This document shows, piece by piece, positions 1 to 64,000 of a stretch of DNA of 64,000 nucleotides. A program made the translations under genes and the position numbers. Below the pieces are notes generated by a model. That model was not told the origin of the DNA, did not search any database, and saw only the letters and a program-made list of their open reading frames with translations. The DNA lies in assembly GCA_963797095.1 (NCBI GenBank), contig CAWCNY010000004.1, positions 256,001-320,000 on the forward strand, given 5' to 3'. Within the stretch, counting starts at the first letter, position 1, and the number at the start of each line of letters is the position of its first letter. This DNA comes from an uncultured Chloroflexia bacterium. GTDB taxonomy: Bacteria > Chloroflexota > Chloroflexia > QHBQ01 > JADMIH01.

Positions 1-350
1 TCGGCGTTGGGGGCAATGTTGTAGCGCCGGCGAGCGGCGGACATGATGCGGTCGATCTGCTCAGGGGTAAGGACGCTGGGCGTACCGCCGCCGAAGAAGA
101 CCGTGGAAATGCGGGCCTGCGCGCAATCGGGTTCGCCATCGAGGAAGGACGAAACACCGCGTGCGAGGTCGGCACAGAGAGACTTGACGAACGGCTCGTG
201 CCGCGACTCCATCCCGGCGTAGGAGTTGAAGTCGCAGTAGATGCACTTGGACTCGCAAAATGGAATATGAAGATAGAGGCCCAATGGCTCCTCGCGCCGT
301 TCGTAGGGCGGGATGGTCGGGGGAGTTGAGGGCGAAAGTTGGATTATCAT
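1..350 (-). CDS. hemW: Radical SAM heme chaperone HemW/HemN family (N-terminal part, runs off the window)
   Basis: Not in the ORF track. Manual translation from ATG at 350 gives LYLHIPFCESKCIYCDFNSY (CxxxCxxC) and TVFFGGGTPS. Confidence 0.9.
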   Translation of the reverse strand, partial: MIIQLSPSTPPTIPPYERREEPLGLYLHIPFCESKCIYCDFNSYAGMESRHEPFVKSLCADLARGVSSFLDGEPDCAQARISTVFFGGGTPSVLTPEQIDRIMSAARRRYNIAPNA

Positions 351-480
351 TTGAACTGGATTTCGGTCGCTAGCGTATTACCAATGATGCGTTGGTTAAG
401 TATAATATATCAGCTAGCCTGATGGATAGGAGCGCGAAGCATTGACGGCTGGCAAAGTAGAGTGGGAGATTGTGATTAAC

Positions 481-509
481 TTGACAATGATCTATGCGGC
501 TGATATACT
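481..509 (+). promoter_or_regulatory. Sigma70-type promoter
   Basis: TTGACA (481-486), 17-nt spacer, TATACT (504-509), upstream of the prenyltransferase. Confidence 0.7.
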
Positions 510-560
510 CGAAGACAGATTGTGGCCCATCTGCGCCGGGCTAAAGAGGTCGACCAGATA

Positions 561-1577
561 ATGTCAACGACCAGTACCACCCGCACATCTTCACCGCAAC
601 AAGTGGACCTGAAGCAAATATTCGCACCGGTGGCGGATGGCATGGACCAGATTGACGGGACGCTCCGTTCGATTGCCACCCTGGATTTTCCGCTGGTTAA
701 ACAGGGTGTGGAAGCGATAATCGCGGCAGGCGGCAAGCGGTTGCGACCGGCAGTACTTTTTTTGTGCGCGCGCTTCAACCGTTATGATCCGGAGCGGCTG
801 GTGCCTATGGCGGCGGCGATTGAGCTGTTGCACACAGCCTCCCTGGTGCACGACGACACCATTGATAAGGCACTCGTGCGGAGGGGACTGCCCACGCTCA
901 ATTCTCTCATTGACGAAGGCACGACCGTGCTGGTAGGCGATTTCCTGTTCGCCAAGAGCGCGGTGCTCAGCACGATGGGCGGTATGCTGCGGGCTACGCG
1001 CATCTTCGCGGAATCGCTGGTGACGATCTCAGAGGGCGAGATCGAGCAGAAGTTTTCTTTGCACCACGTCAATTCCTCGCTTGAGCAGTATTTGCAACGA
1101 ATTTATTCGAAGACCGCAGTGCTTTTCGCGGCAGCGGGGGAAATCGGCGCGGTGCTTTCTGAGGCGTCGGAGGACGATATTCAGAGGTTGAGGCATTACG
1201 CGCGGCAGGTGGGAATGGCTTTCCAGATCGTTGACGATATTCTGGATGTACACTCCACGACGGAGCAACTCGGGAAGCCTGCGGGCGGCGATTTGAAGCA
1301 GGGAACGGTAACGCTGCCGACGATGCTGTACCTGGAAACAGCTGACGAGGCTGCACGCCAGGAGGTTCGGCTGTTGATCGAGGGTGAGGGCGAGGACGAG
1401 GAGCTATTGAGACGCACATTGGCGAAGATCAATGCTTCGGGGGCGGTCCAGAAAGCCAATGAGATGGCTCGCCGCTATGTAGAGGAAGCAAAAGCGTCAC
1501 TTGCCGGGTTCCCCGACGTGCCAGCCAAACAGTCACTTATGGACCTGGCGGACTTCGCGATACGGCGCAGTTACTAG
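561..1577 (+). CDS. Polyprenyl diphosphate synthase (HepT/IspB family)
   Basis: GGKRLRP, LVHDDTID (FARM), RRG, FQIVDDILD (SARM), GKPAGGDL. ATG 561 preferred over GTG 522. Confidence 0.95.
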   Translation: MSTTSTTRTSSPQQVDLKQIFAPVADGMDQIDGTLRSIATLDFPLVKQGVEAIIAAGGKRLRPAVLFLCARFNRYDPERLVPMAAAIELLHTASLVHDDTIDKALVRRGLPTLNSLIDEGTTVLVGDFLFAKSAVLSTMGGMLRATRIFAESLVTISEGEIEQKFSLHHVNSSLEQYLQRIYSKTAVLFAAAGEIGAVLSEASEDDIQRLRHYARQVGMAFQIVDDILDVHSTTEQLGKPAGGDLKQGTVTLPTMLYLETADEAARQEVRLLIEGEGEDEELLRRTLAKINASGAVQKANEMARRYVEEAKASLAGFPDVPAKQSLMDLADFAIRRSY

Positions 1578-1610
1578 GGGAGGCTTCCGACCTGAGAGGT
1601 AATGCATCAG

Positions 1611-1808
1611 CAAACGTGGGTCATCCCGAATTTTAGATTTGTGCGCACGACAGATTGGGAACGACCAGAGACCCCTCCCCTCCCCAAAATTTGGGGAGGA
1701 GCTTTCTAAAAAGAGCGAAAATGGCGGCTAGCCGCCATTTTCGCTCTTTTTAGAACCAGGTTGCACGCGTGCGAAGCTGAATCCAAGATTCGGGATGTCC
1801 AAAGTTTG
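1611..1808. repeat. MITE/REP-like palindromic element: 29-bp imperfect terminal inverted repeats enclosing a 52-bp perfect palindrome
   Basis: 1611-1639 matches the reverse complement of 1780-1808 at 24/29. 1704-1755 is a perfect palindrome with A5/T5 flanks and could act as a bidirectional terminator. Confidence 0.6.
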
Positions 1809-1907
1809 TTTTGGAGCGATATGATAAGTGGCTCGTACCAGCATTATGAGGCCGTCGTCTTTTGCCTACTGGCCTAACGTGGTACAATTAATAGGCCTGA
1901 ATGATGA

Positions 1908-2888
1908 GTGAGCCACGCCATGGATATTCCGACACAATTACCTGGCAACACGACGAATGGAGTGATACGCCGTCTACGTCCTTTTGGTGACGGTGATCTT
2001 GAGCCGCTTACTCATCTACTGTGGGAAGCGCATGCCTCTCCGCCCACTGCGCGCCCCGCTCCAGAAGATGTAATTCTACGTTGGAAGAGGCGCAATATCG
2101 ATCCTGTATACGATGTACAGGTGCTGGGTGGAGCAGGCGGCAAGTTGGCGGCGTTTGTGCAGACAGGGCTATTCAGGGACGGCACGCCGCGGTTGAGCTT
2201 TGAGATTGGGGTGCATCCGAGGTACAGGCGACAAGGGATCGGCTCAGCACTTTTTGAGACGGTGCTTGCGCGCGCACGAAGAGCGGGAATCAACAATGTG
2301 ACTACGCCGGTGTACTCGCTGCCGGGCAGGGCTCCAGGCGACAATGTGCTGTGGCTGCAACACCGAGATTTCAGGAGCGAGCATAGCTATTGGCAGATGC
2401 GCCTGGACGGGATCGAGCAGCAGGCTTCAGCTGTGTGGCCGAAGGGGATCGGGGTGCGGCGTATGACGGACCTGGACCGCGACCCGGCTACCTGGGCAGA
2501 TTTGATCGTGAAAGCGTTCAACGAGTCGGCGACTGCGGCGGGGGTGCTAATGCAGTTGAGGGAGCCAGGGGTCAGCCCGGACGGTTACTTCTTTGCACTT
2601 GACCTGGAAACAGGAAAGGAAGTGGGAACCAGCAGGGCACGAATTGACATCCTGGGCGGTGAGCAGGTTGGCTACATCGGGACGGTTGGCGTGTTGCCGG
2701 AATACAGGGGAAAGGGCATCGCCACAGCTTTGCTTGGACAGACTCTCGATTACTTGAGCGGTCAGGGCATAAGATCGGCAACTTTGTTTGTGGAAGACCA
2801 GAATCGGAATGCCCGCAAGCTTTATGATGGACTTGGCTGGCGGTACGCCTACAGGACGGACCACTTTTGGAGGCGGCTGATACCCTGA
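1908..2888 (+). CDS. Tandem GNAT acetyltransferase (MshD-like architecture)
   Basis: Two motif-A copies, VHPRYRRQGIG and VLPEYRGKGIA, plus NARKLYDGLGW. Confidence 0.85.
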   Translation: MSHAMDIPTQLPGNTTNGVIRRLRPFGDGDLEPLTHLLWEAHASPPTARPAPEDVILRWKRRNIDPVYDVQVLGGAGGKLAAFVQTGLFRDGTPRLSFEIGVHPRYRRQGIGSALFETVLARARRAGINNVTTPVYSLPGRAPGDNVLWLQHRDFRSEHSYWQMRLDGIEQQASAVWPKGIGVRRMTDLDRDPATWADLIVKAFNESATAAGVLMQLREPGVSPDGYFFALDLETGKEVGTSRARIDILGGEQVGYIGTVGVLPEYRGKGIATALLGQTLDYLSGQGIRSATLFVEDQNRNARKLYDGLGWRYAYRTDHFWRRLIP

Positions 2889-2903
2889 GTTGTATGGACC
2901 AAT

Positions 2904-3647
2904 ATGAGTAGCAAGGAAGGCACAAGTAAATCAATGATGGCAGTGAAGGCGGGCAAAACGCTTGTCTACCTGGTGCGGCATGGTGAAACGACATGGAATG
3001 CCGAGCGGCGGTTCCAGGGGCAGATGGATGTCGAATTGAGTATGACCGGAGTGGCGCAGGCGGAAGCGGTAGCGGATTGGCTGGCGGCTCAGCCAGTGCA
3101 CTTTACGGCGATATATTCAAGCGATCTTAAGCGAGCAGTAGAAACGGCCAGGAAGATCGGCACGCGACTCGGCCTGATCCCTGGACTGCACCGCGACCTG
3201 CGCGAGATGCACGCCGGTGAATGGCAAGGCTTGCTGGTGTCGGAAATTGAGGCTCGATTCCCAGGCAAACTGGCCGAATGGACGGCGAGAGTAGACAAGT
3301 TCACCACACCGGGGGGCGAGAGCATTCCGAAGGTACAACAAAGGATGTATGCGACATACAAGGCTATTGTGTCGCAGCACCCTGGTGACGCGATAATCAT
3401 AGTATCGCATGGGGCGGCGCTCACGGCGCTGCTTGCGGCGTTACACAACTGGGACCTGGTGGAGACCTGGCAATCGCGGAAAATGAAGATGCAGAACACG
3501 GGTGTGACTGTAGTTGCTCTCGACCACGAGCGCAGCCAGCATGAGTTGTTACTTCTCAATTCGTCCGAACACCTGCCCGAAACGGAGGAGACGCAAGCCC
3601 AACCTGGCGAAACTCAGCCCTCGAAACTGAGGGCGAGAGAAGTATAA
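2904..3647 (+). CDS. Histidine phosphatase family protein (PGM/CobC/PspA-like)
   Basis: LVRHGET, SSDLKRA, GGES, VSHG motifs. Confidence 0.9.
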   Translation: MSSKEGTSKSMMAVKAGKTLVYLVRHGETTWNAERRFQGQMDVELSMTGVAQAEAVADWLAAQPVHFTAIYSSDLKRAVETARKIGTRLGLIPGLHRDLREMHAGEWQGLLVSEIEARFPGKLAEWTARVDKFTTPGGESIPKVQQRMYATYKAIVSQHPGDAIIIVSHGAALTALLAALHNWDLVETWQSRKMKMQNTGVTVVALDHERSQHELLLLNSSEHLPETEETQAQPGETQPSKLRAREV

Positions 3648-3655
3648 AAGCGATG

Positions 3656-3680
3656 GGGGTATAGCGGCGCTATACCCCTT
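3656..3680 (+). terminator. Hairpin, probable terminator
   Basis: GGGGTATAGCG / CGCTATACCCC stem just after the phosphatase stop. Confidence 0.5.
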
Positions 3681-3727
3681 AATTGTTGGTCTTGGAAAGT
3701 GCATAGTCAGATCAGATAGGAGATCAA

Positions 3728-4627
3728 GTGATAGAGACGATGGCAGAACACGCCCCCGATTCCCAGGAAGTTGCGCACAGTGCCTTGTTGATGAAGGGGC
3801 GGGAAGTTGCAGCAGGTATAAGACAGAAGTGCGTCGAGGAAATCGGCGTTCTGAAGAGCAAATATAAGGTTCTACCGGGACTGGCGGTGCTCAGGATCGG
3901 GGATGATCCGGCCTCTGTCAATTATGCAACCCGCATACAAGAGGCGTTTGATAAGGCCGGGCTTATGGTGACGCTGATCGTTTTGCCCGCCAATGCATCG
4001 CGGGGGATGCTGCAATCGGAGATCGGCAGGCTTAATGTCCTACCGGAGATAGCGGGCGTAATTGTGCAACAGCCGCTACCTACTCACATGGGGCTTGACG
4101 CTATCATTGACGTGCTGGACCCGAACAAGGATGTGGACGGGATTCACCCTGTGAACGTTGGAAGGCTGTCGCTTGGATTGGATTGCTATGTGCCCGCGAC
4201 CCCGGCCGGTGGAATTGCAGTCCTCGATTACTACAATATTCCGATAGAAGGCAAGCAAGCGCTGGTAATCGGGCGCAGTGGCGTGGTTGGCAAGCCGCTC
4301 GCGCAATTGTTGCTGGCGCGCAGCGCTACGGTGACAATCGCGCATTCGCGCACGCGAAACCTGTTTGATCTGATCGCTCAGGCCGAAATAGTGGCGTCAG
4401 CGGTGGGGAAGCCAAATATGATCACGGGCGAAATGTTGCGCCCAGGGTCGGTGGTGGTCGATTTCGGGGCGGCGATGCTCGACGGCCAGATGACGGGCGA
4501 CGTGGACTACAAGAGCGCCATGGATAGGGTAGCGGCGATCACGCCGGTGCCTGGCGGAACAGGCCCGGTGACGAATGTGATGCTCTTGAGGAACACAATC
4601 AAGGCGATCAAACGTGTATTGCATTAA
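3728..4627 (+). CDS. folD: Methylenetetrahydrofolate dehydrogenase/cyclohydrolase
   Basis: KDVDG, IGRSGVVGKP, ITPVPGGTGP motifs. Confidence 0.95.
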   Translation: MIETMAEHAPDSQEVAHSALLMKGREVAAGIRQKCVEEIGVLKSKYKVLPGLAVLRIGDDPASVNYATRIQEAFDKAGLMVTLIVLPANASRGMLQSEIGRLNVLPEIAGVIVQQPLPTHMGLDAIIDVLDPNKDVDGIHPVNVGRLSLGLDCYVPATPAGGIAVLDYYNIPIEGKQALVIGRSGVVGKPLAQLLLARSATVTIAHSRTRNLFDLIAQAEIVASAVGKPNMITGEMLRPGSVVVDFGAAMLDGQMTGDVDYKSAMDRVAAITPVPGGTGPVTNVMLLRNTIKAIKRVLH

Positions 4628-4650
4628 ACTAATGCGTGATATGTCATTAC

Positions 4651-4692
4651 GAGTGACAAGTGACAAGTGACGGGTGACGAGTGACGGGTGGC
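4651..4692 (+). repeat. Heptamer short tandem repeat (RRGTGAC x6)
   Basis: gagtgac aagtgac aagtgac gggtgac gagtgac gggtggc. Related arrays at 16706-16740 and 21603-21633. Confidence 0.7.
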
Positions 4693-4774
4693 AGAATGAG
4701 CCGCAGTCAAATGTCAGGTATCAAGTGTCACAGGTCAGATCTGGCATATAACTTACTTTGGAGGAAACAGCAAC

Positions 4775-6481
4775 GTGGCTGATACTACTCGAAACGACCT
4801 TAACATTGCGCATGCCGCAAGTCTTAAGCCCATAGAAGAAATCGCTGAGATGATGGGCCTCAGCAGAGACGATATTGAGTTATACGGGGCGCGCAAGGCG
4901 AAGATCCGTCTTGATGTGATCGAGCGCATGCGCGACCGCCCAAATGCCAAGTATGTGGTTGTGACGGCGATTACGCCAACGCCTCTTGGAGAAGGCAAGA
5001 CGACCACATCAATCGGGCTTGCGCAGGGGTTTCATCGGATCGGAAAGAATGCCATTGTGGCTTTGCGGCAACCGTCGCTTGGCCCGGTGTTCGGGATCAA
5101 GGGGGGAGGCTCCGGGGGAGGATATAGCCAGGTGGTGCCGATGGAGGACATGAACCTCCATTTGACAGGCGACATACACGCCGTGTCAGCGGCACACAAT
5201 CTTTTGAGCGCGTTCCTGGATGGGTCAATGTTCCACAGCAATCCCTTGAACATAGATGTCAACCGGATAGAGTTGCGGCACGTGGTGGACATACTGGACC
5301 GCTCATTGCGGGACATCGTGCAAGGGTTGGGAGGGCGCAACAACGGGGTGCCGAGGGAAAGCGGGTTTGATATTTCGGTTGCCTCAGAGGTAATGGCGAT
5401 CCTGGCGCTCTCCAAATCCATCTTCGACTTGCGCGAGCGATTGGGGCAGATAATCGTGGGATATGACAGGGCAGGCGCGCCTGTGACCGCAGAGCAGTTG
5501 AAGGCGGCGGGGGCGATGACGGTGTTGTTGCATGAAGCGATCAAGCCGAACCTGTTACAAACGATAGAGAATACGCCTGCGCTGGTGCATTGTGGGCCCT
5601 TCGCCAATATCGCCCACGGCAATTCGTCGGTGCTGGCGGACTACATTGGCATCAAGTGTGGCGACTACCTGATAACAGAGGCAGGTTTCGGTGCTGATAT
5701 GGGCTTCGAGAAATTCTGCGACATCAAGTGCAGGGTGAGCGGCCTGGCACCGGACGCCGCCGTTGTGGTAGCCACTGTGCGGGCATTGAAAATGCACTCA
5801 GGCAAGTTCAAGATCGTGGCTGGTAAGCCGCTCGACCCAGGGCTGACCACCGAGAACATGCCCGCGCTGGAAGAAGGGGTTGTGAATCTCGTAGCGCAGA
5901 TCGAGAACGTGCGTAAGATGGGGGTGCCGGTAGTAGTCGCCATCAACGCTTTCCCGACAGATACAGAGCGCGAGTGGGCGTTCATAGAGAAGGCGGCGTG
6001 CGAGGCGGGCGCGGTGGCGGCGGTGCCAACAACCCATTACGCTGAGGGCGGCAACGGGGCGATTGGCCTGGCGAAGGCTATTGTTGAGGCTACCTCGGTG
6101 CCGGCCGACTTCCGCTTCCTTTATCCGCTTGACCTGGGCATCAAAGAGAAGATCGAGATTATTGCCAGGGAGATTTATGGAGCCGCTGATGTAGATTACG
6201 CAGATGAAGCGGATGACAAGATCCGGCTTTACACCAAGCAAGGTTTTGCACATTTGCCTATTTGCATGGCAAAGACCCACCTTTCACTGTCGCACGACCC
6301 GAAGCTCAAGGGGAGGCCGAGAGGGTTCACTTTGCCGGTGCGAGACGTGCGCCTCTCGGCGGGCGCGGGGTTCATCTACCCGTTGTGCGGGACTATGCTA
6401 ACGATGCCGGGCCTGCCATCTGACCCAGCGGGTGCTCACATGGATATCGATGAAGAGGGAAACGTAGTGGGTCTCCATTGA
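4775..6481 (+). CDS. fhs: Formate--tetrahydrofolate ligase
   Basis: TPTPLGEGKTTT, GIKGG, GPFANIAHG, TEAGFGAD, ICMAKT. Confidence 0.97.
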   Translation: MADTTRNDLNIAHAASLKPIEEIAEMMGLSRDDIELYGARKAKIRLDVIERMRDRPNAKYVVVTAITPTPLGEGKTTTSIGLAQGFHRIGKNAIVALRQPSLGPVFGIKGGGSGGGYSQVVPMEDMNLHLTGDIHAVSAAHNLLSAFLDGSMFHSNPLNIDVNRIELRHVVDILDRSLRDIVQGLGGRNNGVPRESGFDISVASEVMAILALSKSIFDLRERLGQIIVGYDRAGAPVTAEQLKAAGAMTVLLHEAIKPNLLQTIENTPALVHCGPFANIAHGNSSVLADYIGIKCGDYLITEAGFGADMGFEKFCDIKCRVSGLAPDAAVVVATVRALKMHSGKFKIVAGKPLDPGLTTENMPALEEGVVNLVAQIENVRKMGVPVVVAINAFPTDTEREWAFIEKAACEAGAVAAVPTTHYAEGGNGAIGLAKAIVEATSVPADFRFLYPLDLGIKEKIEIIAREIYGAADVDYADEADDKIRLYTKQGFAHLPICMAKTHLSLSHDPKLKGRPRGFTLPVRDVRLSAGAGFIYPLCGTMLTMPGLPSDPAGAHMDIDEEGNVVGLH

Positions 6482-6512
6482 CAACGAGACATAACATCTT
6501 GTATCATTGCCT

Positions 6513-6540
6513 GTACGCTCACAGAGAGGTGTGAGCGTAC
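6513..6540 (+). terminator. Hairpin after fhs
   Basis: GTACGCTCACA / TGTGAGCGTAC 11-bp stem. Confidence 0.5.
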
Positions 6541-6616
6541 TGTAACTGTGTACACTCTTTGCTCGTTAATAGAGCAAGCCGCTTCTCGAAAACTCCCGGC
6601 GCAGAAGGAGATATGA

Positions 6617-9181
6617 ATGCCGCGCCATGCTCAACGCAGTCTGTCGAAGATCGCGCTAACGTGCGTTATGATCCTGTCGTCGGTAATCGGAATTGGCGGA
6701 TTCGGGACAGCGCAGGCTCAGCCTAACACTCAAGCGAAACCCGCTAGCATCAACGGCCTCGTGATCAACGAGGTGGCGGATAGCCAAACTGTCGCTTCCG
6801 AGTATTTTGAGCTTTATAACACAAGCGCCAGCACAATTAACCTGTCAACGTATGTCATCTACAACCATGATGGCAATAACCCGCTTTCGCTTCTTTCGAA
6901 CCCACTGATTGAACCTGGGCAGTACCGGGTGATCGGGCCCTCTCAACTTGGAACGTCGACAATCGCCGGTTCCGGGCTGGCGACCACAGATTTCCTGGGG
7001 CTGCGCAATACCTCCCCCAGCGATCAGACCATCGACGTGGTGAACTGGGGAGGAGCGCCCGACCCGAGTTGGACCAACTACGACCTTTTTTCGTGCTGTT
7101 TCTTCCAGTCAGGTTCTCAACCTTCGCTGATTCCCGATAATCCAAAGGACATCCAGAGATGGCCTGATGGGCAGGACAGCGACCAGGGGAGCGACTGGGC
7201 ACAGATCACGCGCTCGCCCGGCACGGCGTCGTGCGGCGACCCTTATGAGGCGGACGACACCTTCGGTTCCGCCCCGACACAGAATGTCGGCACGACCAAC
7301 CTGCACCGTATCTGCCCCGCGAGCGACAACGACTTCATTCAGATCAACATGTCGCCATCCTTCAGCTATACGCTGCAAGCTACGGCGCTGGGGTCAAGGG
7401 TGGATACGCTGCTGAGGTTGTACGACCCCAGTGGCGTGGTGGTCGCAGAGGACAGCCCAGCGGGCAGCCGCAGCAGCGAAGTAGTGTACCGTCCTACCAC
7501 CGTTGGGGCATACCGCGCCCAGGTGATTGATGCTAACAACCAGGGCGGGAGCGGAGCGGACTATCTGTATAATTTCAGCATCGCCCAGGAGACGGCGGCC
7601 AGCCCTACACCCGCGCTTACGGCCACGCCCACACCGATAGCGTGCGAGGACGCTTATGAGCCGGACAACGTGTTCCCATCGGAGGCGAAAGTACTCGAAT
7701 TAAATACGGAACAGGTGCATACTTTCTGTTTGTCCAATACCCCGCAAATGGATACGGATTGGATGCTGTTTGTGGCGAGCGCGGGGAAGATCTACACTTT
7801 TTACACAAAGGATCTGAGCGGCCCGACCGACACTATACTTTCGTTGTATAAATCGGACGGCACCAAGTTGTATCAGAACGACGACTATCAACCGGGGCAG
7901 GGCCTAGCATCGAGAATAGACTGGTCATTTACCGATGCCGGCGTGTATTACCTGGCTGCACGCGAGAAGAGAGGCGGAAACTCGCCTGCATATAGATATA
8001 CAGTGGGGGTAAGCACAACGGGTGAGCTGCCGCCGACGGGCACACCCACGGCAAGCCCCACGCTCAGCCCCTTTAGCCCGACGCCGACCTCAGGCCCATG
8101 CTATGATGCGTTCGAGCCGGATGGGGTTCCGGAAACGGCCAGGATCATCTACATCGGGCAAACTCAGGAGCATAATATCTGTCCCGAAGGAGATGCAGAC
8201 TGGGTGAAGTTCTACGGGCGGGCAGGCAAAGCATATACAATTGCCACCAACAATCTCGGTATTGGCCTAGATACGTATATGTGGATCTTTGACAGCGATG
8301 CAACCACCATACTGGCGTACAACGATGATGGCGGGAACGGGGTGGCGTCGCGCATCGACTTTGTGCCGCTGAAGGACGATTTCTATTACGTCCAGGTAAA
8401 GAACGCGGGCGACCTCGGTTTGCCCGAAATGACTTACGAATTGAGTCTTGCGGTTACACCGGCATTGCCGGCACCGCCCTCCACGGCGACGGGCATAATC
8501 GCTCCGGTGCTTACAGTGACGCCGGGTGGCGGTGAGGAGAATCCGCCGACACCTACCAACATTGTGCTGCCTACCAAGCCGCCGGAATCTACGCCGACGC
8601 AAGGGGAGATTCCGCCCACCCCTGAGGTTCCAGCGCCGGTGGAAACTTCGGTGTCAGGTGTGCTGGGAGGGCCAACAGAGGTTGCGGGCAGCGAGGCGAC
8701 CGAACCGCCGGAGGTAGCGCCGACGGAGCCGCCACCTACGGAAGTGCCTGCAACAGAAGCGCCGCCTGTGGAGGTGCCAACGGAAGTGCCGACAGAAGTG
8801 CTGCCGGGTATACCGGTAACGGGAGCGCAAGCGCCTGCCGCGGTTGTCAATGCCGTGCCTCCTCCTGTCGCACCGGCCGCCGTGAAGATGGCCCCAATGC
8901 TCTTCCACGTCTTTTACGACCGTGACAAGAACGAGAAGTATGGCGCGAACGAAGGAATTAAGGGCGTGAGTGTCTATTTCCTCGACTCGACGGCCAGCTA
9001 CGCGCCCACCGCGAGCCTGACAACGACGGAGGCGGGTGAGGGGAGGCTGCAAGTGCCGGTAACTCCGCAGAAGGTGTTCATCCCATACTTTGACATTTTC
9101 ATGCCTCTCAAAAAGTTCCCCGAACGAGAGTCGCACTCGATCTGGCTTCAGCCGGTGAAGCTACCGGACAGAGTTCCTTAG
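6617..9181 (+). CDS. Secreted multidomain surface protein: lamin-tail domain, three PPC-like repeats, Pro/Thr/Glu linker with IPVTG, SdrD-B-like tail
   Basis: Signal peptide ending AQA. INEV...EYFELYN. Three CxDx(Y/F)ExD...D(F/W) repeats. C-terminal VFYDRDKN. Confidence 0.8.
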   Translation: MPRHAQRSLSKIALTCVMILSSVIGIGGFGTAQAQPNTQAKPASINGLVINEVADSQTVASEYFELYNTSASTINLSTYVIYNHDGNNPLSLLSNPLIEPGQYRVIGPSQLGTSTIAGSGLATTDFLGLRNTSPSDQTIDVVNWGGAPDPSWTNYDLFSCCFFQSGSQPSLIPDNPKDIQRWPDGQDSDQGSDWAQITRSPGTASCGDPYEADDTFGSAPTQNVGTTNLHRICPASDNDFIQINMSPSFSYTLQATALGSRVDTLLRLYDPSGVVVAEDSPAGSRSSEVVYRPTTVGAYRAQVIDANNQGGSGADYLYNFSIAQETAASPTPALTATPTPIACEDAYEPDNVFPSEAKVLELNTEQVHTFCLSNTPQMDTDWMLFVASAGKIYTFYTKDLSGPTDTILSLYKSDGTKLYQNDDYQPGQGLASRIDWSFTDAGVYYLAAREKRGGNSPAYRYTVGVSTTGELPPTGTPTASPTLSPFSPTPTSGPCYDAFEPDGVPETARIIYIGQTQEHNICPEGDADWVKFYGRAGKAYTIATNNLGIGLDTYMWIFDSDATTILAYNDDGGNGVASRIDFVPLKDDFYYVQVKNAGDLGLPEMTYELSLAVTPALPAPPSTATGIIAPVLTVTPGGGEENPPTPTNIVLPTKPPESTPTQGEIPPTPEVPAPVETSVSGVLGGPTEVAGSEATEPPEVAPTEPPPTEVPATEAPPVEVPTEVPTEVLPGIPVTGAQAPAAVVNAVPPPVAPAAVKMAPMLFHVFYDRDKNEKYGANEGIKGVSVYFLDSTASYAPTASLTTTEAGEGRLQVPVTPQKVFIPYFDIFMPLKKFPERESHSIWLQPVKLPDRVP

Positions 9182-9227
9182 TGGTTGAACTTTTACTGAA
9201 ATCTCTCCCTGAACGAGGCTTAATGGA

Positions 9228-10142
9228 ATGACCAACGACCATTCTACAGAAGATAGCGGGCACGACGATCACGACCATGAACATGACCCTGGAAGTGACG
9301 ATTCGGGGCATGAGGACCATGGGCATGGGCACGTCACGGATGATTCGGAGTTTGAAGCGTCAACTCTGGTCCCGACCACCTGGCGGCAATTGGTCTTTCC
9401 TGCCCTGATACTGCTGATCGTTGGTATATTGCTTATAGGGCCGGTCACAGGGGCTTTTGCGCCGACTCCCGCGCCACCGGGCACAAGCACCAGAGGCAGC
9501 GAAGGCGGTGAAGCTGCCGGGGAGCCAACGGCGGTGCAGGTGACGGCTACCAGCCCACCGGTAGCGCCCAGCGCGACTACTGCCCCTGCCGAGAGCACAG
9601 CGACGCCTGTTGCCGTGGTAGCAACCGCCACGACAGTGGCAGTCGTACCGACCGCGACCGCCGCAGGGCTGAGCGCGGACGCTATTGCCACACGAACGGC
9701 TGTGGCCGTTGCCGGGGAGGAGGGCAACGTTAGCCGCGCCCCGGAACAGCTATTGTTTGAAGGAGCGCAATTCACCGTCGTTGCGGGAGGGGACGTGCTC
9801 CCGGACTGGAAGACCACGGCGGACGAGGGGAAGGCGGTCTGGATTACGGGCACATATGCGAACCATGTAATCTATTTGCCTTACAGCGATGCCAACGCCC
9901 CGCTATTCACCGCCGCCAAGCAGGGGGATATCGTTAAGCTGGTGATGGATACAGGGCAGACTTTCGAGTTTGCCATCACGCGCTCGGAGCGGGCCTACAA
10001 TGGGCCACCGACAGCGGAAGGCCAGTTTACGACGGCAACGGCCATGAACCAGGACCACGCGGGCGTGACGCTATTCCTGGTGGGCGAACCCGCGAGCGAC
10101 CGGGCGGTAGTGCAGGCCGATTTCACGGGCAATATCCAATAG
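9228..10142 (+). CDS. Membrane protein with His/Asp-rich N-terminus and a sortase-like C-terminal domain lacking the catalytic His/Cys
   Basis: One TM segment. PEQLLF...AVW...NHVIYLP...F...GDIVKL...GQTFEF...VTLFLV...RAVVQA follows the sortase motif order. Confidence 0.6.
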   Translation: MTNDHSTEDSGHDDHDHEHDPGSDDSGHEDHGHGHVTDDSEFEASTLVPTTWRQLVFPALILLIVGILLIGPVTGAFAPTPAPPGTSTRGSEGGEAAGEPTAVQVTATSPPVAPSATTAPAESTATPVAVVATATTVAVVPTATAAGLSADAIATRTAVAVAGEEGNVSRAPEQLLFEGAQFTVVAGGDVLPDWKTTADEGKAVWITGTYANHVIYLPYSDANAPLFTAAKQGDIVKLVMDTGQTFEFAITRSERAYNGPPTAEGQFTTATAMNQDHAGVTLFLVGEPASDRAVVQADFTGNIQ

Positions 10143-10160
10143 AGATATGAAGAGGTTGAA

Positions 10161-10934
10161 TTGTCCACGCCCTTACAACCGGGACAGACAATCATTTTCC
10201 TGGGCGACCACACCACCCCTGACGATCTGGGATATGTAGCGATAATACGGGACGTGCTTGCGAGATTCTTCCCGAAGCTTGGACTGCGGCTGATCTCGGC
10301 GGGTTCGCGCGGGCAGACCGCCACCGGGCTTGGTTCGCAGGCTATGATGGAGATTATTACTTCCAGCAAGCCGGACTGGTTGGTAGTTGGGATCGGGCTG
10401 ACCGATGCCATGCGGGAGCCGATTGTCGGGAAGGCCATTCAAGACGCGCGAGATGCGCGGACAAATCGTGAAGAGGACGAGGCAGCAGCCACATTTGGCC
10501 CTGAACTTGGACTGCGCCGGGAGAATCTCGGACCTATAAGCGATATCGGGCGCGAACCCGAACCGGTCACTGAGCAGCTAGGGGCGTTCAAAAGTAGTAT
10601 GAGCCTGGCGCTCAAGAGGCTGAGGTCGGCTGGCATTGGTGTGGTAGTGATGACCACTGTCTTGACCGACACGGACCCAAAGAGTGTAACGAACCGGGTA
10701 TTGCGCGTCTATAACCAGGCGATCAGGGAGGTTGCCCTGGAATCTGAGGCGCTTGTCGTAGACGTTGAGAAGGCTTACAGAGACGTGTTGGACCGAGCGC
10801 TCAACTATAAGCAGAAGTTGGCACTTGCATCGCCTACGGGCGTGCTCAACGCGCAGGGGGAGGCGCTGCTGGCCCGTACTGTATTGAGTGGGCTGAGTTT
10901 GTTGCCTCAGCCAGGCTGGAGACCATCCGGGTAG
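10161..10934 (+). CDS. SGNH/GDSL-fold protein with degenerate catalytic residues
   Basis: IIFLGDHTT, PDWLVVGIGLTD, YNQAIREVA, GVLNAQGEALLA. Confidence 0.75.
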   Translation: MSTPLQPGQTIIFLGDHTTPDDLGYVAIIRDVLARFFPKLGLRLISAGSRGQTATGLGSQAMMEIITSSKPDWLVVGIGLTDAMREPIVGKAIQDARDARTNREEDEAAATFGPELGLRRENLGPISDIGREPEPVTEQLGAFKSSMSLALKRLRSAGIGVVVMTTVLTDTDPKSVTNRVLRVYNQAIREVALESEALVVDVEKAYRDVLDRALNYKQKLALASPTGVLNAQGEALLARTVLSGLSLLPQPGWRPSG

Positions 10935-11004
10935 CGAACTTCTTCCGGCGCAGAGGGGCTTGCAACCAGGTTGGGACGCTTCGGGTGCGAGGCAGCAAGG
11001 GGCG

Positions 11005-13470
11005 TCACGAGGCCACGAAGATATAGTAGAGGAGCGAAAGGATCAGGCCGAGCACGAGGATGGCCGCCCAGGGAAAGGTTGCGGACATCGGTCGGGAACC
11101 GGCGGTGGCTCGGCCTAGGTGGAACGGTACGTCGGCAACGACGGTGTTCGGCCTGAACAAGAGGGCAGCTTTGAGCCTGAGTGCGCTCTGGTTGTGCAAG
11201 AGATACTCCCACCACTTGGCAGGCAGGAACTCAGGCAGCACGATTGTGATTGTGTCGTCTGTGTATTGGCGGTCGAGCGCATCAATATAGGATAGCAAGG
11301 GGCCTATCAGTGACCTGTAGGGTGATTTTATTATCACCAGATTGATATCAGTATCGCCCATGTGCTGCCGCCACTCGCGGTTGAAGTGCTCGGCCTCCTC
11401 AGGGTCTTCTCCTTCGACGATGTGAACGGCGGTGACGTTGGACGAGAGGGAGCGCGCATAATCGAGGGCGCTGATCGACACGCTGCTCAGGCTAGATACC
11501 GGCACCACGAAGGTATGCTTGTACTCTTTTCGACGGGGCACTTCAGCCGCAGCGACCTCATCGGCCACGCGCCGGTAGTGCCTGTGGATTGCCAGGAAGA
11601 TGCCAATCTGGAAGGGGATCAGGACGATCACCAGCCAGGTGCCTTTATCAAGCTTGGTAAGGGTAGCAACGAGGAAGACCATCAGAGTAGTAGCGGCACC
11701 GATTGCGTTGAGGAGCAGGTTGCGCTGCCAGCCTGGGGGACGGGTGCGCCACCAACGGACGACCATGCCGCTCTGGGAGAAAGTGAAAGCGGAAAAGACG
11801 CCAATAGCGTAGAGTGGAATGAGGGCGGAGGTCTCGCCGTCGAAGGCCATGATCAGGATGCAGGCGAGGGCGGCGAGGGTGACGATGCCCCAGGAGAAGG
11901 CGAGGCGGTCGCCCCTGAACGAGAACTGGTGGGGCATGAAGCGGTCACGGGCCAGGAAGTAGGAGAGGCGCGGGAAGTCGGCGAAGGCGGTATTGGCGGC
12001 GAGTACAAGGATTAGTGCGGTCGCGATCTGGATGACGTACCAGAAGGCATTGGTCCCGAACACCGTGCGGGCTATCTGGGACACCACGGTCTCGTCCTCG
12101 CTTGGCAGCACGTTGAGGTAGGTGGCGAGATAGGTAATGCCCGCGAACATAGTGATAGAGATCGCCCCCATATAGAGGAGGGTGCGCCGGGCGTTGGCCG
12201 CTTCAGGCGGCTTGAAGGCGGGCACACCGTCGGCTATAGCTTCAACACCGGTGAGGGCCGCAGAACCCTGCGTGAAGGCTCTCAGGAGCAAGAGTATGCT
12301 GACGCCCTGGAGACTTGCCTGAGCATCTGTGAGAAGGGTGGCTGAGGGCGGTTGATAATCTAACGGGCCGCCGATGTTCAGAAACTGTCGAAGAAGGCCA
12401 TAGGCGATCATCGCGAGAATGCTGAAGATAAATACGTATGTTGGCACCGCGAAGATGTTACCGGCCTCGCGCAGGCCACGCAGGTTTGCAACTGTGATGA
12501 AGACGACCAGAGCGATACAAACCTCAACGCGATATTCACGGATGGTCGGGTATAGAGAATAGAGCGCTGCGACACCGGCGGCAACGCTCACCGCTACGGT
12601 GAGTATGTAGCCGATGAGGATGGATGAGGCCGCCGCGAGGCCGGGCAATTGTCCTAAGTTATCCTTTGCCACGATGTAGGTGCCGCCACCACGGGGATAG
12701 GCGGCAATGGTCTGGCGGTATGAGGCTACCACGATGATCATGAGGAGGATGACGGCTCCGGCGAGCGGCATGGCCCACCAAAGCGCTGCGGCTCCCGCAA
12801 GCACCAATATTCGCAGAATTTCCTCGGTGGCATAGGCCACGGACGATAGTGCGTCGGAGGAGAGGACTGCCAGGGCCTTGACGTTGGTCAGCCTCTCGTG
12901 CATGGCGTGCTCGGTGCTGATCGGAGGCCCGATAAAGATGCGTTTTATGAGAGAGTAGAGCCTTCCCCAACTGCTGCGGGGCCTTTCGGTGTCCAGGGAC
13001 GCAGATAGAATGCCGCCACCCTTCCGGCGAAATGGTCCAACGGTGCGCTCAAAGCGCACGTATCGGTCTCCGGGGTGGCTCCCTTTCATAAGCTCCTGCT
13101 GCCGCAGATCGGGATTTACCTTGTGCGGCATTGAGGTCGGAACCGAACTGGGGGCAGCAGGGCCATTGGCCTGGTTTGCGCTGTCCTCCTTGACTGTTGG
13201 CCTGGCTTGCGGGGCGACCTCTTCTTCGACGGTAGAAGTGGGTTGCGGCGCTTCGGGGGGGCCCGGCGTGCGCGTTTCGAACTCTCTGATTTCGCCTTTG
13301 TCCGAAACTATTTTGCGGCGATGAGAAGGCGGGGAAGTTGCCTGGCGGTCGATGTCGCCGGGGCGGGCGCCGTTCCCCTGTGGCTCAGGCCGACCTGAGC
13401 TTACAGGTTGATCTGTGCCTGTGGTATCGCGTTGTGGGTTGGGGTCACGCTGTTGAGTTTGGTCGTCCAT
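11005..13470 (-). CDS. kimA: APC-family permease, KimA/YdaO-like K+ transporter
   Basis: SSDALSSVAYATEE, YPRGGGTY, TGVEAI, WWEYLLHNQSA. Long disordered N-terminal extension. Confidence 0.85.
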   Translation of the reverse strand: MDDQTQQRDPNPQRDTTGTDQPVSSGRPEPQGNGARPGDIDRQATSPPSHRRKIVSDKGEIREFETRTPGPPEAPQPTSTVEEEVAPQARPTVKEDSANQANGPAAPSSVPTSMPHKVNPDLRQQELMKGSHPGDRYVRFERTVGPFRRKGGGILSASLDTERPRSSWGRLYSLIKRIFIGPPISTEHAMHERLTNVKALAVLSSDALSSVAYATEEILRILVLAGAAALWWAMPLAGAVILLMIIVVASYRQTIAAYPRGGGTYIVAKDNLGQLPGLAAASSILIGYILTVAVSVAAGVAALYSLYPTIREYRVEVCIALVVFITVANLRGLREAGNIFAVPTYVFIFSILAMIAYGLLRQFLNIGGPLDYQPPSATLLTDAQASLQGVSILLLLRAFTQGSAALTGVEAIADGVPAFKPPEAANARRTLLYMGAISITMFAGITYLATYLNVLPSEDETVVSQIARTVFGTNAFWYVIQIATALILVLAANTAFADFPRLSYFLARDRFMPHQFSFRGDRLAFSWGIVTLAALACILIMAFDGETSALIPLYAIGVFSAFTFSQSGMVVRWWRTRPPGWQRNLLLNAIGAATTLMVFLVATLTKLDKGTWLVIVLIPFQIGIFLAIHRHYRRVADEVAAAEVPRRKEYKHTFVVPVSSLSSVSISALDYARSLSSNVTAVHIVEGEDPEEAEHFNREWRQHMGDTDINLVIIKSPYRSLIGPLLSYIDALDRQYTDDTITIVLPEFLPAKWWEYLLHNQSALRLKAALLFRPNTVVADVPFHLGRATAGSRPMSATFPWAAILVLGLILSLLYYIFVAS

Positions 13471-13493
13471 GTTGTTGGGTAGATAACTCCGGA

Positions 13494-14412
13494 TTAGCGT
13501 TTCATCAAGTTGCCAACGATGAATAGCACGTTAGCAGGGCGTTCGGCGAGTCGCCGCATGAAGTAAGGATACCACTCGCTGCCGTAAGGGACGTAAACGC
13601 GCATGTTGTAGCCTTCCTGCACAAGCTCCGACTGTAATTCGCGACGCACGCCGTAGAGCATCTGGTACTCAAAGCGGGCAGGGGCAATGCCATGAGAGGA
13701 CGCATAGCGTTTTGCGAAGGCGATCAAGCGGGGATCATGGGTGGCTATGCCAGGATAGTGCCCGTCACGCAGCAAGAGGGCCGCCAGTTTTGCATAATTC
13801 CTGTCTACGTCGGCTTTTTTGGGGAAAGCCACATCGGCCGGTTCGTTGTACGCGCCTTTGCAGAGGCGAACACGGGCTCCAAGCCGGTTCATTTCGCGAA
13901 CGTCCTCTTCGGTTCGATACAGGTATGCTTGTAATACCACACCTACATTTCTATAGCCAGATTTGTGCCACAGTCGCCGGAAGATATCGAGCGTACGGTC
14001 GGTGTAGGCAGTGCTCTCCATGTCGAGACGCACAAAGTTATCCAATTCCTGCGCCCGGCTGCAGATTCGCGATACATTGTCAAAGCAAAGGTCCTCGTCT
14101 ATATCCAGGCCCATCTGGGTAAGCTTTAGCGACACGTTGGACTTGATATGGGTCGAACTCGATCCTATTCAATACCTCTATATACGAGTCCGCAGCAGCG
14201 CGCGCTTCATCGTGGGTGCTGACATTTTCACCGAGATGGTCAAACGTCGCCATTATGCCCCTGGCGTTCAGGGTGCGAATCGCCCTGACGGCTTGATCGA
14301 GGGTTTCGCCCGCTACGAAACGCAATGCGAACCTGCGGGCCATCCCGTTGCTCAAGGCTATATCCTGTAGCTCTCGGCTGTTTGACAAAGTAAGAAATGT
14401 CTGTCTTAGCAC
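13494..14412 (-). CDS. putB: Monofunctional proline dehydrogenase, split by a 1-nt frameshift at ~14151-14158 (likely sequencing error)
   Basis: RFVAGET...DHLGE in 14080..14412. SLKLTQ, RLDME, RLCKGAY, ATHD, YFMRRLAERP in 13494..14135. Removing one base gives the continuous ESTHIKSNVSLKLTQ. Confidence 0.9.
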
Positions 14413-14477
14413 GGCAAGCTCCTCTCATCATTGAGGGTTTGGAGACAGGGGATCATACCTAAGGAGTCGTGTAAAAG

Positions 14478-14513
14478 CGGAGGACGAAAGACACTGCCGT
14501 CCTTCGTCCTCTG
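14478..14513. terminator. Hairpin terminator
   Basis: GAGGACGAAAGAC / GTCCTTCGTCCTC stem with A/T-rich flanks. Confidence 0.55.
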
Positions 14514-14530
14514 TTTATGGTGAGATAGTT

Positions 14531-15244
14531 TCAAGGTGTCGGGTTATGCCTGGGAAGTAGAGCCTGGACAGAGAGTGGAACCGATCTGTCCGAGGAAGGT
14601 TCGGGAGTCTTTATCGGGTCCTTATCGGTCCAAAGGCCGTCAGGGAAGGCTTCGTAGCCACTTTCCTCGTTGAACGCGCCTATATCGGTACCCACCACCA
14701 CTATTTCCGCGCTATCGCCGGGAGCCAGACCATCGGGGCTGTAGAAGTTGCCGATTCCGCTGCCGACGATCTTCTTATTCGAATCGGTTCTGGGACGGTC
14801 ATAGAAGAGCACCTTTACGCTAGCATTAAGCACTTTGGCAGGTTCCGGAGCGGGGGTTGGAGCATTGGGGGTTGGGGTGCCCTGGAGCGGTGGGGGCTGC
14901 ATGACGTTATTGGTGAGCTTGACCGTAACAGTGACGGTGCGGTAGGTATCGGTGTTGACTACCGGAGTGCCCTGCACTTGCGTGGTGGTAGTGAATGTCT
15001 CCAGTTGAACGATGGGTGTTCCTACGAACTCCAGCTTGAGACCTTCAGCATAGGGAGAGGCTGGCTTGACATTGACTTCGTCGGTGGACTGGAACGGACC
15101 TATACCGTTCAGCATGCCTATGGTAAGGGCCATTGTGACCAGTACAACGAAGGTCACAACGACAAGGATCACCCAGGTGATAGGCCGGGGCCGCCAGCGC
15201 GTAGCAGACCTGCGGCGGCCGGCGTCACGAGATGCTGTGGACAA
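14531..15244 (-). CDS. Hypothetical membrane-anchored protein
   Basis: Basic N-terminus, one TM segment, beta-rich extracellular domain. GAAGGGGGG RBS-like sequence upstream. Confidence 0.7.
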   Translation of the reverse strand: MSTASRDAGRRRSATRWRPRPITWVILVVVTFVVLVTMALTIGMLNGIGPFQSTDEVNVKPASPYAEGLKLEFVGTPIVQLETFTTTTQVQGTPVVNTDTYRTVTVTVKLTNNVMQPPPLQGTPTPNAPTPAPEPAKVLNASVKVLFYDRPRTDSNKKIVGSGIGNFYSPDGLAPGDSAEIVVVGTDIGAFNEESGYEAFPDGLWTDKDPIKTPEPSSDRSVPLSVQALLPRHNPTP

Positions 15245-15535
15245 CTATGCTCCCCCCTTCAAGGCACAATTGTAAATGCGACGGTGGCAACGCGCTTATT
15301 ATAGCACCCTCTCCTATGCCCGGCAAGCGTGAAATCGAGCGCGAAGGTCTATTCATTATCGCTTAGAGCGAGGGAGAGACCACTCACTCCCAGCCCCGCC
15401 TCCTTTGTCGGCACTCCACGTGAGCGAGGAGAGGGGAGTTAAATAGAATGGAGAGAGTTGGGGGACACCCCCTACTGAGAAGGAATAGACCCTGAATCGG
15501 GCGCAGAGAGTTAAGGTGGGAGCAACGGGAGCGAA

Positions 15536-16390
15536 CTAGGAAGCAAGCGAGTCGCGTCCGGCGGAGGCTAGCTCGCGGAGGCGCTTGATAACTCTCTCGG
15601 CGCGTGACGCGGTTAGCTGCGATAGCGCCTGGACATTGAGGCTCTCGCACAACTCAGGCACCGACATACCTGCTCTGTCCACGAGCTTGCTTATCTCACG
15701 CCACTGAGCAGGGGTGCAAAGACCGGTCGCGCCGCCCTCTAACTGGGCAATCTCCATGCCAACGTCGGCTGTTGAGCGCGAAGTGGGTCTGGTGGGCTGA
15801 AGGGTATTTGCAGCAGGTGCTTCATGGGGAGGTAAGTGTGTATTGGAGGTCGGCTGATTTGCGGGGGTGTCTTCCGTTTCATAGGGACGGTCGCGCCCGT
15901 AGAGATCGAGGCCGATACCGAGCAAAGAGGCGCATTTCTTGAGCGCATCGCTGGCCGCGGCCTTATAATCATCAGCTATGGAGAGGGGCTTGCCGCTTTT
16001 GGCTCCGGAAGCATGGCGTTTTATTTCCGCGCCACCGAACTGGGTCTTGACAATGGTCTGGCCGCCCGGTGTGCGCACGGTCAGGCGCGCTTCAACTATA
16101 ACATCATCGTCGAGGATTTGTTTGTCCATGATCTCGAAGTCCCAGTTGAAGCCGAAAACGAGGTTCAGCCGCTCGGTGACATAGCCGTGTTCAATGTAGG
16201 AGAATTGGAGACCGCCGCGCCCCTGCCTGGTCTTGATCTCATGCCGGGGGGTGCGTTGGAGCAGGAAATCGACCTGGGCTTCGCTGAGCGTTTGCAAGAG
16301 GAGCTTATGACGCTCGTCTCTGGCAATTGCGCCCGGCTCGATCTTCACAAGGTCGCCGTTGAAGATTTGAGAGGTTTCATCGCTGTGCAT
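15536..16390 (-). CDS. Rad52/Rad22 (Sak-like) single-strand annealing protein
   Basis: RQGRGGLQFSYIEHGYVTERLNLVFGFNWDFEI and KAAASDALKKCASLLGIG. Start uncertain (16390 or up to 16450). Confidence 0.85.
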   Translation of the reverse strand: MHSDETSQIFNGDLVKIEPGAIARDERHKLLLQTLSEAQVDFLLQRTPRHEIKTRQGRGGLQFSYIEHGYVTERLNLVFGFNWDFEIMDKQILDDDVIVEARLTVRTPGGQTIVKTQFGGAEIKRHASGAKSGKPLSIADDYKAAASDALKKCASLLGIGLDLYGRDRPYETEDTPANQPTSNTHLPPHEAPAANTLQPTRPTSRSTADVGMEIAQLEGGATGLCTPAQWREISKLVDRAGMSVPELCESLNVQALSQLTASRAERVIKRLRELASAGRDSLAS

Positions 16391-16462
16391 CAGGGTCTCG
16401 CTTTCCAGGGAGCTTATGACCATATTAGCACATATGTTCGTCTCATGCAAGGGCCGAATGGG

Positions 16463-16642
16463 CTATCTTTTGCGATTGACCTTGCGGACAGTTTTGCCGG
16501 AGACTTTGGTCTTGCGCTCGGCCTCGAACGCGGCCAGGCCCTCGCCCGCACGCAGAGTGCGATAGCGGATGTTCTGGAACTTGGAATTGATTGCTTTCCT
16601 GCGCCGCTGATCGCGCCTGTCGGCCTTATCTGGTGGCGGCAT
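16463..16642 (-). CDS. 59-aa highly basic hypothetical protein
   Basis: Not in the ORF track. AAGGAGGT RBS upstream of the ATG. MPPPDKADRRDQRRRKAINSKFQNIRYRTLRAGEGLAAFEAERKTKVSGKTVRKVNRKR. Confidence 0.65.
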   Translation of the reverse strand: MPPPDKADRRDQRRRKAINSKFQNIRYRTLRAGEGLAAFEAERKTKVSGKTVRKVNRKR

Positions 16643-16744
16643 AATGATTCACCTCCTTGCCCGTACGGTATTTTGTCTCGTAAACTGGGAAGGCATTGTT
16701 GTGAGGAGTGACGAGTGACTAGTAGCGAGTGGCGAGTGGTGGCT

Positions 16745-17941
16745 ATGAGTTTGAGTTTGGGAGCTTATTTGCGGCCCGATATACATTTGTTGAGAAGTGT
16801 GATCGTCAATTCGATCACAGCAGGTGTGGCGCTTGGGCTTTTTCTGAACCGCAGGCGCAACCCTGAACTTGAGGCGGCGGTCTGGCCGGGTGTTGGCGAG
16901 GCACCTTTTGTCGAGATTATTATCCCAGCACGAGACGAAGAACGCAATATTGGACCGCTACTGGAGACGCTTTGCCGTCAGAAGTACCCCGGAGGGCGTT
17001 TTCGCGTGACTGTGGTTGACGATGGCTCGGTAGATGGCACAGCCGAGGTGGTACGGCGATTTGCGGTGCAAGATACTGAGGTGAGGCTGGTGGAAGCGCC
17101 TGAACTTCCGGAGGGGTGGACGGGTAAGAACCATGCTATGTATACGGGATATGCGGCATCTTCTTCTGACGCGAAGTACTTGCTGTTTGTTGATGCTGAC
17201 ACTCGACATCACCCATTGATGCTGGCCAGCGTTGTGCAGAGGGCGGAGGAAATGGGGGCGAATCTTCTGAGCCTGGTGATTCGGGTTGATATGGTAAGGT
17301 TCTGGGAACGGCTAATGGTGCCTCAAGTGGGCGAGCTTTACATGCTGTTGGTGGGCAGCATGGACAGCGTGAACCGGCCCAGGGGAAAAGGTGGCGCGGC
17401 AGCCAACGGCCAGTTCATGCTGATAAGGCGCGATGCGTATGGAGATGCAATCGCGCACGCCGAGGTGCGGAGAGACGTTGCAGAGGACCGGGCCATTGCC
17501 GCTGCCCTGAAGGGCAAGGGCGGTATAATTCGTTTGGAATATGGACGCAGGCTGGTGCGCGCACGCGTTTATTCTTCCTTCCGGGAGCTGTGGGAAGGGT
17601 ACTCCAAGACGATGTTTTGGGCGAGCGGGCATAGCACCATGCGGGCCCTCGCTATTGTGGCAGGTCTGTCGCTTTATGCGTATATGCCGCTCATATCGCT
17701 GGTTGGGGCGCTTGTGCGGCGCGAGCACGGGCATAGAGAGAGCGCGCTCCGGCATGCGCCGCTACAACTCTTGCCGATGTTGGCCGTGCGGGGTGCCGTT
17801 TGTCGGAGCGTAGGTGTGCCCATCCGGTATGCGGTGGCTTATCCGCTTGCTGTTGGCGTGGGGAACGCGATGCTGTTGTTTTCGCTGTACCGCGTCGTGT
17901 CCGGCAAGGGGGTGAGATGGAAAGGGAGAGTTTACCGCTGA
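16745..17941 (+). CDS. GT2 glycosyltransferase (CrtQ/CruC/HpnB-like)
   Basis: IIPARDEE, VDDGSVDGT, PEGWTGK, FVDAD, ANGQF, AED, C-terminal WKGR. Confidence 0.9.
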   Translation: MSLSLGAYLRPDIHLLRSVIVNSITAGVALGLFLNRRRNPELEAAVWPGVGEAPFVEIIIPARDEERNIGPLLETLCRQKYPGGRFRVTVVDDGSVDGTAEVVRRFAVQDTEVRLVEAPELPEGWTGKNHAMYTGYAASSSDAKYLLFVDADTRHHPLMLASVVQRAEEMGANLLSLVIRVDMVRFWERLMVPQVGELYMLLVGSMDSVNRPRGKGGAAANGQFMLIRRDAYGDAIAHAEVRRDVAEDRAIAAALKGKGGIIRLEYGRRLVRARVYSSFRELWEGYSKTMFWASGHSTMRALAIVAGLSLYAYMPLISLVGALVRREHGHRESALRHAPLQLLPMLAVRGAVCRSVGVPIRYAVAYPLAVGVGNAMLLFSLYRVVSGKGVRWKGRVYR

Positions 17942-18094
17942 TGTCGCGGTTTAGATCATGAACCATCCCGGTTGCTGTATTGGTGCGAAACGTATCTCGC
18001 TGAAAGCAGATCCTGGCGTTCCGATGTCAGAAGTGACTCTATCTTGCACGTCAGTTTGGTTCCTTCACATTAGTTCTATCGTCAGAAGCTAGCT

Positions 18095-18657
18095 GGAAGT
18101 CAGCCGCCTTTCGGCGTGGGGCAAATCTTGAAAAGAACCCCTATCCCGCGCATTACTGCGGGCCTTCGCTTGCTCCAGCGTCTTTTACCCGATGAGTAAT
18201 TCTGCCTTCCTTACGGTCGGCTTACTCCGCATGCCAAGTGGAGAACTCAACGGGCTTACCGTAGTTCCAGATGTTGAGATGCGTCCAGGGAAGGTCCTGC
18301 CTATGCTCCGGTGGGAGTGTGTCCTGTCATCGAGCAGCGACTGGATTTGCTCGACCACCCACTTACCATTTTGGTGAGAGTGTCTCAGCCTTATTGCACT
18401 CTTACAGGATGACGAAGCTTTAGATGGCAGTTCACTTGCGTTGACCTATCTGACTTCCCCTTGCGCATGACCAGGTTTAGGCTACCAGTCAGCGGCGCTT
18501 GCGTGGCCTGCATTCCACCAGGTTCATTGCTTACTACTGGAGTGGCCGGGGTCAGAGACCCTTTTACGTGGGGACAGTGGGACAGAATCCACTGAGAGAG
18601 GGCTAACTCTCCACTCGATGGAGTTACCTCCTTACATCTAGCTTAGCTACGTCGCAC
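18095..18657 (-). mobile_element. Group II intron, 5' fragment (roughly domains I-III; no RT ORF or domain V/VI found)
   Basis: Starts GTGCGAC at 18657 on the minus strand, exactly where the transposase homology stops. An EBS1-like hairpin loop CCAGTC (18344-18339) is complementary to the last 6 exon nt GACTGG. Confidence 0.8.
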
Positions 18658-19109
18658 CCAGTCAATCCGGCTGCGAACAGCGTCGGCAGCCTGGCGGTCG
18701 GTGAGGTTCTCTATGAACTGCATGATCAGCACAAGAGCCAGTCGGGTAGGGCAATGGGCAGGTTGGCCACGTTGGGGAAACAACTGGGCAAAGAGGGGGT
18801 CGGAGTAGATAGAGCCGAGTTGCTCATAGATACGCATGTACAGATTGCCCTTAGGAAGAGCGGAATGCGCCACACGTTCAGTCTCTTCAGGGATCTGGTA
18901 CACGATCAGCGGGTGCAAGCACATGGCAAGTTCCTCCTCTTTCAGCGGACAAGCTATAGGTCAGCGGACGAGCCACAGGGGAGGGTGAAAAGGTACAAGG
19001 GGTCAATGCAACCTCAATTGTACAGGTGCAAGGAGGCTGTGAAAAGGCGAGCTTGATGATTGCTCTTTGGGAGGAGAAACCTTCTGAATGACAATTCGCC
19101 AACGGCATC
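18658..19109 (-). mobile_element. IS1182-family element, 5' fragment with interrupted transposase (CDS 18658..18924)
   Basis: IPEETERVA...PKGN...LFPQRGQPA...LTDRQAADAVRSRIDW. Putative left end GATGCCGTTGGCGAATT at 19109 (end assignment tentative). Confidence 0.75.
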
Positions 19110-19307
19110 TATCAATTCATAGGCGAAGATCGGCGAAGTGGTGGCATGGGTGTTCAACAAAGTAATGGAGGGCTATCGTGTAAAGTAACCGGAAGATCTA
19201 TAGGGAACCATGAACTTGACCGGGCTCAATAGCATAGCCCAGGGGTACAAAGTGAAATGCCTACAGAGTTCTAGGAGTTTCAGGAATAATATGTGGAACC
19301 CTAAAGC

Positions 19308-19892
19308 TTAACTGGATTTTATTTCGGCGCGCCAGAGCATCCTACGGGAGATCGTTTGATACCCCAGCGCCTCATATAGATGGCGCGCGTCCGTGTTAAA
19401 TTCCCAAACAACTAACTCCACCTCTCGCACACTACGCTCGAGTGTCCAGACATGTATATGCTGCATAAGTGCACGTCCTATTCCTCGGCCACGAGCATTG
19501 GCAAGAACACCCACCAAATGGACCTTAGCATAGCTCCGAGGTACATACATATCATCCTCTGGTGAGCGCTCAATACTCACGATTGCGCAACCTACAATAC
19601 TGGTAGCTATCTCTGCAACGAGCACTGTGCTTCCTGGCTGAGTAATAATCTCAAGAAACCTTTGTGGAGAGAGTGCAAGAACCGGTCCTTGGGTGAAGCG
19701 TTCGGGTAGCGGGGTAACGTGGTGCGCTAATACGGACTCATATATAGGGGCAACTGTTTCATAGTCTTCAGGCGTTGCTGTTCTAATGACGTAGTTCGAC
19801 TTTGACTGGGTCATTACGTTAACTCCCACACTTTCACCATAGAAGTCATGGACCGATCTCATTGCTTCCGTTTTGGTCAAGGCTTTTGGCAT
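19308..19892 (-). CDS. GNAT family N-acetyltransferase
   Basis: RGRGIGRALM, VWEFNTDARHLYEALGY. Start uncertain. Confidence 0.85.
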   Translation of the reverse strand: MPKALTKTEAMRSVHDFYGESVGVNVMTQSKSNYVIRTATPEDYETVAPIYESVLAHHVTPLPERFTQGPVLALSPQRFLEIITQPGSTVLVAEIATSIVGCAIVSIERSPEDDMYVPRSYAKVHLVGVLANARGRGIGRALMQHIHVWTLERSVREVELVVWEFNTDARHLYEALGYQTISRRMLWRAEIKSS

Positions 19893-20041
19893 GGTGATAG
19901 CTCGTCACCCATCTGACCGAGTAAGTGTGCCGCATGGATGTCTTATCGGGCACGCCAGGGGATGCACTGCTGCAATTCCTATCCCCATCGAATGTCGATC
20001 CGGGCCCAATATACCATACTCCCCAAGGAATCACTTACCAG

Positions 20042-21200
20042 CTCACCTTACGCAGCCGAGGGGCTGCATGGTAGACTAAAGGGATGACGAACAAGGAACT
20101 GCTTGATCTGTGCACTGACTACCTGATAAGCTCTTCTGGCCAGACCACAGGCACGGGCTTGAGTGCATTGCTGGGTGGGAGCGTCAGCCATGACCGCATT
20201 CAACGCTTCCTCTCCAAGGGAGAGTTCACCTCCGCTGATCTGTGGCATTTTGTCAAGCCTCATGTGCGAGCCGTTGAACAGGAAGAGGGGTGCATCATCG
20301 TGGACGACTCCATCTCCGAGAAGCCATACACCGATGAGAACGACATCATCGCCTGGCATTATGACCACTCCAAAGGCACTAAGGCACTAAGGCACTACCG
20401 TAAAGGGCATAAATGTCCTCTCGGCCTTGTACCATGTGCCCCAGTTGGAGGTATCGTTGCCTGTTGGTTTTCGGTTGGTAAGAAAGACTGAGCAGTATGT
20501 GGACCCTAAAGACGGCAAGACCAAGCGGCGCGATCGGGTCAGCAAGAACGAGCACTATCAGGCGTTGTTGCGGCAAGCTAAGCACAACGGAGTGCTGTTC
20601 CGCTTCGTGCTCAACTTCGTGCTCAACGATGTGTGGTATGCCTCGGCTGACAACATGCGCTTCGTCAAGACAGAGTTGGAGCGGGACTTCATCATGCCCC
20701 TCAAGACCAACCGCAAGGTAGCTCTGAGTGAGGGGGACAAGAGGCAGGGTCGGTACATGCGTGTGGACAGTGTGCCGCTAGACGGGTGAGGTGCGGACGG
20801 TCTATCTTGAAGGAGTAGACTTCCCCTTGGCACTGTGTAAGCAACTCTTCGTAAACGAAGATGGTAGCCAAGCCACCCAGTATCTGGTGTGCTCGGATGT
20901 GACATGCACCCTCGACCACCGCCAAATCACCACAATCTATCAGAGACGGTGGAACGTGGAAGAGTACCACAAATCGCTCAAGCAGAACGCCTCTTTGGAG
21001 CGCTCGCCGACCAAACGGTGTGCACCCAGACCAACCATCTGTTTGCCTCTTTGTGTGGCTATGTCAAACTTGAACTGTTGAAAGTGTCCAACCATCTCAA
21101 CCACTTTGCTGTCAAGAGCGCTATCTACTTGCGTGCCATGCAGGTTGCCTTCGATGCCTTCCGTCGCCTCCAACCTGTTCGCCTGGCTGCGTAAGGTGAG
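20042..21200 (+). mobile_element. IS701-like insertion sequence with frameshifted DDE transposase
   Basis: Perfect 16-bp TIR CTCACCTTACGCAGCC (20042-20057 / 21185-21200). 7-bp flanking direct repeat TTACCAG (20035-41, 21201-07). Fragments DYLISS...HDRIQRFL, IVDDSISEKPY, DVWY, YQRRWNVEEYHKSLKQN. Confidence 0.9.
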
Positions 21201-21736
21201 TTACCAGAAATTGTAATTGCTTATTTACCTTCAGCATCAGGCAAATGTGGTTATCCCGGTGGTCCACCTTGCCCTGCACAACCCTGGCCATAGATATGCG
21301 TAATACGAAATCTGATCGTGATCTCCCTTTACGTGATCTCCCTTTATTTGAGGACAAGAATGTTTGTGAGACACATTCATCGAAACCGCTTTGCACCCCT
21401 TGGTCTCTTGATTGGTGCTGTTGGGGTACTCACCCTTGTTAGCTGTGGTGGAGCACTCCCGCCCTTACTTGCCACCGGTTTTGAATGGCCTCGTACAAGG
21501 CAATCGTAAGCAAAGCACAACCAATACAACCAAAAGGAAAAGGGTGCATTGGGACCCAAACCCCTACTGCACCCTATTTCCCATACCCACCACCCAATAA
21601 GCAATACGAAATACGCAGTACGCAATACGCAATCCCAACGTCCCTTTGTGCCCTTCGTCCTCCTTCGCCTCTTCGTGAACCAAAACCCGGAACAACCTCA
21701 GCGCTCTCTGCGTCTCTGCGGTGAAACAAATTGGAT

Positions 21737-22528
21737 CTACTTCCGGAACAAACTCTTAATAGCGTAAATATTCACCTGCCGGTTCATCTCAGCAATCAAC
21801 TCCGTCAGCGGTATCCCCTTCGGGCACACCCGCACGCAGTTCTGGTCGTTCCCGCAATAAGCGATCCCGCCCTCGCCCAGCAGCGCCTCCAGCCTCTCCT
21901 CCGCGTGCATCTGCCCCGTTGGGTGACTGTTGTGCAGCCTCGCCTGGTTGATAGCCGCGGGCCCAATAAACGGCAAATCCTCGTTGAAGTTCGGGCAAGC
22001 CTCCATACAAGCCGTACACGCCATGCACGTGCTCAGCACATACGACACCTGCCGGTCGCTCTCGTTCATCTTCGGCCCCGGCCCCAGGTCATAAGTCCCA
22101 TCTATAGGCACCCACGCCCTCACCCGCTTGAACGCCTCGAACACCCGCGTCCTATCCACGATCAAATCCCTCACCACCGGGAACGAAGTCAGCGGCTCGA
22201 TAGTAATGGGCTGCGCCAGCTTATCCACCAGCGCCGAGCAAGCCTGCCTCACCTTGCTGTTGATCACCATAGTGCAGGCCCCGCACACCTCTTCCAGGCA
22301 GTTGCTCTCCCACACCACCGCATCCGTCGCCTTTCCCTCAGCCGTCACCGGGTTCCGCTGGATCGCCATCAAGCACCCGATCACATTCATCCCCGGTCGC
22401 CACTCAATCTCGAACTCCTCCCACCGCTGGTTCATATCAGGCTCGCCCTTCGGCTTGTCCTGCCTCAAAATCCTGACCCGTATCGTCCGCGTGGCCTTCC
22501 CGCTCGCGCTCTCAGTAGATGATTGCAT
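21737..22528 (-). CDS. sdhB: Succinate dehydrogenase iron-sulfur subunit
   Basis: CLEEVCGAC, CMACTACMEACP, CGNDQNCVRVCP. ATG at 22528. Confidence 0.95.
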   Translation of the reverse strand: MQSSTESASGKATRTIRVRILRQDKPKGEPDMNQRWEEFEIEWRPGMNVIGCLMAIQRNPVTAEGKATDAVVWESNCLEEVCGACTMVINSKVRQACSALVDKLAQPITIEPLTSFPVVRDLIVDRTRVFEAFKRVRAWVPIDGTYDLGPGPKMNESDRQVSYVLSTCMACTACMEACPNFNEDLPFIGPAAINQARLHNSHPTGQMHAEERLEALLGEGGIAYCGNDQNCVRVCPKGIPLTELIAEMNRQVNIYAIKSLFRK

Positions 22529-22538
22529 GGTCGCTCCC

Positions 22539-24365
22539 CTACCCTTCCTTCCGAGCAGCCGTAGATGTCGCGCTCTCGCCGGCTGGCTTGGCGGGTGTTG
22601 TTGCCTCCGCCTTATCCACATCATACCGTCTCGGCCTCGGCTTGATGTACTGAATGTCCACGTCCTCGTACGAAATCTCGGGCGCGGCTTCCGGCCCTTC
22701 ATATCTCGCCAGCGTCGTCTTCAAGAACCGCCCATCATCCCTCTCAGGGAAGTCCGGCTTATAGTGCGCTCCCCGGCTCTCGTCCCGCAGCAGCGCCCCG
22801 ATTGTGACCACCCGCGCCAGCACCAGCATATTCCACAACTGCCGCGTGAAGAACAACGCCTGGTTGCTCCACCCCGAATGGTCCGGCACTCCCACGTTCT
22901 TGTAGCGCGTCATAAGCTCCTGCAACTTCGCATCCGTCTCGCGCAGCCTGTCGTTGTACCTCACCACCGTCACGTTGTCCGTCATCATATTGCCCATCTC
23001 AAGCCACAGCGAATACGGGTTCTCCTTACCGTCCGCCTTCACCACCCCTTCATACCGCTCCGTCTGCCGCGCCACCTCTCGCCTGAACGGCTCCTCGCCC
23101 ACCGACCCCGCCGACTTCGCGCTGTTCTGCGCATAGCTGATCGCCGCAGGCCCCGCGATGTACAACCCACCATGTATGCACGACAGCAGCGAGTTAGCCC
23201 CAAGCCTGTTCGCCCCGTGGTAGTTGTAATCCACCTCCCCCGCCGCGAACAGCCCCGGTATGCTCGTCATGTTGGTAAACTGGTCGGTCCACAGCCCGCC
23301 CATGCTGTAGTGCACCCCAGGGAAAATGCGCATCGGCACCTTGGTCGGGTCATCCCCCACGAACTTCCGGTAGATCTCGATCACCCCTCCAAGCTTCACT
23401 TCCAGCATGTGCGGGTCCAGGTGCGATATGTCAAGGAACACCTGGTTCTGCCCGTCCACCCCCAGCTTCTGCCTCACGCACACGTCGAAGATCGCCCGCG
23501 TGGCGATGTCTCGCGGCACCAGGTTCCCGTAGGCAGGATACATCTCCTCAAGGAAGTACCAGGGCTTGCCGTCCTTGTAGGTCCAAACGCGCCCACCCTC
23601 GCCCCTGATCAACTCCGACATCAGCCGCAGCTTGTCCTCGCCCGGTATCGCCGTCGGGTGCACCTGTATGAACTCCCCGTTAGCGTACAACGCCCCCTGC
23701 TGGTACACAGCCGAGGCCGCCGTCCCCGTGTTGATCATCGAGTTGGTCGACCGTCCGAAGATCAGCCCCGGCCCGCCCGTAGCCAGGATCACCGCATCCG
23801 CCTTGAACGCCCTGATCTCCATAGTCTTCATATCCTGCGCCACGATCCCCCGGCAGATGTTGTCGTCGTCCAGCGCCGCCGACAGGAACTCCCAGTTCTC
23901 GAACTTGCGCACCTTGTCCTCGACCTCATATCGCCTAACCTGCTCGTCCAGCGCATACAGCAGTTGCTGTCCGGTCGTCGCTCCCGCATAGGCCGTCCTG
24001 TGGTGCAGCGTCCCACCAAATCTCCTGAAATCGAGGTTCCCCTCAGGCGTCCGGTTGAACATCACCCCCATACGGTCCAGCATGAAGATGATCCCCGGCC
24101 CCTTCTCGCACATGTCCTTCACGATCGACTGGTTAGCCAGGAAGTCGCCGCCATAGATCGTATCGTCAAAGTGGATCGTGGGCGAATCGCCTTCCCCCTT
24201 GGTGTTCACCGCAGCGTTGATTCCACCCTGCGCGCACACCGAGTGCGACCGCCGCACAGGCACAATCGAGAAGAGGTCAACGTCCACCCCCTTCTCAGCG
24301 ATCTTGATAGTAGCCGCCAATCCGGCCAACCCACCGCCAACAACGATAACCTTAGGACCGGCCAT
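22539..24365 (-). CDS. sdhA: Succinate dehydrogenase flavoprotein (Bacillus-type)
   Basis: GGGLAG, RSHSVCAQGGIN, QVHPT, HYSMGG, HGANRLGANSL, ESRGAH. Confidence 0.97.
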   Translation of the reverse strand: MAGPKVIVVGGGLAGLAATIKIAEKGVDVDLFSIVPVRRSHSVCAQGGINAAVNTKGEGDSPTIHFDDTIYGGDFLANQSIVKDMCEKGPGIIFMLDRMGVMFNRTPEGNLDFRRFGGTLHHRTAYAGATTGQQLLYALDEQVRRYEVEDKVRKFENWEFLSAALDDDNICRGIVAQDMKTMEIRAFKADAVILATGGPGLIFGRSTNSMINTGTAASAVYQQGALYANGEFIQVHPTAIPGEDKLRLMSELIRGEGGRVWTYKDGKPWYFLEEMYPAYGNLVPRDIATRAIFDVCVRQKLGVDGQNQVFLDISHLDPHMLEVKLGGVIEIYRKFVGDDPTKVPMRIFPGVHYSMGGLWTDQFTNMTSIPGLFAAGEVDYNYHGANRLGANSLLSCIHGGLYIAGPAAISYAQNSAKSAGSVGEEPFRREVARQTERYEGVVKADGKENPYSLWLEMGNMMTDNVTVVRYNDRLRETDAKLQELMTRYKNVGVPDHSGWSNQALFFTRQLWNMLVLARVVTIGALLRDESRGAHYKPDFPERDDGRFLKTTLARYEGPEAAPEISYEDVDIQYIKPRPRRYDVDKAEATTPAKPAGESATSTAARKEG

Positions 24366-24400
24366 ATATGCTCCTTAATTTGGACCTGGTGAAGTCCAAC

Positions 24401-25105
24401 TTACCTGAACCACCATACCAACCCGCCTGCCTGCACCACGAACGCAATCGCGATAGCCACACCCACCAAACTTACGAGAATCGAAATAGCCGTAGTGATA
24501 TACTGTGAGATCTGCTGTGCCCGCTTCCCAATAGTGATCCCCCATGTGATCAGGAAGGTCCAGATTCCGTTCCCCAGGTGGAATCCAGCCGACACAACAC
24601 CAATGATGTAGAACACGAATACAGGGAACTGCGATATCACGAACGCAACCGAATCAGTGTCCGAGTGCACGCTCCTGAAAGCCGTAAATCTGAAGCTCCA
24701 GACGTGATACAGGATGAACAGGAAGAGCACTATGCCCGTAAACCGCTGCCACATGAACAGGTTGTTGCGCCCGTAGTTGTACGACATAGTGTTGTTCCGC
24801 GCATATGATGCAATGAACAGGCCATACAGCGCATGGTAGAGTAGCGGTATGAAGATTACGGCTATCTCAAGCAGTTCAAGATAGCGGATATCCCTCGCCT
24901 CAGTCGCCATCGTGTCATAAGCCTGCGCGCCGTAGAAGATAGCTCCATTCTCATAGAAGTGGAACAACAAAAAGCCGCCAACAGGCACAATACCGGATAG
25001 TGAATGGAGGCGGCGTAAGACGAAGTGGTTGCGCTCGATCCAACGCTGAAAGCCGCTCTTGGCTGGCTGGTCGGTGCGCGGTGAGGGGGCAGTTGCAGTT
25101 GCCAA
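24401..25105 (-). CDS. sdhC: Succinate dehydrogenase cytochrome b558 subunit
   Basis: RRLHSLSGIVPVGGFLLFH, five TM segments, FHLGNGIWTFLITWGI. Confidence 0.93.
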   Translation of the reverse strand: MATATAPSPRTDQPAKSGFQRWIERNHFVLRRLHSLSGIVPVGGFLLFHFYENGAIFYGAQAYDTMATEARDIRYLELLEIAVIFIPLLYHALYGLFIASYARNNTMSYNYGRNNLFMWQRFTGIVLFLFILYHVWSFRFTAFRSVHSDTDSVAFVISQFPVFVFYIIGVVSAGFHLGNGIWTFLITWGITIGKRAQQISQYITTAISILVSLVGVAIAIAFVVQAGGLVWWFR

Positions 25106-25216
25106 TCGATGGCCTCCTGAAAATGGGCGATCCCGCTATCGCCGTGTTGAGCCACGCGTGCTGAATACGCACGCTCATAGTAATTGTACATCAAACCGCC
25201 CGATTTGAGAAGGAAC

Positions 25217-26184
25217 TCAACGACCGCGACCTCCCCACAACGGCACAAGGCAAGGCCGCATCACAGGACCATTCCTCGCTGGCAGACATTCTCCGTATGT
25301 ATCGACTATGTAGCCGTTGCTGTTGATGAACTTGTACGCGATAGTCTGATTCGTCGCTTCCACCAGCATCGCGCCATTGTCTGCGTTGTACCTGGCCCTG
25401 CTTCCGGTAATGGGCGTGTGAAAGCCGTACAGCCTGTTACCCCCGCTCCATTCACGAAGTAAGGCAGACCATCGACTAATATTCGTTCGTAATCGGGGTC
25501 ATGCCCGCTCATCACCACCGAAGCGCCCCACTCGGCAAAAGGCCACTGCATCGTCGCGTTATTCCCGTGGTCACCCGAAGAGTACGCAGCCTCGTGAAAG
25601 TAAACCACTCGCCGGGGCGATCCGGAAGTCGCGAGTTGCATCTGGAGCCACTGCCCTTGCGCAGAACCGGCAGTATTCCCGTCGGGTTCCTGCTCATCGC
25701 TATCCAGAGCAAAGAAGTCCACAGATCCGCGCACAAATTCGTAGTAGCGTTCGTTGCCCGGCGGCGTGAAGTAGTCTAAATAAGGCGAGGCCCTATCACT
25801 ATCCCAATCGTGATTCCCCAGTGACGGGAAGAACCGGTTCACATCCGCTCCACGCCCATATTGCCCCCTATAAGGCGCAATGAACTCATGGTAAAACTGC
25901 CCGATGTTTTCGTCAATCGTAGAAGCTGCGCCATCTGGATAGTTGTTGTCCCCCAGCGCAATCACAAGATCAGGGTCCCATGACTTCACCAGCGCCGCCA
26001 CCTTGGCCTCAGGGTTGTCAGCAATCCCGTAATCACCTATGACGGCAAACCGTAGCGCATCCGATTGACCAATCGCACCCTGAGGCGTATTGGCAAGGAA
26101 GAATACGCTTATGAGCAGCGCCAACAGCAGTTCGGCACAAACGACCACAGGTCGACATCGCTTGTGGTCGAGACATGACAGCAT
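25217..26184 (-). CDS. Secreted metallophosphoesterase, with a 1-nt frameshift in a G5 run at 25440-25444
   Basis: GDYG, LGDNNY, LGNHD, SGHD. Adding one G gives FVNGAGGNRLYGF...GAMLVEA, ending at TGA 25217. Confidence 0.8.
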
Positions 26185-26211
26185 AGTGTTGGGGTTAAGT
26201 AGTCCAGCCGA

Positions 26212-26790
26212 TCAGGGCTGAGCGTTGGCCGCATTGATCAGTTGCGCCGCCTCGGTCGCCCAATCCGAGCCGGGGGCTAGTTGTATTACCTTGTTCCACT
26301 CAGCGACTGCAGCCGCCGTCTGGGGCGGATTAACCTTGCTCAGTGACAGGCCGAGCAGCAAGTGTATCTCCGGGCTGTCGGGTTGCAACGCGACCGCATC
26401 CTGCAAGGTCTTGACGGCGTCATCGAACATCAGTTGGTAGATATAGGTCCCCGCCAGCTTCACAAGCAGGTCGTAATCGTGAGGCGATAACCGCGCCGCG
26501 CTCTCGTAATTGACCATCGCTTGCGGGTACTGCCCCATCTTGTAGTAAAGGTCGGCCAGGTCGCGGGTGCATTGCAGGTCATCGGGGTTCGCAGCCACAC
26601 ACGTCTGCAAGTCAGCCAACTGTGCGATTTCAGGGTCGGGCCCCACCGTCGGCTCAGCAGTGGGCGCAGCGATTATCCGGTCCTGTGGGCTGTTCTTCCC
26701 CGTTACATTGTCATACACCTGTATGACAGCCATCACCATCAGCACCCAGCCCATGAACAGCACGATTATGCGCTTACCAAGTGGATTCAA
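26212..26790 (-). CDS. Membrane-anchored TPR protein
   Basis: N-terminal TM segment and three to four TPR-like helical pairs (LADLYYKMGQYPQA, LQPDSPEIHLLLG). Confidence 0.8.
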   Translation of the reverse strand: MNPLGKRIIVLFMGWVLMVMAVIQVYDNVTGKNSPQDRIIAAPTAEPTVGPDPEIAQLADLQTCVAANPDDLQCTRDLADLYYKMGQYPQAMVNYESAARLSPHDYDLLVKLAGTYIYQLMFDDAVKTLQDAVALQPDSPEIHLLLGLSLSKVNPPQTAAAVAEWNKVIQLAPGSDWATEAAQLINAANAQP

Positions 26791-26791
26791 A

Positions 26792-27316
26792 TCAACCTCG
26801 CGTCGCCGCCTGTATCATCCGGGCGGCGCGCTCGCTCGCTTCGGAGATTAGCTCATTGAGTCGTGCGATCTCGCCCTGAACGTCTACCACCTCAAACTGA
26901 ACTGTACGGATATCCTCTATTGGACGCTCCATCTCGCCCGCGACGGCTGTCATCTGTCCGGAGAACAACTCTAGCCTGGACGATAGCTCGCGCTGGCGCA
27001 ACTCAAGCTCCGCCAGTTGCGAGCGAGCGTCCGCTACTTGCCTGGTCAACTTCAGCACGTCCAATTCTGTCATAGCACGACTTTCAATCATCTTCAGGTG
27101 CGTCGCCGTCTGCAATACTTCATTCAGTTTGCCTTGCACCTCTGCCATCAGCGAAAGCGCATTCGCAACATCTCCCTCGCGATAAACCACAAAGTCTACT
27201 ATCCGCGACAGTTGTGCCCGGTACTGGCCTTCTATTTCGGCCAGTTGGCCTTGCTTGCTCTTAATATCGGCCAGCAAGAGACGCAAGAGGCCGAGTCGTT
27301 TCTCCAGTTCTTGCAT
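26792..27316 (-). CDS. Hypothetical coiled-coil protein
   Basis: Heptad-rich helical ORF, tightly packed in the operon. Confidence 0.7.
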   Translation of the reverse strand: MQELEKRLGLLRLLLADIKSKQGQLAEIEGQYRAQLSRIVDFVVYREGDVANALSLMAEVQGKLNEVLQTATHLKMIESRAMTELDVLKLTRQVADARSQLAELELRQRELSSRLELFSGQMTAVAGEMERPIEDIRTVQFEVVDVQGEIARLNELISEASERAARMIQAATRG

Positions 27317-27379
27317 TCCGACTTTCTCCCATCGACCAGTATCATCCTGCCCTCATATTGAACCACAAAGTTACCTGAA

Positions 27380-27814
27380 TCACAAAGGCTGGCTCTCAAT
27401 GAGCCGCTTCAACCGTATCATGTCCTGCCCCAGCAGTCCACCCAGCAGCGCGTTCAAAAGCAAAGCCGGTACCCCATTCGCGTCAAGCGACAGATCCACC
27501 ATAGTTCCGGGCGTAGATTCGTGGGCGGTTAGCCGCAATTGCACAACCGCTCCGGGCTCGCCCTCCAGAACAAACCGCACAAGCCTGTAAGGAATCAACG
27601 TGTCTATGCGGAGATCCAATAGTCGCTTTTGTCCCAGGAAATCAGCCTCGGCTTTCCAGACCTGTCCCACGGACGGCTCGCCTTCCGGACCCGAAATCAC
27701 CCGCGTGATCGAGCTTATGTATCGAGGCGCGTTACGTGGATCGGCGACGTAACCAAACACCTGCTTCACTGGCACATTGATGCCTATCTGCTTCCTGATC
27801 TCCCCCAAAGCCAC
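27380..27814 (-). CDS. SRPBCC (START/polyketide cyclase-like) family protein
   Basis: INVPVKQVFGYVADPRNAPRY...RLKRLIE. AGGAGG RBS nearby. Confidence 0.8.
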   Translation of the reverse strand: MALGEIRKQIGINVPVKQVFGYVADPRNAPRYISSITRVISGPEGEPSVGQVWKAEADFLGQKRLLDLRIDTLIPYRLVRFVLEGEPGAVVQLRLTAHESTPGTMVDLSLDANGVPALLLNALLGGLLGQDMIRLKRLIESQPL

Positions 27815-27864
27815 CTCCTATGCGATAATAGCTGTCATCAATTTCGTTACCTGCTGAAGCATGC

Positions 27865-28539
27865 TCATCTCCGCGCCCACCTCTTCCAAACGTCAGCGAG
27901 CTCAGGCACATCCAGAAACCTGAGGAACTCGTCCCGATCCCGGTGATAGATGAGCGCCACGTCCACAACAGTCAGTCCATGCGCTGGTCGATACACCACA
28001 TTCAGTTCATCTCCTGCCTCAATCTCACCTTCCGAAACAATCCGCAGATAAGCACCTGGCCGCCCTGCATCGCTGAACTGCTCCGGGAATTCCGCATCGC
28101 CCGTACGTGCGGCCAACTTCCAACAAGGGATGCGCGGCTGCGAAACTTCAAAAAGTGCGCTCCCAATCTCCCACCTCTCGCCCACAACAGCGTTCGTCAC
28201 ATCGATCCCCGACAAGGTGACGTTGTCGCCGAATGTGCCTGGCTCCACTGGCCGTGCACGCGTTTCACTCCACCACGCCTCATCCTCTACGGCAAAGGAA
28301 TAGAGGGCCTTGTCCCGCCCGCCATGCACTTTGCGGTCATCCTGATCGTCGCCTACCACGTTGACGCCGAGCACGGCCACTTTGCCTATGAACGGGCTTT
28401 TCCAAATTGAAGTCAGTGCCGTTTGACCCAGCCAAAATACAGGTCGTGGTGTGCCGACATTGACAGACACTACTCCCCAGCTCAGACCAAGCTTCACTTG
28501 CTCTTCGATAGGCAACGAAGCCAACAATTCACCACTCAT
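27865..28539 (-). CDS. MOSC domain protein (YiiM-like)
   Basis: GDDQDDRKVHGG, GTFGDN, VSQPRIPCWKL, G.YLRI..G. Confidence 0.9.
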   Translation of the reverse strand: MSGELLASLPIEEQVKLGLSWGVVSVNVGTPRPVFWLGQTALTSIWKSPFIGKVAVLGVNVVGDDQDDRKVHGGRDKALYSFAVEDEAWWSETRARPVEPGTFGDNVTLSGIDVTNAVVGERWEIGSALFEVSQPRIPCWKLAARTGDAEFPEQFSDAGRPGAYLRIVSEGEIEAGDELNVVYRPAHGLTVVDVALIYHRDRDEFLRFLDVPELADVWKRWARR

Positions 28540-30362
28540 GCTTCGGTTTCCTGGGCAGCCTCTTTCTGGGTTGCCTCCGACTTTCGCTTCCCTCTTGTGT
28601 CACCCCTGCCCTGCATACTATGCAACTCGATGATCTCGTCTACCGTAGTTGCGTCCTCAGGCGTGCGCTCGCTTCGCTCCTTCACTATCCGGGGAAACCG
28701 CAGAGCATAACCTGGCCCATCATCCGTTCGCCCAGCCGGGTGCATTTGCGATCTGCTTACTTCATCAGCCTGCAACTCGACCACATATCGAGGCACAACC
28801 CACACATCGGGATTAATCACGCTCACCACGCGCGGGTCGCGGTGAGGCAGCCTATCCGCCTCCAGTCTTTTGCCTAGCTCCTGCCACCCCTGGTCCGACA
28901 GGCCACTTGCGACTCGCGTTACAGTGGGGAATGTATCGCTTAGCTTGTCATAAACCGACACCAGCAGCGATCCTATGCCCCAGGAAGCGCGCTTGCCTTT
29001 GCCATAATAGTAGCCCACGATAGCACAATCCACCGTATCACTCAACTGCTTGTTGTAGGAGCGCTTCATCTTGATCCAGTTGAAGCCGCGCCTTCCCGCG
29101 TCATACGTGCCTGTCAATCGCTTTGCAACGATCCCCTCAAGTCCATCAACAAGGCTATCTTCGTAGAACGTCACTATCTCGTCGGGGTCTTCTGTGATAA
29201 TCTTGGCAGACGGCTCAATTCCGCCCAGCCCTTCGCGAGGCGCGATTGCGGACTCCAAAAGCGCACGCCTTTCGAGGTAGGGCGCTTGGGTCAAGTCTTT
29301 TCCATTTATGAGCAGCAGGTCAAACGCCAGCAGCCTTAGGGGCAATGAAGCTCTCATCTCCTCGATGTTATGTATTCTCCGCCGTTGCGAGGTCACCTGG
29401 AATGGCTGGAATTGCCCCGTCTCCGGGTCATAAGCCAGGGCCTCCCCCTCCATAATCACGGTCGATGCTGCTACCTGCTTGTGTATTGCCTCCACAATAT
29501 CCGGGAACATTCCGCTCAGATTCTCCAGCCCTCTAGAGAAGATCGTGATCGAGTCGCCGTCCTTATGAATCTGCATCCGGAACCCATCAAACTTCGGCTC
29601 AACCGCGCACCGCCCGAGCCTCGCCAGGATCTCCTCCGCGCTATCGGCCCGCTCCGCCAGTGCCATCCGCACAGGATTTCCCACCTTCACCTGTATCCCG
29701 TCCAAAGCCTCGACCCCTGACTCATACAGAGTGTGGGCCACCAGCCCCAGGTCACTTGAAAGGTTGTAGGCGCGCTCCAGCGCAGGCCTCAAGGACTTGT
29801 CCCCTACTTTAGCTAGCGACAACGCGTCCATAAGCGTGGGATCGCCCACGCCCACCCGCAATCGTCCTACCACTATACGTGCCACATGCTTCGCCTCCAG
29901 CGGCGAAAGTCTCCCGAACAACGTCGCCAGTTGCGACACCTTCGACTCCTGACTCCCAGATCCAACCGTTTCAGTGATCTTCATCAGCGCATCATATACT
30001 TCCTGCAAACTGATATCTTGACCTTCCAGTTGCGGAAGAAAGCTGCCCCCTTGCCACTGTTGCGCGAACTGCTGCGCCACCAACCCTGCATCTCCAAGTT
30101 GCTTGGATCGCTCTACAACTTCCTCATGTGGTACGCTGTAAGCCTGGGCTACCGAACGGTAAATCAGCCGCTCGTTCATCCCGAATTCCTTCTGGATGAA
30201 GTCTGGCAGCAATCGGCCCTGGCTGAGATAGAGAAGCTCCCGTATGTCCTCTGGACCGGCTTGTTTGAGCATTTCGGCCAGCATGCCGATCATCTGCGTA
30301 CGCCCGGTCACAGGCTCCAGGGCTTCGAGTGTCTCAGCGAGAGTGCTGAAGGGCATAGACAT
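28536..30362 (-). CDS. ATP-dependent DNA ligase (full-length, archaeal/LigB-type)
   Basis: EPKFDGFR (motif I), EGE, FDLL, EGIVAK, WIKMK, LRFPR, plus an N-terminal DNA-binding domain. Confidence 0.95.
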   Translation of the reverse strand: MSMPFSTLAETLEALEPVTGRTQMIGMLAEMLKQAGPEDIRELLYLSQGRLLPDFIQKEFGMNERLIYRSVAQAYSVPHEEVVERSKQLGDAGLVAQQFAQQWQGGSFLPQLEGQDISLQEVYDALMKITETVGSGSQESKVSQLATLFGRLSPLEAKHVARIVVGRLRVGVGDPTLMDALSLAKVGDKSLRPALERAYNLSSDLGLVAHTLYESGVEALDGIQVKVGNPVRMALAERADSAEEILARLGRCAVEPKFDGFRMQIHKDGDSITIFSRGLENLSGMFPDIVEAIHKQVAASTVIMEGEALAYDPETGQFQPFQVTSQRRRIHNIEEMRASLPLRLLAFDLLLINGKDLTQAPYLERRALLESAIAPREGLGGIEPSAKIITEDPDEIVTFYEDSLVDGLEGIVAKRLTGTYDAGRRGFNWIKMKRSYNKQLSDTVDCAIVGYYYGKGKRASWGIGSLLVSVYDKLSDTFPTVTRVASGLSDQGWQELGKRLEADRLPHRDPRVVSVINPDVWVVPRYVVELQADEVSRSQMHPAGRTDDGPGYALRFPRIVKERSERTPEDATTVDEIIELHSMQGRGDTRGKRKSEATQKEAAQETEA

Positions 30363-30587
30363 AGCTGCGAGTGCTCCTCTCAGGGAAGATAGGCAACGCA
30401 CCCCGGACGGCAAGCCAACGCCGAAGCACGGTAGTACGATTATAAACGCGCCGGGATAGCGCGGCAAGATTTTGGGAAAGCGACGTGAAACATCACATCG
30501 GATTGGCTATAATCACATTAGGTGCTCCCTAAAGCACATGTACTTCCACGATAGCTGTCCTTCGACTTCCATAAGAGACATTGAGAA

Positions 30588-32486
30588 ATGTACGTACTTG
30601 GTACCGCAGGCCATGTAGATCACGGCAAATCAACTCTAGTGAAAGCTCTCACAGGCATCGACCCTGACCGCCTCCGGGAAGAGAAGGCGCGCGAGATGAC
30701 CATAGATCTGGGCTTCGCCTGGCTTACCCTCCCCTCCGGCAAAGAAGTGTCAATAGTGGACGTACCCGGCCATGAGCGGTTCATCAAGAACATGCTGGCG
30801 GGTGTAGGTGGCATCGATGCAGCACTCCTCGTGATCGCCGCCGATGAAGGTCCAATGCCTCAAACCGAGGAGCACCTGGGCATTCTCCACCTCCTCGGCG
30901 TTGAACGCGGCGTAATCGTCCTAACCAAGATCGACCTGGTAGATCTTGACTGGATAGGCCTAGTTCAGGAGGAAATTCGGGAGCGCGTGCAGCAAACCAC
31001 GTTGGCCCGGGCCCCCATCGTGCCTGTCTCAGCTCGTACCGGCCAGGGTCTACCCGCACTTCTCAATGAGATCGACCGGGTGCTAGCCGGTACGCACCCT
31101 CGCACCGATCGTGCCGAGCCGCGCCTATCCATCGACCGTGCTTTCACAATTTCAGGCTTCGGCACTGTAGTGACGGGCACGCTCATTGATGGCACTCTCC
31201 ACGTGGGCCAGGAAGTTGAGATCGTTCCAGGCAACCTCAAGACCCGCATCCGAGGCTTACAAAGCCACAAACACAGGGTCGAAAGCATTGGGCCCGGCAA
31301 TCGTGTGGCGGTCAACCTCGTTGGCCTCAATGTCGATTCGATAAGACGCGGTATGGTACTTGCCCTCCCAGGTAAGGTGCGCTCTACCAGGCGAGTCGAT
31401 ATTCACCTCCAACTACTACCCGACGCTCCTGCTCCACTTGGGCAGAACGATCCACTCGACTTCTTCACGGGATCAGCCGAAACGCCAGTGCAGGTCACCC
31501 TCCTCGACACCGAGCGCCTCGAACCCGGCAGCACCGCCTGGGCGCAACTTCGCCTGCGCGACGAAATTGCCCTCGTAAAAGGCGACCGCTACATAGTGCG
31601 TCAGCCATCGCCAAGCCTCACAATAGGCGGAGGGTCCGTGATTGATCCTCATCCCAGGCGACACAAACGCTTCCACGAAGAGACGCTCAAGAACCTGGAG
31701 ACACTCGAAATTGGCGCGCCCAATGAACTGCTTCTACAGGCACTCGGTAACGCGCCACTGGACGCCAGGACCGCCATCGAACGATCTGGCGTGGACAAAG
31801 GAGAGGCGATCTCAACCATCCAACAACTCATCACCGAAGGCCACATTATCCAGCTTACAGGCGACAAAACTACCACACTGAATCCTCAATCCACAGCGCT
31901 CTACATCAAGACGGCTGCATTCGAGGAGACTATACATCGTGTGAGCGATATGCTAGCCCAATACCATCGCCAGAATCCGCTGCGAAGTGGCATGAGCAAA
32001 GAGGAATTGCGCAGCCGCCTCTCGACTTCCACGCCATCCATCCCACCAAAAGCGTTCCCATACATCATGGCCCTCGCCGTCGCAAAAGGCGCGATTGCCG
32101 AAGAAGCCACTACTTTCCGGCTGCCCAGTCATGGTCCCACATATACCCCTGCACAGGAAGCCCAGTTGCGAGCGTTTCGCCGCGCCAATGCGGACTCGCC
32201 GTATTCGCCGCCCTCTCCCGCCGAATTGGGCATCGATCAGGAGGTTCTTGCTTCCCTTATCGAAAGCGGTGAGGTGATCAGGATAGACGACCTTTACTAT
32301 ATGCGCCCAGTCTTCGATGAGATGAGAGCTCGTATTCTGACCACAATTGACGAGAAGGGCGAGATCAACGTAGCCGGGATGCGCGAACTCTTCGGCACGA
32401 CCCGCAAATACGCCATCCCCATACTGGAGTATCTGGATCAGCACAAGATCACGCGCAGGGTCGGCGATGTGCGTGTGCGTTGGTAG
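30588..32486 (+). CDS. selB: Selenocysteine-specific translation elongation factor
   Basis: GTAGHVDHGKS, DPDRLREEKAREMTIDLGFA, DVPGHERF, C-terminal winged-helix TRKYAIPILEYLD. Confidence 0.97.
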   Translation: MYVLGTAGHVDHGKSTLVKALTGIDPDRLREEKAREMTIDLGFAWLTLPSGKEVSIVDVPGHERFIKNMLAGVGGIDAALLVIAADEGPMPQTEEHLGILHLLGVERGVIVLTKIDLVDLDWIGLVQEEIRERVQQTTLARAPIVPVSARTGQGLPALLNEIDRVLAGTHPRTDRAEPRLSIDRAFTISGFGTVVTGTLIDGTLHVGQEVEIVPGNLKTRIRGLQSHKHRVESIGPGNRVAVNLVGLNVDSIRRGMVLALPGKVRSTRRVDIHLQLLPDAPAPLGQNDPLDFFTGSAETPVQVTLLDTERLEPGSTAWAQLRLRDEIALVKGDRYIVRQPSPSLTIGGGSVIDPHPRRHKRFHEETLKNLETLEIGAPNELLLQALGNAPLDARTAIERSGVDKGEAISTIQQLITEGHIIQLTGDKTTTLNPQSTALYIKTAAFEETIHRVSDMLAQYHRQNPLRSGMSKEELRSRLSTSTPSIPPKAFPYIMALAVAKGAIAEEATTFRLPSHGPTYTPAQEAQLRAFRRANADSPYSPPSPAELGIDQEVLASLIESGEVIRIDDLYYMRPVFDEMRARILTTIDEKGEINVAGMRELFGTTRKYAIPILEYLDQHKITRRVGDVRVRW

Positions 32487-32537
32487 CCCTATGCTATAAT
32501 GTCCAGGCCAATCTATCACTTGCAGGAGTACAAAGCA

Positions 32538-33383
32538 TGAGTGACAACACCGGGAGCGCTAGTGCTCCTGCTGCCGAAACGAGCGAGCCGAAGAGCCTGG
32601 AGTGGGCTCTCATACTGGGATCATCTTCAGGTTTTGGGGCCGCCACCTCCATTGCCCTCGCCGAGCAGGCAGGCCTCAATGTCTGCGGCGTCCACCTGCG
32701 TCGCCCAACCGATCAGGATATGTTCGAGGAAGTCAAGTCGCGTATCGAAGCGGCGGGAACTCAAATACATCCCCTTCAACATGAACGCCGCCAATCCCGA
32801 CCGCCGGAAGGATGCCCTCGACAAGATGGCCGAAGCAATGGACGGCTCAGGCTTCCGGGTGCTTCTCCACTCCCTCGCCTTCGGCACCCTCAAACCCTTC
32901 GTAACTCCCAACCCCGAAGACTCAATCCAGCAGCCCAGCATGGACATGACCCTCGATGTGATGGCCCATTCCCTCGTCTACTGGGTACAAGATGCCCTTC
33001 AACGAGGTATGTTGGGGCGAGGCAGCCGCATATTTGCGATGACCTCCGCAGGATCGCACCGCATCGTTCCCAACTACGGAGCGGTGTCAGCGGCCAAGGC
33101 CTCACTTGAATCGCACATTCGCCAGCTTGCCGCCGAACTTGCACCACGCGGCATAACCGCCAATGCAATCATGGCGGGCGTCACCGACACCCCCGCGCTC
33201 CGCCGCATACCTGGCAATGAACGACTCGTGGAGGGCGCTTTGGCCCGCAATCCCTCCGGCAAACTCACCCTTCCGACCGATATAGCCAACTTTATCGCCC
33301 TCCTCGCCAGGCCAGGCTCAGGGGCCGATTGGCTAACCGGCAACGTAATTAACGTTGACGGTGGCGAAGACATAATGGGCTAG
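32538..33383 (+). CDS. Enoyl-ACP reductase FabL-like SDR, with a 1-nt frameshift at ~32758
   Basis: LILGSSSGFG in one frame. HSLAFG and YGAVSAAK in the other. Deleting one A gives AAGLKYIPFNMNAA. Extended -10 TGCTATAAT at 32492-32500. Confidence 0.85.
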
Positions 33384-33387
33384 TCCG

Positions 33388-33416
33388 TTGACACCACTGG
33401 CACGATCCGATACACT
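33388..33416 (+). promoter_or_regulatory. Sigma70-type promoter of the TlpA-rhodanese operon
   Basis: TTGACA (33388-93), 17-nt spacer, TACACT (33411-16). Confidence 0.7.
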
Positions 33417-33477
33417 AGTTACAGCAGTGCCCTGACTGTTAGGCTGCCATGCCTCAGTAGAGAGGTCAAAAATAAAG

Positions 33478-34296
33478 ATGAGCAAGACGGCATATTCCAA
33501 AACACGGCCCCCATCTCGGCCAGCACCTGCTCGTCCTAGTCAAGTTGACGATTACGACGATGTACAGGAACCCATACGACCTCGATCCCAACGCAAGCAA
33601 TACGACGAGGAATACAATGAGAAATACAATGAGGAAAACGAGGATTACGAGGATTACGACGGCTACTACGCGGACGATGAGGAAGTTGCCGTAGTCTCCA
33701 TAAACCGGCGCGCTGTCGCGCTCTCAGTGTCAGCTATACTCGTGGTCGCGATCTTTGGCGTAGCAATCTGGCTCCTGATGTCCAGGAATAGCGTCCAGCA
33801 ACCTGCGGAGGGCCGCCTGACAGATATCCCAACCATAACGGGCTTCAACCCGGCCACCGCAAGCGAGGCCCAGGCCCCCAATAAAGGCTCTCCCGCACCT
33901 GATTTTGAGTGGCCTGAGAACGGATCTAGCGTGTCGCTCTCCTCCTATCGAGGCGATAAGCCCGTTTTCGTGAATTTCTGGGCCACATGGTGCCCTCCCT
34001 GCAAGGCGGAAATGCCCGAAATAGAGAACATATATAACACGCATAGGAACGACCTGGAGATTATCGGCGTCTCCATGGGCCCCCGAGACTGGCCCCAGTT
34101 GGTCCTCGACTTCGTCAATAAGACTACGTACAGTTGGAAGTTTATCCATGATGGCGATTATGGCATTGCCACACGCTACCAGGTGGTGAGCATCCCAAGC
34201 TCGTTCTTCATTGACAAGAACGGCGTCATCCAGGCCATCCACGTCGGTCAAATGGACCAGAGCATGATGGAGAGCTACTTACAACAGATTCAGTAG
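33478..34296 (+). CDS. Membrane-anchored TlpA/ResA-family thiol-disulfide oxidoreductase
   Basis: One TM segment, APDF, NFWATWCPPCKAEMP, cis-Pro IPSSFFID. Confidence 0.92.
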   Translation: MSKTAYSKTRPPSRPAPARPSQVDDYDDVQEPIRPRSQRKQYDEEYNEKYNEENEDYEDYDGYYADDEEVAVVSINRRAVALSVSAILVVAIFGVAIWLLMSRNSVQQPAEGRLTDIPTITGFNPATASEAQAPNKGSPAPDFEWPENGSSVSLSSYRGDKPVFVNFWATWCPPCKAEMPEIENIYNTHRNDLEIIGVSMGPRDWPQLVLDFVNKTTYSWKFIHDGDYGIATRYQVVSIPSSFFIDKNGVIQAIHVGQMDQSMMESYLQQIQ

Positions 34297-34350
34297 TCCT
34301 TATTAGTCTTTTTCCCTAGCTCGCGACAGATCAGGAGGTAATCACTTCTA

Positions 34351-35115
34351 ATGAGTCAGCTTCCAAAGCGGAGGCCACCCGCAGGTCAGGGTCAGAACCG
34401 ATCCCAAAGTCAGCGGAGGTCAGACCCCTACGCCGAATACCCACCACCTAGCAGACGTTCCGCTGGGCCGCCACCGCCCGGTGGCCGGTATTATCAGCAG
34501 AGGCCAAGAGCGGTCTACCCCCAGCGCGACCCCTTTCCCTACATCCTGGGTGGCCTAATCGGCGCGATGTTGGTCGGCCTGATGTTGGTCATCTTCCTTT
34601 TGATCAACAATAACAACGGCACCACCGCAGTACAGAACCGAGCCACCACTGGCAACACTACCACAACTGACCAGACCACAGGTGAGACCACAGATGACAC
34701 ACCACCGCGCATGTCGATGGACGACTTCAAGGCGCTCTACGACGACCCCGCAAAGCGCCCCATGATCATTGATGTGCGCCCATCTGATGCCTATAATGAG
34801 GGTCACATTGCGGGCGCGGTTTCCATGCCAGAAGACGATATCGACATTCTGCTCGATAAGATCCCCAAGGATTCACTCGTCATCGCGTACTGTCAATGAC
34901 CGGCCGAAAATGAAAGCGCCCGTGTGGCGCAAAAGCTACATGAAGAATATAATTACAGCTACGACAATCTGAAGGTGCTCCTCGGTGGTTGGACTGCGTG
35001 GAAAGATCAGAATACAAACAACCCGACAGGCTATCCAATCGAAACGGGTGGATCAACCGCCCCCACTACACCTCCTAAGGTGGTCATCACACCCAGCACT
35101 GTGATCACTCCATAA
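34351..35115 (+). CDS. Membrane-anchored rhodanese-domain selenoprotein (CxU; UGA 34897-34899 read as Sec), 254 aa
   Basis: IIDVR...GHIAGA...AYCQ-TGA-PAENESARVAQKL...KVLLGGWTAW. The rhodanese domain is complete only if the UGA is read through. SECIS-like hairpin at 34916-34930. selB is nearby. Confidence 0.88.
34916..34930 (+). promoter_or_regulatory. Putative bacterial SECIS hairpin
   Basis: GCGCC-CGTGT-GGCGC starting at +17 after the UGA, with a GU-containing loop. Confidence 0.55.
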
Positions 35116-35140
35116 TCACAGCGTCAAAACATCTATTCAA

Positions 35141-35169
35141 GTATGGGCGGGCCTAAACCCGCCCATACA
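35141..35169 (+). terminator. Intergenic hairpin between the two rhodanese genes
   Basis: GTATGGGCGGG / CCCGCCCATAC 11-bp stem, no U-tract. Confidence 0.45.
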
Positions 35170-35207
35170 TGTGCAATCTCAAGCGTAACTGGAGTTCCTA
35201 TACCACA

Positions 35208-35945
35208 GTGGATAACCAGCCAAGAGAACACAAACCGGTACGGCATATCAGGCCTGACCATAAAGGGGATCACCACGACCAACAATCTCGGCGTGCAAAT
35301 ATCGCAAAGCACGATCCTTTCCCCTATATGATTAGTGGCCTCATCACCGCCGCTGTGCTCGGCCTGGTCCTCGTCGCCTGGCTCCTCATCTCACCGGGTA
35401 GCACCGGCCTTCCCCTAGCACCCGCTCCAACCGCATTCGCGAACGCCCCATTCGATTTTCCTACTTCCGCGATCCCGATCCCTGCCGGCGCCGCAGCGCC
35501 GGGCGATGTGCCGACCCTTGAGGTTCCAACCCAGGATATCGCTCTCCCGCCTCCCGAACCCACCGGCTCACCTCCCCCCGCCGACGACCCGCCACGTATC
35601 GCCCTCGGTGACTTCAAGGCCCTCTACGACGACCCGTCAAGTCGACCCCTGATTCTTGACACTCGCAATGAGCAAGCATACTCGGAAGGCCATATACCGG
35701 GTGCGGTACTTTTCCCCGCTTCTGACGTGGTAAGCAATGTTGTCACGCTTCCCAAAGACAGGCTGATCGTTGCCTACTGCCAATGACCGGAGGAACACAC
35801 CAGCGCCAGTGTGGCGCGGCAGTTGAAAGAGCAGTTCGGCTTCAGCTATGGCTACGTGAAGGTCCTGCTTGGCGGCTGGGATGCCTGGGCCACAAAGAAT
35901 TCGCAGGACCCCGCCGGATACCCTATCGCTACAGGTGATAAATAG
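35208..35945 (+). CDS. Second membrane-anchored rhodanese-domain selenoprotein (CxU; UGA 35784-35786)
   Basis: ILDTR...GHIPGA...AYCQ-TGA-PEEHTSASVARQL...KVLLGGWDAW...GYPI, ending at TAG 35945. Start GTG 35208 (GGAG upstream) or ATG 35169. Confidence 0.88.
35800..35819 (+). promoter_or_regulatory. Putative bacterial SECIS hairpin
   Basis: CC-a-GCGCCA-GTG-TGGCGC-GG. The core stem starts at +17 after the UGA, as in the paralog. Confidence 0.55.
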
Positions 35946-36014
35946 ACGCTATCCCATAATCAAGCTCTGGTGGCCCGTTTATGGGCTGCAACTCGCCCAC
36001 TAATATCCAATTGG

Positions 36015-36863
36015 TTAGCGTAACGAATAGACAGGTGGCAACTGCCACACCCTTTCAGCATATTCTCCGGGCGGCAATCCCGCCTCCGCTGCCACGCTAC
36101 CTGTGTAGGCTCGCACCGCCTCCGGCATAGCCTCAGCACTCCCAAACAACATCTCCAATTGCGATTTGTATCGGGCTATCGCCGCGATCTTGACCCCTAT
36201 CAGGTCCGAGATTTGCGTAACGCGGGGTTGAGCCGTCAAATCTAGCTCACGAAGCCTTGAGAGCAAGGCTCCCTCACGCGCCGCATAAGGGTAATCTTCA
36301 TAGTAGAGCACTCCGAAGCGCGGTCCAAGCCTGCGCGCCGCCAGGTACACAAGTTGGTGATCAACGTGCCGCCCGACCCCCAACGGTGCAAATACGCGCA
36401 CTCGGCCCCTGCTACCTATCCGTTCCTGTTCGCGGCTCGCGACCTCTCTCACTCTCGCCACTACTTCCGCAATCACGTGCGATCGTTCCCAGGTGGCGGG
36501 AAGGTCGAAAAGTTCTTGGTCGGAAGTATACAGATAGCGGCCATCCTGCCCACGCCTGTATGGCCCATCGCGCAGGTCAAGCCACACGCGTTCGAGGCCA
36601 AGCAATCGCATCGCCGCCTCCTCTTCGCGCCGCCGCACAGCGTTGATCGACTGCACGTCCATCCCGGCTGCGCGCTGCCATTGCTCATGCATCCCCTCGG
36701 CAAACTCAGAAAGAGGCACGCCGGCCTGGTGCGGTGCAGCAAACAGGGCGATCCCAACCCCATGTGCTCCCATCCGCGACAGGCGGGCAGCTATTCCCCC
36801 GCAGGACAGAGCGATATCGTCAAAGTGCGGGGACAAAAAGAGTGTGAGTGAAACCGGCTCCAT
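36015..36863 (-). CDS. PIG-L family deacetylase
   Basis: SPHFDD, RRREE, HVDH, YEDYPY, YKSQ. Confidence 0.9.
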   Translation of the reverse strand: MEPVSLTLFLSPHFDDIALSCGGIAARLSRMGAHGVGIALFAAPHQAGVPLSEFAEGMHEQWQRAAGMDVQSINAVRRREEEAAMRLLGLERVWLDLRDGPYRRGQDGRYLYTSDQELFDLPATWERSHVIAEVVARVREVASREQERIGSRGRVRVFAPLGVGRHVDHQLVYLAARRLGPRFGVLYYEDYPYAAREGALLSRLRELDLTAQPRVTQISDLIGVKIAAIARYKSQLEMLFGSAEAMPEAVRAYTGSVAAEAGLPPGEYAERVWQLPPVYSLR

Positions 36864-36918
36864 ATCTGGCCCAAAACATGCTATAGGAGAACCCGAATGC
36901 GTTATTATATCAGATAGC

Positions 36919-38229
36919 ATGCTCTACTTATCGACAGTCATAGGCAAGCGAATAGCGGTCAAGAGCGGCGACACTGTAGCGCGCTTGCGCGACCTGGTGG
37001 CCGACCTGGAACCGTCTCCAGTCATAGGCGAGCCTTCAGAAGAGCGCCAGCCAACCTTGCGGATCAAAGGGCTGGTTGCGCGCACCGCAAGGCGTCGCCA
37101 GCCATTCTTCGTGCCTGCTTCCCTTATCGAAACTCTCGGTGAAAACGGGGTGCGTTTGCGCTCGTCCCAGCTCGACCTCCAGCCCTTCGAGCGCCGCGAC
37201 GCAGAGGTGCTCCTGACCCGCGATCTATGGGACAAGCAGGTAATCGACCTTACCAGCAGACGTGTCGTGCGGGTCAACGATATTCTGCTGGACAGCAACG
37301 CCCCTTCATCCCATGACGAGGCTGCGATCTGGTACGTTTCAGGCGTGGACGTTGGGCTGGGTGCGCTACTTCGGCGGGTTAAGTTGACCGGACCTCTCGA
37401 AGCGCTAACGCACAAGCACCTGGACGCCCAGGTGCTCGCATGGTCCGGCATAGACCTTTTCAGCAGTAATATGCCGGAGAACTTTCACGTTCAACACGAA
37501 AAGCTGGCGACCCTCCACCCCGTCGAGATCGCACGCATCACAAACTCCCTAAGCTACCACCAGGGCGCGGAGATCATTGCCTCACTGGACGATACCCTTG
37601 CTGCCGATACTTTAGAGGAGATCACTGCCCAGCGACAGACCGATATTGTCGAAGAGATCCCGGATGAGATGGCAGCCGACATTATCGAGGAAATGGCCCC
37701 CGATGACGCCACCGATTTGCTGGCCGAGCTACCTGAAGAGAAAGCCAGCGCCCTCCTCGATGAGATGGAGGACGAGCGCGCTGAAGATGTTCGCCAGCTA
37801 ATGCGCTACCCGGATCATACAGCGGGCAGGGCAATGACTACCGACTTCGTGCGCGTGCAGCCGACCATGACTGTGCAACAGGTCATTAAGGCCAACCGGT
37901 CACGTTTCCTTGCTTCTGACCTTATCTACTACATGTATGTGACGGCTTCTGAGAAAGACGACACGCTGATCGGTGTGATCACCGTACGCGACTTGCTGGT
38001 CGAAAGCCGCGATGCCCGCGTGAGCCACTTCATGCTGACCGATTTCTTGGCGGTGCGTCCGGGCGAACACGAACGCGAAGTCGCCCGCAAAATGGCCGAA
38101 TACAACCTGCTTGCACTTCCTGTCGTGGACCGCAATGGCATTCTCCTCGGCGTAGTCACGATAGACGATGCGCTCAATTCCCTCCTCCCCGAAGGCTGGA
38201 AGAAGCGGTTGCCGAGGATCTTCAGCTAG
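36919..38229 (+). CDS. MgtE intracellular N-domain + tandem CBS protein (soluble)
   Basis: MLYLS start, DKQVID..RVND, LHPVEIA, MAPDDATDLL, TAGRAMT, YNLLALPVVD. Confidence 0.88.
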   Translation: MLYLSTVIGKRIAVKSGDTVARLRDLVADLEPSPVIGEPSEERQPTLRIKGLVARTARRRQPFFVPASLIETLGENGVRLRSSQLDLQPFERRDAEVLLTRDLWDKQVIDLTSRRVVRVNDILLDSNAPSSHDEAAIWYVSGVDVGLGALLRRVKLTGPLEALTHKHLDAQVLAWSGIDLFSSNMPENFHVQHEKLATLHPVEIARITNSLSYHQGAEIIASLDDTLAADTLEEITAQRQTDIVEEIPDEMAADIIEEMAPDDATDLLAELPEEKASALLDEMEDERAEDVRQLMRYPDHTAGRAMTTDFVRVQPTMTVQQVIKANRSRFLASDLIYYMYVTASEKDDTLIGVITVRDLLVESRDARVSHFMLTDFLAVRPGEHEREVARKMAEYNLLALPVVDRNGILLGVVTIDDALNSLLPEGWKKRLPRIFS

Positions 38230-39563
38230 TGCACATCAAGCATCGTTACCGCCCTGGCGTGGCAAACCAGCCAAGCGAGGGAAGGGGCGTTCCATGGACT
38301 GAGCGTGTCATAGGGCGGCTGTTGTCGCCGTTGCGCAGGCTGCGACGGTTGCCCTTCTGGATGTACCTCGCTGTGCTGGGTCCGGGAGTTGTGTCGGCGG
38401 CGGCGGGCAACGACGCCGGAGGCATAGCCACCTACGCACAGGTCGGCGCGGGCTATGGATACTCTCTCCTGTGGGCCATGCTGATCGTCACAGTTGGGCT
38501 CGTCCTTGTGCAGGAGATGTGCGCCCGTATGGGGGCCGTCACGGGCAAGGGACTGTCCGACCTCATCCGCGAAGAATTCGGCGCTGGCCGGGCCTTGCTT
38601 GTCATCGCGGTGCTTCTCATCGCCAACACCGGCATCACGATCTCGGAGTTCGTCGGGATTGCCGCCGCTGCGGGCCTGTTCGGAATTCCGGGCTGGATCG
38701 CGGTGCCTCCGATCGCCCTCCTGGTGTGGTGGTTGATCACCAACGGTTCATACAGGGCGGTTGAACGTATCTTCATCCTCCTTTCGCTCGTCTTCGTCAC
38801 CTATGTAGTAGCAGCGTTCCTAGCAAAGCCTGACTGGGGACAGGTCGGTGTATCGTTCTTTACTCCCAATATACAGTTCGAGCCAGGCGCTTTGCAGGCA
38901 TTGGTAGCGCTCATCGGGACCACGATCACGCCCTATATGCAGCTATTCGTGCAGGCGTCGGTGGTGGAGAAGGGCGTCACTCCACGAGACTACAAGTACA
39001 CGCGTTTCGATACTGTCATAGGCGTGCTAATGTCGAATGCGGTCTCGATCTTCATAATCATAGCCACTGCCGCCACTCTCCATATTGCAGGCATCACCAA
39101 CGTAAAGAGCGCCGACGATGCGGCAAAAGCTCTTGAGCCGGTGGCGGGACAGGGCGCGGCGCTCTTGTTCGCCATAGGGCTGTTCGGCGCTTCTATGCTG
39201 GCCGCAGGTGTCCTTCCGTTAGCCACTGCCTTCTCGGTAACTGAAGCTCTCGGGTTCGAGAAGGGAGTGAGCCTCTCTTTCAGGGAAGCGCCCGTCTTTA
39301 TAGGGATGTTCTCAGTCCTCCTCGCAATCGGCGCCCTGGTAGCCATCATTCCCGGATTGCCCCTATTCCCCGTCCTGATCGCGGTCCAGATTCTGAACGG
39401 TGTGCTACTACCGATATTGTTGGTCTTCATAGTCAGGTTAGCGGCAAACAAAGAGTTGATGGGCAAGTACGCCATTGGTCCTGTGTACCGTACTCTGGCA
39501 TGGGCCACTGTAGTCGTGATCACTATCGCTGTTCTTCTCCTGTTTGTCACCACCCTATTCTAG
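38229..39563 (+). CDS. NRAMP-related divalent metal transporter (DAGG type)
   Basis: GPG...GNDAGGIATY, QEMCARMG.VTGKGL, GTTITPYMQ, about 11 TM segments. Confidence 0.88.
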   Translation: MHIKHRYRPGVANQPSEGRGVPWTERVIGRLLSPLRRLRRLPFWMYLAVLGPGVVSAAAGNDAGGIATYAQVGAGYGYSLLWAMLIVTVGLVLVQEMCARMGAVTGKGLSDLIREEFGAGRALLVIAVLLIANTGITISEFVGIAAAAGLFGIPGWIAVPPIALLVWWLITNGSYRAVERIFILLSLVFVTYVVAAFLAKPDWGQVGVSFFTPNIQFEPGALQALVALIGTTITPYMQLFVQASVVEKGVTPRDYKYTRFDTVIGVLMSNAVSIFIIIATAATLHIAGITNVKSADDAAKALEPVAGQGAALLFAIGLFGASMLAAGVLPLATAFSVTEALGFEKGVSLSFREAPVFIGMFSVLLAIGALVAIIPGLPLFPVLIAVQILNGVLLPILLVFIVRLAANKELMGKYAIGPVYRTLAWATVVVITIAVLLLFVTTLF

Positions 39564-40143
39564 CTAGAACACCAGAATAATAAGTTATCCCGGCGCGTAG
39601 TTACTCTGTTTGAAAGCCGACAAGATACCAAATGGATGTGTACGGTGGTCAAGTGGGTTATCGAGTTTTGAGCGGGTGCCTTGAAGGTGGCTAGACTGGC
39701 CCTCATTAACTATAAGGCAGTACTTGAACAAAACTGGGCAGGTTTTGGAGTGTACTTTCGGGTGATTCTTTGTGCCCAGCGTGGAACGCGAATTTGCAGG
39801 CTGTGATGGCGGGTTGTGGTCGATTCTACACTCTGGATAGAACTGTGAGTAACAAAACGACTGTATCCATATTCACAGGAGTACATGCTTATCAGCCAAT
39901 TAGCTAGTTAGCCAAATCAACATATATCCTTGAGAGTACCTGGAACACCGCAGGGCACTCCTGGTTCGATTGAGCCCCGAATCCTGGCCGCCTTCTTCAT
40001 AAGACTGCAACCAAGTGAACCGATCTCTTACTATTTGGTGGGCAGTAGAATAAGCAGTATACTGGCGCTTGGTGCGATCGGCCCTAATAAGGCGGCTAGG
40101 TTGATAGAGCAATAGTTACAGAATTCACCATGATGGAGGGGAC

Positions 40144-40536
40144 ATGAGCGGCAAGCAAGCAGGCGTAGATACGACCTCAGAAAACAGACTGCAAGAATTC
40201 AAACAATACCGCCTGCGTATGAACGAGCAAATCCAGGGGGCCGAGCACCTGGGTATCAACCGTTTCTTTAACCTCGACACAGTGGCATACCACGATGGCG
40301 CTCTGCCTGGGCGCACCAAAGAGCTTCTGGGGCTTGTGGCCTCGACTGTGCTCCGGTGCGATGACTGCGTGGATTACCATCTGATTCAGTGTATAGAGGC
40401 GGGCTACAGCCACGCCGAGCTTACCGATGCTTTGAATGTGGCCCTGGTGGTGGGCGGTAGCATCGTCATTCCACACCTGCGGCATGCTATGGAGACTATC
40501 GACTTGATTAGAGCCGAGGGAGCAATGAACAAATGA
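40144..40536 (+). CDS. Carboxymuconolactone decarboxylase/AhpD family protein
   Basis: KELLGLVAS.VLRCDDCVDYH. Confidence 0.9.
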   Translation: MSGKQAGVDTTSENRLQEFKQYRLRMNEQIQGAEHLGINRFFNLDTVAYHDGALPGRTKELLGLVASTVLRCDDCVDYHLIQCIEAGYSHAELTDALNVALVVGGSIVIPHLRHAMETIDLIRAEGAMNK

Positions 40537-41759
40537 AATGCCTCCTCGTCCTTGCACTACTAAGTATTTTGATTTCGATAGTTGACGTTGCGACTGCCCC
40601 AACCGCACACGCCCAAACACCTGTCTTTACCCAGGCACCGCCTGCGCAGTCCTCTGATGAGCCGCGCCAGGAAACATTGGAGGCACGTGTTCTCACTGCT
40701 TCGCCTCCCACACCATGCCAGCAAGGCTCGGAAGACTCTGAGACTTCGCTGTCCGGAGTAGTCCAGAAATGCCAGAACCTGGAACTGCTGGTTACCGACG
40801 GAAGCATTAAGGGCCAGCGCATACAGATCGATCAGGGACAGATACCCGTTGCGGGCAACGTGGACATTGCCTACAAGCCAGGCGACCGAGTGTATGTGGA
40901 CTGGATAAGCGGCGGGGGCCAGCCAAGCGAATTCTATGTCACCGACTTCATACGCACTGATGGCCTTCTGATCCTCGCCGCACTGTTCGTCATCCTTGCC
41001 ATCATTTTCGGTGGCTTGCGCGGACTTTCGTCGCTGATCGGGCTGGCGATCAGCTTCGCGATCATCTTCTTCTTCGTACTGCCCAGAATCATTGCGGGCG
41101 ACGACCCCGTCTTCATAAGCGTGATCGGAGCCCTTGTGATCATGATCATCACCCTTTATCTCTCGCACGGTCTCAGCATCAAGACCACGGCGGCCTTACT
41201 TGGAACCTCCATCAGTCTTGTTCTGACCGGGCTGCTCGCCTGGGGCGCTGTTGAAGTGGTCCGGCTTTCAGGCTTTGGCTCGGAGGAGGCTACTTACGTG
41301 CAAATCGCACAGGGAGGCTCGATCAACCTGCGCGGCCTTCTTCTTGGAGGCATCATAATCGGGGCATTAGGTGTGTTGGACGACATCACCATCAGCCAGT
41401 CGGCTGCTGTATTCGAAATGAAGCGCGTCGATCCAGGGCTTGGTTGGCGACGCCTCTTTTCTCATGCGGTGAACATAGGGCGCGACCACATAGCCGCTAC
41501 CACAAACACACTCGTCCTCGCCTATGCAGGTGCTTCGCTACCTCTGCTGATACTGTTCGTCAGTGGAGCCGCATCCTGGACCAGAGTAATCAATATGGAG
41601 GTCGTAGCCGAAGAAGTGGTCCGCACCCTTGTTGGAACCATAGGGCTGATGGCATCGGTCCCACTCACGACCGCGTTGGCGGCGGTGCTGGCTGTCCGCT
41701 ATCCGCCCGCTCCATTCCAAGGAAGCCAGCCGGTTCACGTGCACAGCCACCACCACTGA
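40533..41759 (+). CDS. YibE/F family membrane protein
   Basis: IGALGVLDDITISQ, GRDHIA...NTLVLAYAG, EEVVRTLVG.IG. Confidence 0.9.
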   Translation: MKCLLVLALLSILISIVDVATAPTAHAQTPVFTQAPPAQSSDEPRQETLEARVLTASPPTPCQQGSEDSETSLSGVVQKCQNLELLVTDGSIKGQRIQIDQGQIPVAGNVDIAYKPGDRVYVDWISGGGQPSEFYVTDFIRTDGLLILAALFVILAIIFGGLRGLSSLIGLAISFAIIFFFVLPRIIAGDDPVFISVIGALVIMIITLYLSHGLSIKTTAALLGTSISLVLTGLLAWGAVEVVRLSGFGSEEATYVQIAQGGSINLRGLLLGGIIIGALGVLDDITISQSAAVFEMKRVDPGLGWRRLFSHAVNIGRDHIAATTNTLVLAYAGASLPLLILFVSGAASWTRVINMEVVAEEVVRTLVGTIGLMASVPLTTALAAVLAVRYPPAPFQGSQPVHVHSHHH

Positions 41760-41879
41760 TTTGACCATCTCACGCAACAGTACTAAGGAGGACCAGGAAT
41801 ATTTGGTGCTACGCAGCCCTTGTTTCCATACACATCACTCCTATATACTCACTTGTAGGTGCACTAATCAACAATAACT

Positions 41880-44195
41880 ATGAGTACTACCCAACAAGCT
41901 CGCCAATATCAACTGTCTCCAGAGAATAGTGCGGAGCCTGCCGAGCCTCAGCCTGCACGCGAGCAGTTAGCGTCCAGGAGCGCGCCAACTCAACAGGTCG
42001 CCCTTTTGGAAGCGATCGTCGGTATTTCGCGAAAAGTGGCGGAAGGCTCGGACGAGGAGGCCATATTTCAGAGCGTGGTCGAAGAGGCTCAGAAGACACT
42101 CTTGGCCGACCGGGTCTTGATCGCGTTGGCCCTGCAAGGTGAGCCTAGTCTGAATGTAGTAGCGCATTACGGTTTCCCAGCCGATCAGGCACGACACTTC
42201 GACAATGATAAGTTGCACTTTAGCGACTACCCGTTTCTTCGTCGCGTCTTTGAGGTTGGGCAAGCGGTGGTGGTCGCAGACACAGAGTCGCCCAACGCTG
42301 AAGTCGGGTTACTTCTGAAGAAGCACGCTATCCGGTCCTTCTACATTTCTCCTCTCAAATATGGCGACAACTTCATGGGAGTGCTTGCGGTTGGTTACAC
42401 CACAAGACCTCACCAGTGGACACCTGACGAGATCGATTGGCTTACTGCTCTTTCTGACCAGGCAGCAGTAGCCCTAACCCTGCGCCGCAACCTGCAGGAG
42501 CAATCGCGCAGCCTGGCGGTACGTGAAGCGCTCCATACGGCAAGTAGGCGTTTGCAATCGTCCCCCGATATAGAGACTGTGATTGAAGCTACCTTGCAGG
42601 GCGTGGCTCAAGTGGTGCCAAGCGTGGGCACCTCCATTCACCTGCTAAGTGACGACGGCAAGACGGCTAGCGTCGCTGGCGTCTGGGGGTACAAAGAGAA
42701 CGCCCTGAAATCCAATGCGGTAATCGGATACACCTACTCGGTGAACAACAGCCCCCTCAACAGCCGGACATTGTTAGATCACGAAGCCTTCTTCCTACAT
42801 GATTTCCAGAAAGAGGCCGAAAAGTGGTCGAATGCCGACATGCCGACACTCAGGGCATGGATGAGCGTGCCCCTGATCGCCAATAACAGGTGCCTGGGCA
42901 AGATCACGGTAGATCACGACCTGCCCGGCGTCTACGGCCCTGAGGAACTTGCAATCGTGCAGACCTTCGCCGCCCATGCCGCCGTTGCCATAGAGCGCGC
43001 CCGCCTCTATTCGGAGACCAACGATAAAGCAGCACAATTCGCGTCCCTCGCCCGCAGCGCACGTATCCTTGCAAGCGACCTTGACCTTACTGTCGTCCTG
43101 CAAGCAGTAGTGGACAATGCGCGCTCTCTTACAGGCGCGGAAGCCTCCCTGATGCTCCATAAATCGCAGACCGACACTCTCACACCCTTTGGACTCTCCC
43201 GGATTAAGCCTCAGCATGAAGCTACAGAAGATCCCCTCACCGCATCTATCGAAACAAGATTATGTGCGGAGGCGCTTCACCAACAGAAAGTAATCGTAGA
43301 CCAGGATCTGTTGCATGAGGCGGATGTGAGCGGTCATAGGGGCTTGCGTGTCCGCACCGTGGTCATCTTGCCCTTGAGCGTGGGCGAGGACCGCCTGGGC
43401 ATTCTGAGGATTGCGTGGCCCCAACCTGACCGTGCTGACGAGGAATGCGTGGCTCTTTGCACCGCTTTCGCCGACCAGGCCGCATTGGCCATACACAACG
43501 CCCGCCAGCACAACGAGATGGTGCGACGCGAAGAGGAACGCACAATGCTTTTGCGCCAGCTCTTGACCGCGCAGGAGAACGAACGCAAGAGAATCGCTAT
43601 CGAGTTGCATGATGGCCCGCTTCAATCGCTTGGCGTAGGACTCGTCAATGCCGATTCCCTGCGAAAGAAGATGGAGTCGGGGCTTCCTGTGTCACCGTCC
43701 GACGTTGACGAACTGCGGCGCTACTTTGCTTCCGTGGTAAACGAAATTCGCGGCCTCATGGCCGATTTGCGTCCCGAAGTTCTTGATTCCTACGGGCTAC
43801 GGGCGGGCCTTGAGGCCCACTGCCGGCGGCTGAGGGAAAGCTGCCCATTCGAGATACACATGCTCTACCACTTGCGCGAGCGCCCGCCTACGTACATTGA
43901 GGTGCTGGTCTACAGGCTGGTACAGGAGGCACTCAACAATGTACGCAAGCATGCCAACGCCACCCGGACCACCATTTTGATACGTGCAGACAAGGTTAGG
44001 TCATCTTTGGTTGTGCAGGTTGCAGACGACGGCAAAGGCTTCGATCCGTCTGTGCTGCCCAACAGACGTGATGGGTTCGGCCTCGGGATCAAGAGTATGC
44101 TGGAGCGCACGCAAAGCGCCGGTGGCACAATGGAGATCGACAGCGCCCATGGCATGGGCACGACAGTGACTTTCGAATTGCCTGTGCCCGGATGA
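41880..44195 (+). CDS. Cytoplasmic sensor histidine kinase with three GAF domains (HisKA_3)
   Basis: Three A.QAA.A GAF ends, ERKRIAIELHD, QEALNNVRKHA, DDGKGF, G.G. Confidence 0.92.
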   Translation: MSTTQQARQYQLSPENSAEPAEPQPAREQLASRSAPTQQVALLEAIVGISRKVAEGSDEEAIFQSVVEEAQKTLLADRVLIALALQGEPSLNVVAHYGFPADQARHFDNDKLHFSDYPFLRRVFEVGQAVVVADTESPNAEVGLLLKKHAIRSFYISPLKYGDNFMGVLAVGYTTRPHQWTPDEIDWLTALSDQAAVALTLRRNLQEQSRSLAVREALHTASRRLQSSPDIETVIEATLQGVAQVVPSVGTSIHLLSDDGKTASVAGVWGYKENALKSNAVIGYTYSVNNSPLNSRTLLDHEAFFLHDFQKEAEKWSNADMPTLRAWMSVPLIANNRCLGKITVDHDLPGVYGPEELAIVQTFAAHAAVAIERARLYSETNDKAAQFASLARSARILASDLDLTVVLQAVVDNARSLTGAEASLMLHKSQTDTLTPFGLSRIKPQHEATEDPLTASIETRLCAEALHQQKVIVDQDLLHEADVSGHRGLRVRTVVILPLSVGEDRLGILRIAWPQPDRADEECVALCTAFADQAALAIHNARQHNEMVRREEERTMLLRQLLTAQENERKRIAIELHDGPLQSLGVGLVNADSLRKKMESGLPVSPSDVDELRRYFASVVNEIRGLMADLRPEVLDSYGLRAGLEAHCRRLRESCPFEIHMLYHLRERPPTYIEVLVYRLVQEALNNVRKHANATRTTILIRADKVRSSLVVQVADDGKGFDPSVLPNRRDGFGLGIKSMLERTQSAGGTMEIDSAHGMGTTVTFELPVPG

Positions 44196-44205
44196 CACGT
44201 CCGGC

Positions 44206-44324
44206 AAACAGAAAGGCGACAACCCGCGTAGGTCGTCGCCCGTAGCCTTTGATAGGAGTAAGCGGCCCGGTACTGCTCTCCACCGCACCCGCCCAGGCAG
44301 GAGGAGAGCAGCACCGTTTCCGAT
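44206..44324 (-). ncRNA. Candidate PhoB/PhoP-regulated small RNA (~120 nt)
   Basis: Own PHO-box-like promoter upstream, 13-bp hairpin (44269-44315), single-stranded CUCCU, terminator stem at 44215-44240 followed by UUUCUGUUU. Confidence 0.5.
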
Positions 44325-44330
44325 ATTTCC

Positions 44331-44373
44331 AGTCTACATCCCCTTGTTTATGCCGTAGTTAATGAACTGTTAA
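44331..44373 (-). promoter_or_regulatory. PHO-box-like promoter
   Basis: TTAACA-N5-TTAACT-N5-ATAAAC-N9-TAGACT. Confidence 0.6.
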
Positions 44374-44386
44374 GGGTGTTAACGTG

Positions 44387-44417
44387 ATGAGTGGTGGGCC
44401 AATGGCCCACCACTCAT
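44387..44417 (-). terminator. Hairpin downstream of phoU
   Basis: Perfect 14-bp stem ATGAGTGGTGGGCC / GGCCCACCACTCAT. Confidence 0.6.
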
Positions 44418-44440
44418 AATTGCTCATTCGCGCACGACAC

Positions 44441-45106
44441 TCAATACTTCGATACGTTGATCTCGTCCATTTTACCGGTGACCAGGAAGATTACCCGCTC
44501 GCAGATATTAGTCACACGGTCGGCAATTCGTTCGAGGTTGTGGGCGACCCACAACAAATGCGTGGCGCGATTAATCGTGCCTGGGTCGGCCATCATGAAG
44601 GTCAACAACTCCCGGTACACTTGCTCGTACAAGTTATCGATCTGATCGTCTTCCTCGGCGATTGCGCGTGCCATCTCAGCATCTCGCCGCACATATGCGT
44701 CCATGCTCCTGCGTAGCATAGACCGCGACATTTCGTCCATGCGGGGGATATCCACCAGTGGCTTCAGGGGCGGCTCGTCCCCGATCATGATCGTGACCTT
44801 GGCGATCCCTTCGGCGTGGTCACCCATCCGCTCCAGGTCGGTGATGATATTGAGCACAGCCGCTATCACCCGTAGGTCCGAGGCAATAGGCTGCTGTCGA
44901 GCAATCAACAACAGACACTGGTCCTCAATCCCGAACCGCTGCTGGTTGATCTTGAAGTCATCATCGATGACTTCCTGGGCCAGGACTACATCTCTCGTTT
45001 TCAGAGCAATAATTGACCGTTGAATCGCCTTTTCGACCATGCTGGCCATAACGAGCAGACTATCCTGCACGGCCTGAAGTTCCTGGTGAAATAACTCTCT
45101 GGGCAT
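44441..45106 (-). CDS. phoU: Phosphate signalling protein PhoU
   Basis: QQPIASDLR, LERMGDHA, LERIADRVTNICE. Confidence 0.96.
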   Translation of the reverse strand: MPRELFHQELQAVQDSLLVMASMVEKAIQRSIIALKTRDVVLAQEVIDDDFKINQQRFGIEDQCLLLIARQQPIASDLRVIAAVLNIITDLERMGDHAEGIAKVTIMIGDEPPLKPLVDIPRMDEMSRSMLRRSMDAYVRRDAEMARAIAEEDDQIDNLYEQVYRELLTFMMADPGTINRATHLLWVAHNLERIADRVTNICERVIFLVTGKMDEINVSKY

Positions 45107-45117
45107 GCTCCCTCCTG

Positions 45118-45945
45118 TTACCCGATACGCCCGGTAATATACTCTTCTGTCCGCTGTTCCTTCGGCGACGTGAAGACGTCGCGCGTGGTTCCCACTTCAA
45201 TCAATTCACCCGCTTTATCCGGCATCATCATCATTACAGCAGTATAGTCCGACACACGTGCGGCCTGCTGCATGTTGTGCGTTACTATGATGATTGTAAG
45301 CGAGTTCTTCAGCTCCTGCATCAGGTCTTCAATCTTCAATGTTGACACGGGATCAAGCGCCGAAGCAGGCTCGTCCATCAACAGTACCTCAGGCTCCACC
45401 GCTAGGGCCCGTGCGATGCAGAGTCGCTGCTGTTGTCCACCTGAGAGGGAAGTGCCGGGCAATTGCAGCTTGTCCTTCACCTCGTCCCACAATGCTGCTC
45501 TTTTCAGCGCAAGCTCCACCTTTTCCTGAAGTGACGAACCGCGCTTGCTTCCCGCTATGAGCATGCCAATCGCCACATTATCAAATATGCTCTTAGTCAC
45601 CAGTGGATTTGGCCGCTGAAACACCATACCTATCGTGCGACGAACGTCCCCCACATCCGACTTGTAGAGATCAATACCGTCGAGCAGGATTTGCCCGGTG
45701 AGATAGGCACCAAGCAACGTCTCATGTATCCTGTTGATCGAGCGCAGAAGCGTGGACTTCCCGGATCCCGAAGGGCCAATCAGCGACATGATCGTGTTGG
45801 CAGGCACTTCCAGGTTCGCGCCCCGCACCGCGAGGAACTTGCCATAATACACGTTTACATCGCGAACGCTGATCTCGCCTCGTCTGCCGAGTTGCCGGTC
45901 CGCCTCTATGGCAGCCCTACTCGTCACTTGTGTTCCTGTAGCCAT
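45118..45945 (-). CDS. pstB: Phosphate ABC transporter ATPase
   Basis: [37 protein letters not shown]. Confidence 0.95.
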
Positions 45946-46017
45946 CCTCTATCTTACCTCTCTGGTTCTCCGCATAGGACTCGTGCCAATATTTCGCTAC
46001 CTGTCGCTCGCCACTTC

Positions 46018-46887
46018 CTATCCAAACCTGCCCGTTATGAAGTCCTCAGTTTCCTTCCGTGAGGGCGTCACAAACATCTTGGTGGTAGCATCGAACTCGA
46101 CAATACGCCCACTAAGGAAGAACGCGCAGTACTCCGACACGCGGGCTGCCTGCTGCAAGTTGTGGGTCACGATCACTATTGTGTAGTTCTCTTTCAGAGA
46201 CACCATCAAATCCTCGATCTTCCCGGTAGATATAGGATCGAGCGCCGAAGCAGGTTCGTCCATCAACAGCACAGCAGGTCGTAATGCAATCGCACGTGCG
46301 ATGCACAGACGCTGCTGCTGCCCACCCGACAAGGCAAACGCCGATTTCTTCAGTTTGTCTTTCGCCTCGTCCCAAAGAGCGGCTTCTCGCAAGCACTTCT
46401 CTACCCTGTCCGCGATCTCGTTTCGGGGATATTTATGAACGCGCATAGCGTATGCAACGTTCTCAAAAATAGATTTAGGGAACGGATTGGGCCTCTGGAA
46501 GACCATTCCCACCCGCAGTCTCAAGCGCACCACATCCATCTCTTTGGCAAGCACATCCTGCCCATCGAGCAAGATGCGCCCCTCGGATCGGGCGGTAGGC
46601 ACCACATCATTCAACCGATTGATGCATCTCAGGAATGTAGTTTTCCCAGAACCCGAAGGGCCAATCAACGCTGTGACCTGGTGTTCTCTTATATCGAGAT
46701 TGATGTTGTCCAGCACTTGTTTTGGCCCGTAAAAGAAGTTCAGTTGCTGCGACTGCAACTTGATCCTGGCGCTAGGATCGGCTTCGAATACAGGCTGCAA
46801 TCCTGTAAGCAGTCCGTGTGTCCTATCCCCCGACATTTCCTGTGTGCTCATTGGACTTCTGCCGTTCTGACTGATTGTTGTGGTCAT
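46018..46887 (-). CDS. pstB: Phosphate ABC transporter ATPase (second copy)
   Basis: [37 protein letters not shown]. Confidence 0.95.
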
Positions 46888-46908
46888 ACTCTCTCCCTTC
46901 CCGTCCCT

Positions 46909-47859
46909 TTATTGTATCTTGACGCCCCTGCCGCGTGTAGCTATCCGCAACAGCAGTGCCCCAAGCGCCACGCCGATAACAAGCACGAAGGCCGCGCCAT
47001 ACGCCTGGGCGTGCCAGGTTTCATACGGCCCGCGTGCGTATTTCAAGATTCGGAGCGTCAGTTCATCGGTCGGCTTGAATATATCGGTTTGCACAAACTC
47101 GTTGCCCAGCGCCGTCAGAATCAGCGGCGCGGTCTCGCCGGCCACGCGGGCTACAGCCAGCACCCCACCTGTGATCACACCGGCGCGGGCGGCAGGCAAT
47201 ACCAGGCCGAGTATCACGCGCCAGGTTGGCAGGCCAAGCGCAAGCCCTGCTTCCCGTATGCTTCCGGGCACCAGCCTCATAACGTCCTCAGACGTGCGGG
47301 CGATGATCGGCACCATAATAATCGCGAGCGCCACACCTCCTGCAAACGCCGAGAATTGGCCCATTGGCTTCACCAGCATCAAGTATACGAACAGGCCCAC
47401 GATAATGGAAGGGATCCCAACGAAGGTGTTCACTCCCATACGTGCTATGGCCGAGAAGACACTGTTGCCGGAGGCAATTTCGCTCAGATAGATACCGATA
47501 AGTATACCCACCGGCACCCCTAATAGGGAAGCGATTGACACAATTGTCAACGTCCCGGTGATCGAGGCCACGATGCCGCCACCTTCCTCACCTACGGCGG
47601 GCGCTTCCTGGGTGAAGAAATCCCAGTTAAGGGTGCCCACGCCTTGCACCAGGAGAAATATCAACAGGTACAGCAGAAGGCCGAGCGCCAGCAGCGTGCA
47701 AAGGCCCGTGAAAATATGGACCGCCGTGCCGGTGATCTTACGGCGGGTGGATGCATTCGATGCAGAGCGAAGGCTCGTGCGAGGGCCGGTCATTTGTGCT
47801 GTGCTCATATCTCTGGTCTCAACTCCTGACTTTCCACCTGATCCCGTCCAGATTACCAT
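46909..47859 (-). CDS. pstA: Phosphate ABC transporter permease
   Basis: GIPSII.GLF, REAGLALG, RVAGETAPL. Start may lie a little downstream. Confidence 0.93.
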   Translation of the reverse strand: MVIWTGSGGKSGVETRDMSTAQMTGPRTSLRSASNASTRRKITGTAVHIFTGLCTLLALGLLLYLLIFLLVQGVGTLNWDFFTQEAPAVGEEGGGIVASITGTLTIVSIASLLGVPVGILIGIYLSEIASGNSVFSAIARMGVNTFVGIPSIIVGLFVYLMLVKPMGQFSAFAGGVALAIIMVPIIARTSEDVMRLVPGSIREAGLALGLPTWRVILGLVLPAARAGVITGGVLAVARVAGETAPLILTALGNEFVQTDIFKPTDELTLRILKYARGPYETWHAQAYGAAFVLVIGVALGALLLRIATRGRGVKIQ

Positions 47860-47866
47860 GCGCTCA

Positions 47867-48976
47867 TCATGCCCGTCGCATGGTTCGGTTCATGCGCTGC
47901 AACAAGTAATACGCACCGATGTTCACCAACGCTGTAATGATAAAGAGAAGCAGCCCAGCCTCGACGAGAGCAGACCGGTAAAGGTCGTTCGATACTTCAC
48001 CAAACTCGTTCGCGATTACGCTGGCCAGCGTGTAGCCCTGGTCGAATACCGTCTTGGGGAAATTATGCCCACCACCGATTGTCATAGCCACCGCGATTGT
48101 TTCGCCCAGAGCGCGCCCCAGCGATAAGATAATCGCCCCAAAAATGCCACCGCGAGCATATGGTATCACCGCCTGCCGCAACACTTCCCATCTTGTAGCA
48201 CCAAGTGCCAGCATCGCCTCGCGCTGGCTGTCAGGTACCAACAAAAGCGCCTCTCTTGACAGCGACAATATGAGCGGCAAGAGCATGATAGACAGAATCA
48301 GTGAGGCGGCGAGGATGCCGGGACCGTACGCAGGCCCTTGAAAGATCGGCAAGGCTCCGAACGTATCGCGCAGCCACGGCTCGACGGTTTGTTGCAGCCA
48401 GGGCACCATTACCAGCAAGCCCCACAACCCGTACACCACGCTTGGAATGTATGCGAGCAACTCGATCAGGAATGACACCGGCTCGCGCAGCCAGCGTGGA
48501 GCGTAATCCACCAGATATACGGCACCGGACAGCCCCACCGTGCTGGCGATAATCATTGCGATGGCCGCTACTATAAGCGTATCAATAATAAAAGGAGCCG
48601 CCCCGAACTCGTTCTCCGGAGGGTTCCACGTAGATTGAGTGAAGAAATTCAAACCGGCATGCTGTATCATCGGGATCGACTGCAGAATCAACACGATTCC
48701 GATCCCGGCCAGAATAGCCAGGAATATCCACACTGCCAGCCGCACCAAACCCTCAAAGACGCGGTCTCCGCGATTGCGCGTCGGTTCGGGTTGTACGACG
48801 GCCGAGGCCCCTGCCGTGTCTATTTCTGTCGCGCGCTCCATACCTATAGCGGGCGAGCCTTCAAGGCGAGGCGTGAAGGGGGCATCCGGCTCTTCTTCGG
48901 ACTTCTCTTTTATGATTTCACTCATATGAACACTCGAAAGCCCGGCAGGGACACTGGACTTGTCCCTGCCGGGCAT
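47867..48976 (-). CDS. pstC: Phosphate ABC transporter permease
   Basis: IPSVVYGLWG, REAMLALGATRWE, GRALGET.AV, IANEFGE. Start uncertain. Confidence 0.93.
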   Translation of the reverse strand: MPGRDKSSVPAGLSSVHMSEIIKEKSEEEPDAPFTPRLEGSPAIGMERATEIDTAGASAVVQPEPTRNRGDRVFEGLVRLAVWIFLAILAGIGIVLILQSIPMIQHAGLNFFTQSTWNPPENEFGAAPFIIDTLIVAAIAMIIASTVGLSGAVYLVDYAPRWLREPVSFLIELLAYIPSVVYGLWGLLVMVPWLQQTVEPWLRDTFGALPIFQGPAYGPGILAASLILSIMLLPLILSLSREALLLVPDSQREAMLALGATRWEVLRQAVIPYARGGIFGAIILSLGRALGETIAVAMTIGGGHNFPKTVFDQGYTLASVIANEFGEVSNDLYRSALVEAGLLLFIITALVNIGAYYLLQRMNRTMRRA

Positions 48977-48991
48977 AGAGAAATTATCGGT

Positions 48992-50704
48992 CTACTGAGG
49001 GAAGCAAGGCTCTTCCGATCCGCACGTCATGTGGCGAATCTTGTCCTCCACGCGGAGCACTATTGCCGCAGGCAGAGGAGCGTATCCGAGAGCGTCGGAG
49101 TAGTGCTGCCCATCGTGCGCGCACCACCAGAGGAAGTAGGCCAGTATCTTGCCCTTGTTGGGGTCCTGCGACTGGTCAGCATACACCAACAGCCATGTAG
49201 TGGCCGCGATGGGATAGCTGTTGGCTCCAGGTGCATTTGTGACGCTGTAGCGCAGGTCTGCCGGGATCGATGTGTCGATCAGGTTCTGAGCCGCAGCCGA
49301 CACGTTGTCTCCGGTAGCGTCAACAAAGTTGCCTGCTGCATTCTTCAGCAGCGCGTACTGGACACTGTTCTGTCGGGCGTAGGAAACCTCGATATAGCCT
49401 ATCGCGCCCGACGATTGCTTAACCACCTGTGTCACTCCATCGTTACCCTGAGCTCCAATCCCACCCGGCCAGCTTACGGTCGTGTTGCTACCCACCTTGC
49501 TCTTCCAGTCAGCGCTGACCTTGTTTAGATAGTCGGTGAATGTGAAGGTAGTACCCGAGCCGTCAGAGCGGTGAACTACGGCGATGGGAAGATTGGGCAG
49601 AGATACCCCAGGATTGAGGGCAGCAATGGCCGAGTCGTTCCAGTTAGTGATATTCAGCAGAAAGATATTCGCGATAGTAGTGCCATCCAGCTTAAGTTGG
49701 GTCGTAACCCCAGGTAAGTTGTAAGCAAGTACTACGCCCCACATCGTGATCGGCACGTGCAGCGCCTTGGTCGGGCCGCCAGCCTGGCTAAACTGGTCGT
49801 CGGTCAGGAAAGCGTCTGTACCGGCAAAATCCACTGTCTTTGCAAGGTATTGTGTTCGACCGTTGCCGGAACCCGTGCCCTGGTAGTTGATCTTCACACC
49901 CGAATAGATCTGGTTGTACTCGTTCGCCCACTTCGACATTGTCGGAAGCACAGCGGTCGAGCCGGTGCCTGTGAGGTTGGCACTGCCATTGCCGCCGGGG
50001 TACGCAGGCTTGACAACCTGAGTAGCGTCCCACGCGAACTTGCCCAGCAAGCTGAGGAGCACATCGTTGGGAGCCGAGTTCTCAGGGTGCGACTCAAACA
50101 CTGCGCGCTCGAAGTACTGGACCGTGTAGGTCTTGCCATCGGTGCTGCTCTTCTCCTGGAATTCATCCGAGATAGGGTAGCCCTGCTGCGCCAGGCCGCC
50201 GTGCAACTCCCAGTACGCCCGGAACTTACCACCTATGGTGTGGCCTGTCTCGTCAAACTTAAGCGGATTGTCGGTGCTCACCTTCTGCCCGGGCGCGCCG
50301 GCTTTGCCGTAGCGTTCCTTGTACTGCAATGTGCCAAGCAGGCTGAGGAGCACATCATATGGAGCCTGGTTCTCGTTGTGCGCCTCAAACACGGCGCGCT
50401 CGAAATACTGGGTCGGATAGGTCTTGCCGTTGACAGCGCTCACTTCATCGCGCTGCTCCGAGATAGGGTAGCCCTGCTGCGCCAGGCCACCGTTATTGTT
50501 CCAGTAGGTAAGGAACTTGCCGCAGATCTGCCGGTTGGTCTGGGTGAACGTCTGGCAATCGCTCTGCGCCGCCGCGCTTCCCGCCGAGTAGGCAGGCAAG
50601 ACGGCGACCAACAGGCCAAGAATGGCCGCGAAATTCCAGACTGTGCTCAACTTTCGTTTGGGAGCACGCCTGGGTGCGCTATTAGCGTAATCCATCTGTA
50701 TCAT
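48992..50704 (-). CDS. pstS: Phosphate-binding protein PstS with two N-terminal surface-anchor-type repeats
   Basis: GTGST, YQGTGSGNG, HRSDGSGTT, YPI. N-terminal duplicated F..T...I.GKF..YW...GGLAQQGYPIS...QYFERA. Confidence 0.93.
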   Translation of the reverse strand: MIQMDYANSAPRRAPKRKLSTVWNFAAILGLLVAVLPAYSAGSAAAQSDCQTFTQTNRQICGKFLTYWNNNGGLAQQGYPISEQRDEVSAVNGKTYPTQYFERAVFEAHNENQAPYDVLLSLLGTLQYKERYGKAGAPGQKVSTDNPLKFDETGHTIGGKFRAYWELHGGLAQQGYPISDEFQEKSSTDGKTYTVQYFERAVFESHPENSAPNDVLLSLLGKFAWDATQVVKPAYPGGNGSANLTGTGSTAVLPTMSKWANEYNQIYSGVKINYQGTGSGNGRTQYLAKTVDFAGTDAFLTDDQFSQAGGPTKALHVPITMWGVVLAYNLPGVTTQLKLDGTTIANIFLLNITNWNDSAIAALNPGVSLPNLPIAVVHRSDGSGTTFTFTDYLNKVSADWKSKVGSNTTVSWPGGIGAQGNDGVTQVVKQSSGAIGYIEVSYARQNSVQYALLKNAAGNFVDATGDNVSAAAQNLIDTSIPADLRYSVTNAPGANSYPIAATTWLLVYADQSQDPNKGKILAYFLWWCAHDGQHYSDALGYAPLPAAIVLRVEDKIRHMTCGSEEPCFPQ

Positions 50705-50767
50705 GGTGTATTACTCTCCTCCAAAATGAAACTGTTTCGGGCGGGTTTCATTGGGCGGGTTCGAGTT

Positions 50768-51319
50768 CTAACCTGTCGCTCCTGCAAGGAACGGGGTGAC
50801 CTCTGCCGGTTCGTCTTCATCTGGCAGAGGATCAGACCTCACAAAACCCCAGGGCCGAGCGGCTATCGCTCCTCGGTTGGGGCTGGCCTGTAAGAAGTAA
50901 ATTAGAGCAGTTGCCGTAGCGCGGTTTGTTGCCAGTGGTATCTCCTGCGTGTCACACATATGTAACAGATCGGAGAAATCCGGCTCGTGAGCTCCGGCGG
51001 TCAAAGGGTCACGAAAGTAGATCACTGTTTGCACTTCGTTGTCTTCGGTAAGTTCACCTAACTGCCTGTCCCCTCCCTTTGGACCCTCCGCTAGCAGGTG
51101 AACGTGCAAGCCCGTGCGCCTCTTAGGGAGTGCGCCCGTGCCACCGGTGGCAACGAGTCGGAAGCCCTGGAAGACCGTTCTGTTCTCGAACACAAATCCG
51201 GCCAGTTCTTCCTTCTTGTGATCGTGCGCTATCAGCGCAACCGTGAATCTATGACTCAAAGCTCTATGCTTGCTCTCCACCGAAGGCCGCAACCTGCCTG
51301 CGGCGCAACTTACGCTCAC
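50768..51319 (-). CDS. mgsA: Methylglyoxal synthase (divergent)
   Basis: ALIAHDHKK, ATGGTG, GPKGGDRQ, FRDPL..HEPD, PLATN. Start uncertain. Confidence 0.85.
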   Translation of the reverse strand: MSVSCAAGRLRPSVESKHRALSHRFTVALIAHDHKKEELAGFVFENRTVFQGFRLVATGGTGALPKRRTGLHVHLLAEGPKGGDRQLGELTEDNEVQTVIYFRDPLTAGAHEPDFSDLLHMCDTQEIPLATNRATATALIYFLQASPNRGAIAARPWGFVRSDPLPDEDEPAEVTPFLAGATG

Positions 51320-51335
51320 ACTATTCTCAGTGTAG

Positions 51336-51378
51336 ATTATCAGTGGGGGAGTTTATCAGGGGGTTAGCAGAATGTTAA
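51336..51378 (-). promoter_or_regulatory. PHO-box-like promoter of mgsA-pstSCABB-phoU
   Basis: TTAACA-N5-CTAACC-N5-ATAAAC-N9-GATAAT, with an extra TTAACA 21 nt upstream. Confidence 0.65.
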
Positions 51379-51491
51379 CAATTGCGCCCGACTTGTTAAC
51401 AAAACCCCGCCCCGGATGGCTCACAACCATAATTCCAGGCCCGACTCGCAGCCGGTTGCCTGCATGAAGCTAGTGGTGGGGAAATGCCTCG

Positions 51492-53276
51492 TTACGCGCA
51501 AGGTAGAGTGAAGTAGAATGCCGCCCCCTGGCCCACCTCGCTCTGTACCCAAATCTGCCCGCCATGAGCTTGCACCACGTGCTTCGCGATAGCCAGACCC
51601 AACCCCGTACCGGCTTCCCGCTCTCGTGAGCCTGCGCGCGCCTTGTCCACTTTATAGAACCGCTCAAATATACGCGGCAGGTCATCTTCCGGTATGCCAA
51701 CCCCGGTATCTATGACGCCGACAGCCAATCCGTCCTCGTGCCTGGCCGCACTCAGTGTAATACACCCGCCGGGGCCTGTGAACTTGATTGCGTTATGCAG
51801 CAGGTTGATCAGCACTTGCTCAATTCGCTCCCCATCAGCCAGCGCGAGCGGAAGGTCGTCCTCGATCTCGCACGTCATTTGCAATCCCGCACGTTCCATT
51901 TGCGTGCGCAAGCGACCTGCGGTACGTTTGAGCAGGTCGCCAAGCGGCACAGGACGCAAATTCAGTTGCACTTTTCCCGATTCAATACGCGAAAGCTCCA
52001 GCAATTCACGCACAAGCTGAGTAAGCCGATCAAGTTCTACGTCTATCCGCGAAATGAACTCCTTAGCCGCTGCTTTGTCCTCATCCACGGCAGTGCCGAG
52101 CGTCTCCACAAGCAGCTTGATGGACGTGATTGGCGTGCGGAGTTCATGGCTGATATTCGCCACGAAATCCCGCCGTGCGCGTTCCAGCCTCCTTAGCTCT
52201 GTCACATTCTGGAGCACAATCAGCCCCGTTGGCGCGCCTCCGTCGGGGCCTGGCACCTTGGTCACTACGGCCAATACCGTGTTCTTCCCTACATCTACCT
52301 CAAGGCTCTGCCAATCAAGGGGTTTGGTGAGCGTATTTTGAAGTGCGCTGTGCAGCTCGTGCTCATGCGTGGCTTCGATCAACGAGCGTCCTGCTGCTTC
52401 ATTAGGGAGGATGTTGAACAGCCGGACCGCTGATGGATTCATGCTATCGATGCGTCCCGCCTCATCGGTCAGGATGATCCCATCGTGCATATGCTCCAGC
52501 ACAGCCGCCATCCGGTTGCGCTCCTCTGTGCGCTCGCCGATCAGGTCGGTCAGGCGGTCGGCGGTGGCGTTCAATTCCCGGCCAAGGTCGCCTATCTCGT
52601 CACGCGATTGGATTCGCGCGCGGGCGGTAAGGTCGCCTCCCCCGAAGCGGTGGGCTACCCCGCGAAGATAGGTGAGAGGTCCCACAATGGAGCGCGACAT
52701 CAGCACGCCAAGAAGCACAGCCAGCAAGCTCAGCGCCAGGGTTGTAACGCCAAGCCCTATCCACAACGTATTGCGCGCTTCTTCAACCGAAGTGAGCGGA
52801 TACGCCACGCGCGCTAGGCCCACCACAAGTGATGGGTCGGCGGGGTCTTGTACTGTCACCGCCACATAGAGCAGTCGTTGCTGCACTGTATCGCTCTCGC
52901 GGCTTGCCGTCCCAATCCCGGCCCCACTGAGGGCGTCAATCACTTCGGGCCGGGTCGAAAGGTTCTCCTCCTGTCGAGGGTCGTCCGCCGAGTCGCCAAG
53001 CACCGTGCCGTCCGGGGCGATCAAGGTAACGCGCGTTCCAAAGAGGTCCCCCATGCGGTCGGCCAGCCCGTCAGTGTCGGTGATCGTGGCCGGAGCTAAA
53101 AAAAGTGGGGCAGCCGTAAAAGCCACCCCGCGAGCTTGATCAGCCAGGTCGCGCTGTAGAGCATCCTGCTCGCGCTGCTCAAAATCGCCCGCCAGCAGCA
53201 ACGCAAGTAGCCCGCCCATCGCAAGAACAAGCCCTGCGTAGGTTAGCACGATGCGCGTCCAGGTGTGGGTGAACAT
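51492..53276 (-). CDS. phoR: Phosphate regulon sensor kinase (TM-HAMP-PAS-HisKA-HATPase)
   Basis: RRDFVANISHELRTP, NAIKFT, FERFYKVDKAR, GTGLGLAI. Adjacent to the pst operon. Confidence 0.9.
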   Translation of the reverse strand: MFTHTWTRIVLTYAGLVLAMGGLLALLLAGDFEQREQDALQRDLADQARGVAFTAAPLFLAPATITDTDGLADRMGDLFGTRVTLIAPDGTVLGDSADDPRQEENLSTRPEVIDALSGAGIGTASRESDTVQQRLLYVAVTVQDPADPSLVVGLARVAYPLTSVEEARNTLWIGLGVTTLALSLLAVLLGVLMSRSIVGPLTYLRGVAHRFGGGDLTARARIQSRDEIGDLGRELNATADRLTDLIGERTEERNRMAAVLEHMHDGIILTDEAGRIDSMNPSAVRLFNILPNEAAGRSLIEATHEHELHSALQNTLTKPLDWQSLEVDVGKNTVLAVVTKVPGPDGGAPTGLIVLQNVTELRRLERARRDFVANISHELRTPITSIKLLVETLGTAVDEDKAAAKEFISRIDVELDRLTQLVRELLELSRIESGKVQLNLRPVPLGDLLKRTAGRLRTQMERAGLQMTCEIEDDLPLALADGERIEQVLINLLHNAIKFTGPGGCITLSAARHEDGLAVGVIDTGVGIPEDDLPRIFERFYKVDKARAGSREREAGTGLGLAIAKHVVQAHGGQIWVQSEVGQGAAFYFTLPCA

Positions 53277-53277
53277 C

Positions 53278-54216
53278 TCAGCGTGTAGCTACCGCCTGGT
53301 TGAACTTGTATCCAACTCCGTATACGGTCTGAATATACTCCGGCACATCGGGGTTGGGCTCCAGCTTCGCCCGCAGCCAGCGCACGTGCACGTCTACCGT
53401 TCGCGCGCCCCCCACAAAATCGTAACCCCACACCCTATCAAGCAACACCTCTCGTGAGAAGACCTGCAGGGGGTGCGAAGCCAGAAATGTTAGCAGGTCG
53501 AACTCCTTCGGCTTAAGAGATACATGCTGACCAAGCTTGGTAACTGTCCTTCGGGCTGTATCAACGACCAGATCACCTGATAAGAGCACTGGAGGAGGCG
53601 CTGGCTCCACGTGCGTTGCCTGGTGGTTGGGGCCCGCGCCGGAACCGGCACTGACCAGACCCGCCGGGGTGCCATCACCGCCATTGGCCCGCGCTGACAG
53701 TGCCATATCAACTTGCCCACCGTTTCCAGGCGTAGCCGCGATAGGTGCTAGCGCCGCTGCTTGCACTTGCAATATCTCGGCCCTACGCAGCATAGCTCGC
53801 ACTCTAGCGAGTAGCTCGCGCAGACTGAACGGCTTGGTAAGATAATCGTCGGCTCCCAGTTCAAGGCCCAGCACCTTATCGATCTCTTCTTCCCGTGCCG
53901 AAAGCATCAGGATCGGCACAGTCAGTTGACGTCGTACCGCCCGGCACACGTCGAATCCGCTCATCCCCGGTAGCATAATATCCAGGATGAGGAGGTCAGG
54001 GCGCTCGTCGAATGCCAGGCGTAACGCTTCCGCTCCGTCCGCAGCTGTGAGCACCTGGAAACCCTCGCGCCTCAGGTTATATTCCAGCATATCGCGCAGA
54101 GTTTCCTCGTCGTCCACCACCAGGATTGTGTGCTGAGAAGTGGGTTGTGGGGTCACCATATCATCTTGTTCTATCTCTAGAGGGTTTTGACTCTCATTCT
54201 CGACCGTGTTCGCCAT
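53278..54216 (-). CDS. phoB: OmpR/PhoB-family response regulator with a long Gly/Ala linker
   Basis: VVDDE, LDIMLP, KPF, RTVDVHVRWLRAKLE, TVYGVGY. Start uncertain (54249/54216/54160). Confidence 0.88.
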   Translation of the reverse strand: MANTVENESQNPLEIEQDDMVTPQPTSQHTILVVDDEETLRDMLEYNLRREGFQVLTAADGAEALRLAFDERPDLLILDIMLPGMSGFDVCRAVRRQLTVPILMLSAREEEIDKVLGLELGADDYLTKPFSLRELLARVRAMLRRAEILQVQAAALAPIAATPGNGGQVDMALSARANGGDGTPAGLVSAGSGAGPNHQATHVEPAPPPVLLSGDLVVDTARRTVTKLGQHVSLKPKEFDLLTFLASHPLQVFSREVLLDRVWGYDFVGGARTVDVHVRWLRAKLEPNPDVPEYIQTVYGVGYKFNQAVATR

Positions 54217-54946
54217 CACTATTCTGTACCTGCCCTTCGTGCTTGTCATGAAGTTGCACTTCGGCCATCGCCACGGGAAAAGCCCGTTCAGGCTCAGGCA
54301 TTGGGGCGGGTATCATTTTGTCGAAATCTATCCACACGCGAGAGTCGTTGCGGCAATCATACTTACGGCAAACGTGCGGGCGCTTCGCATGGATGGTGCA
54401 TGCTCTGGTCGCGCTATCGGAGTGTACACAATAGCCGTCAGAAGACTGCTTAATCCAGTACGGGTTCCCATAGTCCCAGCGCGCCACTCCCTCATCCAGG
54501 TCCTGCTTGGTCAAGAAGAAGCGGAACGAACAACAGCGGGCCTTACAAAGATGTATCCGGTTGTGGCAATCGATCTCCACATTCTCGGACTCTTCATACT
54601 TGTCGCCCATCTCGGCCAACCGCACGCGAGGCACGGGCGCTTCCTCGATTTCCTTTCGCGCCTCTTCCATCGGCCCCATCAGGTCATCCTTATCGATCAA
54701 GCCTTTGCGCATCAGCACGTTCACCAACGCCTGCAATACCGCCACAGCCTCCTGGCTCTGGTTCTGATTGACCATCAACATGATGTGGGCAAACTCAAGG
54801 CCGCGCTCGATCTCGGAGCGCGTTTCCGGGTGCATCAGTATGTCACCTTCAGGCGTGCCGGGGATCATGATCTCGCGCTCTCCAGGCTGGAAAGCACCAG
54901 ATTCCTGAGACCAGGAAAATCTATCGTTGTCTTCTTGCTTATCCAT
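54194..54946 (-). CDS. YkgJ-like (CxxCxxCC) cysteine-cluster protein with helical N-domain
   Basis: DCHNRIHLCKARCC...GYCVH...CTIHAKRPHVCRKYDC. Confidence 0.85.
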   Translation of the reverse strand: MDKQEDNDRFSWSQESGAFQPGEREIMIPGTPEGDILMHPETRSEIERGLEFAHIMLMVNQNQSQEAVAVLQALVNVLMRKGLIDKDDLMGPMEEARKEIEEAPVPRVRLAEMGDKYEESENVEIDCHNRIHLCKARCCSFRFFLTKQDLDEGVARWDYGNPYWIKQSSDGYCVHSDSATRACTIHAKRPHVCRKYDCRNDSRVWIDFDKMIPAPMPEPERAFPVAMAEVQLHDKHEGQVQNSDGEHGRE

Positions 54947-54993
54947 CTTTGTTCAAAGCACCTTACCAAGCGCCAGTATGACACAAACCGGCC

Positions 54994-57504
54994 TTAGTTG
55001 CCAGCATTCGCACTATCCCACTGTTTTTCGTAGTGCTCCCGGTGGCGCTGCCCCTCCGGCCCGTTCTGATACCTGTCAATCACAGCCTGCTTGCCGGTCG
55101 CCTTGCCGATCTTAAGAAGCTCTGTTCCCGTCTTCGCGGGATCGTCCAATCTGGCCCTGATTGCTTCATTTATGATGGTGTCTCGATACAACTGCTCAAG
55201 CTTGTCTTTAGGGCTTGGCAAAGCATCTGTAAGGTCAACATCGCTATTCTGTAGCTCATACTTCACATCATAGGTCTTGACGTCGCTCTCGGCCTCTTCC
55301 TTCAACATGCTCTTGACGAACTCGTCCTTCGACATGGTCTTTGCACGTTCTGCCGAGGGCTTGGTATCTTTAGCGATCTTCGCATGGTTCATCTCATGCG
55401 CGAAAGCCAGCGCGAGGAACTGCGGTGTCCTGGTGGCGTCGAGGTTTACCGTATTTGTATCGGGATAATAGCCGATCCCCACATTGGGCTTCAAGTTGAC
55501 CTTCACACTGTACTGCTGCCTGATCGCGAGAGCTTCTTGTCCGGTAGGCGCGCCGTTTAATATCCTCACGATCTCATCAAAGCTCTTGGTAGCAGGCGCT
55601 GTCCCCGCGTCGGCGGGCGCGGTGGTACCCTGTCGTTGCACGCTCACAGCTGCCTCAGAAGCGATCCCCGAAAGCGTAGCCCAACTCTCCTCCACCAGGC
55701 CTAAAGCACCACCAAACAGCGAACCCTCTGACTTTTGATCGGCGCTCTCACCTGAAGGCTCCTCGTCCTCGGTTTGAATAATAGTACCCTCTTTCCTCCC
55801 GTGATCGTTCTTCTTGTCGTACTTGTCGCTGGCATCTTTTAGGTCATCCAGCGCCTTTTGCCAAATATCCGCTGCGTCAGATTCTGTCTTACCCTTCATG
55901 CGTCCGGCTATGCCATCCAGTTTCTGCTTGACCAACGCCACGTGCCCGGCCTCGTGCCTCTTGAGGGCGTTCATGAAGTCTTCCCATTTCTTCTTGTCTT
56001 CACCCTTCAGGTTGGCCGCTCCCGGCCAGTTGGGCATAAGCACAGTGATCGTCACTTCTGCAGCTACACCCGATGTCTTGCCATTTTCATCAAGCGTAAC
56101 ATTATAGACAGGGCTCCAGCTTGTCTCCCCGGCCTCATCCCTCGCCATGATCTGGTCGGCAGCTTCCTTGAGCGTTTTGGCGGTAACCGTCCATGTATCG
56201 GATGCCGATTTGAAGGTGGTGGTTGCGCGGCCTGCTTTGGCCTGGGGCGGCTTGGGCGCGGTCGCATCATCGCGCTGCACCGCCACAAGGCGCTTGAGGC
56301 CGCCCAGGCTATTGAGGCTACGCTGCACGGCCGGTGGTAGCGCCGATTGGGCCTGCGGAGGGCCACCTATCGCCGACGGAGAGGAGGCCCGGAACCCAAA
56401 TCGCGGGCCAAGCAACGCCCCAACATCGGCGTGCATGCCGAACATGATCGCATCGCCGCTCGTATTCACTTCGACGCGCAGCCAGCTTGCCTTCGGGATC
56501 GGAATAGTCTTCCCGTTCAACTGGCTTAGCAGTAATTGGCGAGCAGACGGGTCGTCGGTCAGGGTAACGCCTGCCAGGCCGGTAAGAGCGATTGCCGCCC
56601 CGGTGCTTACCAGTGCAATCTGCTCGCCCGTTCGTAACCGCCGCCAATCCGACTTCACCTGGTCGGCTGCTCGCGTCTGGAAATTTTGCCACGCTGTCCG
56701 GAACGGCTCGGACGCCAACGCAGCGTTCAAAAGGTCTCCAGCGCTGGCCGGTCTGGGCGGTGAAGGTCCCGCTCCTGGCTGCTGACCGCTACTCTGGCTG
56801 CCAGCGCCCCTGGACCCACTAGAGCCACCAGGGGTCGCCGTCGGTAGCGCCGCCGGCGGTACGCCACCTGTCCCCGATGTGCCAGCCGCAGGCGCGCCTC
56901 CCCCCGTTGCCTGGCCTGCACCCGGTAGCGCGCCCGGCCCCAACTGGACACCCGGCCCCGCCGATATTAGTTCGACTATCGCAATATCGAACACCTGGCT
57001 CATATGCTGGCGCATCAATTCCTCGGTGCGTGGGTCCAATTGCAACCTACGCTCGTCAAGCAGGTGATAGCGGCTTGCCGGATCACGGGGTTAAATCAGC
57101 GATGGCGAAGGGAGGTTAACATCCAGCACAGGTGGAAGCGATGAGCCGTCGTCGCGCTGCACAGGCAAAGGCCAACCTGCGCCTTGTGCGCCATTGCCGA
57201 CATGACGCTGCACAGCCCGGTTGCCATATTTGCGTTGCGCGCTATGAAACACATCGATGCGCACCGGCTCGTTGCCATGCTCGTACAACACCGGGTCGCC
57301 AAGCAGCGATTGCGGATAGTTCGGTGGGGGAGGTGGCGCACCGGCAGCCGCGGCACGAGAATCGTCGGCAAGATCTGGGTAGAACTCAGACTGGGTGCCC
57401 GGCGACATCAAGCCAACCTTAACCCCCGTCTGCTCAGGCTGGCGCTTTGCTCTGTCAGCACGCTTCTGGTCGTCGTGTTCGTTGTTATTGTTGTCTTCAG
57501 CCAT
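54994..57504 (-). CDS. Multi-module eCIS-cargo-like protein (~836 aa) with two HExxH domains; ORFs 57091..57504 and 54994..57045 are joined by a 1-nt frameshift at 57093-57095
   Basis: Removing one T gives SLINPRDPASRYHLLDERRLQLDP. GNEPVR...YGNRAVQR leader, HEAGH (DUF922-like) and HEMNH...EEAE modules. Confidence 0.7.
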
Positions 57505-58270
57505 CTCTCAGTACAGCAACGGGCTCTTCAATCAGGTCATCGGGGAAGAAACCAAAGGCGATCTCCGAAATCTCCTCGACCACAGTGGCCCACGGACGCA
57601 TCACTTCCAGGTCATCCACTACAGGGCTGGTGTCTTGCATCAAGCATTCACACCACTGCTCACACATTGCAGCCCACTCTGATTTCCCCACGCGCGCCCG
57701 TACCGCCTCCAGCCGCGAATAATAATGCAGCACAAAATTGAAGTACGACAACGCGTTAATGCCCTCCGGGCGCGGCGTATTCACGGCATGGTAATTCCAA
57801 CGCGAAACGGCAAGGGCGTAAATATCAAACTCAACATAGGTTCGTATCAGCCGCCCGCGCCACAGCGGGTGTTGCAGCCTGCCGTCGCGCCAGGCATCCG
57901 TCGGGCATGGCACATCTTCTCGACGGTGGACAACCGTGTTCCCCGCGAAGTTCGCGGGATATGTTTGGCACACATATGGTCTCAACGGATAAATACCGCA
58001 CCTACCCAGGCCATCGGGAAACTCCAACCAGAAGACGCACGGCTTCTCATCCGTCTTCGCGGGGCGCTTATCCAGGGCGATATTGAAATACTGGTTGGAG
58101 CTATCCAGCAGGAATCCTCTCGGCCCAGGCTCCATGGCGGGCACAACCACGGTGAATTGCTCAGGTGCCATGTTGAGGCCGCGCGAGATCACCCACATGT
58201 CATAGCCCGTGATTGTGACTATGTACTGGCGGCAGCAGCCCATTGTGCAGTTGGCGCAAGGGCTAGCCAT
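57497..58270 (-). CDS. YkgJ-like (CxxCxxCC) cysteine-cluster protein
   Basis: CANCTMGCC, PCVFW, RCGIYPLRPYVCQTYP. 8-nt overlaps with both neighbours. Confidence 0.85.
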   Translation of the reverse strand: MASPCANCTMGCCRQYIVTITGYDMWVISRGLNMAPEQFTVVVPAMEPGPRGFLLDSSNQYFNIALDKRPAKTDEKPCVFWLEFPDGLGRCGIYPLRPYVCQTYPANFAGNTVVHRREDVPCPTDAWRDGRLQHPLWRGRLIRTYVEFDIYALAVSRWNYHAVNTPRPEGINALSYFNFVLHYYSRLEAVRARVGKSEWAAMCEQWCECLMQDTSPVVDDLEVMRPWATVVEEISEIAFGFFPDDLIEEPVAVLRDG

Positions 58271-58883
58271 CTTCCTGCCCGCCCTCATGCTCTTTCTCTG
58301 GGCCCCTGTATTCCCCTAGAATGTATTTGCAAAAATCTGTGAAAGTGCGAGCAGGCTTGCCCGCTTCAAGTTGTGCATTCCAGCCCGCTACCACGTCGCT
58401 ATATTCGGTGGCCTCATCCAACATTTGCGCGAGCAGGCTCTCCTCTTGCTCTTGCTCCACATCCGCCAGCGTCCACCGTCTGCATGTGCACGCCCCGCTC
58501 TCCACCTGCAACAAACCGTCCACTAGCATCGAGGGGTAAACGAGACAAGGGAGCGGCCGCAGCCCGCCCAGCCCACATTGCGCGTGCCCATCGGCCAATT
58601 TCCAGAGGAACACACAGGGCGCGCCCCTTGGCCCTACCTCGCCCTGCTTTGCAAGCACTACCTGGTATAGCTGGCCACCTGCTTCCAACTGGAAGCCGTC
58701 GGGTGCCCCCTCTACCGCCTCCGTGTAGCGTGTGAAGTACCAGGGCATCAATTCAAGCGTCTCTGAGATACGCCACATATCTCTGCCGCTGATGATCACC
58801 TTGGTATTGTGGCAGCACGATTTCTCCCGGCAACCAAGCCAGAACAACTCCTTCCTCCCAGCGATCCCTGTGGAGCTATCCAT
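58263..58883 (-). CDS. YkgJ-like cysteine-cluster protein (paralog)
   Basis: CREKSCC, PCVFL, CGLGGLRPLPCLVYP. ATG 58883 overlaps the upstream stop. Confidence 0.8.
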   Translation of the reverse strand: MDSSTGIAGRKELFWLGCREKSCCHNTKVIISGRDMWRISETLELMPWYFTRYTEAVEGAPDGFQLEAGGQLYQVVLAKQGEVGPRGAPCVFLWKLADGHAQCGLGGLRPLPCLVYPSMLVDGLLQVESGACTCRRWTLADVEQEQEESLLAQMLDEATEYSDVVAGWNAQLEAGKPARTFTDFCKYILGEYRGPEKEHEGGQEDG

Positions 58884-59532
58884 CCTTGGCCTTGCCTTCC
58901 ACGTTGCGCTCAACCCACTCGGCCCACTTCGCCGCCGCTCTATCCCGCTCGCTCGCCGGTCCTGATGGATCGTAGCCTCCCAGCAATTCATTGAGCTTGT
59001 CCCAGGTCCGTTCGGGGTACTTCATTCCCGAAACGACTTGCTGGATAATCGTGTAAGCCTTCCAGCGGGTAGCCTCGTCATGTGATTTCAACAGTGGCAC
59101 AACAAAAGGCAGCGCTTTCGGCCCCTGACGCGAAAGCTCGTTGACCGACAAAGAACGGTCTGAATGCAGCACATCGGGAGCGTCGTTGATCGTCTCCACC
59201 AGCGCCGGAAACCCGCGAGGGTCGTCCATACGCGTCAACCCAACCGCAGCCTGCGAGCGCACACCGCCGTCCTTATCCTTGAGGGCAGCCGCCAGGTCAT
59301 CGGCGGTCGAGGGGTCCGCAATCGAGGCCAGACCTTCGGCGGCCAGGGCGCGCACCTCCTTGTCGTCGCTATGCAGCGCTTTCAGCAGCGCGGGAATCGC
59401 CGGCTCGCCTCGAGTGATCAGCTCGCCCAGTGCAAGACTTCTCATCTCGGCATCGTCTGAGCTAAGCTCCTCAATAACCTGCTCAGGCGGCCCACCCAAT
59501 CTTCTTACTTTTTCTTCGTAAGAACTGCTCAT
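58876..59532 (-). CDS. HEAT-repeat protein
   Basis: Repeated AIPALLKAL.D.EVRALAAEGL units. ATGA overlap with the upstream gene. Confidence 0.88.
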   Translation of the reverse strand: MSSSYEEKVRRLGGPPEQVIEELSSDDAEMRSLALGELITRGEPAIPALLKALHSDDKEVRALAAEGLASIADPSTADDLAAALKDKDGGVRSQAAVGLTRMDDPRGFPALVETINDAPDVLHSDRSLSVNELSRQGPKALPFVVPLLKSHDEATRWKAYTIIQQVVSGMKYPERTWDKLNELLGGYDPSGPASERDRAAAKWAEWVERNVEGKAKDG

Positions 59533-61433
59533 GGCGTGCCCGCTCCCTTAGCCGCACCTGCGGCAGGTGCGGCTGGCGTTGTATGCTTGAAGGTTACGTC
59601 CACGCGCCTGTTTCCGCGCCTGTTGGCTTCCAGGTCCTGGCCCCTCGAAGGGTCGGCGTCCAGTGTGAACTCATCAGTGGCTCCCCCACCCCTCACCGCG
59701 AAGCCATCAATACGCGCAGCAACGATCCCCTTGGCAACCAACGCCCGGTACACTGTGTTGATGCGCCTAGTAGCAAGCTTCTCATTGTACGTTCCGCTGC
59801 CGCCCTTGATATCCGCAAAGCCCAATATATCAAGCTTCACGTCGGGGAAACGCCTCATATAGTCCGTGAACGTATCGATCTTGCCCTCCTCGGTGGGCGA
59901 CAACGTCGACTTATCAAATTCAAAGTAGAATGTGACAGGCTCGTGCACATAGAAGTCTCGGTGCTTCTCCATTGCCGAATCGAATGTAGCCGACTGCGCA
60001 TCTGTGAACGTCTGGTGCTCATTGATGATATGTGCGCCTTTGGACCTCAGGCCGAAGCCCCACTTCACCGAACCATAGATCTGCATCGTATCGTCCGATT
60101 TGGCAACAAACTCAAATTCAAAGTCTAGATCACCCGGCCCGTTGAGAGTACCCGGCAAGTCCCAGAGACCAGCCGCTTTGATATCAGCCGGATCGTCTGA
60201 ACGCTTGAACCCGAACGTCGGTGTGAATGCGTAGTATGGCGACAATGCTTGTCCCTTCTTTGAGGGGTCCAGATGGTATACATCCGTGGCAAAACCGCCT
60301 TCAATGCCTTTAGCTTTATCTTCGGTGGTACGAACATGTGGCTCGGTAGCAGCCGGCAAGGAGAATGGTGCATGTCCGAGGGCACCTGTCTTCGCGTCTT
60401 TGTTCCTGGCGATCTGTATCATTCCGATTTTGTTCGCGTAAGGAGCTGTCTTATAAGGCATGAACTTAATATCACCAAAAAGGCCATAGTGCTTAGACCC
60501 CCGCACTAACCCGCCATCGTTAGTCGTCATCCCCATAATGAACTCGCCTTGCGTGAGAGGGTGTGTGCCAGTGAGCGAGCGCTGGATTACCACTGGCCCT
60601 CTGCTTCGCAAGCCACCCAGCCCTGCTCCCGCATAGCCGGTATCGGTCCGTCGCTGTACCGCCACATCGGTCCCTCCATCACGCATCGTCTGTACCGCCG
60701 TCCCCAGTTCTTCCTCTTCCGGCTCTTGAGCGCGTTGGACCGGCGCGGCTGCCACTGCATGTGCCCCTGTAGTCTCGGCTGGGGTGCCTGATAATACATT
60801 CTGCGCTGACCGCTCGGCAGCCTGCTCGAACTGGTCAGATGGGTCGCTTACCGACACCCCTCCTGCCGTTGGCGTGCCTGCTACAGGCCCCTGTGACTGC
60901 TGCACAGTATGCGTTGCCTCGTGCGCCAGCAAGTGCAGCCCTCTGTCGCTCCCTGGCTCGTATGCCCCCTGCCTGAAGAAGATATCACTCCCTGTGGTAA
61001 ATGCCACCGAATCGACGGAGCGAGCCAGCCTATCCGCATCTCCGTCCGTGTGTACTCTCACCCCCGACAGGTCCGCCCCCAACCCGCCTTCCAGCCTTGT
61101 TCGCGTACCTGGGTCCAATGCTCTTCCCATACCAGTCCGCGACCCTATCTGCTCTGCCAGGTCTTCCTCGGCGTGCGCTACGCTCCGCTGCACCCTCAAG
61201 AAACGCTGCACCGCCCGGTTCCCGTAGCTCTGTTGCAAACGCTGAAGCATGGCTGCGCGCACCGGGGCATTGCCCCTCCCACGCAGAGCATTGCCATCAA
61301 AAAGAGTGCCCGGATATGCAGCCTCAAGCTCCGAGGCAGGAGCCACTTCCTGCTCTCCCATCAGCGGCGCAGGGTGCTCCACCTGATCGGTTTTGCGGGT
61401 GGCCGCTACATCGTGGTCAAATTCCTCAGCCAT
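59529..61433 (-). CDS. DUF4157 (eCIS core domain) protein with C-terminal OmpA-like domain
   Basis: GADLSGVRVHTD...AFTTGSDIFF...LLAHEATHTVQQ. FEFDKSTL...GFAD...YNEKLATRR...NRRVDV. Confidence 0.88.
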   Translation of the reverse strand: MAEEFDHDVAATRKTDQVEHPAPLMGEQEVAPASELEAAYPGTLFDGNALRGRGNAPVRAAMLQRLQQSYGNRAVQRFLRVQRSVAHAEEDLAEQIGSRTGMGRALDPGTRTRLEGGLGADLSGVRVHTDGDADRLARSVDSVAFTTGSDIFFRQGAYEPGSDRGLHLLAHEATHTVQQSQGPVAGTPTAGGVSVSDPSDQFEQAAERSAQNVLSGTPAETTGAHAVAAAPVQRAQEPEEEELGTAVQTMRDGGTDVAVQRRTDTGYAGAGLGGLRSRGPVVIQRSLTGTHPLTQGEFIMGMTTNDGGLVRGSKHYGLFGDIKFMPYKTAPYANKIGMIQIARNKDAKTGALGHAPFSLPAATEPHVRTTEDKAKGIEGGFATDVYHLDPSKKGQALSPYYAFTPTFGFKRSDDPADIKAAGLWDLPGTLNGPGDLDFEFEFVAKSDDTMQIYGSVKWGFGLRSKGAHIINEHQTFTDAQSATFDSAMEKHRDFYVHEPVTFYFEFDKSTLSPTEEGKIDTFTDYMRRFPDVKLDILGFADIKGGSGTYNEKLATRRINTVYRALVAKGIVAARIDGFAVRGGGATDEFTLDADPSRGQDLEANRRGNRRVDVTFKHTTPAAPAAGAAKGAGTP

Positions 61434-62111
61434 CTCACACGCTCCATTTCTACCCGCCAGCGCGCTCCCTACTACGGCAATTTGTGACGCTTGCTAAGGC
61501 CGGGCGTGAATATCACGCAACGCTCATCTTCCCTTGCCATCGTCGTCACCGGCGTGCCTCTGTGCCGCCATTCCAGCGCGTATACTCTGCACAGACAGTT
61601 CCTCCCCCTCCGGCATACCGGCCCGTTGCACAGAGGCCGCGTAGGTGGACGACCTCATCGTTTGGACTAACTCGTCTTCTTCTCCCTCCCGTTGCACGAA
61701 GGTTGAGTAGGTGGACGACCTCATCGTTTGGACTAACTCGTCCTCCTCTCCCTGCCTCTGCACCTGGGCAGGGTTCGAGCCTCCACCTCCGCCACCGGCG
61801 TTAGCAGACTTCCCGGCCACCACGTTCCGCGCTGACCGCTCGGCAGCCTGCTCGAACTGGTCAGATGGGTCGCTTACCGACACCCCTCCTGCCGTTGGCG
61901 TGCCTGCTACAGGCCCCTGTGACTGCTGCACAGTATGCGTTGCCTCGTGCGCCAGCAAGTGCAGCCCTCTGTCGCTCCCTGGCTCGTATGCCCCCTGCCT
62001 GAAGAAGATATCACTCCCTGTGGTAAATGCCACCGAATCGACGGAGCGAGCCAGCCTATCCGCATCTCCGTCCGTGTGTACTCTCACCCCCGACAGGTCC
62101 GCCCCCAACCC
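60803..62111. repeat. 283-bp identical direct repeat (60803-61085 = 61829-62111) encoding DUF4157
   Basis: Base-by-base match at offset 1026. A second identical 59-bp block: 61229-61287 = 62267-62325. Confidence 0.9.
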
Positions 62112-62474
62112 ACCTTCCAACCTGGTCTTCGTGCCGTGATCCAGTGGATTTCCCCTGCCTGCTTTCGAGTCGATCTGCCCCGCCAGGTTCTCTTCCTCAA
62201 TTGCCGTTGGTGTCGCTGCGCTACGCTGAGCGCTCAGTAAGCGCTGTAAAGCGCGATTGCCATACGTCTGTTGCAAACGCTGAAGCATGGCTGCGCGCAC
62301 CGGGGCATTGCCCCTCCCACGCAGACCTTTGGCAGCACTCGGTGAAATGACGCCTGCCACATCCGGCTCACTCTCCGAGCGCACTTGCGACGGTATTTCC
62401 GTGCTCTTCACGCGCACGCGCTCCTGTGCCGCTCTGTTCGAGCTTTCCAAGTCGAAATCGTTACTGTTGCTCAC
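61524..62474 (-). CDS. DUF4157 protein with acidic VQR repeats and no C-terminal domain
   Basis: Near-identical DUF4157 sequence, followed by VQR(Q/E)GEEDELVQTMRSSTY repeats with a 66-bp period. Confidence 0.85.
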   Translation of the reverse strand: MSNSNDFDLESSNRAAQERVRVKSTEIPSQVRSESEPDVAGVISPSAAKGLRGRGNAPVRAAMLQRLQQTYGNRALQRLLSAQRSAATPTAIEEENLAGQIDSKAGRGNPLDHGTKTRLEGGLGADLSGVRVHTDGDADRLARSVDSVAFTTGSDIFFRQGAYEPGSDRGLHLLAHEATHTVQQSQGPVAGTPTAGGVSVSDPSDQFEQAAERSARNVVAGKSANAGGGGGGSNPAQVQRQGEEDELVQTMRSSTYSTFVQREGEEDELVQTMRSSTYAASVQRAGMPEGEELSVQSIRAGMAAQRHAGDDDGKGR

Positions 62475-62537
62475 GGCTAACCCTCCATTTTGACGCGTTC
62501 ATTTCCCATCGTGACTGCGAAACTGGCAAGACTCCAG

Positions 62538-63812
62538 CTACTTTGTGCCAGATTTAGCACCTGCGGAGATAGCGCTTCCGATACCACCCACGGCACCCGA
62601 AGTAGCGCCACTTGTGTCGCCCGCTCCTCCTGCGCTGCTAGGTGGAGGTACATGCGATACGTTATACCCTATTGCGATTGAAATTGCCGCGGCCGTACCT
62701 GCATCGCTTACAAGCTCTTCGAGCGGCACTTGCTTGCCCATCTGGTCAAGCAATAGTCTCTCGACGAATTTAAGTGCCCCAACTACCTTCCCCATACGAT
62801 TGTTAATATCCGGATCGAACATGCCTAGTATTTCATTACCTTGCATCATTTGTTGAGCGCGCTTGAGGTCCTCGGCAGCTTCAGCAATCTGCGCCTTCTT
62901 TGGATGACCACGCAATAGCTTGGCAGCCTTTTTCATAGGCTCGGTCACGGTGCTCTTCCATAATCGAGCCGCCAATGGATTGTCAGCCACCGGGTCTGTG
63001 CTCTTTTTGCCCAGCCTGCCCTCAGCTTCCTTCTCCATAAGCAGATTTCCTAGCACCTCAGCGTCGTCGATCTGGCCCTCTATTGCCATGTCTAGACCTG
63101 TGATATCTTCCTTGCCGGGGATGTGCGTTTGCAGCCCAGCCTCTATAGCGACGAGTCTGTTGTTCATCTCGCGCAGTTGCCCGATCACTATGGTATCCCC
63201 GTCGGCCTCCTCCAACCCTTCCTTCAACTCGCGTATTATATGTCGAGCATTCTTTACATCAGATAGCAACTCCTCAAAGGCACCCACTTCCGGTTTCTCC
63301 GTACCTTCCAGCCCGCGCAACCGTTCAACCGCCTTGTCCAATGGCCCCTGCACCGACGCTTTCCACATGTTGTCAATCATCGGATTATAGTTTGAAGCCC
63401 TAATCGCCCCGTTTATGGCACTCCCAATTACGCTGCCGATCTCCCCCAACTCCCCCATTACCGGCTTTGCGGCGTCGCCAATCACGGGCAAGTTGCCGAC
63501 GACATCTGATACTGCCGTCGTCGCGTCTCCAACTGCCGATGCTACTGCATCTAATTCCTTATTGCCGGTGTGGAAATAACGCTGAACAGCGCGGTTGCCC
63601 TGTGTGTGCTGGAGGTTCTGCATCATAGAGATGCGCACCGGACCATTGCCCCTCCCGCGGAACTTGGCGGGGTCATACGGAAGGCGAGGGCGATCTGCCG
63701 TGTGGCTTTCGGCCGCCCGGTTCGGCTCACTATCGCGCACCATCGAATGCTCTCGACGCGCTTCAGTATGTTTTCGTTTGCTCCGTTCGTCTTCGAAATC
63801 GAAATCGCCCAT
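62538..63812 (-). CDS. Hypothetical helical protein with the shared GNxPVR...GNRAVQR leader
   Basis: FRGRGNGPVRISMMQNLQHTQGNRAVQRYF. Two NP...WK..V..P helical repeats. GGGAG RBS. Confidence 0.78.
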   Translation of the reverse strand: MGDFDFEDERSKRKHTEARREHSMVRDSEPNRAAESHTADRPRLPYDPAKFRGRGNGPVRISMMQNLQHTQGNRAVQRYFHTGNKELDAVASAVGDATTAVSDVVGNLPVIGDAAKPVMGELGEIGSVIGSAINGAIRASNYNPMIDNMWKASVQGPLDKAVERLRGLEGTEKPEVGAFEELLSDVKNARHIIRELKEGLEEADGDTIVIGQLREMNNRLVAIEAGLQTHIPGKEDITGLDMAIEGQIDDAEVLGNLLMEKEAEGRLGKKSTDPVADNPLAARLWKSTVTEPMKKAAKLLRGHPKKAQIAEAAEDLKRAQQMMQGNEILGMFDPDINNRMGKVVGALKFVERLLLDQMGKQVPLEELVSDAGTAAAISIAIGYNVSHVPPPSSAGGAGDTSGATSGAVGGIGSAISAGAKSGTK

Positions 63813-64000
63813 AGTCTATCTCCCGCCTACGCAAGCTCTTCAATTCCCACCATCCGCGCGTATAGTCCATAGTCGGTCGCGTGAATCAATTTGCCTATCT
63901 TCTGGTGCTCGCGCTTGGTGGCCCTGATAAGGTGCCGCATCGCGATTGAGGTGCCATTTTCGGCGGCGAAGAAAGCCGCTTCAAGCACTATATTCTTGAT

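Follow-up and report, generated by a model that had tools for sequence, protein, structure and literature searches.

In the 64,000-nt stretch of uncultured Chloroflexia DNA analyzed here (the window), an open reading frame on the plus strand (34351-34899) is called as a 182-residue protein ending ...KDSLVIAYCQ at a TGA codon (34897-34899). The initial annotation had claimed that this stop falls inside a rhodanese domain, and that the same frame continues for 71 codons with the missing C-terminal half. Is the TGA a true stop, or is it decoded as selenocysteine (Sec), and what would the complete protein then do? Both observations were borne out, the first by the list of open reading frames and by Pfam, the second by translation with TGA read as U. 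This translation gave 71 further in-frame codons, PAENESARVAQKL...KVLLGGWTAW..., up to a TAA at 35113-35115, and the peptide directly past the UGA reads PAENESARVAQKLHEEYNYSYDNLKVLLGGWTAWKDQ.... The read-through gene (Sec-rhodanese 1, 34351-35115, plus strand) encodes 254 amino acids from the ATG at 34351, with an AGGAGG sequence at 34333-34338, 12 nt ahead of this ATG.

The rhodanese homology domain of this protein (34717-35007, plus strand, residues 123-219) scored 58.2 bits with Pfam Rhodanese PF00581, for a cut-off of 22.2. It lies across the TGA, which corresponds to residue 183, and is therefore complete only when the UGA is read through. The UGA is followed by a C; together with the TGT codon of Cys181 (34891-34893, plus strand), it would form a C-Q-U motif. 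Cys181 is invariant in 27 aligned sequences. These relatives share the N-terminus MSQxPRxxxPxR, and residues S189, A190, A193, L196, G212, W217, Y228 and P229, all encoded 3' of the UGA, are also invariant among them. A search of sequencing runs found no RNA run and one soil-metagenome DNA run with 0.34 of words shared; its eight short matching contigs (151-166 nt, at least 99% alike) fall outside 34792-35052 and 35575-36000 and so reach neither of the two TGA codons in the window.

Two paralogues share this anatomy of rhodanese domain, TGA and downstream hairpin. The first, Sec-rhodanese 2 (35169-35945, plus strand, 258 aa, start codon uncertain), is in tandem, 53 nt past the end of gene 1. 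It reads ...RLIVAYCQ-TGA-PEEHTSASVARQL..., with its in-frame UGA at 35784-35786 (plus strand, predicted Sec206). Its product has a transmembrane segment, scores 55.7 bits with Pfam Rhodanese, and is 52-53% identical to Sec-rhodanese 1 over the rhodanese domain. The third copy is located on the minus strand of another contig (G000:C5:533409-533984) and reads LYCQ-TGA-PHDEESASVAY. Its neighbours, a DUF711 gene and a homocysteine S-methyltransferase gene, gave no functional clue.

The conservation of the TGA was assessed at several scales. In an alignment of 40 genes (the two window genes, the genome's own third copy and 37 genes from other published genomes, including other Chloroflexota classes), TGA occupied the Sec column in 40 of 40, and the base right after it was C in 38. 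The best 60 matches to the read-through domain in 201 genomes of the class all contained a TGA inside the match (E no higher than 3.9e-19). The window's genus and a single sister family account for all 60 matches; 52 were from published genomes and 8 from unpublished ones, and no conclusion rests on those 8. A stop at the same column, always TGA and always after Y-C-[Q/A/S/D], was found in 31 distinct genes, and in 2 further genes. Public gene models reflect the same codon. Among 73 homologues from an index of 5.8 billion proteins, the window's own call included, 64 end exactly at YC[QANS], and two are JGI models in which the codon is given as W, followed by PAENESARVA[QT]KLH; the rest are one fragment and six distant ArsR-rhodanese fusions. 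At the 50% identity level, where 1.84 billion representatives were searched, the top 150 matches include 63 proteins that end at YC[Q/H/A/D].

Cysteine forms of the gene were looked for in the nine next-best matches of the same genus that are free of stops. Seven of the nine are orthologues of the third copy, with the sequence YC[D/E]-C-P[H/N]DEES and TGC or TGT at the Sec column. Of the remaining two, one is an ordinary rhodanese with CLSGGRS (L061) and one an ArsR-type YCRGPYC form. Full-length relatives with a CxC motif were also found, namely P0081 (TYCHCPNEEESARVAQ, 56% identity) and P0084 (LYCQCPDEGES, 54%).

The machinery for selenocysteine insertion is present in the genome. The gene for the selenocysteine-specific elongation factor, selB, is itself located in the window (30588-32486, plus strand), about 1.9-2 kb upstream of Sec-rhodanese 1. 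Its product scored 351.9 bits with TIGR00475 (cut-off 242) and contains the SelB winged-helix domains. Elsewhere in the genome we detected selA (566.7 bits), selD (324.6 bits), which itself contains one TGA, and, on another contig, a single tRNA-Sec with a TCA anticodon (69.1 bits). In the window itself, ARAGORN detected no tRNA.

A GC hairpin with a GU-containing loop had also been proposed, starting at +17 after the UGA. It is present at 34916-34930 (plus strand), where GCGCC (34916-34920) and GGCGC (34926-34930) flank the loop CGUGU (34921-34925). This putative SECIS thus starts 16-17 nt 3' of the UGA and lies within codons S189-A-R-V-A193. Folded alone, its 5-bp GC stem and NGUGN loop have an energy of -9.1 kcal/mol. 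Bacterial SECIS elements reportedly (Zhang & Gladyshev 2005) obey rules of distance from the UGA and of G/U in the loop; the position of the present stem-loop, directly 3' of the UGA, and its apical G/U agree with these rules. Sec-rhodanese 2 carries the equivalent hairpin (35803-35817, plus strand, GCGCC-AGUGU-GGCGC) at the same +17 offset, and CxU rhodanese genes of other Chloroflexota classes share this hairpin and its offset. The strict motif occurs only five times in the 6.0-Mb genome, and three of these occurrences are at the rhodanese paralogues, each exactly 19 nt past the T of the in-frame TGA. This coincidence is far beyond chance. In selD, a similar hairpin of 5 bp, with GU in its pentaloop, begins about 12 nt after the UGA.

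The five codons that hold the hairpin are frozen in related genes. Codons +6 to +10 are AGC in 31/31, GCC in 31/31, CGT in 26/26, GTG in 28/28 and GCG in 31/31, with no synonymous change in 31 genes. At conserved residues on either side, Ala +2 uses four codons, Leu +13 five, and Glu, Asn, His, Tyr and Asp two each. In the 40-sequence alignment, the stem is paired in 96% of 200 cells, loop position 2 is G in 40/40 and loop position 3 is U in 39/40. The RNAalifold consensus of the 40 sequences is exactly the 5-bp hairpin. Conversely, the hairpin is gone in 7 of 7 Cys orthologues of the third copy. One of the Cys forms (L057) retains the ESASVAY peptide of the Sec form, and two synonymous differences remove the loop GU and a closing pair. 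Hairpin loss in the Cys orthologues is thus the decisive natural control for the predicted SECIS.

Other folding analyses were less informative. In single-sequence folds of 81 and 50 nt, the minimum free energy structure of paralogue 1 pairs 34921-34928 with 34935-34942 instead of forming the 5-bp hairpin. For paralogue 2, the 5-bp hairpin is the minimum free energy choice, and the 81-nt fold is no better than shuffles (z = 0.28). Covariation was limited to a single pair with a double change in one sequence (the second gene of L051), for which a register shifted by 1 nt is the better fit, and the covariation score of the hairpin was attained in 7 of 500 shuffles. Since the stem hardly varies, covariation is uninformative here, and support for the hairpin therefore comes from the frozen synonymous sites and from its loss in Cys forms. 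Rfam at gathering thresholds gave no SECIS or other credible family over the whole window; at E values up to 10, the region 34850-35880 matched nothing beyond three weak eukaryotic snoRNA/lncRNA models (E of at least 1). From the conservation data, we consider it very likely that the hairpin acts as a SECIS.

These data bear directly on the meaning of the TGA. An alternative genetic code in which TGA specifies a standard amino acid such as Trp or Gly, as three public gene calls with W (P0005, P0007, P0093) might suggest, is as good as excluded, because TGA is otherwise an ordinary stop in this DNA (it closes 16 of 38 long open reading frames in the window, where it is the commonest stop, some of them with full-length Pfam matches), the genome encodes selA, selB, selD and a tRNA-Sec with a UCA anticodon, orthologues have Cys at the column and not Trp or Gly, and the hairpin travels with TGA only.

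The TGA could also be a true stop, leaving a pseudogene or a truncated protein of 182 residues and a downstream frame that is a relic. Gene callers do end the protein here, both in the window and in the 64 database homologues mentioned above. However, half a rhodanese domain could not fold, because both Pfam and the AlphaFold model need residues up to about 220. Moreover, the 71 downstream codons are kept in frame in 27-40 genes of two families and in more distant genes of the phylum. The stop is never TAA or TAG in the 40 aligned genes, and orthologues have Cys codons at the same column. We therefore regard a true stop as highly improbable.

Altogether, a conserved in-frame UGA with conserved coding sequence downstream, Cys homologues and the set of selA, selB, selC and selD make it almost certain, as far as sequence can tell, that the in-frame TGA of gene 34351-35115 is a selenocysteine codon and the gene a selenoprotein gene. 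The initial annotation had read the UGA as selenocysteine in a CxU motif, and the TGA/Cys column, the hairpin and the sel genes all speak in favour of this reading. Those of its proposed checks that can be made on sequence data came out the same way. Indeed, the homologue alignment gave TGA or Cys at the Sec column (40/40 TGA, seven Cys orthologues), selA, selD and tRNA-Sec(UCA), in addition to selB, were found in the genome, and a conserved hairpin was located, by RNAalifold and by the frozen codons, at the position expected of a bacterial SECIS.

Is this a new kind of selenoprotein? CxU rhodanese selenoproteins are already known as predictions. According to review passages (PMC13188914, PMC9312934), the rhodanese-like 'form 3', or NF041203 rhodanese_LYCAU, was first predicted by Zhang & Gladyshev 2005, and an earlier review entry lists 'COG0607 form 2, CxU'. 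NF041203 is the best NCBIfam match of all three paralogues (67.6, 66.6 and 61.9 bits in six-frame searches). At the protein level, paralogue 1 (P0001) scored 72.7 bits and paralogue 2 (P0002) 67.2 bits, neither of which reaches the equivalog cut-off of 115 bits. The cut-off was reached by none of the 201 genomes sampled across the phylum in a six-frame search; matches at E up to 1e-15 were found in 31 of the 201, the window's genome included, and at least one TGA occurred in 35 of the 38 matches listed. Like NF041203, the protein has a single rhodanese domain and a UGA-encoded, predicted Sec in a Y-C-x-U motif at the same place. The alignment covers model positions 14-120 of 126 and includes the C-x-U (AYC-Q-U), the U column of the model being taken from the family name and the review table. 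In contrast to this 126-position domain model, Sec-rhodanese 1 has 254 residues, with a basic tail, a transmembrane anchor, a low-complexity linker and a Pro/Thr tail. Its motif is AYCQU-PAENES and not LYCAU, and its gene stands in a row with resA-like and selB genes. Since NF041203 is the best match and stays below its cut-off, the Sec-rhodanese belongs, by sequence, to the CxU kind already predicted, as a divergent Chloroflexia branch with a membrane anchor, and is not a new kind. In the passages of open full-text literature covered, no CxU rhodanese was described that is membrane-anchored or comes from Chloroflexia, and no function was demonstrated for any CxU rhodanese.

The gene row offers a possible redox context. 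A membrane-anchored ResA/TlpA-like thioredoxin with a WCPPC motif is encoded 54 nt upstream of Sec-rhodanese 1 (33478-34296, plus strand). It matches Pfam AhpC-TSA/Redoxin, and its score with NCBIfam ResA (107.6 bits) is under the cut-off of 170. In 21 of 31 related loci, or 18 of 28 after merging three duplicate loci, a ResA-like homologue lies next to the rhodanese gene, and WC[PQG]PC is found in 18 of 18 full open reading frames of these neighbours. No such neighbour is seen at 10 of the 31 loci, four of which end about 120 nt or less from the gene, at a contig end or at the edge of the stretch analyzed, and no ResA-like gene was detected within the 3.6-kb locus of the third copy. The order selB-SDR-resA-rhodanese is also found in L019 and L021.

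The protein is predicted to have one membrane segment. AlphaFold places a single transmembrane helix at residues 62-87 (34534-34611, plus strand), preceded by a basic tail, and the hydropathy peak is at residues 65-83 (mean KD 2.71). Lys and Arg outnumber Asp and Glu by 12:3 ahead of the segment, and the ratio is 1:4 in the 30 residues past it. This charge bias predicts an N-in/C-out signal anchor, so that a Thr/Asn-rich tether would hold the rhodanese domain outside. Thus, the gene most probably encodes a 254-residue type-II signal-anchor membrane protein with a single C-terminal rhodanese domain and a predicted Sec183. In other Chloroflexota, relatives have this domain and hairpin on various supports: behind a lipoprotein-type signal peptide (LSLGC) in L071, behind a transmembrane anchor in L074, and as a C-terminal fusion to a Na+/H+ exchanger in L070, L072 and L075. 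An outward-facing Sec domain had been suggested at the outset; it is supported, rather than proven, by the positive-inside rule and by the relative with the lipoprotein-type signal.

A genuine selenoprotein could nevertheless have the reverse topology (N-out/C-in). Its domain would then act in the cytoplasm without depending on the ResA-like neighbour, for instance by carrying sulfur or selenium for the modification of cofactors or tRNA. Most characterized single-domain rhodaneses are cytoplasmic, the tails of Na+/H+ exchangers, to which some relatives attach this domain, are often cytoplasmic too, and the 10 of 31 loci without a ResA-like neighbour would fit such a role. However, the positive-inside bias across the helix is clear, and the Thr/Asn/Pro-rich linker and the Pro/Thr-rich C-terminal tail resemble exposed tethers. 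In addition, one relative has a lipoprotein signal peptide, and the commonest neighbour is a membrane-anchored thioredoxin of the ResA/TlpA type, a class that acts outside the membrane. A cytoplasmic domain is thus unlikely, and the topology signals make an outward-facing rhodanese domain the likely arrangement.

The fold of the domain was modelled with AlphaFold from the 27-sequence alignment. The pLDDT was 92-98 for residues 121-230. The model shows a strand at 177-180 (VIAY), a loop at 181-186 (C-Q-U-P-A-E) and a helix at 187-200, all with pLDDT above 92. The top Foldseek matches were all rhodaneses, namely the single-domain proteins 6mxv, 3tp9 and 3nhv (BH2092), and GlpE was matched as well. 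Thus, both the Pfam score, above threshold, and the alpha/beta fold identify a rhodanese domain. Because it is the first residue after the central strand 177-180 in this model, Cys181, and not Sec183, probably occupies the canonical catalytic position, with Sec183 at +2. A gapped BLAST alignment with the CLSGGRS rhodanese (L061), which includes a 2-residue gap, also places the catalytic Cys opposite Cys181. However, an ungapped HMMER alignment to 6mxv places it opposite Sec183. The assignment is therefore based on the AlphaFold model and the gapped BLAST alignment.

Among solved structures, the best ungapped match (36.6 bits) was BH2092 of Bacillus halodurans (PDB 3nhv, 3o3w), a single-domain rhodanese. 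It resembles Sec-rhodanese in fold (Foldseek E of 5e-7), in loop length, which is equal, and in the motif Y-C-x-x-P-A-x-N. It differs in its YCWGPACN sequence, with Gly at the Sec183 column and another Cys three residues further on, and it is soluble and no selenoprotein. Classical thiosulfate sulfurtransferases (GlpE, 1gmx; Pseudomonas aeruginosa, 1yt8) share the rhodanese fold with a Cys that ends the central strand, as here. Their loop is reportedly made of six residues and basic, C-R-x-G-x-[R/T] (Bordo & Bork 2002). In contrast, the loop of Sec-rhodanese 1 is C-Q-U-P-A-E followed by N-E-S, which departs from this motif in being acidic, in lacking the anion-binding Arg/Thr and in placing Sec at +2. 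All three paralogues have an acidic active-site loop (PAENE, PEEHT and PHDEE), and that of Sec-rhodanese 1 is without Arg, Lys or Thr.

The loop is also what weighs on the remaining alternative, in which the protein is an extracytoplasmic selenoprotein working as a sulfurtransferase, with a persulfide or perselenide on Sec183/Cys181, or as an enzyme reducing arsenate, selenite or tellurite. The fold is that of a rhodanese, and the rhodanese/Cdc25 superfamily includes arsenate reductases, one of which (2j6p) is among the fold matches. The motif of sulfurtransferases is CRxGx[R/T] and that of phosphatases and arsenate reductases is Cx5R. An acidic C-Q-U-P-A-E-N-E loop without the anion-binding Arg, Lys or Thr is therefore a poor fit to a thiosulfate sulfurtransferase or to a Cx5R phosphatase or arsenate reductase. 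Such an enzyme is a possible but minority reading. On the same grounds, Sec-rhodanese 1 is better read as a putative extracytoplasmic thiol/selenol redox or sulfur-relay protein than as a classical rhodanese.

Such a protein would be made and work as follows. When the ribosome reaches the leaky UGA-C, SelB-GTP-Sec-tRNA(Sec) would bind the hairpin and Sec would be inserted. The nascent chain would be anchored N-in/C-out, leaving the rhodanese domain outside. As Cys181 stands at the head of the loop with Sec183 two residues on, a selenenylsulfide could form between the two and be resolved, or the pair could serve as carrier of a persulfide or perselenide. The membrane-anchored ResA-like WCPPC thioredoxin may re-reduce the Sec-rhodanese. 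This thioredoxin would in turn be fed by one of the two CcdA/DsbD-type transporters of the genome; two DsbD_TM genes over the cut-off were found elsewhere in the genome, and no CcdA/DsbD gene within the window. Paralogue 2 (35169-35945) would work like Sec-rhodanese 1. We hold the part of the ResA-like thioredoxin as redox partner to be plausible and still tentative, at somewhat less than an even chance. A similar pairing is known from TsoB (NF045694, a rhodanese/DsbD fusion-like selenoprotein), which, by its family description, combines a Sec rhodanese with thiol-disulfide electron-transfer parts and in this respect resembles the rhodanese and its ResA-like neighbour. However, TsoB is one fused protein of 572 positions with a UxxxxU motif and two Sec, whereas separate genes and a CxU motif with one Sec are found here. 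The score of Sec-rhodanese 1 with this family was 24.7 bits against a cut-off of 805, and no DsbD domain was found in the gene or in the window.

At the level of the RNA, the minimal 15-nt putative SECIS overlaps conserved codons, and offers a clean case of dual RNA and protein constraint on five codons. More speculatively, the Cys-x-Sec domain and its embedded hairpin may be a portable extracytoplasmic selenium module carried on varied anchors (a signal-anchor helix, a lipoprotein signal or a Na+/H+ exchanger), which in soil Chloroflexia would act with a ResA-type thioredoxin, in one gene row with selB, as a redox or sulfur relay on the outer face of the membrane. If this were true, it would be a selenium-dependent envelope thiol system that is so far biochemically undescribed.

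Dozens of public gene models of this branch are cut at the UGA, as the 64 close homologues (of 73) and the 63 representatives (of the top 150) counted above show, and some of the truncated models are named "rhodanese-like domain-containing protein" by NCBI. Therefore, the selenoproteome of soil Chloroflexia is under-counted. With a tethered and probably outward-facing domain, a conserved thioredoxin-like neighbour and natural Cys controls, the branch provides a testable setting for the predicted CxU rhodaneses.

A second Sec-rhodanese gene lies in tandem with the first in the window (35169-35945, + strand), with its TGA at 35784-35786 and its own hairpin, a putative SECIS element, at 35803-35817. 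The encoded protein has its own TM segment, and its domain is 52-53% identical to that of the first paralogue. The conserved MSQxPR start is absent from its N-terminus, and the assignment of the start codon is uncertain. The two paralogues are separated by a perfect 9-bp GC-rich inverted repeat (35142-35165; ATGGGCGGG-CCTAAA-CCCGCCCAT), located right after the TAA of the first gene and right before the called ATG of the second. No T run follows this repeat; possible roles are in mRNA processing, in transcript stability or as an attenuator. Further upstream, a short-chain dehydrogenase/enoyl-ACP-reductase-like gene (32541-33383, + strand) lies between selB and the resA-like gene, a position kept across related loci with 76-88% identity.

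Elsewhere in the same genome (G000), selD (C2:243079-243930; locus L002) itself encodes a selenoprotein (AQCAG-U-AGKMGP); about 12 nt 3' of its UGA begins a hairpin whose 5-bp stem closes a CUGGU loop. A third Sec-rhodanese paralogue (LYCQ-U-PHDEES) was located at C5:533409-533984, minus strand (L015:1498-2289). In seven other genomes of the same genus, its orthologue carries Cys (TGC/TGT) and the hairpin is absent, a pattern that suggests Sec and Cys were exchanged recently inside one genus.

A more divergent Sec-rhodanese is the second tandem gene of locus L051 (L051:2179-2226). Its hairpin (AGCAA-GCGCG-UUGCU) differs in sequence, is placed 1 nt further upstream and has a loop without GU; among the stem variants, it is the only one with compensating stem changes.

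In other Chloroflexota (loci L070, L072 and L075), the CxU rhodanese forms the C-terminal domain of a Na+/H+ exchanger of about 530-560 aa (for example L070:1483-3078, minus strand; PF00999, 129 bits), and the hairpin is identical to that of the window's gene. These are predicted to be Sec-containing transporter fusions.

Finally, the UGA is rendered as Trp in three public gene models of Sec-rhodanese homologues (P0005, P0007 and P0093), presumably because the gene caller picked a TGA=W code on short contigs. Such gene models mask the selenoprotein by another route than truncation.

Follow-up and report, generated by a model that had tools for sequence, protein, structure and literature searches.

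The in-frame UGA at positions 35784–35786 (plus strand) of the window, the 64,000-nucleotide stretch of Chloroflexia DNA analysed here, is very probably recoded as selenocysteine (Sec) by the standard bacterial route, a reading to which comparative sequence evidence gives a probability of about 0.95. The gene that carries it, copy 2 (35208..35945, plus strand), would encode a membrane-anchored rhodanese-domain selenoprotein of 245 aa with Sec193, running from a GTG start to a TAG stop in a frame interrupted only by this TGA. YCQ precedes this TGA and PEE follows it, and the 52 codons that the sequence-only reading had placed downstream were borne out by counting, all being sense codons closed by the TAG at 35943–35945. 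The GTG at 35208 is the start given in database entry P0003 (192 aa, ending at YCQ) and also matches the start of P0004, the closest homolog. A paralog, copy 1 (34351..35115, plus strand; 254 aa, Sec183), lies upstream, its domain sharing 54–55% identity with that of copy 2. As had been noticed at the outset, the TGA of copy 1 (34897–34899) aligns in the same column as that of copy 2, and in both copies a hairpin begins at +17 after the TGA (34916–34930 in copy 1, 35803–35817 in copy 2). The proposal of a selenoprotein with a conserved SECIS element is now strongly supported by the near-universal TGA, by the frozen codons of the hairpin and by the selection acting downstream of the TGA, as described below. 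The two copies are separated by a further hairpin (35141..35168, plus strand) with a perfect 11-bp stem, a folding energy of −23 kcal/mol for the 45-nt region and no U tail on the plus strand, which may be an attenuator or mRNA-stabilising stem that lowers or stabilises copy 2 expression.

Two protein searches yielded 172 proteins that were kept, and a genome scan found 352 relatives, of which the best 80 were examined. These fell into 79 loci: 27 Chloroflexota genomes, for the most part labelled Chloroflexia, contributed 42, and 37 Acidobacteriota genomes, chiefly Pyrinomonadaceae/Blastocatellia, contributed the other 37. Together with the two of the window, these 64 genomes provided 91 homologous domains. 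The scan pattern stopped short of the TGA column, where the query had a Cys, so that any bias would favour Cys forms. Among these best 80 of 352 relatives, TGA occupied the Sec column in 90 of the 91 domains, from two phyla, and TGC in one. Of the 67 database proteins sharing 50% identity or more with the domain (the window's own entry included), 65 stop exactly at YCx (61 at YCQ), the remaining two being P0042, a full-length Cys form, and P0135, a downstream piece called as a separate ORF. Some protein homologs, P0042 and P0046 among them, carry Cys at the Sec column, so that the UGA aligns with Cys in homologs and homology runs past the stop, as is asked of a bacterial selenoprotein. P0149 and P0166 are further close relatives of the Cys form. 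In 48 Chloroflexota domains (one divergent domain omitted, here and for the pS values below), pN/pS was 0.32 for the part before the TGA and 0.31 for the part after it; purifying, coding-type selection is thus equal on both sides. The databases do annotate these proteins as ending at the TGA, and an apparent 1-base frameshift in a nearby window gene indicates that the assembly contains errors, but a genuine stop, whether from a sequencing error, in a pseudogene or in a functional truncated protein, is scarcely credible given a TGA shared by 90 of 91 domains in two phyla (best 80 of 352 relatives), equal purifying selection on the downstream part and the loss on truncation of Pfam model positions 70–101, including two helices and a strand. 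The stop common to the tandem copies had itself been taken to make a chance nonsense mutation or sequencing error very unlikely; two copies alone are suggestive only, and it is the 90-gene set that is decisive.

Two other ways of accounting for the TGA were considered. A gene caller predicted a 44-aa C-terminal piece in a close homolog (P0135), as would be expected of a split gene that stops at the TGA and restarts at a GTG within the hairpin; this arrangement is nevertheless next to impossible to reconcile with the family, where just 40 of 90 genes have GTG as the restart codon and 46 have GCG or TCG instead, and where the amino acids lying between the TGA and this codon are conserved (Glu +3 in 89/90, Ser +6 in 90/90). 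Reading of the UGA as Trp or Cys via an alternative code or suppressor is also highly improbable. Trp does stand at the Sec column in two database homologs, P0093 and P0097, for which gene calling under table 4 is the likely cause, but 12 hand-picked long window genes, which stay open under table 11 over 7441 codons, contain 78 TGG codons and in five cases terminate in TGA, a second TGA terminates 16 of 91 family ORFs, the UGA column aligns with Cys in homologs and selB is adjacent. P0093, P0097 and P0134 are homologs of full length whose residue in the Sec column is Trp or Arg, and all three are likely to be table 4 gene calls or single-base changes of TGA. Recoding as Sec therefore remains the preferred reading, and the codon preceding the TGA (35781–35783 in the window) showed a synonymous bias over all loci – CAA for 43 of 44 Gln, TCT for 28 of 32 Ser and GCT for 11 of 13 Ala – that may be a context effect on recoding. 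One locus in the sample, L017, carries a single ORF in which each of two rhodanese domains contains an in-frame TGA (L017:10199 and L017:10682).

The candidate SECIS hairpin of copy 2 (35803..35817, plus strand) spans +17 to +31 after the TGA and consists of a 5-bp stem (35803–35807 with 35813–35817, that is +17 to +21 with +27 to +31) and a loop N-G-U-N-N (35808–35812) with an invariant G35809 and a near-invariant U35810. The hairpins of copies 1 and 2, both 15-base inverted repeats, differ at a single loop base, which is non-synonymous (Ser vs Arg). Degenerate codons for the same amino acid were identical between the copies at 4/4 positions in the hairpin, against 3/9 upstream and 4/17 downstream, in agreement with the initial observation that synonymous sites are identical there while the flanking DNA has diverged; the spacer between TGA and hairpin also showed identity at 2/2 such codons. 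This conservation extends across orthologs, with a pS of 0.010 in hairpin codons +6 to +10 compared with 0.62–0.74 elsewhere in the 48 Chloroflexota domains. Specifically, all 89 alanines at codon +7 are encoded by GCC, codon +9 has G as its third base in 89 of 90 genes while specifying six amino acids among them, and codon +8 is CGT in 54, GGT in 23, AGT in 12 and CGC in one of the 90 genes, so that Arg, Gly and Ser alternate with the G-U kept (G at +23 in 90/90 genes, U at +24 in 89/90). These amino acid changes at codon +8 recur across the family tree (a quick tree with SH-aLRT support).

The helix pairs in 97.6% of 450 cells over the 90 genes, a value reached by none of 500 shuffles, with slid registers giving 23–60%, and RNAalifold predicted the same helix unaided with a consensus energy of −8.6 kcal/mol. 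A stem G-C to C-G swap, made through a switch of Ser codon, was present in 12 genes and a G-U wobble in 17. Covariation across orthologs, put forward as a check in the sequence-only reading, is thus found in part: the swap is compensatory, but the 12 genes form one clade (SH-aLRT 88) and so count as a single event, and the four inner stem pairs are conserved, not covarying. In single-sequence folds, the mean pairing probability of these four inner pairs exceeded 0.5 in just 56 of 90 genes, and the copy 2 hairpin was no stabler than its shuffles in three windows (z = +0.36, +0.83 and −0.85), so that the evidence for a SECIS is comparative, not thermodynamic. Folding energies on a 28-nt stretch were −11.7 kcal/mol for copy 2 and −9.1 kcal/mol for copy 1. 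Below the 5-bp stem, no pairs were conserved among the 90 genes, and closure of the loop by a +22/+26 pair was dismissed as a trait of the family, pairing there being possible in only 28 of 90.

The hairpin could in principle be a by-product of an S-A-x-x-A protein helix and codon bias in a protein that does contain Sec. Ser +6, Ala +7 and Ala/Val +10 fix many of the stem bases, and there is just one independent compensatory event; however, synonymous-codon identity at +7 to +10 was 0.95–1.00, against 0.26–0.31 expected from the codon use of the same genes, and the loop G-U stays while the amino acid varies. The motif is also lost in Cys forms, being present in none of four TGC genes, only one of which (L075) is of related lineage, the other three being distant with a shorter loop. 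For these four genes, the answer to the question raised at the outset, whether the hairpin is equally conserved in Cys-encoding homologs, is no. Of the four regions taken as Cys controls, three have a Cys-x-Cys loop and one (L080) failed to match the pattern. At the protein level, residues compatible with the hairpin motif were found in 3 of 11 Cys-form proteins as opposed to 89 of 90 Sec forms (14 Cys-form motifs were inspected, three from two proteins of different loop length being excluded). A search of plasmids for relatives returned only distant rhodaneses, mostly under 40% identity. Finally, the second TGA-bearing domain of the two-UGA protein, L017:10682, is without the motif and instead rebuilds, at the same place and from unrelated sequence, an 8-bp hairpin with a G-starting loop. 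A by-product of the protein helix is accordingly very unlikely, and a function of the hairpin as SECIS is the reading retained here. Over 1.1 Mb (window plus fetched loci), no TGA outside the family was followed by the hairpin at the family offset, nor was any among 44 looser matches, 12 of which were viewed and none found to be gene-like.

The sequence-only reading had raised the possibility that the element sets the form of SECIS employed in this lineage, which, as a claim of a new form, is not supported. In PMC13188914, the bSECIS model is described by a 3–9 nt apical loop on a 4–16 bp upper stem, a G at loop position one or two with G or U usually next, a UGA-to-loop spacing of 16–37 nt and a folding energy of −7.5 kcal/mol or lower. 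The family hairpin agrees with all four descriptors (5-nt loop and 5-bp stem, loop G-U, 21 nt spacing, energies of −11.7 and −9.1 kcal/mol), the same element occurs in 41 of 41 TGA-bearing Acidobacteriota genes (best 80 of 352 relatives), and L017:10682 uses another hairpin. As in the E. coli fdhF-type SECIS, whose loop G-U is the SelB site according to PMC8659212, the element lies within the coding sequence just past the UGA and presents a G then a U in a small apical loop on a short stem. It differs from the fdhF-type element, as described in the same source, in placing the loop G-U at 26–27 from the U of UGA in place of 23–24, a shift of one codon, and in having neither an equivalent of the bulged U17 nor a conserved lower stem (PMC8659212). 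By these comparisons, the hairpin is best regarded as a conventional bacterial SECIS common to two phyla and not as a new lineage-specific form. The Moorella SECIS crystallised with SelB has a five-base loop as well.

The genome also encodes SelB, as expected where Sec is used. The selB gene (30588..32486, plus strand), 3.3 kb upstream, specifies a Sec-specific elongation factor with intact winged-helix domains and scores 352 bits with TIGR00475 (cut-off 242). Within the PDB, the C-terminal part of this SelB comes nearest to the SECIS-binding fragments 1LVA/2UWM, 2PLY and 1WSU; 1LVA, 2UWM and 1WSU are from Moorella thermoacetica (PMC4605307). No selA, selD or tRNA-Sec was found in the 64-kb window (ARAGORN, Rfam at gathering thresholds, long ORFs by eye), and no tRNA-Sec in the 60 of 79 loci scanned. 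Directly upstream of copy 1, tlpA (33478..34296, plus strand) encodes a membrane-anchored TlpA/ResA-like thioredoxin with WCPPC, and is probably the first operon gene and the redox partner of the selenoproteins; a candidate sigma-70-like promoter precedes it (33388..33416, plus strand; 10 of 12 match, a consensus match only). Among the best 80 of 352 relatives, 23 of the 42 Chloroflexota loci have a tlpA-like gene in the same orientation no more than 2.5 kb upstream, and 8 of the 42 have selB no more than 6 kb upstream, many contigs being short. Fusion of TlpA to the Sec domain is seen in L005:2633 and in P0005, P0007 and P0061, these last three belonging to the 65 truncated database proteins. 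Between selB and tlpA, a FabL/FabI-like SDR gene (window about 32500–33383, plus strand) is split over two frames, with one extra base near 32758–32762 relative to intact homologs in L006, L008, L012 and L035, which points to an assembly error or a recent frameshift. Elsewhere in the window, three tandem paralogous ORFs with an N-terminal RGRGNxPVRxxM, two of which share a long repeated segment, were observed at 59529–63812 (minus strand), and an ORF at about 20084–20500 (plus strand) resembled a transposase fragment by eye.

The surroundings of the Acidobacteriota genes were of another kind. Within 10 kb, 21 of 37 Acidobacteriota loci had a PhsA-like molybdo-enzyme (14), an Fe-S/NrfD subunit (17) or an MBL-rhodanese fusion (11), and none of these neighbours was seen in the 42 Chloroflexota loci (best 80 of 352 relatives in both cases); all of these sulfur-metabolism neighbours scored below curated cut-offs (PhsA 201 vs 694). 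In the Blastocatellia loci L043–L078, a cluster adjoining the gene for a Sec-rhodanese lipoprotein (e.g. L056:838–9697 and L067:2064–9638) comprised a PhsA-like molybdopterin enzyme with no obvious Tat leader at its start, a fused Fe-S/NrfD subunit and an MBL-rhodanese fusion. Other Blastocatellia loci in this range contained an 882-aa double FAD-reductase and a sulfate/thiosulfate-binding protein.

The rhodanese domain of copy 2 (35610..35894, plus strand; aa 135–229) was assigned by Pfam, by an AlphaFold model (pLDDT 95.7) built from a 47-sequence alignment, and by Foldseek, the best matches of the model being rhodanese domains with TM-scores of 0.7–0.8 to solved ones. The Pfam Rhodanese match (PF00581) scored 55.8 bits against a gathering threshold of 22.2 and covered model positions 4–101 of 102 on read-through, but only 4–69 if cut at the TGA. 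Copy 1 likewise yields a complete rhodanese domain when its TGA is read through. In the alignment, Cys191 falls at the usual catalytic Tyr-Cys position and Sec193 two residues on in the active-site loop, which is acidic and about two residues longer than in 3TP9. Beyond the domain, copy 2 has a long N-terminal tail, a predicted single transmembrane helix (35337..35393, plus strand; aa 44–62, with three K/R before and none after) and a Pro-rich linker. From hydropathy and charge, the protein would adopt an N-in/C-out topology with the rhodanese domain outside the cytoplasm. In line with this, 44 of 47 Chloroflexota proteins have more K/R on the N-terminal side of the helix than on its C-terminal side. 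Of 84 5'-complete family ORFs, 82 carry a hydrophobic anchor or signal, 23 of them with a lipobox-like pattern, as judged by crude tests with mechanical start choice. The Sec-rhodanese domain also caps unlike N-terminal parts in P0005, P0007, P0013, P0018, P0062, P0068, P0116 and P0168, among them a zinc-finger anti-sigma-like part plus TlpA, repeat domains and large predicted lipoproteins. It appears to behave as a mobile C-terminal module, and up to six such domains were seen in one genome.

Rhodanese-like selenoproteins with a CxU motif have been catalogued as form 3, NF041203 rhodanese_LYCAU (PMC13188914) and as COG0607 form 2 (PMC9312934). The window proteins share with NF041203 the fold and the Tyr-Cys-x-Sec motif, and it is the top NCBIfam match of both copies and is matched by 47 of 47 aligned domains. 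Scores nevertheless fell short of its cut-off of 115 bits, at 67.3 and 72.7 for the two copies (C written for U) and 68.9 for the domain alone, and none of 23 Acidobacteriota relatives or 11 other homologs reached it (best 113). The NF041203 model has 126 positions, to which copy 2 adds its N-terminal tail, membrane helix and Pro-rich linker. On these sequence features, the window proteins look like a separate extracytoplasmic subfamily of CxU rhodaneses. Sud of Wolinella is periplasmic with a role in polysulfide respiration, according to PMC10925157. The present family resembles Sud in having a rhodanese domain probably outside the cytoplasm and in the PhsA/Psr-like genes that adjoin its Acidobacteriota members, and differs in its Cys-x-Sec pair, its acidic loop and the tlpA and selB genes that adjoin it in Chloroflexia. 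Sud uses one Cys. Proteobacterial DedA/rhodanese fusions (Cys-x-Cys) share a Tyr-Cys-x-Cys-Pro loop and a membrane-attached rhodanese domain, but have a Cys codon, a loop one residue shorter and no hairpin, at about 35% identity. The proteins also stand apart from GlpE/PspE-type thiosulfate sulfurtransferases, with 20 bits in the GlpE model (cut-off 102) and a longer, acidic loop. Exported bacterial selenoproteins as such are already known, for example SaoB and SaoX (bioRxiv 10.1101/2022.07.06.499078). No description of this subfamily was found in the literature on Chloroflexia/Blastocatellia selenoproteins or CxU rhodaneses, most subscription papers being outside the search; the BSepDB supplement lists Chloroflexia and Blastocatellia genomes, so that these genes may already be catalogued there.

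The delivery of Sec by SelB and Sec-tRNA follows established steps. In copy 2, SelB with Sec-tRNA would bind the G-U of the five-base loop, 21 bases past the UGA, and hand Sec to the ribosome, leading to read-through at codon 193. The product would be a single-pass membrane protein whose rhodanese domain faces outward and bears a Cys-x-Sec pair on its active-site loop, where a Cys-Sec selenenylsulfide may form during the cycle and be re-reduced by the co-encoded, sometimes fused TlpA-like thioredoxin. In a characterised rhodanese, the thiosulfate-binding loop is positively charged (PMC10925157), unlike the acidic loop that follows Sec here, which makes a classical thiosulfate:cyanide activity doubtful. 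From genomic context, the most likely job, tentatively proposed, is that of a surface sulfane-sulfur (persulfide/polysulfide) carrier or transferase with a Cys-Sec pair reset by TlpA. A peroxide or disulfide reductase is a possible second candidate, selenium capture for Sec synthesis seems rather unlikely, and metal or metalloid binding more unlikely still. A broader conjecture, itself improbable on present evidence, is that Chloroflexia have appended an almost exclusively Sec-encoded surface module, beside selB and a thioredoxin, to many exported proteins, and that this module captures selenium or sulfane sulfur as a Cys-Sec adduct and feeds Sec synthesis, being a main reason why the Sec system is kept. 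If true, the module would make these selenoproteins agents of selenium acquisition outside the cytoplasm, a role that our literature search did not find described for bacterial rhodaneses.

The recoding mechanism itself is textbook. What the analysis corrects is a family-wide annotation error, in which 65 database proteins stop at the Sec codon and lose both the end of the fold and the catalytic Sec. It also widens the CxU rhodanese selenoproteins to include forms in Chloroflexia and Blastocatellia that are putatively membrane-anchored or lipoproteins. The restriction of one codon to xGT would further represent an unusually clean natural case of a SECIS dictating protein sequence, and may offer a ready reporter substrate for SelB specificity.
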